Shown here one piece after another: positions 1 through 64,000 of a stretch of DNA of 64,000 bases. The notes under the pieces were generated by a model. The model was not told the origin of the DNA. It saw only the letters and a program-made list of their open reading frames with translations, and ran no database searches. The translations under genes and the position numbers were made by a program. The stretch comes from Eledone cirrhosa (taxonomy: Eukaryota). Within the stretch, counting starts at the first letter, position 1; each line of letters opens with the position of its first letter. The DNA lies in NCBI GenBank assembly GCA_964016885.1, contig OZ024750.1, forward strand, positions 44,764,001 to 44,828,000. Reading direction: 5' to 3'.

Positions 1-125
1 TAGATTTGATATTATGTGAGATAATTATGTGAAGTAAAGCATTTAGCACAAAATTATAATAGCATATGTAAAGTAATGCAAATGTTAAAGGGTCAAACAA
101 CCAAAATATAATCATGATATTGGTA

Positions 126-880
126 ATAATTGTTTCTACGTTTGTCACAAGGCCAGCAATTATCTCAGTACATTACAGGTACTTTATTTTATCGACCCCG
201 TAAGGTAGGTACAAGGCCAGGAATTTTGAGGGAAAATAGAAAATTGAGCCCAGTAGTTATTTTATCGACTCCGGAATGATGAAAAGTAAAGTTGACCTCC
301 GTGGGATTGTACGTCATAACGCAGAAAGTCGTAACTAGATAACGCTAAGCATTTTGTCCGACGCTCTACCGATACTGCCAATCAACCGCCCTGACAAATC
401 AAGAACAATGAAAATTGTTTCTATATTTGGCACTAGGGTAGCAACCTGAAGGGAAGGCGAAGTCGATTAAGTCGTTACCAGTGTATTACTGGTACCTTAT
501 TTTATCCCTTCAGGATTTACATTACTCTATATATACACTTGTATTTTCATGGTAAATGATTTACTTCACATAATATCGAATCTATGAGATTTTGATATTA
601 TTTATTTTGAGAACAATACCTTAAAATCAGTAGAAGCGGCCGGTTACAACTGGTTTGAACAGGAAGAGGTGAGAGAATTCTTACCGGATATGGCCGGTTT
701 AAATACTAAAGTGTTATCGAATCCGTAAGGATACATCCAAGCTAACCTCGAGGGGGTTTGAATTCAGAAAGTAAAAGGCCGTAACTCTATGCCGAAAAGG
801 ATGTAGTCCGACACTTTAGCCATACCACCAATCCCCTGTCGTAATAATGGTCTCTGATTTAGGTACACGGCTAACAATTT
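126..880 (-). mobile_element. Cluster of tRNA-derived SINE family 1 copies/fragments
   Basis: Matches the window consensus GGGCGGTGAATTGGCAGTATCGGTAGAG..GAGTTCAAATCCCGCC..GCCTTTCATCCTTACGGGGTCGATAAAATAAAGTACCAG..GGCCTTGTGCCTAAAGTAGAAACAATTA. Confidence 0.85.
506..713. mobile_element. piggyBac-like MITE interrupting a SINE
   Basis: The SINE is split at 'ttat|...|ttatcga'. Degenerate TIRs cccttcaggatt / aatactaaagtg, with a 4-bp TTAT duplication. A related fragment lies at 1-96, ending aatgttaaagggtcaa. Confidence 0.55.
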
Positions 881-1563
881 CTTTAAATTTAGGTTGTATC
901 TAAATAAATCATTTTAATAGAAATTTTCGGTTATAATACATAGATTTGTTTTTTTTCTAAATAATTATACAGTTTTAATATCATCTACTTTAAATAACAT
1001 TGTTGAATTGATAATTTTTAACATAGATGATTATCTCCCTTCTTCTAAAATAGATAATTTATCAGGTAATATTAATACTTAACTATATATATTTAAATAT
1101 AAAATAAAATATAAAAAGTACCATATTAACTAATAAATACTTTTCTATTCAATAATTTCAACATCTAATACATAATAAAGGATAGCTTCCCTACAAATTC
1201 TATAATCCAAACTCTTTCCCCTTTATTATCATATCTCCATAATAATAGTCCTGTCTTAACAGAATATTTTTTTCTTGATACAATATATACTTTTGATTTA
1301 ATACCTATCTCTAGTGATTATAAGTGAAATTAGGACTGAATAACGGTCAATTTTTGTTTTGTATTTTCTGACCAATCTAATTACGCTATATCTTAAATAA
1401 TTTATGAAACGTTTAAACCAACTGTAATGCTTACCATCCCACCCCAGCCATCACGTAACCCCCCTACGTGCTCATGTTTTTCTAATTATATGTGTGGTGA
1501 TCATCGTTCTGTCCAGTTCGTTTGTCTACCAGCATATCAGGAAAACATTATACATTTTCTATG

Positions 1564-1641
1564 TATGTTATCTGAGGAGAACATGTTTTGCTTTATGTTA
1601 TACATAAAGCTTTGCATCGGCGAAATATATATAATGAAATA
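1564..1641 (+). ncRNA. Type I hammerhead ribozyme motif with long stem II
   Basis: tatgttat-CTGAGGA-[gaacatg..gctttatgt tat acataaagc..catcggc]-GAAA-tatata-TA-atgaaata, followed ~45 bp later by (TA)n. Confidence 0.6.
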
Positions 1642-1681
1642 AATAGAGATGATATAAAGTGTATATCTTTCGTTTATTACA

Positions 1682-1722
<41 letters not shown>

Positions 1723-1732
1723 TATACATACT

Positions 1733-1773
<41 letters not shown>

Positions 1774-1774
<1 letters not shown>

Positions 1775-2610
1775 AATATAAATTAGCGAGAATCGTTTTC
1801 AGCTCAGGAATTAACGAAAATCAACGTCCGATATGTGTGGCAAGCGCTCGATGAATCATATGAATCAGAGCTACAACATACGTTAAGGGCCAAACACACT
1901 GAGATGATGGTTAAACATATCATCCGCACAGCCAAAACAAAACGACCAAGTAATTCGGGTCAAACAATAAAAATATATGTGTTGATACTTTCCCGGACCC
2001 TGGACTGATGGTAAAATCCAGTATTGGTTTCTGCGACTCCAAAATCAGGTATTGTCCGCCTACATAAAGAATGTTGGGCTTCTGGTGAGATGATGAACAA
2101 GGAAGTCGTGTTATCAACGGGTTTTGCTCCAAGATGCTATAGATAGTGTGGCTATTACTGACCCCTCGTGGGATTCAGCTAGGGAGGTAACACCTCTATT
2201 AAGCGAATGATTCAGTTGTGTATTATTGCGAGAATGCAAAATATCACAAATCGAATAAAGCTCTCGACAGAATAGTTAAATATAACAGAGCTATTCAACA
2301 GTCAATATAAGTAACTGAAAAAATCAATAAAATTAACTGCTCAATAGCTAGACTCTGGAGATTAATACAAATATAAATTAGCGAGAATCGTTTTCAGCTC
2401 AGGAATTAACGAAAATCAACGTCCGATATGTGTGGCAAGCGCTCGATGAATCATATGAATCAGAGCTACAACATACGTTAAGGGCCAAACACACTGAGAT
2501 GATGGTTAAACATATCAGCCGCACAGCCAAAACAAAACGACCAAGTAATTCGGGTCAAACAATAAAAATATGTGTTGATACTTTCCCGGACCCTGGACTG
2601 ATGGTAAAAT
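1774..2610. repeat. ~1.4-unit tandem element (595-bp period; ~243-bp terminal direct repeats) next to (TA)n
   Basis: 1774-2017 is nearly identical to 2369-2610. Confidence 0.85.
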
Positions 2611-2808
2611 GTATAGGTTATATTTAATTTGTTGGGATACAACAAGCAAAATATTTTTCTGGGTATGTCAATATTTATTTATAAAACTAACTTATATTAT
2701 ATTTTATCTAATGAAAGCGCACCATAGTTTGCCTTGGTGGCCCTTGAAATATGTATAATGAAATAAATATGGTTTTATAAATATAGTTTCCATTTGTTAA
2801 TATATTGT
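2611..2808 (+). mobile_element. Degenerate copy of hammerhead family B
   Basis: attttatCTAATGAaagcgcacca..tggtggcccttGAAAtatgtaTAatgaaataaatatggttttataaatatagtttcc matches 15557-15650 and 55729-55820. The core carries a CTGA>CTAA mutation. Confidence 0.7.
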
Positions 2809-3467
2809 ATATATATACATACGTATGTTAACTTAATATAAGTTATGCTTTCTAACAAAGCGTGTGCGTGGAGTTATAGTTAGTAACACTTGGCATAACA
2901 GTGCAAGACACTCACCTACCTGACCAAATATTCCAGAAACAAGTAGCGAAAAATTTGTCACCCATCGTAATTGTCACGGATTCACAGATATGGTTTCTTT
3001 CCTAATTATCTTTTTCCTAATATGACTTGCATATTTTCTTTACTTCTTCTCTCCCTTTCTTGTCTTTTTTAGTATTTCTTTTATATATACATTTATCTAC
3101 TTCTTTAATATATTTAAACGTCCGTGTAGAGCTTGTAAGTGATGATACACTAGCAAAGCTATCTAATACTAGTTATAATTAACAAACTGAAACTTGAACG
3201 GGACAGAGGAAGACAAAAAAAGGAAACGAAACAAAAATAATAATACAAAGACAGAGCAAGTGGTGGTAAATATTTCTCTTGTTGAGTTTCCATATTTCGT
3301 TAAATATATCTTTTCCTCAATGCTTGTTATTATTTACTGCTTTTATTTATTTTCATGTTTAATTTTGCGTCGGTCTTTCTTAATTTTGTTGGACCTCCTT
3401 TCTGTTCTGCTTGGCAGTCATAAATATTTTGTTTTTAATAACATTTTACAGATTATCTCTTTCCTTT

Positions 3468-3585
<118 letters not shown>

Positions 3586-3639
3586 AATTCAGCGAGAATC
3601 GTATTTCGGCTGGTAGAAAAAGCGATATACATATACATA

Positions 3640-3702
<63 letters not shown>

Positions 3703-3714
3703 ATATGTGTGCGT

Positions 3715-3770
<56 letters not shown>

Positions 3771-3859
3771 CTGTGTACGTATGTATACATTCAAAACAGA
3801 AAGCAACATATTACAACAATTGTATGTGAGAGTAAAACACATAAGAACATTGGAACGTG

Positions 3860-3895
3860 ACTTAACGTTTCAGAAACTAGTCCTTCATCGGAATA
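3860..3895 (-). ncRNA. Degenerate hammerhead, family C
   Basis: Reverse complement reads CCGATGA aggactagtttct GAAAcgTTaag, homologous to 57168-57203. Confidence 0.5.
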
Positions 3896-4149
3896 TAGAT
3901 ACAAAGGAAACAGATGACGTTTTATCGAGATAATAAATAGGATAGAGTAGAGATAAACAGGAAGACGAGAAATCACGTGTAATTATTAGTCAATCATCTC
4001 TGCATATATTAAATATATTCCAAGGTACCTTTATGTATTTACATATCACTCCAGATGCTGCAGACGGTAAATTTCTGAGAGACAGAGTTCGTAGAGACTC
4101 TTAATGGCTGAGAAATTAGTGGTGGAAGTAGTGAAGATGGCTGTTATTC

Positions 4150-4897
4150 AGAGTGAGGGAGAGAGTGAGGGAGAGAGTGAGGAGTGAGGGTGTGAGTAGG
4201 GTAGGGAGGGAGGGAGTGACAATGTGAGTGAGTGAGGGAGTGAGTGAGGATGTGAGTGAGTGAGTGAGTGAGGGAGTGAGTGAGTGAGTGAGGGAGTGCG
4301 CGAGTAAGTGAGGGAGGAAGTGAGGGAGTGACGATGTGAGTGAGTGAATGAGTGAGGGAGGAAGTCAGGGAGTGAGTGAGGGAGTGAGGGAGTGAGTGAG
4401 GATGTGAGTGAGTGAGTGAGTGAGGGAGTGATGAGGATGTGAGTGAGTGAGGGAGGGAAAAAGGGAGGGAGTGAGGGGGTGATGGAGAGAGGAAATGAGG
4501 GAGTGAGTGAGGGAGTGAGGGAGGGAGGAAGTGAGGGAGTGAGTGAGGATGTGAGTGAGTGAGTGAGTGAGGGAGTGAGTGAGGATGTGAGTGAGGGAGT
4601 GGGGGAGAGAGGAAGTGAGGGAGTGAGTGAGGGAGTAAGGAGAGGGAGGGAGTGAGTGAGTATGTGAGCGAGTGAGTGAGCGAGTGAGTGAGGGAGGAAG
4701 TGAGGGAGTGAGGGAGGGAGGAAGTGAGGGAGTGAGGGAGGGAGGAAGTGAGGGAGGAAGTGAGGGAGTGAGTGAGGATGTGAGTGAGTGAGTGAGTGAG
4801 GGAGTGAGTGAGGATGTGAGTGACAGAGTGAGGGAGGGAGTGAGGGAGTGAGGGAGAGAGGAAGTGAGAGAGTGAGTGAGGGAGTAAGTGAGGGAGG
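4150..4897. repeat. (GAGT/GAGG)n complex tetranucleotide satellite
   Basis: Direct inspection; explains the PHSLTHSL ORFs. Confidence 0.95.
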
Positions 4898-5079
4898 CAG
4901 CTAGTAAACACGGAAAAGAAGATAGATAAAGATAATAAACAAGCAGATTAACCACGGGTTCTATTTGCCCACGAAAACTCAATATATGTTTGCTAAATCT
5001 ACCTTAACCTCACTCTTGTTCTTCTTTCTATGTTTCTCTCTCTCTCTCACTCTCTCTCTCTCTCCCTTTCACTCTCTGT

Positions 5080-5126
<47 letters not shown>

Positions 5127-5168
5127 TATATGTGTATATATTATACACACACATGCACACACACACAC

Positions 5169-5242
<74 letters not shown>

Positions 5243-5247
5243 GTATA

Positions 5248-5281
<34 letters not shown>

Positions 5282-5427
5282 GTAATAAAATTAAATGCGA
5301 AGACTAAAGAGGGGCTCGATAGTGATAAATTTATATCAAATATGTAAGAACACTAAAGCAAATATTTATTAATATAACATTAAAGTTTAAGCAAAGAATC
5401 GCTGCTTTCACCCTTATATATATATAT

Positions 5428-5955
5428 AATTATTTCTACTTTAGGCACAAGGCCAGCAATTACCCAGTACATTACTGGTACTTTATTTTATCGACCCCCA
5501 TAAGGATGAAAGGCAAAGTTAACCTCGACGGGATTTGAACTCAGACCGTAAAGGGACGTAACTATGGTGCAAAGCATGGAGTCCAACCCTCTATCGATAC
5601 TGCCAATTCACCGCCCTGTGTGAGTATGTGTGTTATTCATTTGTATTATATATGCGGAGGTTGACTTTGTCTTTCATCCTTACGGGGGTCGATAAAATAA
5701 AGTACCAGTAATGCACTGGTTTATTGCTGGCCTTGTGCCTAAAGTAGAAACAATTATATATATATATAATTGTTTCTACTTTAGGCACAAGGCCAGCAAT
5801 TATCTTTGCATTACTGGTACTTTATTTTATCGACCCCGTAAGGATGAAAGGCAAAGTTAACCTCGGCGGGATTTGAACTCAGATCATAAAGGGACGTAAC
5901 TATGCTAGAATGCATGGCGTCCAACCATCTACCGATACTGCCAATTCACTGCCCT
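5428..5955. mobile_element. SINE family 1 x3: 5428-5617(-), 5656-5756(+, partial), 5767-5955(-)
   Basis: Consensus match with A/B boxes and tail. Confidence 0.9.
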
Positions 5956-7849
5956 ATATATATATATAATACAAATGAATAACACACACACTCACACATA
6001 CAAACTACATCCAACGCACACACACACACACACATATATATACATATATGCACACACAATTCACTGTATTGAATCATTGATTATAATCACAAGGCTTTAG
6101 TCTCAGCAAAATACAAACGGAACGAGAAATTTAAAACTATTTTCTTTCTCGAAGGTAAGAACAAAACTTGAAAAGAATGAAACATCGTTCTTTTGATTTC
6201 TTTCTTATTTTTGCGTGTATTTCCTCAAGTCTTTTACCTAATATCATCATTTTACATCATTCTGCTTTTAGCAAAATGTGCGCCGTTTAAATCTAATTTC
6301 GTTCATTGAAGTTAGGGCCACTTCTTGACATTCAAGTTAATTGTTTTGTAATGTTGCGTGAACACTCACAATGGTGATGAGTTTTGTGTGTGTGTGTGTT
6401 TGTGTGTGTGCGTGAGAGTGTATGTGGGTGAGTTTGTGTGTATGTGTGTGTGTGAGTGTGTGTGTGTATGTGTGTGTTTGTGTGTATGCGTGAGTGTGTG
6501 TGAGTGTGTTTGTGTATGTGTAAGTGTGTATGTGTATATGTGTGTGTTTTCTCTCTCATTTTTTTTTCATTTTCAGTTTACTACTTTCATTTTCTTACAG
6601 CGAATTTATTATCGTTATTATTATTATTATTATTATTACTATTATCATTATTATTATTGTTATTATTTTATTATTATTATTTTTGTTATTATTATTATTA
6701 TTATTATAATTGTTAGTATTATTATTGTTATGGTTGTCTTTTTTTTTTTGGCTGTTTTACTGTTGTAGGTGGGAACAACATCCTGGAAATTAATTCCACG
6801 AAAGAATTTACATTTATTCATTCTTCAATGTGTTGAATGTATTACATCAATCTTACTTATAGGTGTCTTCTTGATTAACTTGATGATGAAAAAAGAAGGA
6901 ATTTTAGGAATCTCCGACTAATGTTAACTTAGTAGTCTTTTATTCAGAAAAAAAGTTTTTTTTTTTTGGATTTAACTTACATTTCTAGTCGAATCCTGCC
7001 GTTTTTTTATGTCTTTTTTGTTCCTTTTACTTCACTTAGAAATAGTGAAAATAGAATAGTTTTGCTGTACACTGTTTTAGAAGGCCTGTTCCAATGTGCT
7101 ACGGTATCTATTGAAGCTACAATTCGTGAAAAAGCCATTTGTCTTCTTGTTGAGATCTATTAAAAGCGTAAAACTAAATTTAATCGATTATCCACCCTAC
7201 CACTATAGACGGCTTATGCTTCAAAGAAAATGTGAAGGCAGAATCGTTAGTGGTTTGGATAAAAACTTCTTGGTCTATGTATTTATGTTCAGCGTTCAAA
7301 TCTTCCATGTTTGATTTTAGCATTGGTAACGCATGAACCAGGCAAGAGCAAAGCTTCATTTAATTACTTTGACGCTACACTCCGCCAGTTGCAGACTACG
7401 CATCAACATGATATATTTTTCTCCAGAAAGTTCTATGACTAACAGCAGAGTTTAAAGAGCAAACATTAACATGAAAAAGTCACCTTAAAGATTCGTTGTA
7501 CAGAGGAGGCCACCTCCAGACCCTCGAAGAGTGAACAGGAGGGTACACCACCAGCGCCAGGCGGATGTGACAGCTATGACTAGGGGATCACACCAGCAAC
7601 CTCGGACTGGTTTGATTTATACGAATAGAAGAAACACCCAGTCAAAGAAAAAGCCCTCAATTACCGGAATACCAACTCTCTTGATACGCTATATCAATTA
7701 GTGAATATTTTATAAATTAATACTATTATAAATTGTTCAAACGAATGGCTGTCTATGTCAAAACTCAGATGGAAAATTATCATATCGAAAATGATGTTGC
7801 CTGGCATAGTTTTACTCAAAGAAGGATTTGGCGTTATTTTAAGCTCTCC

Positions 7850-8370
7850 CGGTGGATTCGCAGTATCGACAGCGTGAGGCATAATGATTTGAAGCATAGA
7901 TTATGGTCCTTTACGTTCTGAGTTCAAATCCCACCGGGTTAGCTTTGCCTTTCATCCTTACGAGATCGACAACATAGAGCCCCAGTAATGCACTGGGGTG
8001 TATTTAATTGACTTTCCACTCTCCTCCACAACACTTCTTGCCTTGTGCCTATGTAAGAAATCGTTATTTCAAGCTCTTTACTTTAAAATAGACGTTTCAA
8101 ACTGATTACGTCATTGTTTGTTTAGGAAGATGAGCCAATCATAAAAAGCAGGTGGAGATGTTTAGCACAAAAGTTGTAGCAGTATTCTTAATAATTGTTT
8201 CTACTTTTGACACAAGGCCAGCAATTACCCAGTACGTTACTGGTACTTTATTTTATCGACTACGTAAAGATGAAAGGCAAAGTTAACCTCGGCGATTTAA
8301 ACTCATGACGAAAAGGGCCATAACTCTATGCTGCAAATCATGGTGTCTGACGATCTACCAATACTGCCAA
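7850..8370. mobile_element. SINE family 1: 7850-8070(+), 8189-8370(-)
   Basis: Consensus match. Confidence 0.85.
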
Positions 8371-8409
8371 AAGCAAATACGACTACAGTTATTTTGTTCT
8401 TCTTTTTTT

Positions 8410-8680
8410 CGTGGGGACAGAACCCACAAACACACCTACCAGCGGGTTAAGTCAGAACCAACCGTCCCCAACTGATCCGGATGGAAGCCTAAGCCTGTCC
8501 AGCCAAGCTCATGGTTATTATCCAACCAGCTTGGTCGGGGTCTGCCCCTGGGTCTCCTACCTGTTGGTTTCGTCCGTAAAATCTGTCCAGTGATTCTTTC
8601 CTGAGACATTCTAACCACATGCCTATAATATCAGAGCTGTGATATCTGAATTCGGAAAAGTACCGCCTTTACCTCGAAAA
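8410..8680 (-). pseudogene. RTE-clade LINE 3' fragment
   Basis: Translates as ..ISQL*YYRHVVRMSQERITGQILRTKPTGRRPRGRPRPSWLD, matching the RTE C-terminal QLRWxGHVxRM..GxRPRGRP..W motif. Confidence 0.8.
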
Positions 8681-9162
8681 TAAATTCATAATAGGATGTA
8701 TATAATGTTTTACAGAAAAAATGAATGCCATTTTTATAGCAACTATGTCAACAATTGTGTAAACAACTGAAACTAAATTGGCTGGAATAAGACAAAATAT
8801 TACATTTTTAATACATTTAAATTCTAATTTTAGTAGACATTGTTAAATTAACACAGGCAGAGCTCATAGCTGAAGAATACAAAAGAAAACACAAGTGCTG
8901 AAAATGTAAATGTAAATGAAGGAAAACAATAATAACAAAGCGTATGAGAAAGAAAGAAGAACAAACAACATTTTCCAAATTTGCGACCTTTGTGGGTCAT
9001 AATAACAGGAATCTGTTTAAAGGAAAGACTTTGTATATGGAGAAAATGGACAAAGTATGGGTGTTGTCTGGTTTAAATGATATGTCGCCAGGGTGTCACT
9101 ACGACTCTATTGATATCTATGGGGACAGTAAGAAAAAGGTGTGACATACCTCTATTTTACAA

Positions 9163-9970
9163 ATAATTGTTTCTACTTTTGGTACAAGGCCAGCAATTAA
9201 CCAGTGCATTACTGGTACTTTATTTTATCGCTGCCGTCAGGATGAAAGGCAAAGTTAACATCGGCGGGATTTGAACTCAGAATGTCAAGGGCCGTAACTC
9301 TATGCGCCAAAGCATGGCGTCCGACCCTCTACCTATACTGCCAATGAAGATGACAACTAAGGAGAATGTGTGTTGTGGGAGTTGTCGGAATTACAGTGTT
9401 GGGTATACATGGTGCATTATCCTCATCATCTTCATCCACATTATTATTATTATTATTATGCTTTCCAGCATAGTTACGTCCCTTTACGATCTGAGTTCAA
9501 ATCCCGCCGAGGTTGACCTTGCCTTTCATCCTTATGGACTCGATAAAATAAAGTACCAGTAATGCACTGGGTAATTGCTGGCCTTGTGCCTAAAGTAGAA
9601 ACAATTATTATTATTATTAGGGTGATGGATTGGCAGTATCGGTAGATAGTCGGACACCATACTTTGCAGCATAGAGTTACTGTCCTTTACGGTCTGAGTT
9701 CAAATCGTCGAGGTTAACTTGGCCTTTCATCCTTGCGGGGTCGATAAAATAAAGTACCAGTAATGTACTGGGGTCGATTTAATCTACTTTCCTTTCGACC
9801 CAAATTACTGGCTTTGTGCCTCTACTAGAAACCACGGCCCTTTACGGTTTGAGTTCAAATCCCGTCGAGGTTAACTTTGCTTTTCATCCTTATGGGGTCG
9901 ATAAAATAAAGTACCAGTAATGTACTGATAATTGCTGGCCTTTTGCCAAAAGTAGAAACAATTATTATCA
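9163..9970. mobile_element. SINE family 1 x4: 9163-9343(-), 9457-9620, 9620-9833, 9834-9970(+)
   Basis: Consensus match; short and long subfamilies alternate. Confidence 0.9.
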
Positions 9971-9995
9971 TTAGTAGTAGTAGTAATAATAATAA

Positions 9996-10055
<60 letters not shown>

Positions 10056-10065
10056 CAGTAGTAGT

Positions 10066-10099
<34 letters not shown>

Positions 10100-11967
10100 A
10101 GAAGAACTACAACAACATTAACAGTCATCAGCTACATAACTTAAAGGAATCAATTGCTATCGTATGCTGTCGTAATATTACAGCAAAATGGCCGACTTGC
10201 TAAGTAAGTGAAATCTAGTGCAATGTTAGTGTCCAACAAGTGTTTACAGTTTTGATTGAAGTTTTCCTTGGTTATTGTGTGAACACTGTTCAACAATATC
10301 GCATTAATTGTCCACCGTTCAATCCTTATAAGTTGTTTACAATGCCGCTAAGTAATAGCTCTGTTAATGTGTTTCATGTTTTTAAATTGCGTATTGACTT
10401 CATCTATGGGCTTCCTATTGATCAATTATCCAGCGACACTCCTATTACTTCCCATTCATACACACACACGGATAGAGAGAGAGAGGGGGTGGGAGACTGA
10501 GAGACAGGAGACTGAGAGAAAGAGAGAGAGGGTGTGGGAGACTGAGAGACAGGAGACTGAGAGAAAGAGAGAGAGAGAGAGAGAGACATTCATACACACA
10601 CACATACGGAGAGAGAGAGATAGAGAGAGAGCGGGGAGAGAGAGTGAGAGTGTGAGAGAGAGAGATATCCATTCATATATTTGTATATATTTATATTTCT
10701 TCTCCTATTCTTTACTCAACAGCCAGTCAATTGCCTCTTTATATGTTTTAAATAACATTCACAAGAGGCTTTTCATTTAGGCGGAAGAAAATGCTTAATT
10801 CCTTGCCAATTGATTTGTGTTTATACAAATGTATCGCAAAGAATTATAACTATAGTACATTTCCCATTGACTGAGAACGTTTTGTTTTTATAGAGGAAAC
10901 CCAAGCATATTACAATTGTTACTACTGTTGTATTCACGTTATTCTATGTGAAACACGAAAAAGAAAAATATGATATCAATTCAGTTTAGTTAATCGAAAA
11001 CTATTTACTTACATTATACTTTTACTTTCCACAATTCTAAGAGCTTTTATTCTTTCCTGTGGATATTTTCAATTATTCAAGAAGGAATTTTTACAAACGT
11101 AAAAATTAATATATTTTTACAAAAATCTATATAATTCTCTGCTTCATACTTTACGAATACAATTGCACATTGTTACATTAATGGTAATGAAAATATAATA
11201 AAATGAATAGTAAAATGTATCTACTGCAGAGAAACATAAAACAACTGAAATGACAAAACAAAATTTGAAATATATACGCACACAATCATACGTACAGTTA
11301 TACGTACATATATGCACACACACACATAAACATATTTATGTATGGACATACGGATGGATGACTGGATGTATGTATGTATACACACATACACACGCACACA
11401 CACTCACGCATACATATATATATATATATGCATATATAATAAGTACATATATGTGTATATATATAAATATAAATATATATATATTTGCATATATAATATG
11501 TATATATATATGTATAAATACATATACATACACACACACACACACTCACGCACATACACACACACATATATATATATATATGCATATATCATAAGTATAT
11601 GTATGTGTATATATATAAATATAAATATATATATATTTGCATATGTAATATGTATATATATGTATAAATACATATACATACACACACACACACTCATATA
11701 TATATATTTGCATATATCATAAGTATATGTATGTGTATATATATAAATATAAATATTTATATATATTTGCATATATAATATGTATATATATATGTATAAA
11801 TACATATACATACACACACACACTCATGCACACACACACACATATATATACATGCATATATCATAAGTATATGTATGTGTATATATATAAATATAAATAT
11901 ATATATATTTGCATATGTAATATGTATATATATGTATAAATACATATACACACACACATACACACAC

Positions 11968-12003
<36 letters not shown>

Positions 12004-12675
12004 ACACAGACACACACACACACACAACACACACACACACACACACACCCATATATATATACACATATATATATATATAAAATCATGTATATATATCCAT
12101 AAGTATAAAATATATATAAAACGTTCAAACATTACTATGATGATAAGATGTTTCATATGAGTTACATTTAATGTTTCTTCTGTTTGGGGAGAGATTCTAG
12201 TGCAAAGAAAATAGTCATTGTTTTCATGCTTTGATCGTCTGAAACGGCCGTAGCAGACGTTCAAGGTAGGCCAATAGAAACAATTAAACTTCTTCTGGAA
12301 TGTAACCAATAATGCTATTCATTGAGAACACGTGAAAGAACGTGGCGCGTATTCTATCATCGATATTCAATACTTGCCGATATTAAGAATCTAAAAATTT
12401 TCAAACATAAAGAGATAAAAGCAATGAAACAAAAGTTGTAAAAGAGAGAAAACAGAAAGTAGTATAGGCCAAAAATACAACAAATTCTGCCATTGCAAAA
12501 GATGAAATACTCTTTCTATTTATTATTTATGAAAGCTTTAGTGTTTAAAAGAATTCGTCTATTAAGGTTTATATGAAACAAATACGTTAACCAAAAATAC
12601 ACACACACATATATACAAATAGTCGTACTCAAGCTATACACACACACATACACGCACACACACACACACACACAT

Positions 12676-12738
<63 letters not shown>

Positions 12739-13130
12739 CGTGTGTGTATACAGACATACATACACACTCACAGACATATATATATATACACATATAAATG
12801 ATATGAAATGTAATATTCAGCTAATTGTATAAATACACAAACACAAACACACATTCACACACACTCATACACATAAAACACAAACACACACATACACATA
12901 TATGTATATATAATTTACTTTCCTTTCGTCTCTGTGTGTGTGTATGTGTGCATGTGTCTGTGCAAGTGTGTACGTGTGTATGGCTGTGTATGTATGAAAT
13001 TCAGTTTAACTGTTCGAATACAAATGTATCATTTTATAAAGATTGCTGAACGTTTTATAAAGATATTTTAATTAATCTAAGTTTTGCAAATTTAAATTTG
13101 ACTACAAAATATATAAAAACACAGCTTAAC

Positions 13131-13840
13131 TAATAATTGTTTCTACTTTTGGCACAAGGCCAGCAATTACTCCGTGCATTACTGGTACTTTATGTTATCG
13201 ACCCCTTAAGGATGAAAGGCAAAGTTAACCTCGGCGGGATTTGAACTCAGAAAGGCAAGGACCGTAACTCCATGCGTGAAAGCATGGCGTCCGACCCTAT
13301 CCCGATACTGCGAATAACTAATAATTGTTTCTACTTTAGGCACAAGGCCAGCAATTACCCAGTGCATTACTGGTACATTATTTTATCGACCCCGTAAGGA
13401 TGAAAGGCGAAGTCAACCTCAGCGGGATTTGAACTATAAAGGGACGTAACTATGCTGGAAAGCATGGCGTCTGACCCTCTACCGATACTGCCAATCCTAA
13501 TAATGGTTTCTATTTTAGTCAGAAGTCGATCAATTTGAATGAGAAGTGAAAGTCGTTTCAAACGATCCCAGTGCATTACTGGTACTTTGCTTTATCGACC
13601 CCGTAAAGATGAATGGCAAAGTTAAGCTCAGCGGGAGTTAAACTCAGATGGTAAAATGACGTAACTACAGCTCAACTAATAATTGTTTCTACTTTTGGCA
13701 CAAGGCCAGCAATTAACCTAGTGCATTACTGGTACTTTATTTTATCGACCCTGTAAGGATGAAAGGCAAAGTTAACCTCGGCGGGATTTGAACTCAGAAC
13801 GTAAAGGGACGTAACTATGCTGGAAAGCATGGCGTCCGAC
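13131..13840 (-). mobile_element. Four tandem SINE family 1 copies
   Basis: Copies at ~13131, 13319, 13497 and 13677, each starting taataat(t/g)gtttcta. Confidence 0.9.
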
Positions 13841-14309
13841 GTGTACTATTAGTAAGAAAATGTGTGACAAAGTTTTTGGACAGAAGACTATCAAGTTCCA
13901 ACTTAGTACAGCAGTGCCGAGAGAACGGATACCATGATGTAATAGATTCTATAATCAGACCGACTGGAGAATGTTTATATCAATTGGAATCATATGTAAA
14001 CAAAACCAAGGCAGTAGCTCGTGAGATAGAAGAGCCAGCAGAAAAAAACACATTTGATGGTTAAGTAGCTGGAGGGAAGGGATAAAATGGATACCAGAAG
14101 AAGATTGAGGCAGTGATTACGCCAAAGGAGGGTTTTACGGTTCAGAGATCACACAAAGAAAGTTGGACTCCGTCAAATTCTATGGCTCATGGCTGCCCTC
14201 GTTGATAGTGATTGAATATATAACATTGTCTTTAATTAGTTTTATGATGTTGGAATTCTGTTGGGTTTTGTCTTTTTGGTGATGAGTATTTTAATTGTTT
14301 GTTCAACAC

Positions 14310-14580
14310 AACAGACTGCTCGTGGAATCACCCTGCAAGTGGCTGAGCATTTCAGGAATACATGTAGCATTAACATATTTCTCAGGACGATTCGGTGCTG
14401 CAGTATGTGTGACAAAGCCGGTCCTTTGAATTATAGATAGAAATTATTATGTCATGCTGAGTGGAGAGAATCTACTTGAAATAGTGTATCTTGCTCTAGG
14501 TCACAAGGCACTTCCACACAAATCTATCACACGAATTAACGATTGTGAGTGGAAAACTTTAACTATTAAAATACGCTCCA
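14310..14580 (-). mobile_element. SINE family 2, degenerate
   Basis: Reverse complement contains gagcaagatacactatttca..ttcaaaggaccggctttgtcacac, as in 27878-28080. Confidence 0.6.
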
Positions 14581-15344
14581 TCATATATTATTCTTAAGCA
14601 GAATTCTTAATCTGTTATTTAAATCGAATGATTTCATAATAAAGCTGGCTGACCTTTAGAAATGGACCGCTTCACGGCCGCTCGATTTTCTAAGAAAATG
14701 GGGCTAAATGCTTACATAGTATCGAGTATTGTTTGTTACATGGGTTAGTTCGTCGCATGTGGTATTTACTCGGGCTTTTACCTCATGTGTTCGAATTATA
14801 CCAATGTCATCTTTAACTCCCATTTTTCCTATGTTGATAAATAAGTAGCAAGCTAGAACGATGGACTGGTGGATGGTTAGAACATCAGGAAATTAATGTA
14901 TGCGCATGCGTGATTACAACTACAGGACAAGGGGCAGTTTCTTTCGTAAGAAATCAACAAGACAGTGAGATAATTTTATTCGAATTTAGTATTTATATTC
15001 TTCGCGGTATGGGTGTTAGAAGGGTTGATGGAGGGGGGCGGGGGGCGATACATGGGGGGGTGTGGATATGTAGGTGATGGAGTGAAGGTGAAGTAGATGG
15101 AGGGGAGTATAGAAGAAGAAGAAGAAGAAGAAGAAGAAGAAGAAGAAGAAGAAGAAGAAGAAGAAGAAGAAGAAGAAGAAGAAGAAGGAGGCATAGAGCG
15201 AGGAGACAGATATGCATTGGTTACTGCTGAGCTTACACAAAAGTACCTTGCCTGGATTTGTGTCTTGGAGGGAACATTCATGGTGCAAATACAATACCAT
15301 TCTTAACGGAAGGGGGTCTTCATATATATATTTATATATATATA

Positions 15345-15751
15345 TATCAATGATATTAAATAAATGGAAACTATATTTATGAAACCATATTTATTTTATT
15401 ATATATATTTCAAGGGTACCAACATTTTGGTACGCTCTCATCAGATAAAATACAAAATTTGTTTTATAAATGGTGAACCTAGACCTTATCCAAACTGAAC
15501 CTGAACAGATATGGTCTGTTTTCTTGGGTATGTCACCATTTATAAAACAAATTTTGTATTTTATCTGATGAGAGCGTACCAAAATGTTGGTACCTTTGAA
15601 ATATATATAATAATATAAATATAGTTTTATAAATATAGTTTCCGTTTTTTTAATATCATTGATATTATGCTCCAGAAAAAACTGTAGAGTGCTTCGTATT
15701 TGTTATGAATATATCTGTTGAATTAACAACAAATTAAATATCCCTTTGCTT
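15345..15751. mobile_element. Head-to-head palindromic hammerhead element (family B) in (TA)n
   Basis: Inverted arms ~15345-15480 and ~15530-15664. Hammerheads at 15392-15452(-) and 15557-15617(+): tattttat-CTGATGA-gagc gtaccaa aatg ttggtac cctt-GAAA-tatata-TA-ataaaata. The longer right arm carries GAGTGCTT. Confidence 0.85.
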
Positions 15752-15935
15752 ATATATATATATAAACATATATATATAGATATTTTTCCATTTCTCCGAG
15801 GGTTATAAACCCCACTATCAGGCTAGAAATTTCTTTAGTCTAAAATACGGTGAAAGCTTATAATTTCTAATTTCTAATTTCAAACTCGCGCACGGTTTCA
15901 AAAACATACTTACATGTTTACGTTTATAATTTGCT

Positions 15936-15991
<56 letters not shown>

Positions 15992-16178
15992 TAGATAGAT
16001 AAATAAATAGGTAGATACATATATATATATATATATATCTTTATTTGCCACAGGGGCAGATAGATATTATCTGTGCACATGCGTGCAGAGGAAGTAATAT
16101 ATGTATATATATATATATATACAGACACACGCACACAGACACACACACACTCACACATATTTATATATATAAATATAC

Positions 16179-16254
<76 letters not shown>

Positions 16255-16389
16255 GTAAGTATGTATGTATACGGACATACATATATGTATACATACATGC
16301 ACACATATATATATATGTACGTATCGGTTTACCAAATATTTATTATAATGCCGTACTAAGAGTGAGAAATGAAATTTTGTTTCATTCTT

Positions 16390-18050
<1,661 letters not shown>

Positions 18051-18385
18051 ACATTTATTAAATTACGTTTTACAATATTTTACTTTATTCAACTTTGGAA
18101 CATAAGTTTTCCTAAAAATCGATATTACATATTTCTCTGATAATAGAATGGAAATTCAATGAAAAAGATAAATGCATCCAGATAAGCAGGTTTTTAAAAC
18201 ACATATTTTGCCGATATATTTCTAACGCGGAGCTACCTGGCACATTAAGTGGTCAGCGCTAGCTTACCTTCTTGGATAGCTAATACACAAAAGAATGGAT
18301 GCTATGCAGTGTGTTACAGATATTAATACGTTCAGTAAATGTGTAAAATACAGGGTAAACTTTAAAACTGACTTGATTTCCATGT

Positions 18386-18720
18386 GTTTAACACACGTGG
18401 ACATGCCCACAAAGTCAGAAAACAGCACATTTCCCATGACTTTCGGAAACATTTTTTCATGCTCAGAGTTGCTGAAGCATGGAACAAACTACTTGCATCA
18501 GTTGTTAGCTGTCGAGACACTGCATCCTTTAAGGCCTCCATGCTTCCCGAGATCCGCCAATACTACAGCTAATGTTCCCCCTCCATACAAATACACACAT
18601 GTATACCATGATTCATACACTATTCACTTCCCTGACATTTGTGTATTATTCTATGTACTATACATACACCTTTGACGAGTTGTAGTGCACCTGAGCACTT
18701 TACACAATAATTTCATTATT
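18386..18720 (+). pseudogene. CR1-clade-like LINE 3' end
   Basis: NTRGHAHKVRKQHISHDFRKHFFMLRVAEAWNKLLASVVSCRDTASFKASM matches the CR1/L2 C-terminal TRGH..FF..RV..WN.LP..FK motif, followed by a 3' UTR and a short ATT tail. Confidence 0.85.
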
Positions 18721-18782
18721 ATAAGTGGTGGTTATACATTTATTGAGATGTTATTAAATATCTTTACAATGGATACACAATA

Positions 18783-18968
18783 TATTGTTTCTATGTTAGG
18801 CACAAGGCCAGCAATTACCCAGTGTATTACTGGTACTTTATTTTATCGACCCCGTAAGGATGAAAGGCAACGTTAACCTCGGCGAGATTTGAACTCAGAA
18901 TGACAAGGGCCTTAACTCTATGCGTCAAAGCATGGCGTCCGACCCTCTACCAATACTGCCAATCCACC
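18783..18968 (-). mobile_element. SINE family 1
   Basis: Consensus match. Confidence 0.9.
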
Positions 18969-21900
18969 GTAGTGGACACATAATATATGAAATGTTGCTA
19001 TAAGTTTAGGAGTTGGATAAATAGATGAAGGAATATAAGTGGATATAGAAGGAAAAATGACTATTTCTGAGGTCGGAGTGAAATAATAAAGGGAGCAGAA
19101 ATTGACCCTATATTTCATTCTTTATTTGTATATGTTAGAGAGCTACTCTTAAGTGAAGCCAATTTAAATTTTCTGCACTTTCTGTTTCTTCCTTGTTTTG
19201 GTTTCACCCTTATACCCATTTCTACTCCATCATTGACTCCCAATACCGACTCTTCTATGATTATTCGACATAGAAAAGTTGCTTTAGAAATACAGATTTC
19301 AAATTACTACCCACTCAATGATTAAGGCTATTTTAAATATTATGCCTCGTATGCTGTATAGTGTATGGGGTATTTAAGGAGGTATAGCCGTTCAGACTGG
19401 AGCTCTAGTTGTTTCTTCTGTGAAGATGTAAATTCATCTTTGATTCTCATCTCATACCCATCTTTCACTTGCATGTCGAAAAAGGCATTACATGGCATCG
19501 GATATATCACATTAAAAAACCTGAATTCGTAGACTTCACCATGTTCTGTTAACGATCGGTTTTTATACCCTCGGTTTATTAATGTGTATCACTGTTAGTA
19601 TCGATAGATGTATTCAAGCGAATTGAAATGAGGTGAACAACAGTAGGCCCAACAGGAAAAGAGACGTATTCTATGCTGGAAGGAATTACACCTTTCTCAA
19701 CCTAAAGTTAACAAAGAATGGTGCGCCATTTTAGCGTTAACCAAGATGCCTAAACCAAGTTAAAAAAACCTACGGAACATGTCCAATAAGGTTTTCAAAG
19801 CTGGAAATCAATCTACCTCAGTTGCTACAGTATAGTTATCCTGCAGTCAAATGCAAAAATGTTTCTTATATCTTTTAACCTCATATATGTAAGTATATAC
19901 AATGATTTTATCCAAGAAAGCATCTAATATTTATTTGCAGTATTGGAGTAAAAACACCACCTTCCGAGGAAGGGTATAGTTGACTAAATCAACCCCAGTA
20001 GTTGTCTGTTACTTTACTTTATCACATTTGGAAGAATAACAGAGAATATTGAACTCGATGGGATTTGAACTCAGAATGTAAAGTCTAAACTCTACATATT
20101 ATCCGGGGGCAGGGGCCTCATCAGGCAGGTGCTTATCCAGGTTTTCGTGGCGTTAAGTGACTGACAGTAGAAGATTCACACCTGGACATGTCGCCATCTA
20201 TAGGATCGTAACTAACTTTGATTCAACCAATCAACTGTTCTTTGGGGATGCATATAATATTTTCAAAAATCATTTACTATTTAATATTCAAGAAATTTTC
20301 AATTACGTTCGTAGTTCCTGTTGAAAATTAAAATCTCTAAAAGAAGAAGGAAGAGGTTTGACTGGCAGAATCGATAGAGCGTCAGAAATTGACATGTAAT
20401 TGTTAGTTTGTCCTTTTAAAATTTTGCTTTACGTTCTGGATATCGATAACAATAAGTGTCATTCAAATACTGATATAGATCAACTTGAATATATTCCTCG
20501 AAATGTGTTTTGTGTCTCTGTCAGATACCAATAATGTAACGCAATAATAAAGGAAATACAATTCATGAAACGACAGCACATTTCCCAACGAGACAGAATC
20601 TCAAGGTGAGTGATTGATCTGTAAAAAATAGCAGCTACATTTCTCGCAAATCCCCTCCGTCGTCTTAATGGTGACGCCGAAATATAGCTGTAGTCTAATG
20701 AGTGAAACAATTAACATATTGATAAAGGAATTATATTATTAGTCTTTTACCCCTGATCAGTCTTCCTCTAAAAGAATACAGAATTTTGTCATATGATTCA
20801 AATGTAAGTTCCCTTTTTTGAGAGATCACTACGAGAGTGGCTGAAAAGTTTATAGACTGACTATGAAAGAGTGATGCTAGAGCTGTGAAAATGCATGCAT
20901 TAATTTCAAATGGTCTTATCAATAATTGCATATTACTTTCCAGGGACTATATTGAAATATAAACCTCATTTAATTATTCTATGTGATTGTCTCCGTCAGT
21001 CTATGAAGTTTCCAGCTTATGGACTTTTCATCAGAGCCTCGTACATTATAAAACCTATCATCTATTATTTAGAATGCTAAGATATTATTTGAGCGAGATA
21101 TAGCAACTAATTCTTACAGCGCGATAAACCAGTTAGTTGGTTCGTTTTCTCAGAAACCCTTTGTATTAGTCAGATACGTACCAATCCACGGATATGATTG
21201 AAATCAATCGATATACAGTTAGTGTCCTCTACGTACCAACAACTCCAGGTTTTGAACTGAGAGTGGATATGACACCGAAAAAACAACGCCATTTTTTGTA
21301 TTAGTTCTTTGTTAGATTAAAGAATCGCTGATTTTAAACAAACATCATCCTGTTGGTTTACCCATATCTAGTGGTTCGCCTGTTTCTCAGTGTAGACTAA
21401 AGTCTAATTTGTGTGTTTATGTATATAAGTCTGTGTGTGTGTTTTGTATATGTGCACTCAACAATCCTGTCAGATGCAGGAAGACATAACATTATAAGTA
21501 ACCTAACATATAAACTAGTTCTTCCTTCCATCTTTCCGAATGTGCTTTTGTAGTTTTTCTTTTATCATACCTATATTACATATAAAATAAATTAAAAGAA
21601 AATACACAAACGTTCTCCCTAAGTCATGGTAAATATTTCACCGTTTGCATGCGAACTATCTCATTTACATATGACTTCGTCAAATAACGTGTTTGCTGCT
21701 TATCTTTTATTTATTCCCGTCACCGCTCGTATTTTTCTGACGCACAAGTCTTATTTTTTTTATTCATTATCATATTTTTTTTTACATTTCCCTTAACTTC
21801 TTTCATTTGCTTTCTACCATTTCCACAACATTAAATTTTTCTTATTCTGTCATCAACATTATCCCATTCCACTTACCTTATAACAAAGTTTTCTTTAACT

Positions 21901-22125
21901 TAACCCCTTTGTGTAACCCTTAACTCTTCCAGGAATATCCCTGTTCGTTTTGCTGTTGCCATTGTTATTGTTTTTTTAGCTATCGTTGTTGTTGTTATTT
22001 TTGTTGTTGTTATTGCTGTTGTTGTTGTTGTTGTTGTTGTTGTTCTTCTTCTTCTTCTTCTTCTTCTTCTTCTTCTTCTTCTTCTCCTTCTTCTTCTTCT
22101 TCTTCTTCTTCTTCTTCTTCTTCTT

Positions 22126-22239
<114 letters not shown>

Positions 22240-22998
22240 GTTATTATTTATCTATTATTTGGAAGCATTTTTTTGTTGTTGGTTGTCCCTTATCACAAAT
22301 TTTTCTATTGACATGTCACTTTAACGTGTCAAATCGAAAATACGCCAAATAAAATTTCACAAAAAGCACCGATTTGTGATCAGGCATCTCGTATGAAAAA
22401 GGACTTCATCGACTCACAGTGACATCTGTGTCAATTTCGAATCGTTATCACCATTCAGTGCAGCACTTGTAAGAATATCCCAGCATCGTGTTTTTTTTTA
22501 AACGACGCCATGTTTTGTATTATTCTGCGCAGGCTATGGAAAACTAGATTAGCTTTCACGTGGAAGGACAAGTTATAAACATTTACAAACTACTAGCGTT
22601 TCTTTTGTTTTCAAGTTGGCTTCTTTCAGCGTTTGGGATTTGATTGACAGTTTCTTGCTACAAGTAGATTGCCACAAGCACTATATATTGGCGTCCCTTG
22701 CTGAAGAATGCCAAACTATATCGTATTATCTGCGAGGAAAAGCGAAGAAGCTGACAGCAAACTGGCCAATCTTCATCAATTCTATTGAAAAAGCTTTAAC
22801 CTTTTTCCCTCGCTCTCTTTTCCTCAGTATCTGCCTCTCTGTCACCTTACGCAAGATTCAAGTGTTTTTCAAATATCCGAAAAAGACATTCTTTAGCTTT
22901 AATAGTCCAATAGGTGAAGATTGTATGCATATACAAATGTATGAATGGCGGCCGCCGACATATGTAAATAAATCACTATGTCATGTCTGTATGTATGT

Positions 22999-23112
<114 letters not shown>

Positions 23113-23203
23113 TTATATATATATATATATTTATTTATATATATATATATATTTATTTATATATATATATATATATATTTATTTATATATATATATATTT
23201 ATT

Positions 23204-23337
<134 letters not shown>

Positions 23338-23540
23338 CTATAAAGTATGTCCATAGAATCATTTGATAATATAAATATATTTGATAATATATATATATAT
23401 ATTTATATATATTTATATATATTTCTGTATAAGTTTGAGTGTATATGCAGGTATTTTCTCATGCAGGTCGATATGTATGTTTTCAAGCGCACACATACAC
23501 ACTCACATGTATACTCGCACACATGTATACAAACACACAA

Positions 23541-23581
<41 letters not shown>

Positions 23582-23636
23582 CTTATATACTTACATACAT
23601 ACATTTCTATACATATATACATCTCTATCTCTCTCA

Positions 23637-23709
<73 letters not shown>

Positions 23710-24509
23710 CGGACAAACGCACACACACACACACATATACTGTATATATATATATATATATATTTATATATAGAAATACATTCTACACCTATTCATACTT
23801 ATATAGGCGTGTATGTGTGTATGAATGCCTGGCCATGTAGAAGCGTGTGGTTACAATTGAAGTCATGTGCGGTGGAGGTTTATACTCGCCCCTGAACCAA
23901 CAATATCAAATTTTTAACAAGTATTTCCACACAAGTGTTATTTTACCATCTTCTTATATTCGAACGAACGAATAGAACTCAACTGGAAATAACCATCAAC
24001 GTCTCCCACTTCAGATCGATTGTAACTTCTTTTCTTCTTTCCCTCCTTCCTCCCCTTTGTGTGATCATGTAAGCTAGAAAGAAATTAGAAAATAAAACTA
24101 GCAATGGTATACATAAAGCGAACAAAGTCTACGAAGAAAACACGATATAACTATAAAAACTAGAACACACGAATGAAATAGAGATTTAAGTGGTTTATTT
24201 ATTATTTTATATAATTTTTTTTCGAAGATGAATCGGTTTATTTTAAATGTTTTGGTCCAAACATAAAATAAAATGGATTATTCTATAATTACTTTATGTG
24301 TGTTTTTTTTTATATAAATAAATTCAATTATTTATTGTCTTGTGTTTATTAAAGTGCAGCAGCCTGGTAGAAATAAATGAAATTATGTTACATTTTAAAT
24401 GACTTTGTTCTTGCATTAACACTGTTTGTTGGGCGAATAGTCGCTGCAGTATCATTGTATTTAAATTGATTAATCATAAATATAAATAGTTTCTTTTCTC
24501 TATATATAG

Positions 24510-24880
24510 ATCTTTCTAATGTAAGCAAAAGACCAGCAATTTGGAGTAAAGGGGAAAGTCGATTATGTCAATTCCTAGCCTCCATCGGAACTTTACTGAT
24601 ACTTTATTTTATAGACCATGGAAGGATGAAAGGAAAATTTGACCTCAGTCGGTTTGAAATTAAAACGTAGAGAATCGTTGCTAAATACAGTGTAGCGTTC
24701 TACCTGATGATTTAGCGATGCTGCCAACACATCGCTCATTTTCTTTCAATATAATATACAACAACACGAATGCTTCGCAATATTTAGTACGTATCTGCGT
24801 TCTGAGGTCAAACCCCATCGAGATTAATTCGCCTTAAATCCTTTTGAGGTCGATAAATGTTATAACAGTCTGACTCTGGT
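24510..24880. mobile_element. Two old SINE family 1 copies, 24510-24740(-) and ~24770-24880(+); another at 19940-20090(-)
   Basis: Diverged consensus match. Confidence 0.7.
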
Positions 24881-25099
24881 GTGATTCGCCTGCTATGTCT
24901 CTCATGTCTTAGTCTTTATCACTCTCAATCATCTTCTGGAAGATATCGTCTGCATTAAAACCGGGGAGAGAAGTGATGAACTCCATCATGTTTAAGATGT
25001 CCAAGATACGCCGTATGTCATAACGAAGCTATTATCACTCCATCGGGAGATATGGATCCAGAAATATAAAAAAAATCACAACGTAAACAGAATTAACAT

Positions 25100-25144
<45 letters not shown>

Positions 25145-25200
25145 ATGTGTGTATATATGTGTATATATATATATATGTGTGTGTGTGTCTGTATGTGTAC

Positions 25201-25291
<91 letters not shown>

Positions 25292-25293
25292 AA

Positions 25294-25324
<31 letters not shown>

Positions 25325-25359
25325 GTATATATATGTATATATATGTAAATATATATATA

Positions 25360-25401
<42 letters not shown>

Positions 25402-25549
25402 ATGTGTGCGTATAAATATATATATATATATGTGTGTGTGTGAGTGTATATATATATATATATGTATTGATTGTGTGTAAGTGTATATACATATATATAT
25501 ACGTATATATATATATATATATATATGTGTGCATGTATGTGCGTGTATG

Positions 25550-25580
<31 letters not shown>

Positions 25581-25615
25581 ATGTGCGTGTATGTATATAT
25601 ATATATATATAAGTA

Positions 25616-25718
<103 letters not shown>

Positions 25719-25727
25719 ATGTGCGTG

Positions 25728-25796
<69 letters not shown>

Positions 25797-26170
25797 GCCG
25801 ATGAGAGTATGCTTGAGTCAGTACTACGACGATATCAAACTGTGATAAGTGCTGTAAGGCTTACATTGAGATGTTTTATAAACGCTGAGAATGATATAAC
25901 GATGTGATATATTGATTGTTATAACACACACTGAATGATCCACTCTGGAACGTTTCACTCTTATCTACCTTTTCCTTGTTTCTTTAGATGTCTCTATCTC
26001 TTTGCCTCTCTCTGTCTCCTTCTTGCCTTCTGTTTACGACTTAGAGATTTGTACCAACACACACACACGCAAACACACACACGCAAACGCACACACATAC
26101 ACACACATAGATATATACATACATATATACACATGTAAAAACACACATACTCACAGATATTTATATATAT

Positions 26171-26241
<71 letters not shown>

Positions 26242-26242
<1 letters not shown>

Positions 26243-26557
26243 GGAAAGGTTCAGGACCCCCGACGGCAGAGCTCCAGCCGTTTCGACGGCTATTCTGGAC
26301 TATATTAGATTGTTAGCGTTGTAATAATATCTATAAAAATAAATAAATAAATATATATATATATATATAACGGAGGATATGTGGTAAGGAACCAGGTGGA
26401 CCATAACGCACCAAAGTACTCAATACTTAGGGTAGTAGAGTGGGTAATAGGAACGAGTAGGACCCTGACGGCTGAGCTCAAGCCGTTTCGACGATAATTC
26501 AGTCCAGAATTAGCCGTCGAAACGGCTTGAGCTCAGCCGTCGGGGTCCTACTCGTTC

Positions 26558-26588
<31 letters not shown>

Positions 26589-26795
26589 AGCGTTTGGTAA
26601 CATACCAGGTGGATCATAACCCACTAGAGTACTCGATACTTGGGGTATTAGCGTGGGCAATATGAAAGGATTCAGGACCCCGACGGCTGAGCTCCGGCTG
26701 TTTCGACAGCTAGATCCGACTAAACCACCAGTATACTGCTGGTTTAGTTCGAAACGAGCTGTCGAAACGTCCGTCGGAGTCCTGAATCCTTTCAT
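26242..26795. mobile_element. Cluster of three (TA)n-inserted elements of family G (two palindromic, one single arm) carrying the 3' half of a hammerhead
   Basis: Copies at 26242-26315, 26370-26560 and 26583-26795. Motif gtc-GAAA-cggc ttgagctc(a/t) gccg-TC-ggggtc. Confidence 0.75.
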
Positions 26796-26802
26796 ATATA
26801 TA

Positions 26803-26930
26803 TAAGTTATTCCGGGTTGAATCGGACGTAACTACAGTAAGTAAAGTACTCAACACATAGCAGAGTATAAAAGTGTTAATATAGAAGAGCTTCTACAGGT
26901 CTAGAACTGTTTCATTCGTGAGAAATCAAT
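26803..26930 (-). mobile_element. 5'-truncated hammerhead element (family F)
   Basis: Reverse complement reads TGA t ttc tcac gaa t GAAA cag ttctagac ctg TA gaag, with GAGTACTT before the (TA)n end. Confidence 0.6.
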
Positions 26931-27439
26931 ATATATATATATAATACTTTTCTCATGTTGAGCTTCTACAATACATATACTAACCATATAATAATAATGA
27001 AATAGTAGAATAAATCGGGTAAAATAGGTTTGTGGGTGAAAAAATCTGGACGACTGCACTAACCTCTACAAATACCTGCATAAATTTGGTGCCAGAAACA
27101 TATTTAGTACACGTATATCTACTAGAGGGAATGTTTTTGCTGTCTTGTCAGTTGGGCGCAGCCTTATCACCACCACGCCCCTTGCCTAGAGCCCAGTCAC
27201 CTTCTCCTTCCCCTTCTCCATTCTTCTGTGACACTATGGTCTTAGCCATTCCGTCCAGTTCCCGTTTATTTTCTTTATATTTTCCTATTTTATATTCCAT
27301 TCTTTCTTCTCAATCAAAATATTCTTTCTCTCTTTTTCTGTTAAATTGTATTTACAAGATATATTCCTTTACTAGAAGGAACGATCGACTTTCGTCAAAT
27401 CGGACGGAGGAAACAATGTTCCCATTGGTCTTTCCAATT

Positions 27440-28080
27440 GCTAATACTATCTATCGGTCGCAACTCTAGGTAGGAGGAGCAACGTGAAATAAAGTGTCTT
27501 GCTCAATGACATAACGCATCGCCCTGTCCGGGAATCGAACTCACAACCTCACGATTGCGAATCCAATTCTCTAACCACTCAGCCACACGCCTTCTAGAAT
27601 ATTATGCAAGCACTAGTATTTTTTGTCATATTTCGTGTCACGTAAATTAATGTCCGTTAGCGATACGAACCTAACAAAATTAATAAATAAACTATTAATA
27701 TATTATATTATGTTTCACCTGTTTTCTCAACATCCCAATACTCTTCACATCGAAATAGTTGTGAAAGCTGATAGCATTTGACATATTTTCTCAACACACA
27801 AAAGTGTCATTTCATGCAGTTTATAAACTCCTGCTATATACTATAGGATACTAGAGGCCAGAATTTAAACCAATGTGAAGGCGCATGTCTTAGTGCTTAT
27901 GGAGTTCGCCTCACAATCGTAAGGTTGTCAGTTCGATTCCAGGGGCCGGCTAGTGTCCTTGAGCAAGACTTTTTATTCCATCTTGCTCTTGTTTATTCAG
28001 CTGACAGAAACGTGGTGTAACAGCAATTCAAAGGGCCAGACTTGTGATCAATTGTCACACTGAATCTCCCTTAGAACGAC
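27440..28080. mobile_element. tRNA-derived SINE family 2: ~27440-27594(-), 27878-28080(+); also ~41005-41270(+)
   Basis: Head GAAGGCGTGTGGCTGAGTGGTTAG..GAGTTCGATTCCC followed by (G)TCCTTGAGCAAGACACTTTATTTC. Confidence 0.8.
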
Positions 28081-28437
28081 TTTAATTTCCAGAATAGGTT
28101 GAGAAAATGGAACCCTCGTCATCTAAAGAGACGGAGATCCAATAATGTTTGAAACCATGGGTCTGAATATACAACAGCCTGTCACTAAAGTGCCTGAATG
28201 CGTGTGATATTCAATCAATACTTAATTCGTCTGTATTGTTGTCATTATTCTCAGCCATTACAGCACAGATCATATGGAACCATGATCAAAGACGTTCCAG
28301 CCGTGATCATCACCCCCTTCACTTATATCAGTGATTACATTCTTCAATGAAAGGTTATCATTTTAAGATGGCATCATTTATGGTTGTTTCTTTTAATGTT
28401 TTATATCTAGAAGGTTGAGACTTAATGAGATTTTGAT

Positions 28438-28737
28438 AGCAGCAGCGGCAACATAAGCAGTAGTAGCAGCAGTAGCAGTAGCAACAGTAACAGCAGTAGC
28501 AGCAGCAGCAGTAGCAGCAGTAGCAACAGTAGCAGCAGTAGCAGCAGCAGCAGCATTAGCAGCAGTAGCAGCAGTAGTAGTAGCAACAGCTGCAGTAGTA
28601 GTAGTATGAGTAATACCAACAGCAGCAGCATTAGTAGCAGTGGTAGTAGAAGTAGCAGCAGCAGCAGCAGCAATAGTAGTAGTAGTAGTAGTAGTAGTAA
28701 TAGTAGTAGTAGTAGTAGTAGTAGCAACATCAGCAGC

Positions 28738-28772
<35 letters not shown>

Positions 28773-28790
28773 CAGCAGCAGCAGCACCAT

Positions 28791-28821
<31 letters not shown>

Positions 28822-28850
28822 AGCGGTAGTAGTAGTAGTTGAGGTTGTTG
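28438..28850. repeat. (AGT/AGC)n trinucleotide repeat (similar at 9970-10097; (GAA)n at 15111-15187; GTT/CTT/ATT at 21985-22250)
   Basis: Direct inspection. Confidence 0.95.
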
Positions 28851-29508
28851 TTACTGGAGTAAAATGCAGGAGAATAAGAAAATAGAACGAGAAGAAAGCA
28901 AATTTCTGTAAAAGCTTCACGTCTCGTCACAGTGTGCATATTTCCTCAATTAAAATATGTTTTGGAAGGAACAGTCCAGCATATCTTTTAGGAAGAATCA
29001 GTCGGGGTTACATTTTCTTTTATCGATAAACAGCAAAGCTTCTGTTTATCATGAATTAACAAAGCTTATGGTATAAAAGGAATAGCAAATGTTATGTTTT
29101 ATAAATGAACACCACAGGATATTATTTGATGAAGAAGCCAGTCTTGCGCTTACAAATATCGTGCAAACCTTATGTATGATAAGAAAAACATCGATTTTTT
29201 TCATGTGTAGTAAAAACTCATTCTAGTTTGTTATAAAACGAAATAGTCCCGGATAAAATGAAGAAAAATCTTTTCTTATTTTTCAAGAAACATTTAAATT
29301 TATCTATTGAATTGATTATTTCATGTATAACAACGTATATTTGGATAATTCGAACTATTCAATGTGGTAAATCGAGAGTTTTAAATAGTAAATCTCACTG
29401 CGAATTGTAAAGATATGTAAACACGATTTTAAATCTCACTACGACGGGAAATATTTAGTTTTTCCTCACTAGTTTGTTTCTACTTAGAATTTCATGAGAG
29501 AGAGGGGA

Positions 29509-29567
<59 letters not shown>

Positions 29568-30041
29568 CGTATTTTCTGTCGGTGGAGACACTGCTAGTTT
29601 ATAGACTTTTGTATCAACCTCAAACAAAAACACATTAGAAACGGCCAATCTAATTTGCATATCTAAGCATTTGTTAACCACGTGATTAAATATATAACTA
29701 TTTGCTGCATATCACAGCTTATGTTGCATAATCTAACATATTTTATGCAGAAGAAGCCACGTTCGATTCATGTCTGTCCTTTGTTTTGTTAGCGTTTAAC
29801 ATTCAGAACGGCCGACATTCTTTTGTTCAAATTGTCATTATAAGGTAAGTAGTAGCGCCCTCCTCCCGGAAACTAGACAACCACCGGAGGGCTGGTGAGA
29901 TAATGATACATTTGGCTGTGGTTTTATGTAACTGTTGGCAAATACTGCTAATAAAGGTTTCTGATTTAAGCAAAAGGCCAACAAATTTCGTGGAGGGTAA
30001 AGTCGATTAAATTGGCCCCAGTGCGTTACTGTAACATTATT

Positions 30042-30333
30042 GGTCTAAAATCTATGGCAAACTCCCTCGAGCCTCTGCCCTTCTAAAATCCCGGAGAGCT
30101 CAATTTGCTGGCCACTGTCACCGTGCAAGCAATGAAATGATATCCGCTCTCTTTTTCTGGAACCCTGACTCCAGCCTGACTAGGAGTAGGAAGCTGTCAT
30201 TCCCTGACGTTATCTCTAGGGATACGAGAATCAGTAGACGGGACCTGGGGGCAGCGATGGGGGACAGCGAATTCTGAGGCATGAGAGTGAGATCCATCAT
30301 CTCGACAGCAGTCGACGAATGATGATGATGATG
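30042..30333 (+). pseudogene. RTE-type LINE 3' end inserted into a SINE, with TSD
   Basis: FAGHCHRASNEMISALFFWNP..RKLSFPDVISRDTR..AMGDSEF* with a (TGA)n tail. The 8-bp TSD acattatt lies at 30034-41 and 30334-41 inside a SINE1 copy (29950-30390). Confidence 0.8.
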
Positions 30334-30761
30334 ACATTATTTTATCGACAACGTAATGATGAAAGGCAAAACTAACCTCGGCTGATTTTAAACAAATGTA
30401 AACACATGTTTATATCGTGTCAGAGAAGTATATCTGATTTGTCTTTATTTCGTGAGTTATCCGAGAACAAGTGCCTTTAATTTATATCAATGGAGATATT
30501 AAAAGCTGATAGCTATTTATATGACATACAAACCGGGTCACAGATGAAAATAACAGTAAATCTTGTGTATTATATAAACTCAGGTAAGTTTATATTTTCT
30601 AAAGATTCAGCCAAATATATGTTTTATAAAGCTGGAGACAAATTTATGTATATATAATAATAAAAAAATAATATAACTAATCTTATATATTGAAAATCCT
30701 CAGCCAAGTTTATGTTTTGTAAAGACACCGTCAATCTATTATATATATATATGTGTATGTA

Positions 30762-30840
<79 letters not shown>

Positions 30841-31010
30841 TAAACATACAAACACACACGCATATATATATGTATATATATATATACGTGTGTGTATACA
30901 TATGCGTGTGTGTGTTTGAGTCTGTGTGTTGTGTGTCTATACACAGACACTCACAAACACAATCACACACACACTCACACACTCGCTCACACACACACAC
31001 ACACACACCA

Positions 31011-31078
<68 letters not shown>

Positions 31079-31082
<4 letters not shown>

Positions 31083-31427
31083 GAGTTAAACAAGATTCAA
31101 TGAGTACATCAAAGAATGAGTCTTACAGTAGATTGGAAGCACTCTACGAAAAATAATTTTCCAGAGTTATTAATATTAATATTAATAAAATAGATGTTAT
31201 TTTGATCAATTACATTTTATTATACATATTTCGGATGTACAACAGTACGTTCTCATCAGACAACCACCTTGATTAAATCTCAACCATTTAACATCTCAGG
31301 GTATGTCATGTATCATTACATTTTATCTGATGAGGACGTACTGTTTTACATCCGAAATATGTATAATGAAATGTAATTGATCAAAAGAACATCTATTTTA
31401 TTAATATTTGTATTTTAATATATTAAT
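31079..31427. mobile_element. Palindromic hammerhead element (family B-related) in (TA)n
   Basis: Plus-strand HHR at 31315-31377: attacattttat-CTGATGA-gga cgta ctgttt taca tcc-GAAA-tatgta-TA-atgaaatgtaat (12-bp stem I). Inverted copy at ~31205-31263. Confidence 0.85.
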
Positions 31428-31949
31428 ATATATATATATATATATATATAACCGTATCAGCAAACGTATTAGACTCTTTACTGATTTGCTGAAAAACTTG
31501 GAAAACATTGATTCAAATAAATATTCTTCGATAAGTTTGGTTATTTCCAAACTGTATCTTTTGCTAAATTGTATGTGTAAAACAACTTAAAACAACTTAA
31601 AATCTAAAAACACCTATCGAAGATTAAAATACAAGAAGCAACATAAAACAAGAAAATTCTCTTTTTGCAAATGGTCAATACTTCTAGAATAGATTATTTC
31701 AAACAATACACGAAAGTATTTACATTTAGGGTAACTGTCTGCATATTGATAAGGTCAGGCTATTGATAACGTCAACAAGACTTTGGAACCAGACCAAAAA
31801 GATTCCAAAGAGAATGATATAGATAGACGATATAAATACTCTCCATTTTACACTTGTATACTACTACATTCACTATATTATGTTTCTACTCTATTCACTA
31901 ACATTTTCTTTGAAAGAACTACAACTTTGCTTGTGACATTAATATTTTT

Positions 31950-32283
31950 ATCATCGTCTCGTGGCTGTGGTGGTCGTCGTCGTTGTCTCGCCACCATTGT
32001 TGCCGTCGTCTCGCCGTCATCGTCTCGCCGATGTCGTTGCCGTCGACTCGCCATCATCGTCTCGCCGTCGTCGCTGGCGACGTCTCGCCGTCATAGTCTC
32101 GCCGTCATAGTCTCGCCGTCATTCTCTCGCCGTCATCGTGGTCATCGTCTCGCAGTCGTCGTTGCCGTCGTCTCGCCGTCGTCTCGCCGTTGTCGTCGTT
32201 GCCATCGTATCGCTGTCGTGGTTGCCGACATCTCGCCATCATCGTCTCGCTGTCATTGTCTCGCCGTCGTCTCGGCGTTGTCT
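31950..32283. repeat. CpG-rich minisatellite (cgtctcgccgtc(at) core)
   Basis: About 14 degenerate 'tctcgcc' units interleaved with (cgt)n. Confidence 0.85.
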
Positions 32284-32552
32284 TCCTAATCATCATCAGC
32301 GACCATAATAATAAGAGTAACTGCAACAATGTTCTTCTACTGCTGCCGCAATCTCTTCTTCTTCTTCTTCTTCTTCTTCTTCTTCTTCTTCTTCTTCTTC
32401 TTCTTCTTCTTCTTCTTCTTCTTCTTCTTCTTCTTCTTCTTCTTCTTCTTCTTTATATATATATATTGTAATTGACTAGATGTTTTTCCCTGTAATTGAC
32501 TAGATGTTTTTCTTCTTCTTTTTCTTTTTCTTTTTCTTTTTCTTTTTCTTCT

Positions 32553-32611
<59 letters not shown>

Positions 32612-32614
<3 letters not shown>

Positions 32615-32787
32615 CGAGGTGTGGTAAGAAACCAGATGGACCCTAACGCACCAGAGTACTCAATACTTAGGCTAGTAGAGTGGGTAATAGGAAAATGTTT
32701 GACCCCGACGACAGGGCTCAAGCCCTTTCGACGGAAATAGCCGTCAACACGGCTTCAGCTCTGCCGTCGGGGTCAAACATTTTCCTA
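32612..32787. mobile_element. Family G palindromic element in (TA)n
   Basis: gtggtaagaaaccagatggacc..gagtactcaatactta..gaccccgacg, plus an inverted arm ending ggggtcaaacattttcc. Confidence 0.8.
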
Positions 32788-32869
32788 TATATATATATAT
32801 ACGTATATATATATATTAGTATTGGTGCCGCTCTGAAATATGAAATAACGATGTATACATCAACGATGT

Positions 32870-33210
32870 ATACATGAATGTATGTATAGTATATTTAGCA
32901 ATATATGGCATGCTTAATGAAAAACATTTAGAAGACCATTCGCTATGAATTTTCAAGTAGTGAAGTGACTTGATGTCACTTACTTATTCTCGGCAAATAA
33001 CAAGAGAGAGTGATCGACAGTCTGTTTCTCGCTTGTGAGCGTCTATGAAGACCACACACTCCGCTGCCTTTGCCGAGAATTATAGAAGCTGAATTCTTAG
33101 CCGAAAATAAGTGACATTGTCACTACTTTAAAACGCGTAACGAATGAACTTCTAAATGTTTTTAATAAAACATACAGTATATTGCTAAATATACTATACA
33201 TACATTCATA
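32870..33210. repeat. Diverged long inverted repeat in (TA)n
   Basis: atgaatgtatgtatagtatatttagcaatata.. / ..tatattgctaaatatactatacatacattcat, with arms of ~120 bp. Confidence 0.75.
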
Positions 33211-33227
33211 TATATATATATATATAG

Positions 33228-33418
33228 GGATATTAAAGTCCAGTCACTTTAGGACCACACGAGTGAGCACTCTATGCGTAGTTTCAAGTAAGTATATTGG
33301 TGTAGAACTAAGCTGAGTGTAATACTAATGATAAAAAGAGCGAAGTGTCAGGTGTTAATTACGTTTATTGAGTAGTGACGTGCGTTTCGCAATTGATCAG
33401 CTCAAGCTGATCAATCCC
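33228..33418 (-). mobile_element. Family D element with 3' hammerhead half; diverged copy at ~35655-35812(+)
   Basis: Reverse complement reads attgatcagc ttga gctgatcaat tgc GAAA cg ca cg TC actactcaataaacg..ttagttctacacc..actacgcataGAGTGCTCactcg. The same blocks occur at 35670-35800. Confidence 0.65.
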
Positions 33419-33459
33419 TCTCTCTCTCTCTTTCTCTCTCTCTCGCTCTCTCTCTTTTT

Positions 33460-33553
<94 letters not shown>

Positions 33554-33724
33554 CTGTGAGTTTATTCTATTACAACATAGTAATAAGAATTATATAACTT
33601 TGATATCCCATTGACATGACATTATTTGTATACTGAAGAACTCTTTAGTTCGTGGAGAGATAGAAAGAGTGGTAGATAGTTATATAGAGAAGGAGGGATA
33701 GAGAGACAGAGAGAGAGAGTGTGC

Positions 33725-33806
<82 letters not shown>

Positions 33807-34984
33807 GAGAGAATGTGAGGGAGATAGAGAATGTGAGAGAGAGAGAGAGTAAGAGATAAAGAGAGATAGTAAGAGATGGATAGATAGAGAAAGAGAGAAA
33901 GTTTGAGGGAGAGATGTAAAGACGGGGGGAGGGGGATAGTGGTGATAGTGGTGATGATGGTGATAGTGGTGATAGTGGTGATGATCTTGGTGATAGTGGT
34001 GACGGTGTAGGCGGCAAAGGCGGTTGGACAATGGAGAAAGGAGATGGGGTGAAGTAAGCTAGGAAAATTTGCTAGTAAGTATTTAACGAGATCGTGAGTA
34101 ACGGAAGAGAAGAGAGGATCACCAGCTGATAATGTCTAGACAGACGTTATAGAGTCACACACAATGTCAGATAGGTAGAAGTTCGTTTGAATTCTAAGGA
34201 ATAAACCCGGAATGTCCGCCTGCTCAGTGGGGAAGTCCGTTCTCAATCGATGTCTTCTACAATTACTCAAGCAATACTATCATACATCAAACACGCCACT
34301 TGAGATTTCAACAAGAATATTCGGAAGTGATTAGAGCGGCTAATAAGGGAACTTGAACTAACTCAACAACAAAAGAAAATGGCTTCTTCTTTGCATGTCT
34401 TTGTATTTTTATCTTGTATACACACACACACATACAGATACATATATATATATATATATAGATACATACATATATATATATGTGTGTGTGTGTGTTTGTT
34501 TGTTTGTATATTTTGCCTGGCTTCATTTCCTCTCGTCTCTGAAGAACATAGAAGTTCGTTTAAAACAAACAATTGTATGTAATGCCTAAAAGAAGACGTG
34601 ATAAAAGCTACAATAGAGGTCAACGAACGAAAACTAAAAAAATAATTGTTCTTGTTATTTAGTTATTTATACGCCTTTTACTTTTAATGGTTCGTCGGTT
34701 TTGCAATTTTTGCCCTCATAGGAAAAGCAAAAGGAATTGTAACATGGTCTTTGGAAAACGGAACACGTGTGATGGCAGGTTCTAGGCCAAAAAGGGAGAC
34801 AAAGGCAAATAGAGAGATAATAATGGCTGAATAGCACTGACATTAACATTGTTTATTCAGTGCAGGTGGTAGGTATAACATGTCATGCAAAGAAAGATGC
34901 AGAGGTTTGTAGAGTACGGAGTTATATTTTCACCAACGCACACGCAAACACACCCACATTGATACTTTGTTACATACATACATT

Positions 34985-35087
<103 letters not shown>

Positions 35088-35100
35088 TACATACATAGAT

Positions 35101-35149
<49 letters not shown>

Positions 35150-35178
35150 TGTGTGTGTATCTATGTATGTATATATAT

Positions 35179-35308
<130 letters not shown>

Positions 35309-35808
35309 ACATATATACATACATAGATACACACACACACACATATATATATATACACACACATGTGTGGATTTACACATAAAAAATAAAATTAGTTTCG
35401 CTCTAACATAGGGGTTAAGTAAATGCATTCGTGACTTTTATATCGAATAATTATATTCGATACGTTTACAAGCAAACTGCCTCATTACGCTGTGTTTAAA
35501 TGACCATCGTCAACCTTTTGTTCTAGACAGAGAGAAACAATCAATAATATTGTTTCTGGGTTATTGCCCTTTGTCAACATTGTGTATCTCTCTTCACATC
35601 TATATCGATCTGGCCTGACTCTGGAATAAAAAGCTCGTCAGACCGCTGCTGTGGCAATGACAATAGCCAAACGGGCGTTACTACTCAATAAACGCAATGA
35701 AAACATTACAAATTGTCCTTTTATTATTATATTTACACTTTGTTTAGTTCTACACCTTGTTACAGACTGGATACTACGCATCGAGTGCTCACTCGGCTGA
35801 TCCTACCG

Positions 35809-35868
<60 letters not shown>

Positions 35869-35993
35869 TGTAATAAACAACATAAGGCAATTATTCCATT
35901 TACCAGTGGTTTCTTAAAAGCCAAAAAATGTTGCTTTCAATCATCACAATGATAAAATCCTGGTGTTTTTATTGACGTTGGATTTATTACTTC

Positions 35994-36027
<34 letters not shown>

Positions 36028-36031
<4 letters not shown>

Positions 36032-36392
36032 CACCGTATGTTTGACTAAAGAAACTTTAGCCTGATAATGGGGTTTAGAAGCCTCAGATAAATGGAAAAA
36101 GATGAGTATTGACGTACATGGGAGTCGAACACACATCTTTGGTTATCCAGACCACTGTGCTACTATTACACCAACACATCATGTGATGTGTTGGTGTAAT
36201 GGTAGCACAGTGGTCTGGATAACCAAAGATGTGTGTTCGACTCCCATGTACGTCAATACTCATCTTTTTCCATTTATCTGAGGCTTCTAAACCCCATTAT
36301 CAGGCTAAAATTTCTTTAGTCAAAAATACGGTTAAATTTATTCTATTTTCTAATTTCAAACCTGCTCACTGTTTCAAAACATACTTACTTGT
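36028..36392. mobile_element. Head-to-head palindrome of a tRNA-headed SINE-like element in (TA)n; other copies at 15781-15915 and ~57560-57760
   Basis: Arms 36028-36181 and 36184-36339. 36185-36255 folds as a cloverleaf with A box TGGTGTAATGG and B box GTTCGACTC. Confidence 0.85.
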
Positions 36393-36826
36393 CACACATA
36401 TATATATATATATACATAAAGGTACTTTGATAAAAACAATGCATGATGTTTTCTTATTGTGGATTACAATGTTTTCACTGTGTGATATTATAGAAGAGTC
36501 TCTTCGTTAAAGAATATACCACTTTCATCTCATATTTGCACTAAAAATTGATGTGTCATATTACCTGTTTATCTACTCACACACATACAAGGCACACACA
36601 TACATATACCGACATACTCACACACTGACACGCGCGCGGGCACACACACACACAAACGCACACACACACATATATATACTGTATATGTTAAATATGGTTT
36701 CTCTCTTGGTTAAGCGTAACTGCAGGGCAGTGAATTTGTATATTAGTATCTATATTCTTCTTTTCGTAAATATAGATTATTAAGTCTACTTCAATAATTA
36801 ACGTAGTGTTAAACTAGTAACGTCAC

Positions 36827-36919
<93 letters not shown>

Positions 36920-37074
36920 TACTCTCTATGTCTCTCTCTATATATCTATATACCCTCGTATACATGCATATATGAAAGTGTGTGTTTATACATGTGCTGA
37001 TATATTTCTGTACTTTTACGCACAGAGATTCACACACACACACGCGCATATATATATATATATATGTATATATA

Positions 37075-37336
37075 ACAAAGGAAATGTGGTAAGGAACCAG
37101 ATGGACCATAACGCACCAGAGTACTCCATACTTAGGGTAGTAGAGTGGCAAATAGGAAAAAGTATGACCCCGACGGCAGAGCTCAAGCCGTTTAGACGGC
37201 TATTTCTGGACTAAATTAGAATTTTTAGCCTGGTGAATAAATAGGGCTATTTATTCACCAGGCTAAACATTCCAATTTAGTCCAGAAATAGCCGTCGTAA
37301 CGCCTTCAGCCCTGCCGTCGGTGTCATACTTTTTTC

Positions 37337-37338
<2 letters not shown>
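37075..37338. mobile_element. Family G palindromic element in (TA)n
   Basis: Same consensus as the other family G copies. Palindrome centre at ~37245 (tggtgaataaatag gg ctatttattcacca). Confidence 0.8.
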
Positions 37339-37399
<61 letters not shown>

Positions 37400-37769
37400 C
37401 CCAAGTTGAGACATTCAACCTTCAGTGGGAACAGCTTTGATATTCAGTGAGAAGATTGTAATATTTGATTTTAAAAAAATGCCCTTTTATTTATACTTTG
37501 TTTTTTCTCATATTCCATTTCTTTGATATCACAAATGTTCATATAAACACCATGAACGCTAAAATTGCATAGAAAATCACACGCACGCATGCGTAGAAAC
37601 AATCCACACACACACACACAGAGCTCTACATACATGAATGTATGCATGTATACAAACGAACGGAGGTGTGTGCTCTCCATAAAGAATTTTTAATTTGAAA
37701 AGGAAATAGCGAAATTTCTTGTCTTCCGTTTTGTTTACAAACCTCGCAATGGCGATGATGGTGATGACA

Positions 37770-37802
<33 letters not shown>

Positions 37803-37846
37803 TGGAGGAGGAGGTTGAGCAATATTAGGAGGAGGATAATAATAAT

Positions 37847-37881
<35 letters not shown>

Positions 37882-39894
37882 GGTAATGATTCTGATAATA
37901 AAATATGAGTTATGATTGTGATCATGTTGGTAAAAGCAATGACAGCCACAACGCCGACAACGACACCACCAAATAAGAACATGACCAACAAGATCAACAA
38001 CAATAATAATAATTATTATTGTTATTGTTATTATTATTATTGAAATCAGTATCATCATCATCATGGTAACAATTATATAAACTCACTGTTATAAAATCAT
38101 TATTATTATATAATTATTTCTATTATAATTTCATCTCTACAGCATTATGTCTATATAATGACTTTTATTACAACTATACCAAAAATACCTTCTCTTTTAC
38201 ATCAGACAATTGTCAAGTTTTGTTATGGTTACGGATCTAACCATTCTGACTTTCAGTTGTCTGCTGTTTTCTCTATTGTGCCAAAGCCAAGTTTTACCGC
38301 ATTTAGCCACTGACAATAGCCATATTTCATTATTATAGTTTTCTTTACAAATTATAGAACAGCTTTTCAAGCTAGCGTGTTTCCTTTACACCGTATAACG
38401 AATACTATCAATGGCGTATTTACAATTCAAAAACATTACCAAAACACCAATGTATGCTACCAGGCACTTGTAAGAATTTTGTTTGAAAATCAAAGTTTTC
38501 ATTCCGTATGGTTTTATTTGTTTATGTTATGTTTATTTACATATTTGTTAAAATTCGTTTATTTGATCTCATTGTTTTTCTTCTTTATTAAATTATATTA
38601 TATGTTCGTTCTTCTTCTTTTTTTTTATTTCATTCTTATTTAGTCAGTCTAAAATTCCTTATGTTGGTATGGAGATTGTGTTCAAATATTCAGAATGAAA
38701 AGCTATTGTTTGTGCGTTGTGTTTCCTGTCCAAAGCTGCTTTCTCCAATTTCTAAAGTAAAACTTAATCCCTGAGGCCTATTTTCGTAACCAATAATCAA
38801 CAATTTTCAACTTGCAAAGAACGTCAACAATGTGTATACAACGGTGAGTGTCGAATATTCAAAGGTGGTATCGTTGATATCAATAGAGAGAAGAAGAGAG
38901 AGTGATAGAGAGAGTGAGAAAAATGTTGAGAAGAGAGAAGAATTAAGAAAGGGACAGTGACAGAGAGAAAATGAGGGTAAAAGAAAGTTAGAAAGAGATG
39001 GATAAATATGTGACTGAGCTAGTGAGAGGAGAATTGAATAAAAGAGAGATTGAATGAATGAGTGAATTTAGTGAATGAGCGGGTTAGATAGAATAAGAGA
39101 CAAACTATGAATGAAACAAGAAGAAGACATCAACAATAACAACTGTAACATAACAATCACTACACAAAACGATACTAAACAACAAAACAATGGGAAAAAA
39201 GGTCGACAACAACGAAGACATTTCACTATTGAAATACAGAATGAAAAGAGTGTTCGTAATGTTTATATTATGTGAATAGTGAAATACCAAAAGAGCAGTT
39301 AGTGACGACTATAAGATGTCATCAACAAGAGCAAAATAACTGTTTTGGAAGATTCCATATTGAATATTTCTTTAACATGGCAAAGAGCAATAGGCTCGCC
39401 TATTATGTAGCATAGAAACACGTTAAGGTCTGCTCTGAAATGACGTCGAACTGTAGAAGACCAAAAGCAAACAAAAGGTAAATGCAAGTTTTGAGGAAAT
39501 TTAAGAATTACAATATTGTATAGAAGATATGTTTTGAAAACATCGGAATAAATGAATAGCATGATGTTTAAGATGCTTACAGCTATAACTGCGTTTATTT
39601 TCTAAGGTTTGTTATTTTGAAATTTATGAATATTTGTCTGGAAAACTGTTGGTTAAGTTTAAAGTAGAATGTTGCAAGTTTAGCAGAGTTTGTTAATTGT
39701 ATGTCAATAAATAAAAGTGGGTTGCTGATATTGAGAAATAAAGAGAGCAAATATGTATGAAAGGTTTACTCTTTTATCTTTTGATGTCGAATTTATCTAT
39801 AGATCATAGACATTCAAAACAATAACATAAAATATGTATATATATATATAAATAAATATTTGTATACATGTATATGTATATATATTTATATATA

Positions 39895-40050
39895 TAGGAA
39901 AATGTTTGACTCCGACGGCAGAGATCAAGCTTATTCCACGAACGGCTTGAGCTCTGCCGCCGGGGTCAAACATTTTTCCTATTACCCTAAGTATTGAGTA
40001 CTCTGGTGTGTTATGGTCTATCTGGTTCCTTACCACACCTCCTTCATTAT
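39895..40050. mobile_element. Family G palindromic element (opposite orientation)
   Basis: ggaaaatgtttgactccgacggcagag..ctctgccgccggggtcaaacatttttcc..gagtactctggtg..ccttaccac. Confidence 0.8.
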
Positions 40051-40343
40051 TTATATATATATCATCATCATCATCATCACTTTACGTCCGCTCGTCCTTG
40101 CTTGCAAGGACGGGACGAGTCTTATTCAGAACAGCATCTCTCCACTTGTCACGGTACTTCGTCATCTCCGCCGTGAGATATATATATATATATATACTGT
40201 ATATATATATATATATATATTTTAATATATATATATATACGCACATACACACACTCGCACACACACACGCACACACACACACACACATACACACACACAC
40301 ACACACATACACACACTCGCACACACACACGCACACACACACA

Positions 40344-40436
<93 letters not shown>

Positions 40437-40756
40437 CTGGCAAATTTGCCTGAATACAACATTCTAAAGGTCAAGAGAGATGAAAATAAAATTAAGAAAA
40501 GATAAACCTGTTTACAATGGTATATCCTGCTACCAGACGTGTCATAAGCAATATACCAACTAACCATCTTAACTTAACTTCGTTGAGTAGTTAAATGCCA
40601 AATTTGAGTTTTGTACGATGTTGCAAAACACATATTTATACAAGCGTCTGACTTCAGACATTAAAAATCAATGTATTTATAGATGGTTCTTTTGAAATAA
40701 AACCTCGTTGAGAGCGGCGAAAGATATGATCATCTATTATTCATTTTAATGGTTTA

Positions 40757-40965
40757 GGGCGGTAGATTGGCAGTATCTATAGAGGGTCGGACGCCATGCT
40801 TTACAGCAAAGAGTTATGGCCCTTTATGACCTGAGTTCAAATCCCCCGCGGTGAACTTTGCCCGGAGGTGAACTTTGCTTTCATACTTACGGAGTCAATA
40901 AAATAAACTACCAGTAATGTATTGGTACAATTGCTGGCCTTGTGCCAAAAGGTAGAAACAATTAT
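40757..40965 (+). mobile_element. SINE family 1
   Basis: Consensus match with a small internal duplication (ggtgaactttgc). Confidence 0.9.
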
Positions 40966-42225
40966 TCATATTAATGGAATATGTGTCAATAAATGTTTAG
41001 GGGGGGGTTGGCTTAGGACCTTATGATCGTGAGTTCGATTCCTGAATCATGTGACGCATTGTGTCCTTGATGAAGTCACTTTATTTTCAATATGCTTTAG
41101 TTTTTTCAACTGTCCAAAAGCCGTCGTATTCATAAACCAAATTTTCGAACGCACAGAATCTCCCTGCGAACTCCATTAAGGGTGCATGTGTCTATGAAAT
41201 TCTTCATCAATTTCATGTCAATTGTACAGGCAATCAGTTCGGTTAATTAAATAAACAAGAACATTCTTCAGCTCATCCGATATAGATTTAACGAATTGAC
41301 AAATCGAGAATGTTGAAGGGGACACCCTGGTATATTTTCAGTTGGAGTACACTTTATCCGTAACCCATGTTAACACCACCACCTGTCTAGTTAATGATAC
41401 CCTCCTCCACCCCACCCGACTCGAAACTATAGAAACGTTGTGACGATACCTCTTCCTTCCATGGCTAAAAAAGTAAAAGCACGTTACACTTCTGTGTTGG
41501 TCTCTTCACTGTATCTAGGATTAGGGGCAGCGAACTGACAGATTGGTTAGAATGAGTTTGTTCCTAATCACTGCACTCTGGTTACAAACCCTGCTCTATG
41601 AATACAAGCCCTGCACTCGGGTTACAAACCCTGCTCTATGAATACAAGCCCTGTCCAAGTCAACTTTGACTTTCACTTTTTTTAGGTCGAGGATAAAGTA
41701 CATATCGAAGAGTGAGCTCGATTCTTACTCTACAGTATATCACATTTTATCTTTCTTTGAAAGAAATCCGCCATGATCAGACCTAGGGAGGGCAAGGGCT
41801 CCGCCAGTTTAAGAAACAAATACCGACGACAGGCCATATATCACTACGTTGCATCTACGACTTTAGCAAGGGTTACGTGTCCATCCACAGTTTTAGTCAT
41901 AGGCCCGCCCAAAATTAATTGATCAAAACCATTGAATTTTCGCCCAGACTGTATTTTGTTTGGAAGTAGCTGATGTGAAAGGAGATTTCACTACTGTTTT
42001 TAACAAGTCGAGCTTGATGTAGGACGTTATTTCACAGCTAAGGATTTACAGCAGACTTCAGTTTCATTTTCAGTATTTCTCAATATATCAAGAGAAATAC
42101 GCACTACCAAGATTTCTCTTTTCACATAGTAGAGAGATATATGTTCCACTAGTCATTGAAATGTGTAGAAAATTTGTTAAGAATTATTATAGATTGGGTT
42201 TAAATCTTTTTTACTCTCCGTCTCT

Positions 42226-42290
<65 letters not shown>

Positions 42291-42388
42291 CTATCTATCT
42301 ATCTATCTATCTCTCTATCTCTCTCTGTCTCTCTCTGTCTCTCTCTCTCTCTCTCTCTCGCAATATCATTATTGACCAACATAAGATA

Positions 42389-42419
<31 letters not shown>

Positions 42420-42570
42420 GTTCGCAATAATAGTCGGATTTAAACACTGAATAAATATCATATACTCTAAATCCTTATTAAAATGGAACTTATTTACGTG
42501 TATATATATGTGTGTGTATAATATATACATAAAAACACAAACTCACATAAATATATATATATATATATAT

Positions 42571-43321
42571 ATATATGAAAAATATTTTGGAGAAGATACT
42601 GCATGGTTGCACATGGATAACATGTTATAAAATGAGTCCCTCATCAGTGATTTGCCAATGATCATTGGTATTTCATCGCATTAAAAATCATATACCTCAC
42701 GTTGGAGCGATAATAACTAAAATAAGTTATTAGGACAATAGAAACGCGTAAAGCGAGTGAGACAAGTAAACAACACAGGGAAAAGCTAACCGAAGATGGA
42801 AATAAACACAAGCAACATGGTTATTCTTTCAGCATAAGCTGTGTGAATATATGTGCGAGTTAGAAACAGACCTTTCGCTAGTGAATCCGATGTTAGAAAG
42901 AAGGAAAATCGTTTTCGAAGCGAACGGGAGGAAGTAAGAAGGGGAGAAACAGGGACTGAGTGAGTGGGAGTGCGAGTAAGAGGTCAGTAGAGAGAAAGTG
43001 TTAACTGACATGACAGAGGGGACGAAAGAAAGTAAGAGAAACAGAGAGAACGAGGGAGTAGTAAGAGAGAAAGAGAGAAACACAGAATCGCAGTTTAGGT
43101 AAATATATGAAAAATATGGGGGAGAAGAATACTGCATTGTTGCACATGGATAACATGTTATAAAATGAGTCCCTCATCAGTGATTTGCCAACGATCATTG
43201 GTATTTCATCGCATTAAAAATCATATACCTCACGTTGGAGCAATAATAACTAAAATAAGTTATTAGGACAATAGAAACGCGTAAAGCGAGTGAGACAAGT
43301 AAATAACACAGGGGAAAGCTA
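42571..43321. repeat. ~1.4-unit tandem element (532-bp period; ~215-bp terminal direct repeats) between (TA)n tracts
   Basis: 42571-42789 closely matches 43103-43321. Confidence 0.85.
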
Positions 43322-43353
43322 TATATATACATATATATATATATATATGCGTG

Positions 43354-43419
<66 letters not shown>

Positions 43420-43651
43420 TATATAAGTGTGAGTGCGTGTGTGTACATATCTTACATTGGCGAATAATATTGCTAGGTAGCAGCTGCGAGAAAACGACTG
43501 TATTTCTGTCTTGCTTCCTAGCATTTCTTATTCCTTTAGCGTGTTTTTTAATGTAAAAGACGGCGTGAAGTAAGAGTCTTTCAGGGCAGGCGTGATAACT
43601 GGTACAAGGAGCGCAATCATTGTTTCGTTTATGGCTATATATATACGTATA

Positions 43652-43810
<159 letters not shown>

Positions 43811-44937
43811 ATGTATATATATATTTATGCGTTTGCATTTTTATGTATATATTATACACACACATATATATACACTTAAATAAGTTCCATTATAATAAGG
43901 ATTTAGAGTAGATGACATTTATTCAGTGTTTAAATCCGACTATTATTGCGAACAGAATTACATTGTATTTCAATATTTTATTTCTATATTTTTTCTTCGC
44001 TTTAATCAAAGAAATAAACGTGACGTAGAACAAGCAAGGAACATTTTTTGTTGCCATATATGAAAAATGAAATGCAAACCTTTTAATGAAATGTTGTATG
44101 AATTGTCATCAGAATTTATAGCCAGAAGATATTTGTAAGCATTGAGAATGTGATTGATTCTGACAGTACTTCTGTTATCTATTCTCTTCTACTTTGATAT
44201 TTGTTTTCTAAGGTATTTGTTCTTGCTTGTGCATTTGTATATATTACAGTTTGAGCTGACATATATACCTTACTGGATAGAAAGGAGGTGGAGGTTTATA
44301 TAGTTTTTTATATCTTACTGTGAACAATACATACAAGGTGTGTAATAATGTATTGGAAGTGATATTAAACTTAGCACCAGACTATCTTTGATATATGGAA
44401 ATGTATTTAAAGATTTTTCTTATTGTATTGGCATCTTTTGTAAAACAAAATCGGAGTCCTGGTCTGTACACACGTCTCGCTGGAAAGAGCAGCTACATTT
44501 CTCTGAAAGGGCATTCTACTTCCTTTAAAAAAGAATGATACGGTGAGTAATGGATAGAAACCCTTGATGAGACGTTTGGTTCATTGGAGCTGAGACGAGT
44601 CTAAATAAAAGCAACAAGAGCAAAGCTTATAGCAGGCTGGGTAGCATGCAAGGATCGCAACTCCTTGAAGCTCTTTTGTAGACATATTGTGTACATTTTC
44701 GTATTAATCACAATCTAAAATACTTTTATAACCGTGATTCTCTTTATAGAGATTAGTTAATATAAGAACCGGAAGAGATTTAAATGGCCATCAGAATAAA
44801 TGTTTGACTATTTGGCGTTCAAATCTCACTCGCGGACGTCACACTCTTTCTTTCATCTTACCGACGGTAGACATAGTATGTAGCGGGTAAGTACAGCGAC
44901 CAATTTAGTTAATTAGGTATTATATATAATTGTTTCT

Positions 44938-45254
44938 GCGGTGGATTGGCAGTATCCCGCCGAGGTTAACTTTGCCTTTCATCCTTACGGGGTCGATAAA
45001 ATAAAGTACCAGTAATGCACTGGGTAATTGCTGGCCTTGTGCCTAAAGTAGAAACAATTATATATAATTGTTTCTACATGTGGCACAAGGCCAGCAATTA
45101 CCCAGTACATTACTAGTACTTTCTTTTATCGACCCCGTTAGGATGAAAGGCAAAGTTAACCTCGGCGGGATTTGAACTCAGACTGTAAAGGGACGTAACT
45201 ATGCTAGAAAGCATGGCGTCCAACCCTCTACCGATACTGCCAATTCACCGCCCT
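44938..45254. mobile_element. Tail-to-tail nested SINE family 1 pair
   Basis: Plus copy 44938-45060 and minus copy 45065-45254, with nested TSDs. Confidence 0.9.
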
Positions 45255-45704
45255 TTATTAGGTATTATATATAATATTAATTAAAATATTTAAAGAGAAC
45301 ACACATAGAAGGAAAGATTCAATTTATTTGTATGCAGTATGGTATATTAAATTTACAGAATACTCTATGTTGAGCGCAGTTCTAATCTCTATATTTTGGT
45401 TGATGTTCATTATCTTTCGAGCCGCTAAGTTAGGGACTATGATGGGAAACTAACATATTCAATTTTTTTTTAATTGTACACACAACCACAAACCCTCACA
45501 CACGTACAAATGCCCACACAGGAGTGCGTAGAAACACGCCTGCACGCAGACACTTTCCTCAGGATTTCCTTGAATGAAGCAGTTCTATTCATGTAGAAGC
45601 CATTTCTTCATAAAATGTTGTATATACTCTACTAATGTATTGTGTACCTTACTTACTGTGGCTATTCCCGATGGAACACGGGACTCTCTCTCTCTCTCTC
45701 TCTC

Positions 45705-45783
<79 letters not shown>

Positions 45784-47380
45784 CCAATATCAACGAATGG
45801 GGTTCATGTTAGTGTTTTCAATCATGTTCTGTAACCAGACTTTATAAGTTCTCTGGCAAACATGCGCTGTTAAAGACCTTCGAGGTGGCACATTACATGG
45901 CTGATAACCAATAATCGAAACTTGTAAAACAATAAAAGCTTAACATATGAAGAACTACATTGCTGAATTAGTCTTCAATTCGTAATATAACAGTGGATAA
46001 TTTAATTGTTATTTCTAGAATGTCTAGTTTTAACGTTGATATTTGATGGAAATATTTTACATTTAATACTTCACTGAAGGTGAATAGAAGCTAGGATAAA
46101 ATGATGTCGTGTTTGTTTGGCGTCTGTTACATGAGTTCAAATCCCACTGTAAACAACTTTGTTTCCCACCCATTCGTGGTGGATAAACTAAAATATCTCT
46201 TCTGGACAGTGGACTGGCCGAATTGTTAGAGCATCGTCCGAAATGAGTGGCAGTATTTGTTCCAGTTATTTTGCTCTGAGATCTTGAATGTTAGACTTAA
46301 TCAGTTGCCTGTTTAAAAATACCCACCTCGTACTTGGGTGACAGCTCGTGTCTCTTGTTTAACGGTGAATCCCTTTCTTCCTTTTTTTCTTCCTCTCAGC
46401 AGACAAGGGGTTGGTTCTCAGTAGAAATAGCAGATTTACTGGCGCAGCTCTTCCCTTGCTGAATTAAACGAAACAATCAAATAAAACTGGGTCTGACGAA
46501 AGGCAAATTTATACTCACCTGCAATTGAACTCACAAATGTTCTACAAGAAACATTTAATAACATGAACCAACGAAGTGGCTATTCTACTATGGGTGTGTG
46601 TGTGTGTGCGTGCGTGCGTGTGTGTGTGTGTGTGTGTCTGTGTGTGTATGTGTGTGTGTGTGTGTTTGTGTGTATATTGAAATGCCTTTTTACTTCTACA
46701 ACACCTCATATTAATAAATATAATAGATATTTATAGTAAGCATAGGAATAATAATAACAAAAAAAAAATGAAGAAAAAGCCAAACGAACTACCGCAAAAA
46801 TACAACATCGATAACAGTAATAACAAATATAACAACAACCACAACGACGATAATCTGATTAGCTATCACAAGAATAGCAATAATCAATGGATTTTTCTCT
46901 CACATTTCATTTAATCATAAATATTTGCGAATTGTTCCTTACTAGAATATTTCAGATTACCAAGATAGCAAAGCACTGGTGAAGAAAAAACTACTTTATC
47001 CTAGCAGAAAGATTATATAACTTACCTGCTGTTACTTAACACATCGCTACTTTTTCAGAAACTTTCCTTTTTATGTCAGCCATTTTGTTTAACGTATTGT
47101 CTTGGAAGGGAAATTATCAATATAAAAATAATACACACAACAAACAAAGCAATAACATTAACAAACATGATACTATTAATAATGAGGATGACTGTGATAG
47201 TACTATGGGTGGTGATGATGATACTGTTGCTGATGGTGATTGAGAGGATATTTATTTATTTGCCACAATAATGGCGGATGAACGAAGGATTACGCAGACA
47301 GAATACTAAGAGAGTGGTATTTTACATGGAAATAAATGTACAAAAAATGACTGGAAATATAACAGCACTGTCGGGGGAGA

Positions 47381-47437
<57 letters not shown>

Positions 47438-47442
<5 letters not shown>

Positions 47443-47622
47443 TGTTTCTACTTTTGGCACAAGGCCAGCAATTATCCCAGTGTATTACTGGTACTTTATT
47501 TTATCGACCCCCGTAAGGATGAAAGGCAAAGTTAACCTGGCGTGATTTAAACTCAGAATGGCAAGGGCCGTAACTCTATGCGTCAAAGCATGGTGTCCGA
47601 CCCTCTACCGATACTGCCAATC
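47438..47622 (-). mobile_element. SINE family 1 with long (TAA)n tail
   Basis: Consensus match. Confidence 0.9.
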
Positions 47623-47624
47623 GT

Positions 47625-48460
47625 AATTACCAGGCCAATGTGATGAGAAACGGAATAAACCCAAAGTGCCGATCTTCAATGCTGAGGTTGAAATAGTGGA
47701 TCACTTAGTCTCTGGATGTAAAGTTTTAGCACGAGTAGTATACAAATATAGACATGACAGAGTTGGCCAATATCTACACTGAGTAATATGTCGGCATTAC
47801 AAAATCAAAGCTGAAGACAAGTGGTACAATCATCACCGTGAGGCTGTAACTGAAGGAGAAAAAGTAACAATTCTCTTGGACTTTTCTGTACATACTGACA
47901 GCACCATAAAAACAAATAGACCTGCCATCATTGTAAAAGATCAACATAACAAGGTCTGTTTATAGATATGAACATCCCATGTGATAGATATGAGCATCGC
48001 ATGTGATCACAATATCGCGGCAAAAGAATTTGACAAGCTACGAAAATATAAAGATATGCTTAATGAAATTGAGAAAATGTGGCACCTGAAGGCCGTTACA
48101 ATAGCAGTAATTGTGGGAGGACTGGGAATGATCAAGTAAGGAACAGAACAATATTTGCGAATGATTCCTGGTTTACCCTCTCTGCACGAGGTGCAAAAAA
48201 TTGTTTTGACTGGTAATGAACACGTATTGAGAAGAGCACTATCTCTGTAAGATTGATATCCCTCCTTATATTTACATATTCATATGCACATGCGTATATA
48301 TGTATACTGTTTTTGTTTAATTATAATCAATGTGCTGTATTAACTGGCTTACCAATACACACTGTGAATTTATTTGCCCTAGGTGTCAGAAAGACACTCG
48401 GCATATATCTCAGAAACAATAATGAAAGAAAATAAAAATAATAATAATAATAATAATAAT
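47625..48460 (+). pseudogene. R4/Dong-clade non-LTR retrotransposon 3' fragment (CCHC + restriction-like endonuclease)
   Basis: PKCR..EIVDHLVSGCKVLA..YKYRHDRVGQYLH..ILLDFSVHTD..NRPAIIVKD..AKEFDKLRKYKD..VIVGGLG..VQKIVL..VLRRAL*, with stops and frameshifts. Ends in (TAA)n. Confidence 0.9.
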
Positions 48461-48462
48461 AG

Positions 48463-48912
48463 TAGGGATTTTAGGCTACAGACGGACAAGAAATTAGAAC
48501 ACAATAGGCCTGACCTGGTGGTTTTCGACAAGGAAAAATGATCGTGCCTGATTGTAGATGGAGCATGCCCATTTGACACGAGAGTGCAAGAAAAGGAGAG
48601 GGAGAAAATTAACCGATACCAGGATTGAAAGTGGGAGTTAAAAGGGATTTGGAACTGCTATGAAATCAAGGTCGTCCCGATTGTCATAGGCGCACTAGGT
48701 ACTATCTCAAAGAGTTCCAAGGATGGTTAAAGAAGATGAGTCTAGCCCCGCTTTTTGGAACACTTCAAAAGGCATGCTTGCTGGGAGCTGGGAACAGCAA
48801 GAACCCTACGATACGTCCTGAATATCTGAGGCTGCAGGTAGCGGCTTGATATTCATTTCAACAAACTTTCCAGTTAAATAACATCAATGACTGAGACTCA
48901 AAGAACAGTAAT
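48463..48912 (+). pseudogene. Second R4/Dong-clade RLE fragment (different family)
   Basis: DFRLQTDKKLEHNRPDLVVFDK..IVDGACPFDTRVQEKEREKINRYQD..VVPIVIGALGT..LQKACLLG..ARTLRYVLNI*. Confidence 0.9.
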
Positions 48913-49305
48913 AATTGTTTCTACTTTTGGCACAAGACCAGCAATTAACCAGTACATTACTGGTACTTTATTTTATCAACCCCGTAAGGATGAAAGGCAA
49001 AGTTGACCTCGGTGGGATTTGAACTCAGAATGGAAAGATCCGTAACTCTATGCGTCAAAGCATAACGTCCGACCCTCTACCGATACTGCCAGATAATGGT
49101 TTCTCATATAGGCACAACGCCAGCAATTTTGGAGGAGGGGAAAGTCGATTAAATCGACCCAGTATGTGACTGGTACTTTATTTTATCGACCCCGTAAGGA
49201 TGAAAGGCAAAGTTAACATCGGCAGCATATGAACAAAGACCGTAATGGGACGTAATTCTATGATGGAAAGCATGGCGTCCGACCCTCTACCGATACTGCC
49301 AATCG
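48910..49305 (-). mobile_element. Two SINE family 1 copies (short + long subfamily)
   Basis: Consensus match. Confidence 0.9.
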
Positions 49306-49319
49306 ACCTATAATACTGA

Positions 49320-50305
49320 CAATGGTAGAGTACAGTGAACAACTAGCCACATTCCAGATGCCAGGCGCCCAGTCTTGGTTTCTTCTTGACCCAGGACTGC
49401 AGCTCAGTCAAAGAGATGAGCTGCGGAAAGGCCTGTCTCACAAACGCGGACTACACGTCTTACCATTTAGGGAGAATATCTGGGAATACCGCAGCTTCAG
49501 CACCTGTTTGCGCATCATTAGCCACAGCATGCCAAGGACTCCGCTTAGAGGGTGTTGCCAGTAGATGAACCGCCTGTCCAACGGAACCTGTCCCCTTCAC
49601 AAGAAGTTGAAGAAAATCAGTTCCAATTTGTTGACGACGGTCAGGTGGTAGTAGATAATGGACGTGATGTACGCGTTCGCCACATTCAACCTACTTTTCA
49701 GGGACAACTTCCTCTCACCCCATTTCTGGGTCCCAATTCTTATCCACCTGGAGGTCTGATCCGAAACAAACCCGGGGCAACTGTACCGGTCTGCCCGTCG
49801 AGCGCCCGACGACGCTGTTGGATGGCGTGGATTTGACTGACCAGGGTTATAGCTGCAACTTCACAGAATTTTCCAGTTTTAGTTTTGCTCGCGTCAAACT
49901 TTCACATTCCTCCAAGAAGGTGTAGCCCACCTCGATATCCGATGTGTTCCACGCCATCATGGCAATGCCGTCCGTATATGCCGACACAGTATTTCATGTT
50001 CAGGTTCGAGCGTGATCCCCTTCAACAGCTCCACTTCCACAGTAAAATCTAGAGAGTCAATACGTACAGGACGATATCGATTTGGAGATCTGAAATGGTT
50101 CCGAAAGGTATCCACCAACTTTGATCACAGAGCAGATGCCACTGCGCTTTGCAGCGATGCAACCTCTAAAGACGGCATCGAAGGCAGCTGCCTTGAGTTA
50201 TCCATGGTCGACATTATTGAAAACTTTCGATTGATCTAAATTAATCAGAACCCCACCGAAGCCAGGTTTACACCTTAACCTTTGAATGAAGTATCGCATG
50301 AAGTG
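49320..50305 (-). pseudogene. Tx1/L1-clade reverse transcriptase fragment, heavily decayed
   Basis: Reverse complement translates in pieces as GGVLINLDQSKVFNNVDHG (LDQxKAFDxVDH), VIKVGGYLSEPF, VSAYTDG (SAYADD), RKLSLKSR..IIYY and HPLSGVLGM. Confidence 0.8.
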
Positions 50306-50771
50306 GAAATAAGAATTTATTTCATTTACTACATGTGTGGAGAATGAGGTGCATTAAAAACGGCGTCAGATTATGTAGAAACGGTTGGAAATGAGACGAT
50401 GTGAAGAAGAAATAGAATTTGGAACGATACAATTATATCCGTGGAATTTAGCAGCCATGTTTTTTTTACATCATCTGAATGGATGCTGCAGTTGTAACGA
50501 TAATGCAAAGAAGACTATACATGTCAGGATGGAAGAAGTAACGTAGCTAAAACAATACAAAACTTATAAACAAGCTAAAAAAAATAATTGTTTCTACTTT
50601 AGGCACAAGGCCAGCAATTACCAAAAATAATGACAAGAATTAATAAATAAAAACGCGCGCAATAATAATGGATTCGGTATATAAAATGTCCATGTGTATG
50701 AATATGTCTCTCACTTTCTCTCTACTTCTCACGTTCTCTATCTCTCACTTTCTCTCTCACTCTCTCTCCCC

Positions 50772-50805
<34 letters not shown>

Positions 50806-50836
50806 TTCTTTCTTTCTCTCTCTTTCTCTTGCTCTC

Positions 50837-50939
<103 letters not shown>

Positions 50940-51006
50940 ACATCTATAGATAAATATATATATATATATATAAATATATATATATATGTATATGTGTATA
51001 TTTACA

Positions 51007-51085
<79 letters not shown>

Positions 51086-51205
51086 ACATATATATATATA
51101 TATATGTATGTATGTATATACACGAGCAGCACATAACCCACATGTAGATATATGAACACACACACACATAGGCATATATATATATATACAAACAAATACA
51201 CACAC

Positions 51206-51309
<104 letters not shown>

Positions 51310-51642
51310 CTTTAGCGTTTGATTTCATTTCATAGTGTGTTAACCATGTTTGGCTGATCTTGTAGAGTCCAACACCCTAGAAGTTCCTAGGAAATCTGTA
51401 CGATCTCTAGCGGTGGCGTTTACAGATATAATCTCAAAGAATAAATCGAACCCATTCAGTTATTATCGAATTACAGAGTCCTATTACACTTCCTGGAAGT
51501 GTTTTCTAATATTTTCACAGGAACTTTTTATTGTCTATCAGGATTTCAATACAAATAAATGTATCTGTATAAATACTGGGGTATTAAGCTGTGATCAAAA
51601 GAATAACGTAAAGTTTAGACACCTGCATTTGTATGTCATGTA

Positions 51643-51685
<43 letters not shown>

Positions 51686-51838
51686 ATAAATGCTCTGAAA
51701 TAGCGATATATATGTGAATATAGACATAGAATATTCGAAAATATTCTGTATGTTTATAATAAACATTTTGAAGACCTAATCGCTATAGAATAGAATACGT
51801 CACGTATTACAATTAGATTCTCGATAAAAGCAAGGGAA

Positions 51839-51881
51839 GTAATCTACGCGTTTCATTCTCGTTAGAAATCATCAGGACTAC
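51839..51881 (-). ncRNA. Type I hammerhead ribozyme in the inverted leading unit
   Basis: Exact reverse complement of the array hammerhead (gtaatctacgcgtttcattctcgttagaaatcatcaggactac). Confidence 0.85.
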
Positions 51882-52266
51882 ATATCCAGTGCTTTTATCG
51901 AGAATGACACAGCTAGAGACTTATAGAATACTTAGCTGTGTACAGGAACTGGTTTGAAAGAGCGGTTGCCGGTCCGGCAGAAATTAGAAATTGGAATAAA
52001 TGCTCTGAAATAGCGATATATATGTGAATATAGACATAGAATATTCGATCTATAGCGATTAGGTCTTCAAAATGTTTATTATAAACATACAGAATATTTT
52101 CGAATATTCTATGTCTATATTCACATATATATCGCTATTTCAGAGCATTTATTCCAATTTCTAATTTCTGCCGGACCGGCAACCGCTCTTTCAAACCAGT
52201 TCCTGTACACAGCTAAGTATTCTATAAGTCTCTAGCTGTGTCATTCTCGATAAAAGCACTGGATAT

Positions 52267-52309
52267 GTAGTCCTGATGATTTCTAACGAGAATGAAACGC
52301 GTAGATTAC
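52267..52309 (+). ncRNA. Type I hammerhead ribozyme (first of 10 plus-strand copies, every 310 bp)
   Basis: GTAGTC-CTGATGA-T TTCT AACG AGAA T-GAAA-CGCG-TA-GATTAC. Stem I is GTAGTC/GATTAC, stem II is TTCT/AGAA, and stem III is the palindrome ACGCGT. The GUA triplet predicts a cut after 52303. Stem I is extended by GGA/TCC and ATTCTCGATAAAAGCA/TGCTTTTATCGAGAAT. Confidence 0.85.
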
Positions 52310-55219
52310 TTCCCTTGCTTTTATCGAGAATCTAATTGTAATACGTGACGTATTCTATTCTATAGCGATTAGGTCTTCAAAATGTTTATTATAAACATAC
52401 AGAATATTTTCGAATATTCTATGTCTATATTCACATATATATCGCTATTTCAGAGCATTTATTCCAATTTCTAATTTCTGCCGGACCGGCAACCGCTCTT
52501 TCAAACCAGTTCCTGTACACAGCTAAGTATTCTATAAGTCTCTAGCTGTGTCATTCTCGATAAAAGCACTGGATATGTAGTCCTGATGATTTCTAACGAG
52601 AATGAAACGCGTAGATTACTTCCCTTGCTTTTATCGAGAATCTAATTGTAATACGTGACGTATTCTATTCTATAGCGATTAGGTCTTCAAAATGTTTATT
52701 ATAAACATACAGAATATTTTCGAATATTCTATGTCTATATTCACATATATATCGCTATTTCAGAGCATTTATTCCAATTTCTAATTTCTGCCGGACCGGC
52801 AACCGCTCTTTCAAACCAGTTCCTGTACACAGCTAAGTATTCTATAAGTCTCTAGCTGTGTCATTCTCGATAAAAGCACTGGATATGTAGTCCTGATGAT
52901 TTCTAACGAGAATGAAACGCGTAGATTACTTCCCTTGCTTTTATCGAGAATCTAATTGTAATACGTGACGTATTCTATTCTATAGCGATTAGGTCTTCAA
53001 AATGTTTATTATAAACATACAGAATATTTTCGAATATTCTATGTCTATATTCACATATATATCGCTATTTCAGAGCATTTATTCCAATTTCTAATTTCTG
53101 CCGGACCGGCAACCGCTCTTTCAAACCAGTTCCTGTACACAGCTAAGTATTCTATAAGTCTCTAGCTGTGTCATTCTCGATAAAAGCACTGGATATGTAG
53201 TCCTGATGATTTCTAACGAGAATGAAACGCGTAGATTACTTCCCTTGCTTTTATCGAGAATCTAATTGTAATACGTGACGTATTCTATTCTATAGCGATT
53301 AGGTCTTCAAAATGTTTATTATAAACATACAGAATATTTTCGAATATTCTATGTCTATATTCACATATATATCGCTATTTCAGAGCATTTATTCCAATTT
53401 CTAATTTCTGCCGGACCGGCAACCGCTCTTTCAAACCAGTTCCTGTACACAGCTAAGTATTCTATAAGTCTCTAGCTGTGTCATTCTCGATAAAAGCACT
53501 GGATATGTAGTCCTGATGATTTCTAACGAGAATGAAACGCGTAGATTACTTCCCTTGCTTTTATCGAGAATCTAATTGTAATACGTGACGTATTCTATTC
53601 TATAGCGATTAGGTCTTCAAAATGTTTATTATAAACATACAGAATATTTTCGAATATTCTATGTCTATATTCACATATATATCGCTATTTCAGAGCATTT
53701 ATTCCAATTTCTAATTTCTGCCGGACCGGCAACCGCTCTTTCAAACCAGTTCCTGTACACAGCTAAGTATTCTATAAGTCTCTAGCTGTGTCATTCTCGA
53801 TAAAAGCACTGGATATGTAGTCCTGATGATTTCTAACGAGAATGAAACGCGTAGATTACTTCCCTTGCTTTTATCGAGAATCTAATTGTAATACGTGACG
53901 TATTCTATTCTATAGCGATTAGGTCTTCAAAATGTTTATTATAAACATACAGAATATTTTCGAATATTCTATGTCTATATTCACATATATATCGCTATTT
54001 CAGAGCATTTATTCCAATTTCTAATTTCTGCCGGACCGGCAACCGCTCTTTCAAACCAGTTCCTGTACACAGCTAAGTATTCTATAAGTCTCTAGCTGTG
54101 TCATTCTCGATAAAAGCACTGGATATGTAGTCCTGATGATTTCTAACGAGAATGAAACGCGTAGATTACTTCCCTTGCTTTTATCGAGAATCTAATTGTA
54201 ATACGTGACGTATTCTATTCTATAGCGATTAGGTCTTCAAAATGTTTATTATAAACATACAGAATATTTTCGAATATTCTATGTCTATATTCACATATAT
54301 ATCGCTATTTCAGAGCATTTATTCCAATTTCTAATTTCTGCCGGACCGGCAACCGCTCTTTCAAACCAGTTCCTGTACACAGCTAAGTATTCTATAAGTC
54401 TCTAGCTGTGTCATTCTCGATAAAAGCACTGGATATGTAGTCCTGATGATTTCTAACGAGAATGAAACGCGTAGATTACTTCCCTTGCTTTTATCGAGAA
54501 TCTAATTGTAATACGTGACGTATTCTATTCTATAGCGATTAGGTCTTCAAAATGTTTATTATAAACATACAGAATATTTTCGAATATTCTATGTCTATAT
54601 TCACATATATATCGCTATTTCAGAGCATTTATTCCAATTTCTAATTTCTGCCGGACCGGCAACCGCTCTTTCAAACCAGTTCCTGTACACAGCTAAGTAT
54701 TCTATAAGTCTCTAGCTGTGTCATTCTCGATAAAAGCACTGGATATGTAGTCCTGATGATTTCTAACGAGAATGAAACGCGTAGATTACTTCCCTTGCTT
54801 TTATCGAGAATCTAATTGTAATACGTGACGTATTCTATTCTATAGCGATTAGGTCTTCAAAATGTTTATTATAAACATACAGAATATTTTCGAATATTCT
54901 ATGTCTATATTCACATATATATCGCTATTTCAGAGCATTTATTCCAATTTCTAATTTCTGCCGGACCGGCAACCGCTCTTTCAAACCAGTTCCTGTACAC
55001 AGCTAAGTATTCTATAAGTCTCTAGCTGTGTCATTCTCGATAAAAGCACTGGATATGTAGTCCTGATGATTTCTAACGAGAATGAAACGCGTAGATTACT
55101 TCCCTTGCTTTTATCGAGAATCTAATTGTAATACGTGACGTATTCTATTCTATAGCGATTAGGTCTTCAAAATGTTTATTATAAACATACAGAATATTTT
55201 CGAATATTCTATGTCTATA

Positions 55220-55280
<61 letters not shown>

Positions 55281-55482
55281 GTAAACGGTAAGCAGAAATA
55301 ACACAATCGGTACAGTATGTGGAAGGTATATATTAGGTTAACGCTTGATATAGCAGGAAGAGGGTCTTAACGTTTCGGACGCTAGTCTTTCATCAGAAGA
55401 AAGAATGAGAAATGAAATAGATTGAGGGAACGGGCGGGTTGGAATTGGAAAAAATGATATATATATATATATATATATATAT

Positions 55483-55928
55483 AAATGACATTAATTAACG
55501 GAAACTATATTTGTAAAACCATATTTATTCTATTATATATATTTCAAGGGTACCAAAACTTTGGTACGCTCTCATCAGATAAAATACAAAATGTGTTTTA
55601 TAAATAGTGACATAACCAGGAATCAGACATTAACGGTGCAGGTTCAGTTTGGATAGTGAGAGGAGAGAAGAACCTGAACCCTTAAGGTCTGAATCCTGGT
55701 TATGTCACTATTTATAAAACAAATTTTGTATTTTATCTGATGAGAGCGTACCAAAGTTTTGGTACCCTTGAAATATATATAATAGAATAAATATGTTTTT
55801 ATAAATATAGTTTCCATTTATTTAATATCATTGAATATTATTCTCCAGAAAACTTGTCGAGTGCTCTGAATCAGTTATTAACATTTATATTTGTTGAATT
55901 ACCAACAAATTAAATATCTCTTTACTTA
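55483..55928. mobile_element. Palindromic hammerhead element, family B
   Basis: HHRs at 55526-55586(-) and 55729-55789(+). Closely similar to 15345-15751, including GAGTGCTC in the long arm. Confidence 0.85.
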
Positions 55929-55933
55929 TATAT

Positions 55934-56570
55934 GCAAAGTTTTATTTAAATTATTGGGTTACAACGAGTAAATATTTATAACTGATATAAAAGCACTCAA
56001 CAAGTATTTGGAGTATATTTACGATATTAAATAAATGGAAACTATATTTATAAAACCATATTTATTTCATTATATATATTTCAGGGATATCATATTAAAA
56101 ATATGTTATGCCTTCCTCAGACAAAATACAATATAAACAGTCTTATAAATAGATAGATTTGACATACCTTACAACTTCAACTTCCATTTAAAAAGTTGAT
56201 TTGGTAGTGAAAAATTTTAGGGACAGTTATCTATCTCTCTCTGTTTCTTTACATGAATTTCTTCTCTCTATCTATCTCTCTATATCTATCTCTCTCTGTT
56301 TAGTTGCATGCATTTCTTCTTTTTCTTCGCTTTTTTTCCTTTCTTTCTTTTTATAACTGTCCCTAACATTTTTCACTACCAAATCAACTTTTTAAATGGA
56401 AGTTGAAGTTGTAAGGTATGTCAAATCTATCTATTTATAAGACTGTTTATATTGTATTTTGTCTGAAGAAGGTATACCATATTTTTAATATGATATCCCT
56501 GAAATATATATAATGAAATAAATATGGTTTTATAAATATAGTTTCCATTTATTTAATATCTTTACTTATA
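55934..56570. mobile_element. Palindromic hammerhead element, family B variant
   Basis: Arms ~56023-56230 and ~56353-56560. HHRs at 56063-56128(-, CTGAGGA) and 56455-56520(+, CTGAAGA) with a catatt ttt aatatg stem II. Confidence 0.8.
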
Positions 56571-56574
56571 TATA

Positions 56575-56793
56575 TATTTATTAAAATAACAGTTTAAAGT
56601 TAAACAAATAATCGCTGCCTTCACCCTTAACGGGATCTTCAGAACATCACGTTAAGGGTGAAAGCAGCGATTCTTTGCTTATACTTTAATCTTTTATTTT
56701 AATAAATATTTGCTCTACGGTTCTTATATATTTGATATATATTTATCCTTATCGAGCCCTCTTTGGATTTTAGTCTTCAAATTTATTATTACT
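56575..56793. mobile_element. Small palindromic element with hammerhead-like core (family E); another copy at 5281-5416(-)
   Basis: Minus arm reads CTGAAGA t ccc gttaa ggg t GAAg, and the plus arm reads agggtGAAAgcagc. 56653-56793 matches the reverse complement of 5281-5416. Stem III and the cleavage triplet are not canonical. Confidence 0.6.
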
Positions 56794-57338
56794 ATATATA
56801 TATATATATATGGACAAGGAAAACTGACATGCATGTTTGACTGCTGTTCTCCCATAAACACTCCATTCCAGTCTTGTGACTCGTTTGAGAACATTCAAGG
56901 TACAACACCGTGGACATTCGGGACCGAACGGCGTTTACGATATGCCTTCTGTACAGTTTATTATAATAAATTAAAATACATTACCCTACTTTGAGCTGTT
57001 TTATGCCCCCCCACCCAATTCTTTGCAGTTTTTCTTATTTAAAAACGAAATTTTTAACACACACACTCAAGAGGTGTCAACATGAATGGATCTGTTATTT
57101 TTATCTAAATACATATTTTCCAATTACAACCCGCCCGTCCCCTCAATCTATCTTATTTCTCAATATTTCTCCTGATGAAGGTCTAGCGTCCGAAACGTTA
57201 AGACCCTCTTCCTGCTATATCAAGCGTTAACCTAATATATCCATTCCATATACTGTACCGATTGTGTTGTTATTTCCGTTTACCTTTTACACACACACAC
57301 ACACACTCACACACTCACACACACACACAGACACACAA

Positions 57339-57387
<49 letters not shown>

Positions 57388-58255
57388 GAACAAAATTGCA
57401 AATGGTTACTGACATTGAAAAGATCTACACAAAAATCATTAGTTTAATGCTTATGGGAAAAAGCAAAAGATCGCTCAACATATCGGGCGCTGGTCCTTCA
57501 TCATGAAAGAGTGAAATTAAGATTGAGATGTTGCCAGAAGGGATAAAGCGGAAACAAAGATGCAATATGTTTAGCACAATGGTATGGATACCCTAACATG
57601 TTGGTTCGACGCCCATATACGTCAATACTAATCTTTTTACCATTTCTTAGAGGGTTCTAAAAACCACTATCAGGCTAAATTTTCTTTAGTAAAAAATACG
57701 GCGAAAGCTTCTATGTCTAAGTTCAAACTCACTTGGTGTTTCAAAACATACTTACTTGAATTAAGTATGTTGTGATAAGGTTTGGAAGTTATTTCTAAAA
57801 TGTGGCATTGCCTCGTGTTTTAACTTGTATCGTATTTGTTAAATTCTCTTTTTAAGTAGTAATATTGTTTGGTCTTATATCATAACAAAGATGGCGTAAT
57901 TTGCCGTAGAAGGGAAGTGTGCTGTAGAAGGAAAGGAATTCGAAACTAAAAACAAATACTTTTAATAGCATTTATGAGATATATATATATATATATATAT
58001 TTACTCATAAATTCATATATACAGAAATATCAAAGGTATTATTCCTACAAGATTATTACAATTTGATGCCATATAAGATTCGGTACACAAATATTCCCCA
58101 AAGAACAATACCTATACAATTCAATATATATTCTCTTCTCAAATGTTAAAGTTCATATAAATACGTACACACGTATATATTGATAAATATATTTATCTCT
58201 CTCTTTCTCTCTCCCACGCTCTTTCTCTCTCTATATATATATTTATATATATATA

Positions 58256-58295
<40 letters not shown>

Positions 58296-58361
58296 TATTA
58301 ATAACTATATTTCTCTCTCTCCTTATCTCTCCCTCTTTCTCTCTCTTTATATATATATATG

Positions 58362-58456
<95 letters not shown>

Positions 58457-58517
58457 TATATATATACACACACACTCACACACACATATGTATGACTCTA
58501 TGTGTGTATAGATATAA

Positions 58518-58584
<67 letters not shown>

Positions 58585-59061
58585 AATATATATATATAAT
58601 ATATATATATATATATAATTGTGTCTATATGTACATGCGAATATTTGTGTGAGTACATTTCTCAAACTGGAAACATATCCTGTTTTTTATATACAAAAAA
58701 CTTTTATTCGATAATTCTAAAGTCGAAGTTTTAAAAGGTATATCTACATATATATGTTTAGATATCGAAAATATAATATAAAAACATAATATTTTAGTTT
58801 TCTAAATATATTTTCAAATATTGCTTTGTTGAATTCAACTCTTTGATTATTTGTGAATGAATATAGCCCGAATCCTATACAGATAATTTTGTGTATGTAC
58901 GTGTATTGGAACATACATAAGTATATATAGTTGCGTACGTATATATGCGGGTATGTATGTATGTATGCATCCATGTATGTGGTTACGTTATGGAGGTGTA
59001 TACACACACACACACACACACATACACACATACACACACACATACACACGCACACACACAC

Positions 59062-59143
<82 letters not shown>

Positions 59144-59289
59144 TTATGTATACAACTCTATGGTGTATGTGTGTGTGTAAACGTGATTTTTCTTGTTTGG
59201 AAAACACACGATTATATATATGTATATACATATATACATATTTACTTACATACATCCATATATACATAGATAGATATATTTATATATAC

Positions 59290-59329
<40 letters not shown>

Positions 59330-59436
59330 TTACACTCCTCTTCAACCAATCTATTTATCTCTCTTTCAATCCACATATGTATGTTTGGGGATTTACATGT
59401 GTTTGTGTTTTCGAGCTTATGTGTTTTTAAACTGCA

Positions 59437-59481
<45 letters not shown>

Positions 59482-59483
59482 CA

Positions 59484-59590
<107 letters not shown>

Positions 59591-59984
59591 TCTCTCTCTC
59601 TCTTTCTCTCTCTCTCTCTGCCTGTGTGTATGTGTGTGTGTGTGTGGGTGTATGTGTGTGGGTGCGTGTGTGTGAGAGAGTGTGTCTGAGTGCATCTGTA
59701 ATTGACTGTGCTGTTATATATAATTCTCTATGTCTGACTATTTACCAAAGTATTATACATTTTTATACGGGCAGCAACCATTTTATTTTGCTGTACTGTA
59801 GATGTTATTGCTGTTATCTTTCAACAGGTATTTTAGTTTATAATAAGAATAGAAATTGGTTGGGTACAAACACTTCCCAAGCAGCCACAACCACGATGAG
59901 AACAAATAGAATAAGATAAATAATGGCTACACCAATCAACAACTGAGTTACCAAAGCCAAATATAGGCCAAATATAGTGGAGAA

Positions 59985-61310
59985 CGACACCACATTACCG
60001 TCACCGCCACCACTACCAGTACTGCCATCACCACCACCCCTGCCAACATCACTACAGTCACCACCACCACTACCACAACCGTCACCACCACCACTACCAC
60101 TACCGTCACCAACAACACCACAACCATCACACCACCACTACAACTACCGTCACCACCACCACAACCATTACAGTCATCACCACCACCACTGCCAACATCA
60201 CCAACAACACCACAACCATCACCAACACCACATCCACTACCGTCACCACCACCACAACCACTACTGCCAACACCACCACCACCGCCACCATCACCAACAA
60301 CACCACAACCATCACTACCACCACCATCACCAACGACACCACAACCATCACTACCACCACCACCGCACTATCTTCGCCACACCACTACCACTACCGTCAC
60401 CACAACCACTACCACCACCATCACCAACGACACCGCAACCATCACTACCACCAACACCACCACCGCACTACATTCGCCACACCACTGCCACTACCGTCAC
60501 CACCACCACTACCACCACCATCACCAACAACATCACAACCACCACTACCACCACCATCAACACCATCTCCAATACCTTCCACCGTAACCACCACCACCAC
60601 CACCACCATCACTACCACCACCACCACCGCCAATGCTACCAAGACCACCACCGCAACCATCACAACCAACACCACCACTACCTATACCACCTCCAATGCT
60701 TCCGTTCTTCAATAACATCATCAGCAACAAAGGATCAACGTGGCAATCACGATCAACGCCACCGCCACCATCATCATCACCATCACCACCATCATCACCA
60801 TCACCACCAGCACCAGCACCATTATCATCATCACCATCATCATCACCATCATCACCATCATCATCACTATCATCATCACCATCATCATCACCACCATCGT
60901 CATCATCATCACCATCATCACCATCATCATCACCATCATCACCATCATCACCATCATCATCACCATCATCACCATCACCACCATCACCATCATCACCATC
61001 AGCATCACCATCATCACCATCATCACCATCATCACCATCATCACCATCACCATCATCACCATCACCACCATCACCATCATCACCATCATCACCATCATCA
61101 CCATCATCACCATCATCACCATCATCACCATCACCATCACCACCGTCACCATCACCACCATCATCATCATCATCACCACCATCATCACCACCATCACCAC
61201 CATCATCACCACCATCACCATCATCACCATCACCACCATCATCACCACCATCACCACCATCATCACCACCATCAACATCATCACCATCATCACCATCATC
61301 ACCATCATCA
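59985..61310. repeat. (CAC/CAT)n trinucleotide repeat
   Basis: Direct inspection; open in several frames only because it lacks stops. Confidence 0.95.
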
Positions 61311-61395
61311 TAAGAAGCATTCACGAACCAAACTGTTTTTGAAAAAGTAATTTCGGGCGTTCTTTAAATTCACAAACATACGTAAACATGTACAG

Positions 61396-61429
<34 letters not shown>

Positions 61430-61849
61430 ACACACACACATACACACACGTACACATACATGTACAGACATACACAGACAGACAGACACACACACGCACA
61501 CACACACGTACACATACATGTTCAGACACACACACACATACACATACATGTACAAACACACACACACACACACACACACATACATGTACAGACACACACT
61601 TTCACAAGCCCATACACAGTCAAACACACACACACACGCACACTTATACATACACGTACAGGAAAACAAACTTTCATAAACCCATTCACAGTCAAACATA
61701 TATACATACACACATGCACACATACATATTCAGGTACACGAACTTTCATACGAACATACGCAGTCAAACATTTACAGACACACAGGCACACTTACATATA
61801 CACATACAGCAACGTAAAATTTGATAAGACCATACACAGTCGAACATAT

Positions 61850-61885
<36 letters not shown>

Positions 61886-62112
61886 ACACACACACACACA
61901 CACCTAACCAACCAATACACACACATAGACACACAGTATCAGACGCCGTTGGTGAAATTTATCCGTACTTTTCGTTTACTTATTGGTCTGAATTCAAAAC
62001 GTCACAAAAGACAAATAGTAAAGAAAATATACGTATAAAGGATTAATGTATATATATATATACATCATATATATATATATATATACATACATACATATAT
62101 ATATATATGTAC

Positions 62113-62193
<81 letters not shown>

Positions 62194-62227
62194 GAGAGAG
62201 AGATATGTACATATATATATTTATATT

Positions 62228-62258
<31 letters not shown>

Positions 62259-62270
62259 ATATATATATAT

Positions 62271-62338
<68 letters not shown>

Positions 62339-62569
62339 GTGTTATAGATCTGATAAAAAATGGTTTATTTTTTTAAACATAATTCTGCAAACTATTTTAT
62401 TGAAATTCAAAAACCCACATTTATCTGGTTTTTACATCCGTATGATTATATATATATATATGTATGTATATATATATATATATGTATGTATATCTGTGTA
62501 TATATAAATATATAATATTTATGTGAATATACAAACAAACGCGTGCACACACACACACACACACACACA

Positions 62570-62611
<42 letters not shown>

Positions 62612-63165
62612 CATTTAGTTACATATAGATATATTTAGATATATAGGAGTGTATATACAATTTATATATTCAATACACCGCTTTTTTCTCATGCTTTGTC
62701 AAAACTACTTTTTCTCATGCTTTGTCAAAACTACTTTTACATCCGTATGAAAAGTAAAAGTACAACAATATTGAAACATGTTTCAGAGGATGTCGTACAA
62801 ATATGTACATAGTACATACCGGTACACACGAAACACACACATGCACTCACACACAAATACCCACTTATACACACACGTGTAACCATACATACCCACACTC
62901 ACTCACATGTATATATATACAGTATATTCACGTGCATACATCACAGAAACCTTTATGATATAAGGTTTAGGCTAACAATGTTAAACTTGTTTCTGTGAGA
63001 AAAATATTATTGACTGATGAAGCGGATTTGTCGATATTGAAAATGGCTGAAGGACAAAATCTTTTAAAGAAATTTATTTTCAAACGGAAGCATTATGATA
63101 ACTGATAACTTTACATACGTATTTTACCCTGAGACAAATAACACAGTATTATATGTATGGCAGTA

Positions 63166-63938
63166 AGGGCGGTGAATTGGCAGTATCGGTAGAGGGTTGG
63201 ACGCCATGCTTTCTAGCATAGTTACGTCCCTTTACAGTCTGAGTTCAAATCCCGCCAAGGTTAACTTTACCATTCATCCTTACGGGGTCGATAAAATAAA
63301 GTACCTGTAATGTACTGGGTAATTGCTGGCCTTGTGCCTAAAGTAGAAACAATTATATGTATGGCAGTATCAGTAAAGGGTCGGACGCCATGCTTTGACG
63401 CAAAGAGTCACGTCCCTTTACGATCTGAGTTCAAATGCCGCCGAGGTTAACTTTGCCTTTCATCCTTACGGGGTCGATAAAATAAAGTACCAGTAATGTA
63501 CTGGGTAATTGCTGGCCTTGTGCCAAAAGTAGAAACAATTATATGTATGGGCGATTGATTATCAGTATTGGTAGAGGTTCGGACGCTATGCTTTGCAGCA
63601 TAGAGTTACGCCCCTTTACGGTCTGAGTTCAAATCCCGCCGAGGTTAACTTTGCCTTTCATCTTTACGGGGCCAACAAAATAAAGTACCACTAACGTAAT
63701 CGGGTCGATTTAATCGACTTTCCCCTCCCCCCAAATTACTGGCCTTGTGTCTATACTAGAAACCATTTATTAGTTATGGCCCTTTACGGTCTGAGTTCAA
63801 ATCCCGCCGAAAATAGCTTTGCCTTTCATCATTACGGAGCCAATAAAATAAAGCAGCAGTGACATACTAGTGTCAATTTAATCGACTTTCCCCTCGGATT
63901 CAAATTACTGGCTTTGTCCCTAAAGCAGAAAGAATTAT
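63166..63938 (+). mobile_element. Four stacked SINE family 1 copies
   Basis: Copies at 63166, 63362, 63549 and 63771, with a repeated TSD attatatgtatgg(cagta). Confidence 0.9.
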
Positions 63939-64000
63939 ATGTAAGCATGTGTAGACAATTGTTTCTAACTGAGAAGGTACGTTATTTAAGCAGCCAGAAT

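Follow-up and report, generated by a model that had tools for sequence, protein, structure and literature searches.

We describe in Eledone cirrhosa a family of short interspersed and tandem repeats that is, in all likelihood, a real, ribozyme-free, tRNA-bearing parasite of the Penelope type. Its RNA is probably processed into circles by host tRNA splicing (TSEN/RtcB); this second reading builds on a predicted fold in which the anticodon loops of two neighbouring units pair with each other.

The copy in the window

A palindromic copy of the family lies in the window, by which we mean the whole stretch of 64,000 nucleotides analysed here (Table 1; positions within the 260-bp repeat unit are given as unit numbers). 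The preliminary description of this stretch had reported a near-perfect inverted repeat centred on the 5' end of a cloverleaf, and both features hold. The arms run from 36024 to 36181 and from 36184 to 36341 (158 nt, 97% complementary), and the cloverleaf scores 40.2 bits against the Rfam tRNA model (cut-off 29), with its stems as first described; ARAGORN calls a tRNA on each arm. Since the arms differ at 5 of 158 positions, the palindrome is not an identical-arm sequencing chimera. The right arm is indeed the longer one (it extends to 36394) and is 97.6% identical to the family consensus over unit 1-210; each arm runs out into (TA)n, without a poly(A) tail. Two private variants, at unit 50 and unit 100, are common to the two arms, as expected of a single insertion event. 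The leader that precedes the tRNA in complete units is missing from this truncated copy.

The A box had been called tRNA-Gln-like. This stands for the A-box region, which matches host tRNA-Gln genes at 17 of 18 positions, but not for the tRNA as a whole, of which only about 44 of 72 positions are identical in a comparison that covered the host genes for tRNA-Gln, tRNA-Thr and tRNA-Asp. Two further stretches of the window listed as copies do belong to the family, but one of them carries no tRNA and the other starts at unit 19. A palindrome centred on the tRNA 5' end, as in the window copy, represents a minority class (11 of 170 arms in the family end at unit 255-10); the commonest 5' end falls at unit 61-70 (61 of 170 arms).

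Table 1. Features of the family in the window
Feature	Position	Strand	Remarks
Right (long) arm	36183..36394	+	Unit 259-260 and 1-210; ends at the family's long fixed 3' end
Left (inverted, short) arm	36029..36181	-	Unit 260 and 1-152; (TA)n end near the short 3' end class
tRNA-like module	36185..36255	+	Lies inside the unit; class I cloverleaf with Gln-like A box and GGA in the anticodon position
tRNA-like module of the inverted arm	36110..36180	-	ARAGORN and Rfam
Anticodon loop C32-A38	36215..36221	+	Positions 32-35 = 36215-36218, self-complementary, CUGG in the window copy
Predicted tRNA-splicing cut	between 36220 and 36221	+	On pairing of two tandem units
T-loop A58	36240	+	Likely m1A site; family 5' ends accumulate 5-14 nt 3' of A58
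Pyrimidine strand	36258..36276	+	T5 at 36265-36269; pairs with the 19-nt leader in tandem units, lengthening the acceptor stem
(TA)n target, left end of the window copy	35997..36028	.	Sequence
(CA)2(TA)n target, right end of the window copy	36395..36414	.	Sequence
5'-truncated copy, 290-bp subfamily, no tRNA, in (TA)n	15780..15938	+	
Older decayed copy	57572..57758	+	Unit 19-207, 84% to consensus

A tandem repeat with an internal tRNA

The family is a non-coding 260-bp repeat made of a 71-nt tRNA-like module, a body of about 140 nt and a 50-nt leader that precedes the next tRNA; across subfamilies the unit measures 260, 285 or 290 bp, inside the retrozyme range of 170-400 nt. In this AT-rich genome of 3.0 Gb, an exact 22-mer of the unit occurs 549 times and a loop-spanning pattern 2662 times, both figures being lower bounds on the copy number of the whole family. 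The leader pairs with the sequence 3' of the tRNA and thereby places the cloverleaf at the tip of a long stem. Young tandem units score 48-51 bits as tRNA in Rfam. Across lineages that are 73-98% identical the stems are kept with compensatory changes, the first acceptor pairs being lost in two lineages; a copy-level test of stem-preserving variants was discarded because it was confounded by fold-back artefacts and CpG decay. Young lineages have both boxes, A and B, intact; two diverged lineages have an altered B box and still keep the tRNA fold. A T5 run lies 10 nt 3' of the tRNA.

Two arrays, one of 24 and one of 16 near-full units, retain a fixed 3' end that lies in (TA)n; the larger one has an inverted arm. 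Private variants are shared by tandem units (9 per 3786 nt) and by inverted arms (13 per 5613) at about 16 times the rate observed between loci (40 per 275865), a pattern that fits repeated copying of one monomer and also copying from homogenised arrays. All seven of the 10-kb stretches sampled across 180 kb (L405-L411, G000:C28, 19.48-19.66 Mb) are filled by a satellite of the 290-bp subfamily, a possible source locus.

Two observations concern other tRNA-related sequences of the genome. L034 and L200 are chimeras in which the T loop of the element's tRNA is the point of fusion with the body of the classic tRNA SINE of this genome, which looks like the work of a template switch or of recombination. 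Host tRNA-Gln genes occur in clusters (L268-L278, L279), one tandem set having a spacing of 277 bp.

Penelope-type insertion anatomy

For insertion anatomy we took 108 position-ordered loci, of which the 22-mer list supplied 85 and a second motif 23; five loci that overlapped or lay in arrays were left out, and both motif sets depend on the 3' part of the unit. The 5' ends were analysed on 170 arms, two three-segment loci being dropped. Two features of the window copy proved to be family-wide when counted across the genome: inverted arms are present at 66 of the 108 loci, and 132 of 176 3' ends run into (TA)n, poly(A) being found at 1 of the 176. Contigs from three runs on a single sample show no more than that the element and its inverted joints are present. 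The unit junction is crossed at 42 of the 108 loci, giving partial tandems. Most 3' ends (152 of 176) fall into two clusters about 45 nt apart, at unit 151-180 and 201-220, and 49 of 64 two-arm insertions combine one short with one long end. Target-site duplications were flagged at 14 of the 108 loci, nearly all of them microsatellite, with one clear 18-bp case. This insertion (L067) lies outside microsatellite sequence and is bounded at both ends by the 18-bp direct repeat, a likely target-site duplication. The hallmarks described for Penelope-like elements (PLEs) are 5' truncation, an inverted 5' copy, partial tandems, a one-sided tail and (TA)n targets (PMC8557442); the anatomy of the family matches them, which supports PLE-type mobilisation, a conclusion that we hold with high confidence.

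An ordinary LINE-driven tRNA SINE, the palindrome being a one-off rearrangement, would account for a tRNA-derived module with A and B boxes and for a window copy that starts at the tRNA. It is hardly credible against the frequency of inverted arms, the near absence of poly(A) and the copying of leader and tandems; neither LINE-like tails nor a one-off palindrome characterise the family. The preliminary description had proposed a Pol III SINE mobilised by PLE machinery rather than by a LINE. Its second half is supported by the family-wide anatomy and by a 3' terminus common with a Neptune-like PLE, but its first half is not. Instead of heading the element, the tRNA is internal to a circularly permuted tandem unit, and 54 of the 65 copying passes that reach the tRNA 5' end go on into the upstream leader; the T5 run after the tRNA and the altered B box of the two diverged lineages also speak against a Pol III SINE.

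PLEs with a GIY-YIG domain are abundant in this genome (10596 first-look candidates). Sampled PLE ORFs mostly have a Neptune-type Cys-rich linker, and two long ORFs match the RT family. Comparison of 3' ends revealed one PLE family whose last 8 bases are those of the short end of the young element (8 of 8), and 11 of 12 terminal bases match between the PLE-family terminus and the CAUG lineage, a match of little length that AT microhomology partly imposes; the identical 7-mer also stands at unit 234-240, where it does not serve as an end. A search of 50 PLE loci (30 plus 20 GIY-YIG loci) yielded no more extended, BLAST-level similarity with the unit, so the Neptune-like partner is a candidate only. 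Near five family loci, PLE fragments lay in no fixed linkage to the element. At several loci (L132, L136, L139, L144, L138, L149), Neptune-like PLEs have folds resembling hammerheads, with non-canonical cores, close to the 3' end.

Absence of a ribozyme from the unit

No Rfam ribozyme, hammerhead and twister included, was matched in the tandem units. A GAAA-containing motif had been likened to the 3' half of a hammerhead, a likeness that is rejected, and hammerhead elements had been noticed beside the copies. GAAA is a hairpin loop that varies by lineage (GAAA, GATA, GGAA, GTAA) and is mutated in the right arm of the window copy. Family loci are not enriched in hammerhead neighbours: 30 of 108 have one, and so have 6 of 23 (TA)n runs unrelated to the family; these neighbours reflect shared targets. 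That a degenerate hammerhead or another ribozyme in the unit does the cutting is very improbable. In its favour, a GAAA with a palindromic stretch after it recalls dimer-type hammerheads, and hammerhead-like cores of a non-canonical kind occur at PLE ends in this genome; but in addition to the lack of an Rfam match, both the GAAA and a CUGA-like motif vary between lineages.

The same genome harbours a 314-bp hammerhead retrozyme family with the same anatomy and a ribozyme at the tip of the equivalent stem. The two families have two colinear blocks in common (1-6 of 500 shuffles), one block being the motif by which the family was found. In a global scaffold test, 3 of 1000 shuffles reached the score; a common origin of the tRNA unit and the 314-bp family is only suggestive, since the reverse-complement control also scored (12 of 1000). 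Within the window, about ten units of 310 bp, every one of them bearing a type I hammerhead, make up a young array at 51680-55222, which has an inverted arm and (TA)n at its ends; it is a standard non-LTR retrozyme, clearly related to the 314-bp family, of which an inverted, rearranged copy lies at 32864-33217. Several other short hammerhead-bearing elements, mostly inverted pairs (15444/15565, 31259/31327, 55578/55737, 56120/56463, 55396, 57172 and 21034), are PLE-type remnants of other families.

A self-complementary anticodon loop

Positions 32-35 of the tRNA-like module are self-complementary in the consensuses of all seven lineages (CUGG, CGCG, CCGG, CAUG), each of which keeps the C32-G35 pair plus an inner pair. 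U33 is nearly invariant in working tRNAs, and the self-complementary loops give it up. Among the matches listed (100 of 2662), CTGG accounts for 47, CGCG for 22, CCGG for 18 and scattered others for 13; CGCG and CCGG each characterise a subfamily set apart by diagnostic changes of its own. In diverged lineages, about 78% identical in this region, the loop is CATG in 8 of 16 cases and CCGG in 3 of 16. The CpG decay of CCGG is one-sided, the pair-keeping CTGG being found 27 times against 3 for the pair-breaking CCAG (among the matches listed, 100 of 461). By simple draw, four different inner loop pairs would all be complementary in 15 of 1820 cases, the four loop types not being fully independent draws as the lineages are related. 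All four fall within the 5 of 16 inner dinucleotides for which a strand-swapped dimer is predicted to be more stable than two monomers; for a real dimer, at L012, the predicted values are -91.4 vs -84.6 kcal/mol, and the commonest loop, CUGG, gains only 0.4 kcal/mol in a fixed-structure comparison.

These patterns bear on the idea that a PLE copies linear RNA read through from satellite arrays, no circle being involved, and that the tRNA is a passenger and the palindromes are a coincidence. Large arrays exist, and homogenised arrays can yield shared private variants, but coincidence sits badly with four different inner pairs that are all complementary, with one-sided CpG decay and with stems kept by compensatory changes across lineages; we judge this explanation improbable.

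In the predicted strand-swapped tandem dimer, a 4-bp helix lies between two 3-nt bulges and a whole unit is inserted between positions 37 and 38. The predicted C-G proximal pair, 3-nt bulge and 37/38 site are found in seven of seven lineages. Metazoan tRNA introns have been described as having a C-G proximal pair, a 3-nt bulge and a distance of 6 nt between the C and the end of the exon, and as being circularised by RtcB (10.1101/497545); since the geometry of the predicted dimer equals theirs, it is a predicted TSEN substrate, whose product RtcB would seal. Animal TSEN is reported to cut only at 37/38 and to read the tRNA body (PMC10485636), and TSEN and RtcB domains were found in this genome. 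Hammerheads give 2',3'-cyclic phosphate and 5'-OH ends, which RtcB seals in retrozymes (PMC7229834); the predicted TSEN products would bear the same ends. The dimer requirement of the tRNA unit would likewise parallel the palindromic helix III of dimeric hammerheads (PMC4209133). The predicted ligation would restore the monomer sequence and leave no new DNA junction, so the TSEN route is not provable from the genome. At the predicted cut, 5' ends do not clearly accumulate (6 of 72 at unit 31-40).

We also observed an element of about 1.7 kb (L253, L255-L263; at L261, for example, about 1195-2860) that occupies TA-rich sites and has a fixed left end in 10 of 10 copies. Inside it lie an inverted repeat of some 175 bp that complements its right end, and a high-scoring tRNA whose loop positions 32-35 are self-complementary in 7 of 10 copies (CTGG, CCGG, CTAG).

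A copying stop next to A58

Of 140 copying passes, 61 halt at unit 61-70, a rate roughly ten times the background; A58 of the tRNA is unit 56. In the CATG lineage, which has no A58 and carries the same bases at 61-70, a single pass of 31 stops there (27 of 30 loci used; Fisher p 6e-6 vs 61/140), in a lineage that also differs at two T-loop bases and in age. A CATG palindrome as the cause of the pile-up was rejected: 19 of 42 single-arm loci also end at 60-72, and the lineage without A58 shows no pile-up with the same bases. Methylation of A58 (m1A58) blocks reverse transcriptase. It is a common tRNA modification (PMC10275265), and the pattern of stops suggests that the template RNA is folded and handled, that is, modified, like a tRNA in the cell. 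The offset of a few bases from A58 would result from trimming as far as the closest stretch of AT microhomology.

The tRNA start also shows a modest excess of 5' ends (per-base hazard 0.012 vs 0.004; 11 of 65 passes), the window copy being among those that start there, and this leaves room for initiation by Pol III, or cutting by RNase P, beside the TSEN route or instead of it. Under such a scheme the element is still mobilised by a PLE, but its tRNA is a Pol III promoter and/or a site of RNase P/RNase Z cutting, as in an Sm-alpha-like element without ribozyme, and the loop palindrome merely helps two RNAs to dimerise for two-arm insertion. The intact A and B boxes of young lineages and the commonness of two-arm insertions agree with it, but the T5 run follows 10 nt after the tRNA, two lineages with an altered B box still spread, and the palindrome sits at 32-35, leaving exactly 3 nt, instead of being centred on the loop. 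A precise tRNA-less circle made by RNase P plus RNase Z was rejected, the leader-trailer junction that it predicts having 0 matches in the genome; a block of RNase P by leader-trailer pairing is not shown in the available part of PMC6037731. We consider this scheme unlikely, though deserving of some weight.

Discussion

The preferred reading, processing by TSEN and RtcB, can be laid out as a cycle. Tandem copies would be transcribed as multimers. Adjacent cloverleafs would swap strands, positions 32-35 forming a bulge-helix-bulge that turns a full unit into an intron at 37/38, a step that combines observed sequence geometry and covariation with predicted folding. TSEN would cut both bulges and RtcB would close the unit to a circle; there one intact tRNA would re-form and no longer be a substrate. 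The template would be methylated at A58, which may often halt copying and may thus be the cause of the observed 5'-end pile-up. Finally, a presumably Neptune-like PLE reverse transcriptase/GIY-YIG endonuclease would prime at (TA)n from fixed sites and run round the circle, and its products would be the truncated, partial-tandem and inverted two-arm insertions seen in the genome. We lean slightly towards regarding this as a class of mobile element, in which a tRNA decoy replaces the ribozyme, TSEN/RtcB makes the unit circle, a PLE copies it and m1A58 leaves a footprint in DNA, and which would extend the same route to ribozyme-free, tRNA-bearing tandem elements in other animals.

Metazoan non-LTR retrozymes are described as short non-coding tandem units of 170-400 nt, for which PLE dependence and an RtcB-sealed circle have been proposed and whose cutting needs a palindromic-loop dimer (PMC7229834; 10.64898/2026.07.22.740005). 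The present element is like them in the size of its tandem unit, in being non-coding, in its likely PLE dependence, and in the RtcB-sealed circle and the dimer via a palindromic loop, both here predicted; unlike them, it has no hammerhead, bears a tRNA cloverleaf at the tip of the long stem and would be cut by a host protein enzyme. Schistosoma's elements Sm-alpha and Sj-alpha are tandem, tRNA-Gln-related, SINE-like retroposons processed from multimers (PMC6765202; PMC2770079). They combine a hammerhead with a tRNA-derived promoter and are said to be driven by Pol III, whereas here there is no ribozyme and T5 follows the tRNA. With Neptune-type PLEs and non-autonomous derivatives such as MRC1 (PMC8557442) the family shares 5' truncation, the inverted copy, partial tandems, the one-sided tail and (TA)n, but it has no ORF and no extended pLTR similarity to any PLE sampled, and it contains a tRNA module. 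The C-G proximal pair, the 3-nt bulge, the 37/38 site and the RtcB circle, all predicted, are those of tricRNAs and TSEN substrates (10.1101/497545; PMC10485636). In contrast to tricRNAs, the 'intron' would be a whole mobile unit with a permuted tRNA and would form only between tandem copies. Permuted red-algal tRNA genes provide an analogy to this arrangement. As in tRNA-derived SINEs, the A and B boxes derive from a tRNA and retroposition is non-autonomous; unlike in those SINEs, the tRNA is internal, a LINE tail is absent (the 3' ends of the genome's LINEs were outside the comparison) and most copies lose most of the tRNA.

The element thus belongs to a known kind, the short PLE-type parasite, with a tRNA in place of the ribozyme as its new feature; the mechanism would be new as well if cleavage is confirmed. 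Our literature search found no TSEN-processed or ribozyme-free tRNA-bearing PLE parasite; Repbase, Dfam, subscription journals and preprint supplements lay outside its scope, and the family may be named there. In the accessible part of a 2026 review of the tRNA ligase complex, the links to transposons are SOS splicing and U6/L1 ligation, not this route (PMC13247085). Repeat libraries would probably mislabel such elements as SINEs. The repeat annotation of Octopus vulgaris lists 893 unclassified, recently active SINE families (PMC13282606), among which tRNA-bearing PLE parasites could hide.

If the TSEN/RtcB reading is true, this is a natural mobile element that uses tRNA splicing to process and circularise its RNA, a role that we did not find in the literature searched; animal TSEN gains a non-tRNA class of substrate, and ribozyme and host protein nuclease are interchangeable in the retrozyme cycle. 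The element also makes it testable whether Penelope enzymes copy RNA circles: with its defined start sites and built-in reverse transcription stop, the 260-nt unit provides the still-missing in vitro assay of PLEs with a minimal substrate.

What the first reader, a model, noticed from the sequence alone, without database searches (positions are those of the whole stretch)
51680..55223. Retrozyme-like array: ten identical 310-bp units, each with a complete hammerhead ribozyme, plus an inverted head, inside (TA)n
Seen: the period is exactly 310 bp, I found no differences between units, and there is no ORF. Each unit has CTGATGA..GAAA..GTA with stems I, II and III in Type I order (52267-52309 +310k). 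Stem I is extended through internal loops by a perfect 16-bp helix (ATTCTCGATAAAAGCA/TGCTTTTATCGAGAAT). Known: tandem 170-400 bp repeats with Type I hammerheads define metazoan non-LTR retrozymes, which yield circular RNAs and are thought to be mobilised by Penelope-like elements. Inference: a transcript would self-cleave to 310-nt monomers that circularise, and this locus is a very recent single rolling-circle reverse-transcription product. I am not aware of this family being described in cephalopods.
Basis: partly seen in the sequence, partly recalled or inferred. Interest (0 to 1): 0.95.

Follow-up and report, generated by a model that had tools for sequence, protein, structure and literature searches.

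The report
Two-armed hammerhead retrozyme insertion
This is one of about 1,400-1,500 very young copies of a small non-coding jumping element carrying a predicted self-cutting RNA; its two back-to-back arms always end at two different fixed points, likely because a Penelope-type enzyme copied one small RNA, probably a circle, round and round into both sides of a DNA break.

Summary
Confirmed: 10.24 identical 310-bp units (52049-55223) joined head-to-head to an inverted 369-bp arm (51680-52048), within (TA)n. It is one of about 1,400-1,500 insertions (about 12,000 units). The 'head' is a second arm: in 77 of 77 two-armed loci, one outer end lies at unit position 127-139 and the other at 163-170, the Penelope 'tail' signature; neither is the ribozyme cut site. 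Both arms share one haplotype in 74 of 77 loci. Locus-wide changes in the ribozyme and its helix are structure-compatible (12 of 12; single-copy changes 3 of 18). The hammerhead is incomplete as a monomer (palindromic stem III); a dimer is predicted to fold as a double hammerhead. Best reading: a non-LTR retrozyme copied by a Penelope-type enzyme from both target ends, mostly round one monomeric circle; a few mosaic loci point to linear multimer templates. Cleavage, circular RNA and the partner element are not shown. The kind is known; the strict two-end pairing was not in the papers I read. Earlier scan notes reached the same reading on other loci of this genome.

The parts
51647..51679 (.). 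left (TA)n target remnant
51680..52048 (-). inverted arm, 1.19 units; its outer (RNA 3') end at 51680 is the long 'T' end, unit position 165 (position 1 = 52304, first base after the predicted cut)
51839..51881 (-). hammerhead motif of the inverted arm (predicted cut after 51845 on the minus strand)
52048..52049 (.). blunt head-to-head junction of the two arms (unit positions 107 and 56)
52049..55223 (+). forward arm, 10.24 identical 310-bp units; its outer end at 55223 is the short 'S' end, unit position 130
52243..52331 (+). 16-bp helix (52243-52258 with 52316-52331) enclosing the ribozyme; repeats every 310 bp
52267..52309 (+). Type I hammerhead motif (stem I 6 bp; stem II 4 bp over U.U; palindromic stem III); predicted cut after 52303; ten copies at +310k
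52433..52468 (+). 'tail' between the two fixed start sites (unit 130-165); holds an (AT)4 run at 132-139 and a 14-15-nt word invariant in the aligned older sister units (inferred RT-binding site); repeats every 310 bp
55224..55268 (.). right (TA)n target remnant, next to the 3' end of an older Penelope-type remnant on the minus strand

Best explanation
This locus is one insertion of a young non-autonomous hammerhead retroelement (non-LTR retrozyme) whose two head-to-head arms were likely made by a Penelope-type reverse transcriptase-endonuclease copying one small RNA, probably a 310-nt circle, from both ends of a cut in (TA)n. Steps: (1) an array is transcribed (inferred; no RNA seen, promoter unknown). 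(2) Neighbouring units fold into a double hammerhead through their palindromic stem III and cut after GUA, giving 310-nt monomers (fold predicted; cleavage untested). (3) A host ligase closes the monomer, which lacks a partner palindrome and so should be stable (inferred from the axolotl and mussel work). (4) A PLE protein, probably a dimer, binds near unit 140-154, nicks both strands of (TA)n, and primes one strand at about 165 and the other at about 130-139 (end positions shown; enzyme inferred; partner element not found). (5) Each cDNA runs round the template for 0.2-27 units; the two 3' ends are joined with short microhomology or filler (junctions shown; mechanism inferred). A minority of insertions probably come from uncut linear multimers, and some long arrays grew later by DNA duplication.
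For: Family size: 4,033 exact copies of the 43-nt motif; 769 and 692 forward-strand end matches; about 12,500 units. End rule: 42 of 42 two-armed loci in set 1 and 35 of 35 in set 2 (picked by the T end alone) pair one S end with one T end; 167 of 172 outer ends abut (TA)n; a duplicated empty site at L038 is plain (TA)n. PLE match: 30-40-bp tail, inverted 5'-truncated copy and (TA)n bias (PMC8557442 passages); PLE RT starts at two internal sites that bound the tail, extends both strands and is modelled as a dimer (PMC11167929 parts 1-2). In-genome control: an RT-GIY-YIG family ends at two positions 54-61 nt apart in (TA)n in 28 of 30 loci (one match fuzzy), and the 4 loci showing two ends have one of each. 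One template: a single haplotype in both arms in 74 of 77 loci, against 0.13 chance of a match; 29 haplotypes; 16 of 30 locus-wide variants are private to one locus yet fill all its units. No template 5' end at the cut: 3 of 154 inner ends lie within 5 nt of it (about 5 expected by chance), and 761 crossings carry 2 substitutions and no indel at 307-1. Selection on the RNA: locus-wide changes are compatible in 12 of 12 cases, single-copy changes in 3 of 18 (Fisher p 1e-5). Sister units are 44-50% identical over the ribozyme region yet keep the core (C3-G8 or U3-A8) and the outer helix. The unconstrained dimer MFE is the double hammerhead.
Against: No RNA, circle or cleavage data. The partner PLE was not found among about nine families. 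L208 has the same haplotype order (X,X,Y..) from the outer end in both arms, L079 shares a first-pass-only variant, and L067, L080, L217 and L054 are mixed or out of register; a lone monomer circle does not give these without later gene conversion. In the anole PLE, hammerhead cleavage was dispensable in vitro and uncut RNA was the main substrate. 8 of 9 Xenopus retrozyme dimers did not cleave in vitro. Arm lengths correlate weakly (rho 0.25, p 0.03). 'Locus-wide' was defined on both arms pooled, so the 134 of 134 both-arm count is partly circular; short arms that miss the variable sites are uninformative.
Confidence: 0.65

Rival explanations
1. Same Penelope-type two-end priming, but the usual template is a long uncut linear transcript of a parent array; circles are a by-product or only an occasional bottleneck.
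For: L208, L079, L067, L080 and L217. Uncut RNA was the dominant substrate for the anole PLE. The monomer's stem II is weak. No run-off ends at the cut site is equally expected.
Against: 16 private variants fill whole loci, which needs a one-unit bottleneck. Selection keeps a ribozyme that would cut such templates. About 27 inherited in-register single-unit variants are expected in 74.8 kb of overlapping arms at the observed rate, and 1 clear case was seen; this expectation is too high if most singletons are RT or assembly errors.
Confidence: 0.2
2. The template is the cut linear monomer, and the RT jumps end to end repeatedly to build the concatemer.
For: It also gives uniform loci and selection on the ribozyme. 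Template jumping by retroelement RTs is recalled knowledge, not tested here.
Against: 761 crossings of the cut site show no indel, and inner ends are not enriched there (3 of 154).
Confidence: 0.07
3. DNA-level origin: monomer insertions expand by unequal crossing-over or DNA-circle amplification, or the second arm is copied from the first arm's DNA (the satellite-birth model discussed in the 2026 preprint).
For: Block duplications occur in the longest arrays (L051, L054, L055). Local amplification is proposed in 10.64898/2026.07.22.740005. The S end coincides with an (AT)4 run that could anneal to the target.
Against: Both arms are multimeric and uniform across an inversion, with 0.036% single-copy changes. 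Either arm can be the longer (S longer in 37 of 77). Both outer ends are fixed and the inner junction positions vary over the whole unit.
Confidence: 0.06
4. Assembly or library artefact (fold-back chimeric reads).
For: Palindromic tandem arrays are hard to assemble, and this locus's junction was not checked in host reads.
Against: The arms differ in length and end at two fixed positions in 77 of 77 loci. Haplotypes are locus-specific. A public run (X5) with the host's unique window sequence at depth about 5 holds the unit at very high summed depth with the same two common variants.
Confidence: 0.02

Closest known systems
Metazoan non-LTR retrozymes (coral, mussel, axolotl Rtz331/Rtz353; PMC7229834, passages and parts 3-4 of 6 read, supplement unreadable; 10.64898/2026.07.22.740005, parts 1-3 of 5 read)
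   Same: Tandem non-coding unit of 170-400 bp, GC under 45%, a Type I hammerhead in each unit, self-paired predicted circle, PLEs in the same genome. The ribozyme combines the palindromic helix III of axolotl Amex1 with the U.U base of helix II of Amex2.
   Different: Those texts describe tandem arrays only. They do not describe two head-to-head arms, fixed paired ends or (TA)n targeting, and PLE mobilisation from circles is proposed, not shown. Expression and cleavage are shown there and untested here.
Penelope-like elements, EN+ clades (Neptune, Naiad, Poseidon; PMC8557442 passages; PMC11167929 parts 1-2 of 4; PMC4209133 part 1 of 4)
   Same: Inverted 5'-truncated copy, 30-40-bp tail at one end only, (TA)n bias, internal RT start at two sites, dimer-type hammerhead.
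   Different: No ORF; the whole element is a repeat copied many times. The anole study saw no strand difference in start site and did not report that each insertion uses one site per strand; here that pairing holds in 77 of 77. No coding element with a matching terminal repeat was found.
L1 twin priming (recalled; PMC2837659 seen only as a search listing)
   Same: Both target strands prime on one RNA, and the two cDNAs join head-to-head with microhomology.
   Different: In L1 the second start is variable and the two pieces cover different parts of the RNA with a poly(A) end. Here both starts are fixed, about 35 nt apart, and both arms copy the same unit repeatedly.

Membership tests
Non-LTR retrozyme | Tandem non-coding unit of 170-400 bp, GC < 45% | tested here: met
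   310 bp, 34.5% GC, longest stop-free run 59 codons
Non-LTR retrozyme | Type I hammerhead motif in every unit | tested here: met
   Descriptor match, 0 of 20,000 shuffles; compatible variation. Rfam is weak: HH9 15.8 bits, below gathering 52
Non-LTR retrozyme | Highly self-paired predicted circle | tested here: met
   Circular MFE -67.8 kcal/mol, z -4.8 against 150 shuffles
Non-LTR retrozyme | Self-cleavage of the transcript | not testable with these tools
   Only folding predictions
Non-LTR retrozyme | Accumulates as circular RNA | not testable with these tools
   No suitable RNA run was served
Non-LTR retrozyme | Dispersed multi-copy family coexisting with PLEs | tested here: met
   RT plus GIY-YIG frames
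Non-autonomous PLE derivative | 30-40-bp tail at one end (two RT start sites) | tested here: met
   Ends at 127-139 and 163-170, modes 130 and 165, 77 of 77 loci
Non-autonomous PLE derivative | Inverted 5'-truncated copy at the 5' end | tested here: met
   77 two-armed among 92 insertions examined
Non-autonomous PLE derivative | Insertion bias for (TA)n | tested here: met
   167 of 172 outer ends; empty site L038
Non-autonomous PLE derivative | Homology to the terminal repeat of a coding PLE | tested here: inconclusive
   None in about nine PLE families from fetched loci; only a small part of 10,595 GIY-YIG candidates was seen
Autonomous PLE | RT plus GIY-YIG ORF | tested here: not met
   No ORF in the unit; no PLE protein match in the window
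Dimer-acting (newt/axolotl-type) hammerhead | Short palindromic helix III, double-hammerhead fold in tandem copies | tested here: met
   Palindrome homoduplex -7.5 kcal/mol; unconstrained dimer MFE equals the forced double hammerhead; prediction only

The most novel reading that the evidence does not exclude
Each insertion records a Penelope-type enzyme dimer holding one circular ribozyme RNA at two sites about 35 nt apart and rolling-circle copying it into both target strands at once. This would be direct genomic evidence that animal retrozymes move as circles, a general rule explaining the PLE inverted copy and tail, and a case where a dimer-only ribozyme sets a monomer-circle bottleneck under purifying selection.
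Probability: 0.5. Interest if true: 0.8.

Novelty: new variant of a known kind. Interest (0 to 1): 0.6.

Why it matters
Two questions are open in the papers read: whether animal retrozymes are really mobilised by PLE proteins from circular RNA, and how PLEs make their inverted copies and one-sided tail. This family gives over a thousand near-identical natural products with a strict end rule and haplotype markers. It predicts exact start sites (unit 130-139 and 165), a target ((TA)n) and a 310-nt substrate that can be tested in the existing in vitro PLE assay. A natural enzyme-RNA pair that writes tandem copies of a small circle into a microsatellite would also be a new route to satellite DNA.

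Tried and rejected
A DNA search of the own genome with the unit was empty because common words are skipped; patterns were used instead. Rfam found no hammerhead at gathering level. No RNA holder was listed among public runs; this says nothing on expression. Spread of the unit across many organisms was considered because 20 runs under 18 organism labels hold it, and was rejected as unsupported: X1 and X10 also hold other host repeats at low depth, and raw Hi-C reads X23 under X1's label hold none of the unit, which fits contamination or mixed samples; 340-nt closed contigs arise from arrays as well as circles. Partner search: an EN protein query, Pfam GIY-YIG, 24 long-frame regions and 20 more sister loci gave no PLE with the unit's conserved word in its own 3' end. 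L106, L126 and L142 are PLE-sister neighbours, and L049's PLE lies across a gap. The searchable supplement of PMC8557442 had no match to three unit words. ADAR editing: A>G is enriched among locus-wide changes (9 A>G and 4 T>C, against 5 and 15 among singletons; p 0.03), but selection for G.U-compatible changes explains this as well, so it is not claimed. A scan with recalled Pol III box and octamer consensus patterns gave only loose matches. Literature: searches found no paper on a cephalopod retrozyme or on two-armed retrozyme insertions; subscription papers and the supplement of PMC7229834 were not visible and may bear on this.

Full report
Observation. The array is real and exact: identity at lag 310 runs from 52049 to 55223 (10.24 units, no mismatch), and 51680-52048 is an exact inverted copy of 1.19 units joined bluntly. 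(TA)n flanks both sides. The unit is 34.5% GC and non-coding. I number the unit from 52304, the first base after the predicted cut.

The ribozyme. Rfam barely sees it (none at E<=1 over 7 kb; HH9 15.8 bits on 106 nt). It is not complete as a monomer: stem II (4 bp) sits on U.U, and stem III is a 6-nt palindrome with pairing probability 0. Two consecutive units fold, unconstrained, into the double hammerhead with the palindromes paired. This is the design described for salamander and PLE hammerheads, which cleave as dimers (PMC7229834 part 3; PMC4209133 part 1). It predicts cutting in multimers and a stable monomeric circle. Cleavage is untested, and 8 of 9 Xenopus retrozyme dimers failed to cleave in one study.

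The family. The 43-nt motif has 4,033 exact matches. End patterns give 769 and 692 forward-strand matches (reverse counts are inflated by multiple matches), so about 1,400-1,500 loci, with 1,024 exact ends at position 165 and about 12,500 units. A public run with host single-copy sequence at depth about 5 holds the unit at very high depth, with the common variants at 287 and 295; this argues against an assembly artefact for the family, though not for this locus's unit count.

Architecture. Set 1 was the window plus 50 regions of contig C1 (10 picked by the motif, 40 from the end lists and so biased to pairs): 42 two-armed, 9 single-armed, truncated or gapped. Set 2 was 40 regions picked by the 165 end alone, holding 41 insertions: 35 two-armed; of the other six, one ran past the region, two were fetched on the wrong side, one had a 21-nt stub of the second arm and two were single-armed. 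In 77 of 77 two-armed loci the arms are head-to-head, with one outer end at 127-139 (S) and the other at 163-170 (T); either can be left or right, and either can be longer (S longer in 37). 167 of 172 outer ends abut (TA)n, and a duplicated empty site is plain (TA)n (L038). Inner ends are spread over the unit (chi-square p 0.36); 41 junctions show microhomology, 9 are blunt and 27 have filler or a gap, fillers often pieces of the unit. Mean size is about 10 units (0.8-28.5). So the window's 'head' is a short T arm.

Link to Penelope-like elements. An inverted 5'-truncated copy, a 30-40-bp tail at one end and (TA)n bias are PLE hallmarks (PMC8557442 passages). Purified anole PLE protein nicks and extends both strands, starts at two internal RNA sites that bound the tail, and is modelled as a dimer (PMC11167929). 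In this genome a coding RT-GIY-YIG family ends at two positions 54-61 nt apart in (TA)n in 28 of 30 loci, with one of each where two ends are seen. Older sister repeats, about 72-74% identical over 59-175 and 44-50% over the ribozyme, keep a word between S and T unchanged and end in the same register, which marks it as the likely protein-binding site (inference). The partner itself was not found.

One template, probably a circle. There are 29 haplotypes among 77 loci (chance match 0.13), yet 74 loci carry one haplotype in both arms; 16 of 30 locus-wide variants are private to one locus and fill all its units. That needs a one-unit bottleneck followed by repeated copying. The 3' ends are not at the ribozyme cut, inner ends are not enriched there (3 of 154), and 761 crossings show no indel, which disfavours run-off from, or jumping between, linear monomers. 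Propagated variants respect the RNA: 12 of 12 locus-wide substitutions in the ribozyme and outer helix are compatible (N7, loop II, G.U swaps, U.U to A-U), against 3 of 18 single-copy ones (p 1e-5; set 2's new variants alone 3 of 3 against 3 of 10, p 0.07). One recurrent 1-nt insertion in stem I was left out of that count; it appears to keep pairing with a bulge. Single-copy changes total 86 in 238 kb (0.036%), so the family is very young.

Against a pure circle. L208 has the same haplotype order in both arms, L079 shares a first-pass variant, and L067, L080, L217 and L054 are mixed. These fit a linear or multimeric template, or conversion between arms; L208 and L079 also show both arms starting in the same unit of one molecule. 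If all templates were linear and in register, about 27 shared single-unit variants would be expected against 1 clear case, but that figure assumes singletons are inherited mutations. The longest arrays show block duplications (L051, L054, L055). In the anole PLE the ribozyme was dispensable in vitro.

Comparison and novelty. It meets every testable feature of a non-LTR retrozyme, and the insertion features of a non-autonomous PLE derivative; cleavage, circular RNA and partner homology remain open. The retrozyme papers read propose PLE mobilisation from circles or local satellite-like expansion and do not describe two-armed insertions or paired fixed ends. Searches found none, with the limits that subscription papers and one supplement were not visible. 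The host was not identified here. My reading was recorded before I opened earlier notes; several of them reach the same view on other loci of this genome and are not independent evidence. Two gave the RNA-editing lead, which proved indecisive.

Verdict. Real; a new two-armed variant of a known kind, valuable mainly because it turns two proposed mechanisms into exact, testable predictions. Interest 0.6.

Noticed in passing
window 32815-33210: An older sister insertion (73-78% like the unit) with the same head-to-head layout: a long-type end on the left and a short-type end on the right, both at (TA)n.
   Followed up: partly
window 55297-55456 and 57112-57271; 55493-55822; 56023-56560; 15444-15565: Several fold-back pairs (91-98% complementary); all but 56023-56560 carry hammerhead-like cores. 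Probably head-to-head remnants of other Penelope-type families.
   Followed up: no
L081-L110 (5,372 genome matches): Older sister subfamilies of about 314-320 bp share the tail word and end register but carry different hammerheads; 9 of 19 sister copies listed have a U3-A8 core, most of these with longer palindromic stem III.
   Followed up: partly
L208 (also L067, L079, L080, L217, L054): Both arms of L208 start with two units of one haplotype and continue with another, in register: evidence of one heterogeneous template, or of conversion between arms.
   Followed up: partly
L055:1699-1970: A 272-nt GC-rich foreign segment sits between the two arms, possibly a captured RNA or later insertion; no Rfam match at E<=5.
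   Followed up: partly
L171:2218-5991, L175, L176:1988-4519, L177:1775-5062, L188: About nine PLE families with a C-terminal GIY-YIG domain, with open frames up to 1,257 codons; one has 35,408 first-look candidates. L188 is a head-to-head coding pair whose ends differ by about 60 nt.
   Followed up: partly
L190, L191, L165: A coding PLE family has a hammerhead with the same design (U.U at the base of a 4-bp stem II, 6-nt palindrome, GUA cut) but no DNA similarity to the unit by blastn.
   Followed up: partly
L064, L083, L106, L036, L192, L049: Further hammerhead repeat families (about 467-bp period and short fold-backs) with other palindromes.
   Followed up: no
runs X1, X10, X23: Runs labelled as other organisms hold the unit together with low-level host repeats, probably contamination; the majority haplotype differs between X1 and X10.
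   Followed up: partly

Follow-up and report, generated by a model that had tools for sequence, protein, structure and literature searches.

The head-to-head tandem array described here belongs to a family of more than a thousand young insertions of a 310-bp unit in the genome of Eledone cirrhosa, nearly all of which are paired back-to-back arrays, and it lies in a window of 64,000 nucleotides (the whole stretch of DNA analysed, contig OZ024750.1). The unit is interpreted, with a probability of roughly 0.65, as a non-autonomous retrozyme copied from a single, probably circular RNA by a borrowed Penelope-type reverse transcriptase (RT)/GIY-YIG enzyme that primes on both strands of a (TA)n microsatellite. 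The broader component of this interpretation, two-sided priming of the Penelope-like element (PLE) type in one event, is held with considerable confidence. Its most specific form is put forward tentatively, at a little short of even odds: a double rolling-circle target-primed reverse transcription, in which a PLE RT dimer on one ribozyme-made RNA circle would lay two concatemeric cDNAs onto the cut ends of the microsatellite.

The array in the window and its genomic family

The unit is numbered from window position 52049 (unit position 1). Comparison with the array identifies the segment 51680-52048 as the exact reverse complement (369/369 bases) of unit positions 52-310 followed by 1-110, and it abuts the 10.24 units of the plus array, all ten full units of which are identical to one another, without any foreign base between the arms. 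The junction is blunt, with neither inserted bases nor microhomology, and its exact string occurs once in the 3.0-Gb, microsatellite-rich genome. The sequence-only reading had placed about 1.2 reversed units directly before position 52049, with hammerheads pointing outward on both sides and (TA)n at both ends, and is borne out in each particular, as the single hammerhead motif on the minus strand and the ten on the plus strand all read outward and (TA)n adjoins the array at 51647-51681 and from 55224. The geometry that it proposed for about 370 bp of potential double-stranded RNA also holds, the fold-back being an asymmetric one in which 51680-52048 would pair with 52100-52468 over 369 bp around a loop of 51 nt. 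The outer ends are unequal, the left one lying at unit 110 and the right one at unit 75, and both flanks are (TA)n, a sequence in which a target-site duplication is not readable. The G+C content of the unit is approximately 0.34; the array has no protein frame (no stop-to-stop frame of 110 amino acids or more) and the element carries no RT/GIY-YIG ORF. The junction contains a GATC, but a restriction-ligation scar was rejected as its explanation, the site being absent from both parent positions.

Table 1. Coordinates of the array, of other repeats in the window and of related repeats at other loci (plain numbers are window positions).
Feature	Position	Strand	Basis
Left (TA)n target microsatellite	51647..51679		Sequence
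Arm in reverse orientation, 1.19 units long (unit 52 to 310 to 110), ending outward at the 'long' site, unit 110	51680..52048	-	369/369 identity
35-bp tail (unit 76-110) that is terminal in the inverted arm and not in the other, equivalent to the one-sided tail of PLEs	51680..51714	-	Sequence; passages of PMC8557442 and PMC11167929
Hammerhead motif (type I) in the inverted arm, with a cut predicted between 51845 and 51844	51839..51881	-	Core CUGAUGA...GAAAC and helices
Head-to-head junction, blunt, unique in the genome	52048..52049		Sequence, exact genome match
51-nt unpaired loop of the potential fold-back	52049..52099	+	Fold-back geometry
Plus arm, 10.24 identical 310-bp units; outer end at the 'short' site, unit 75	52049..55223	+	Sequence
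Type I hammerhead motif, the first of ten on the plus strand at a period of 310, with a weak, palindromic helix III and a cut predicted at 52303/52304	52267..52309	+	Core, helices, variant constraint
Right (TA)n target microsatellite, then (TGTA)n	55224..55268		Sequence
Small palindromes of one family, one arm longer, TA flanks	26374-26557, 32616-32785, 37078-37334, 39899-40044		
Palindromes with one arm longer and a hammerhead-like core	15348-15747, 55484-55923		
SINE-like clusters	5414-5972, 9156-9968, 13126-13840, 44954-45276, 63146-63938		
Older sibling repeats, one with a unit of ~321 bp	L047:1480-2010, L096:5850-6720, L143:2430-2870		

Genome counts rest on exact-pattern matches, which number 4,054 for the hammerhead core and 973 and 671 for outer ends at unit 110 and unit 75, respectively; since about 60% of the bilateral loci have an exact 110 end, approximately 1,600 insertions are estimated genome-wide. 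The 110-anchored sample took in the first 100 loci whose outer end matches unit 110 exactly, every one of them on contig C1. Ninety-four of these are bilateral and divergent, with differing junctions, while the other six comprise one locus with a second arm of 15 bp, three single-armed loci, one assembly gap and one locus continuing beyond the fetched length. An additional 29 loci anchored at unit 75 include 25 bilateral and three single-armed ones and one undetermined, and, where loci were picked by the hammerhead core, nine of the first 10 are head-to-head. Inverted heads are thus the norm among the other genomic copies, and their junction positions are variable. Single arms were seen at seven loci (L034, L064, L082, L085, L193, L201 and L220). 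Median arm lengths are 4.4 and 3.1 units, the longest arm has 27 units, and the lengths of the two arms within a locus are weakly correlated (rho 0.30, p 0.004, n=90). The earlier comparison with the inverted pLTRs of PLEs therefore stands as regards the presence of an inverted head, but the head is not a fixed pLTR, being instead a second full arm of less than 0.3 to more than 24 units. With over 1,000 near-perfect palindromes, some of several kb, the genome may carry in this family a potential source of double-stranded RNA and of instability.

Other repeats in the window were also inspected. The head-to-head geometry that the sequence-only reading attributed to the small palindromes of the window, with a longer arm and TA flanks, is present in several of them, but they are not homologous to the unit. 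Hammerhead-like cores occur in four head-to-head palindromes, namely the two listed in Table 1 and those at 31188-31398 and 56023-56560, which are probably truncated PLE pLTR insertions. Head-to-head tRNA-like units with TA on both sides lie at 36030-36336 (Rfam tRNA at 36110-36180 on the minus strand and 36185-36255 on the plus strand), with related pieces at 15784-15859 and 57572-57758, which together represent a tRNA-headed element of the same inverted geometry. An abundant SINE-like family of about 200 bp forms tandem and inverted clusters with short TA runs between the copies.

The unit was also encountered in sequencing runs of 17 other organisms (16 studies), in which 29-47% of the words of 52049-52358 are present. 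Runs X4, X7 and X10 each gave a single clean contig (331-340 nt), identical to the unit over the pieces listed, the X10 contig wrapping round like a circle, and a Hi-C run of the organism of X4 gave no unit reads (about 1 in 100 sampled, 1,938 million letters). Carry-over of a very abundant molecule between libraries is the likeliest explanation, and a cross-species mobile circle may be another.

End sites, junctions and haplotypes

All 118 resolved loci (91 of the 110-anchored sample, 25 of the 75-anchored sample and two core-picked) have one short end (~75) and one long end (~110), on either side. The partner arm ends at unit 69-84 in every one of the 91 loci anchored at unit 110, and at unit 108-117 in the 25 anchored at unit 75 and in L037 and L039; L102 is bilateral with its partner end unscored. 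The unselected partner ends adjoin sequence that is TA-rich over 20 bp in 82 of 91 cases, and the remaining nine start with ATAT. A tail of 30-40 bp at one end only has been described for PLEs (Craig 2021, PMC8557442), and two RT start sites are reported to bound the PLE tail, the enzyme, a predicted dimer, cutting and extending both strands (Frangieh 2024, PMC11167929). The unequal ends of the present family match this one-sided tail and its two start sites.

Autonomous RT and GIY-YIG ORFs are present elsewhere in the genome, and one of them (L172), with a CX4CxxC linker, is read from its sequence as Neptune-like. Among eight inverted pairs inspected at PLE loci, four (L181, L183, L187 and L190) have a one-sided tail and TA at both ends and L189 has a tail-like stretch after its TA run, while L178, L186 and L191 are without a clear pattern. 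The mechanistic tie to PLEs drawn by the sequence-only reading is upheld by this geometry in autonomous elements, together with the prevalence of inverted heads, the one-sided tail and the (TA)n flanks. A search for an autonomous partner carrying the unit sequence, performed with blastn and with nhmmer, using a profile built on the conserved core, in 50 PLE loci (from 150 scored matches, 10,596 candidates), found none, its matches being separate, independent sibling insertions or TA runs. Sibling repeats of greater age (Table 1), with an identity of about 65-70% to the unit, agree with it in head-to-head geometry and in both end sites, and are most conserved in the part corresponding to unit 4-117. 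Near PLE copies, other tandem repeats (about 450-510 bp; L173:6510-7419 and L182:7718-10000) contain hammerhead-like cores and are, on sequence features, putative further retrozyme-like families of this genome. A short inverted insertion at L181:8005-8206 and L188:3630-3830, with a hammerhead core close to that of the 310-bp unit and other flanks, stops just after the ribozyme.

Junction positions cover the whole unit, with a slight departure from uniformity (KS p 0.02). The ribozyme cut site has no excess of junction ends (5/180 against 5.2 expected); a linear monomer template would be expected to enrich them there. The 90 junctions comprise 25 with inserts, three inside the internal hairpins of the unit and 62 others; leaving out the first two classes, microhomology of at least 2 nt is present at 40 of 62 against 18% by chance (p 2e-15), and eight of 62 are blunt. 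Such microhomology fits the annealing of two same-polarity cDNAs by their 3' ends, as in L1 twin priming, but with fixed start sites. Templated inserts or repeated strand switches characterise complex junctions at L042:6483-6660, L035:4956-4975, L134:7551-7677 and L086:8226, which suggests iterative annealing of two cDNA ends.

Sequence variation provides information on the templates. Seventy-three loci have a full unit in each arm, and 28 haplotypes were distinguished among them, 20 of which were seen once in the sample and are nevertheless fixed across both arms. The two arms carry the same haplotype at 71 of the 73 loci, against a random agreement of 0.11, and the two exceptions are junction-edge calls. 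Private single-unit variants number 111 (leaving out L047, L050, L086, L116, L118 and L133 on account of junction alignment artefacts), and 66 of them lie in a register covered by the other arm and are absent there, although private variants may post-date the insertion, which weakens the test based on unshared variants. Counts of private variants per 10 kb give no sign that the haplotype of the window is younger than the rest (4.5 against 3.9-5.5). New haplotypes are fixed over at least 20 units in both arms of L093 and L104. Four loci are heterogeneous. In L087 the two outer units of both arms are of one haplotype and the rest of another, the switch occurring after the second unit, and in L071 one variant is common to the outer unit of both arms. 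L063, whose arms start on different haplotypes, and L054, which carries one 7-unit periodic duplication, are mixed in ways beyond a single monomer circle. These four patterns need a heterogeneous multimer or a template switch, and those of L087 and L071 also argue for both arms reading one molecule in register.

The hammerhead, the proposed cycle and its alternatives

Each unit contains a hammerhead motif with the core CUGAUGA...GAAAC, helix I at 219-224/256-261 and helix II at 233-236/241-244, helix III being a weak two-pair palindrome and the cut being predicted after unit 255. Rfam does not call it at threshold, the best match, Hammerhead_HH9, scoring 15.8 bits (E 0.08) where the cut-off is 52, and the identification as a type I hammerhead is based on the conserved core and on the constraint on variants; Rfam miRNA matches were dismissed as hairpin noise. 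In loci picked by tail sequence and not by ribozyme, all nine fixed (inherited) substitutions in the hammerhead are compatible with the fold, compared with two of 15 private ones (Fisher p 4e-5) and 32% of all possible substitutions, and they fall at a variable core position, in loop II or at wobble or improved pairs. Thus, the templates that leave descendants appear to need a working hammerhead, and the fold appears to be under selection, which would favour cleavage and circularisation as steps of the cycle. The dispensability of the hammerhead for insertion of an anole PLE in vitro (PMC11167929) and the lack of cleavage in eight of nine Xenopus retrozyme dimers (bioRxiv 10.64898/2026.07.22.740005) count against a need for the ribozyme. 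Neither the isolated hammerhead (z -1.0) nor the tail region (z 0.3) folds better than shuffles, while the unit folded as a circle has a predicted z of -4.4 against 100 shuffles. Conservation of the predicted circle fold outside the hammerhead is unconvincing, the fixed variants including nine that keep pairs, nine that break them and nine at unpaired positions (private variants: 12, 46 and 37, respectively).

The following cycle is proposed. Transcripts of the array would cleave themselves, probably as dimers in view of the weak palindromic helix III, and then circularise. A PLE protein dimer would bind the conserved unit 4-117 with one active site at each start site, the two being about 35 nt apart. 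The (TA)n target would be cut on both strands, one strand priming at ~110 and the other at ~75, and both sites would reverse-transcribe round the template for several turns with strand displacement, giving arms of random length. The 3' ends of the cDNAs would meet mostly by microhomology of 1-6 nt, sometimes bluntly as in the window or with templated inserts, and the joined ends would prime the second strand of each other. In a minority of events the template may be a heterogeneous multimer or may be switched.

One alternative retains the same two-sided PLE priming and takes as the usual template an uncleaved linear multimer from a homogeneous array, circles being rare or absent. It is favoured by L087 and L071, whose two arms are heterogeneous in the same register; the absence of stops at the cut site is just as compatible with uncleaved RNA, unprocessed RNA predominates among the substrates of the anole PLE in vitro (PMC11167929), and a few loci favour linear templates. 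As a general account it is nonetheless unlikely, as the uniform long arms of L093 and L104 would need a monomer bottleneck and regrowth of length, the 66 unshared private variants stand against one or two shared cases, and the selection on the hammerhead fold would be left aside. Decidedly improbable is a dual priming, proposed for L1 (PMC2837659), in which the two strands copy different RNA molecules and the arms match only by virtue of one haplotype dominating the cell. The modest arm-length correlation and the different starting haplotypes of the L063 arms are in its favour, but it is at odds with the strictness of the one-short, one-long rule, with the in-register haplotype switch in both arms of L087 and with the concordance of the arms even for rare haplotypes.

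Growth of the arrays after insertion would offer another route, in which unequal crossover later expands either a DNA fold-back or a short inverted insertion of PLE type locally into satellite-like arrays; expansion of this kind has been discussed by Li et al. 2026 (bioRxiv 10.64898/2026.07.22.740005). The periodic duplication in L054 and the wide variation of arm length could be explained in this manner, but private variants are nearly all single-unit and periodic ones are absent from most sampled loci, both arms are long and concordant with fixed ends, and a fold-back would yield equal, mirrored ends; this origin is accorded very little weight. Palindromes are also prone to artefacts, and none of the contig pieces listed from three runs of the best-matching sample (27 of 158) bridges the window junction, where flank depth is about 4. 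That the inversion is a fold-back chimera or an assembly artefact is nonetheless scarcely credible, given that the flanks are not mirrored, the two ends lie at different conserved sites and this architecture recurs with distinct junctions at more than 120 other loci; in run X1, short contigs contain 15 further arm-arm joints, each of them singly weak, with short sides of 20-29 nt. Copying of one probably circular RNA from two fixed start sites remains the preferred interpretation, and the arrays, if its double rolling-circle form is correct, would constitute direct genomic records of circular-RNA retrotransposition in animals.

Relation to known systems

Retrozymes, their proposed circular intermediates, the link to PLEs and the inversions of Penelope elements are already known, whereas the quantified end rule was not found in print. 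Head-to-head retrozyme arrays, the one-short, one-long rule and common haplotypes of the arms were likewise not found in the literature searched, although supplements or older PLE papers may anticipate them. For metazoan retrozymes, RT on circular RNA giving multi-unit cDNA has been proposed, with PLEs as the likely mobiliser (PMC7229834; PMC7761336; bioRxiv 10.64898/2026.07.22.740005), the circular route and the mobilising enzyme both being proposals without insertion-level evidence in these sources (PMC7229834; Li 2026). The present family resembles the metazoan non-LTR retrozymes, as portrayed in these sources, in its tandem unit of about 300 bp, low G+C content, non-coding nature and a single type I hammerhead, weak in helix III, in every unit. 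In contrast to the head-to-tail tandems described there, nearly all insertions here are two divergent concatemers with fixed unequal ends; Cervera and de la Pena (2020; PMC7229834) use none of the words 'inverted', 'opposite' and 'polarity' in their main text. Since the family is young and has many haplotypes, it provides countable footprints of the start site of each arm, of the use of one or two RNAs and of ribozyme selection, which turn questions about PLE structure and the retrozyme route into defined biochemical tests.

Non-autonomous Chlamys PLEs such as MRC1 are similar in being PLE derivatives with multicopy head-to-tail insertions (PMC8557442), but the same account gives them 3' ends in common with known autonomous partners, of which none was found here in 50 PLE loci, and describes them as mostly lacking canonical hammerheads. 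LINE-1 twin or dual priming (PMC2837659) has in common with the proposed cycle the primers on opposite strands, the head-to-head joining of two cDNAs and the microhomology at junctions. In L1, as outlined in that source, the first primer anneals to the poly(A) and the second internally, so that the arms are different parts of a linear mRNA, whereas the array has two fixed starts separated by about 35 nt, the unit recurs many times in the arms and this structure is the usual one. A LINE-1 twin-priming product was rejected for the present array, which has no poly(A), has both starts fixed and repeats the whole unit in both arms.

The closest correspondence is with the endonuclease-bearing PLEs (Neptune, Naiad and Poseidon), which have an inverted 5'-truncated arm, a tail at one end and (TA)n targeting, the target preference being reported for Neptune and Naiad, and which use two RT start sites with extension of both strands (PMC11167929). 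The origin of the tandem and inverted structure of PLEs has been called undefined (PMC8557442), and the relevant passages of PMC8557442 and PMC11167929 contain no statement of a different start site for each arm or of one template for both. The present element differs from these PLEs in being a 310-bp element without an ORF, both arms of which are long concatemers of the small unit. If the double rolling-circle form of the cycle is correct, the same geometry on a linear RNA would explain the inverted pLTR and the one-sided tail of all endonuclease-bearing PLEs.
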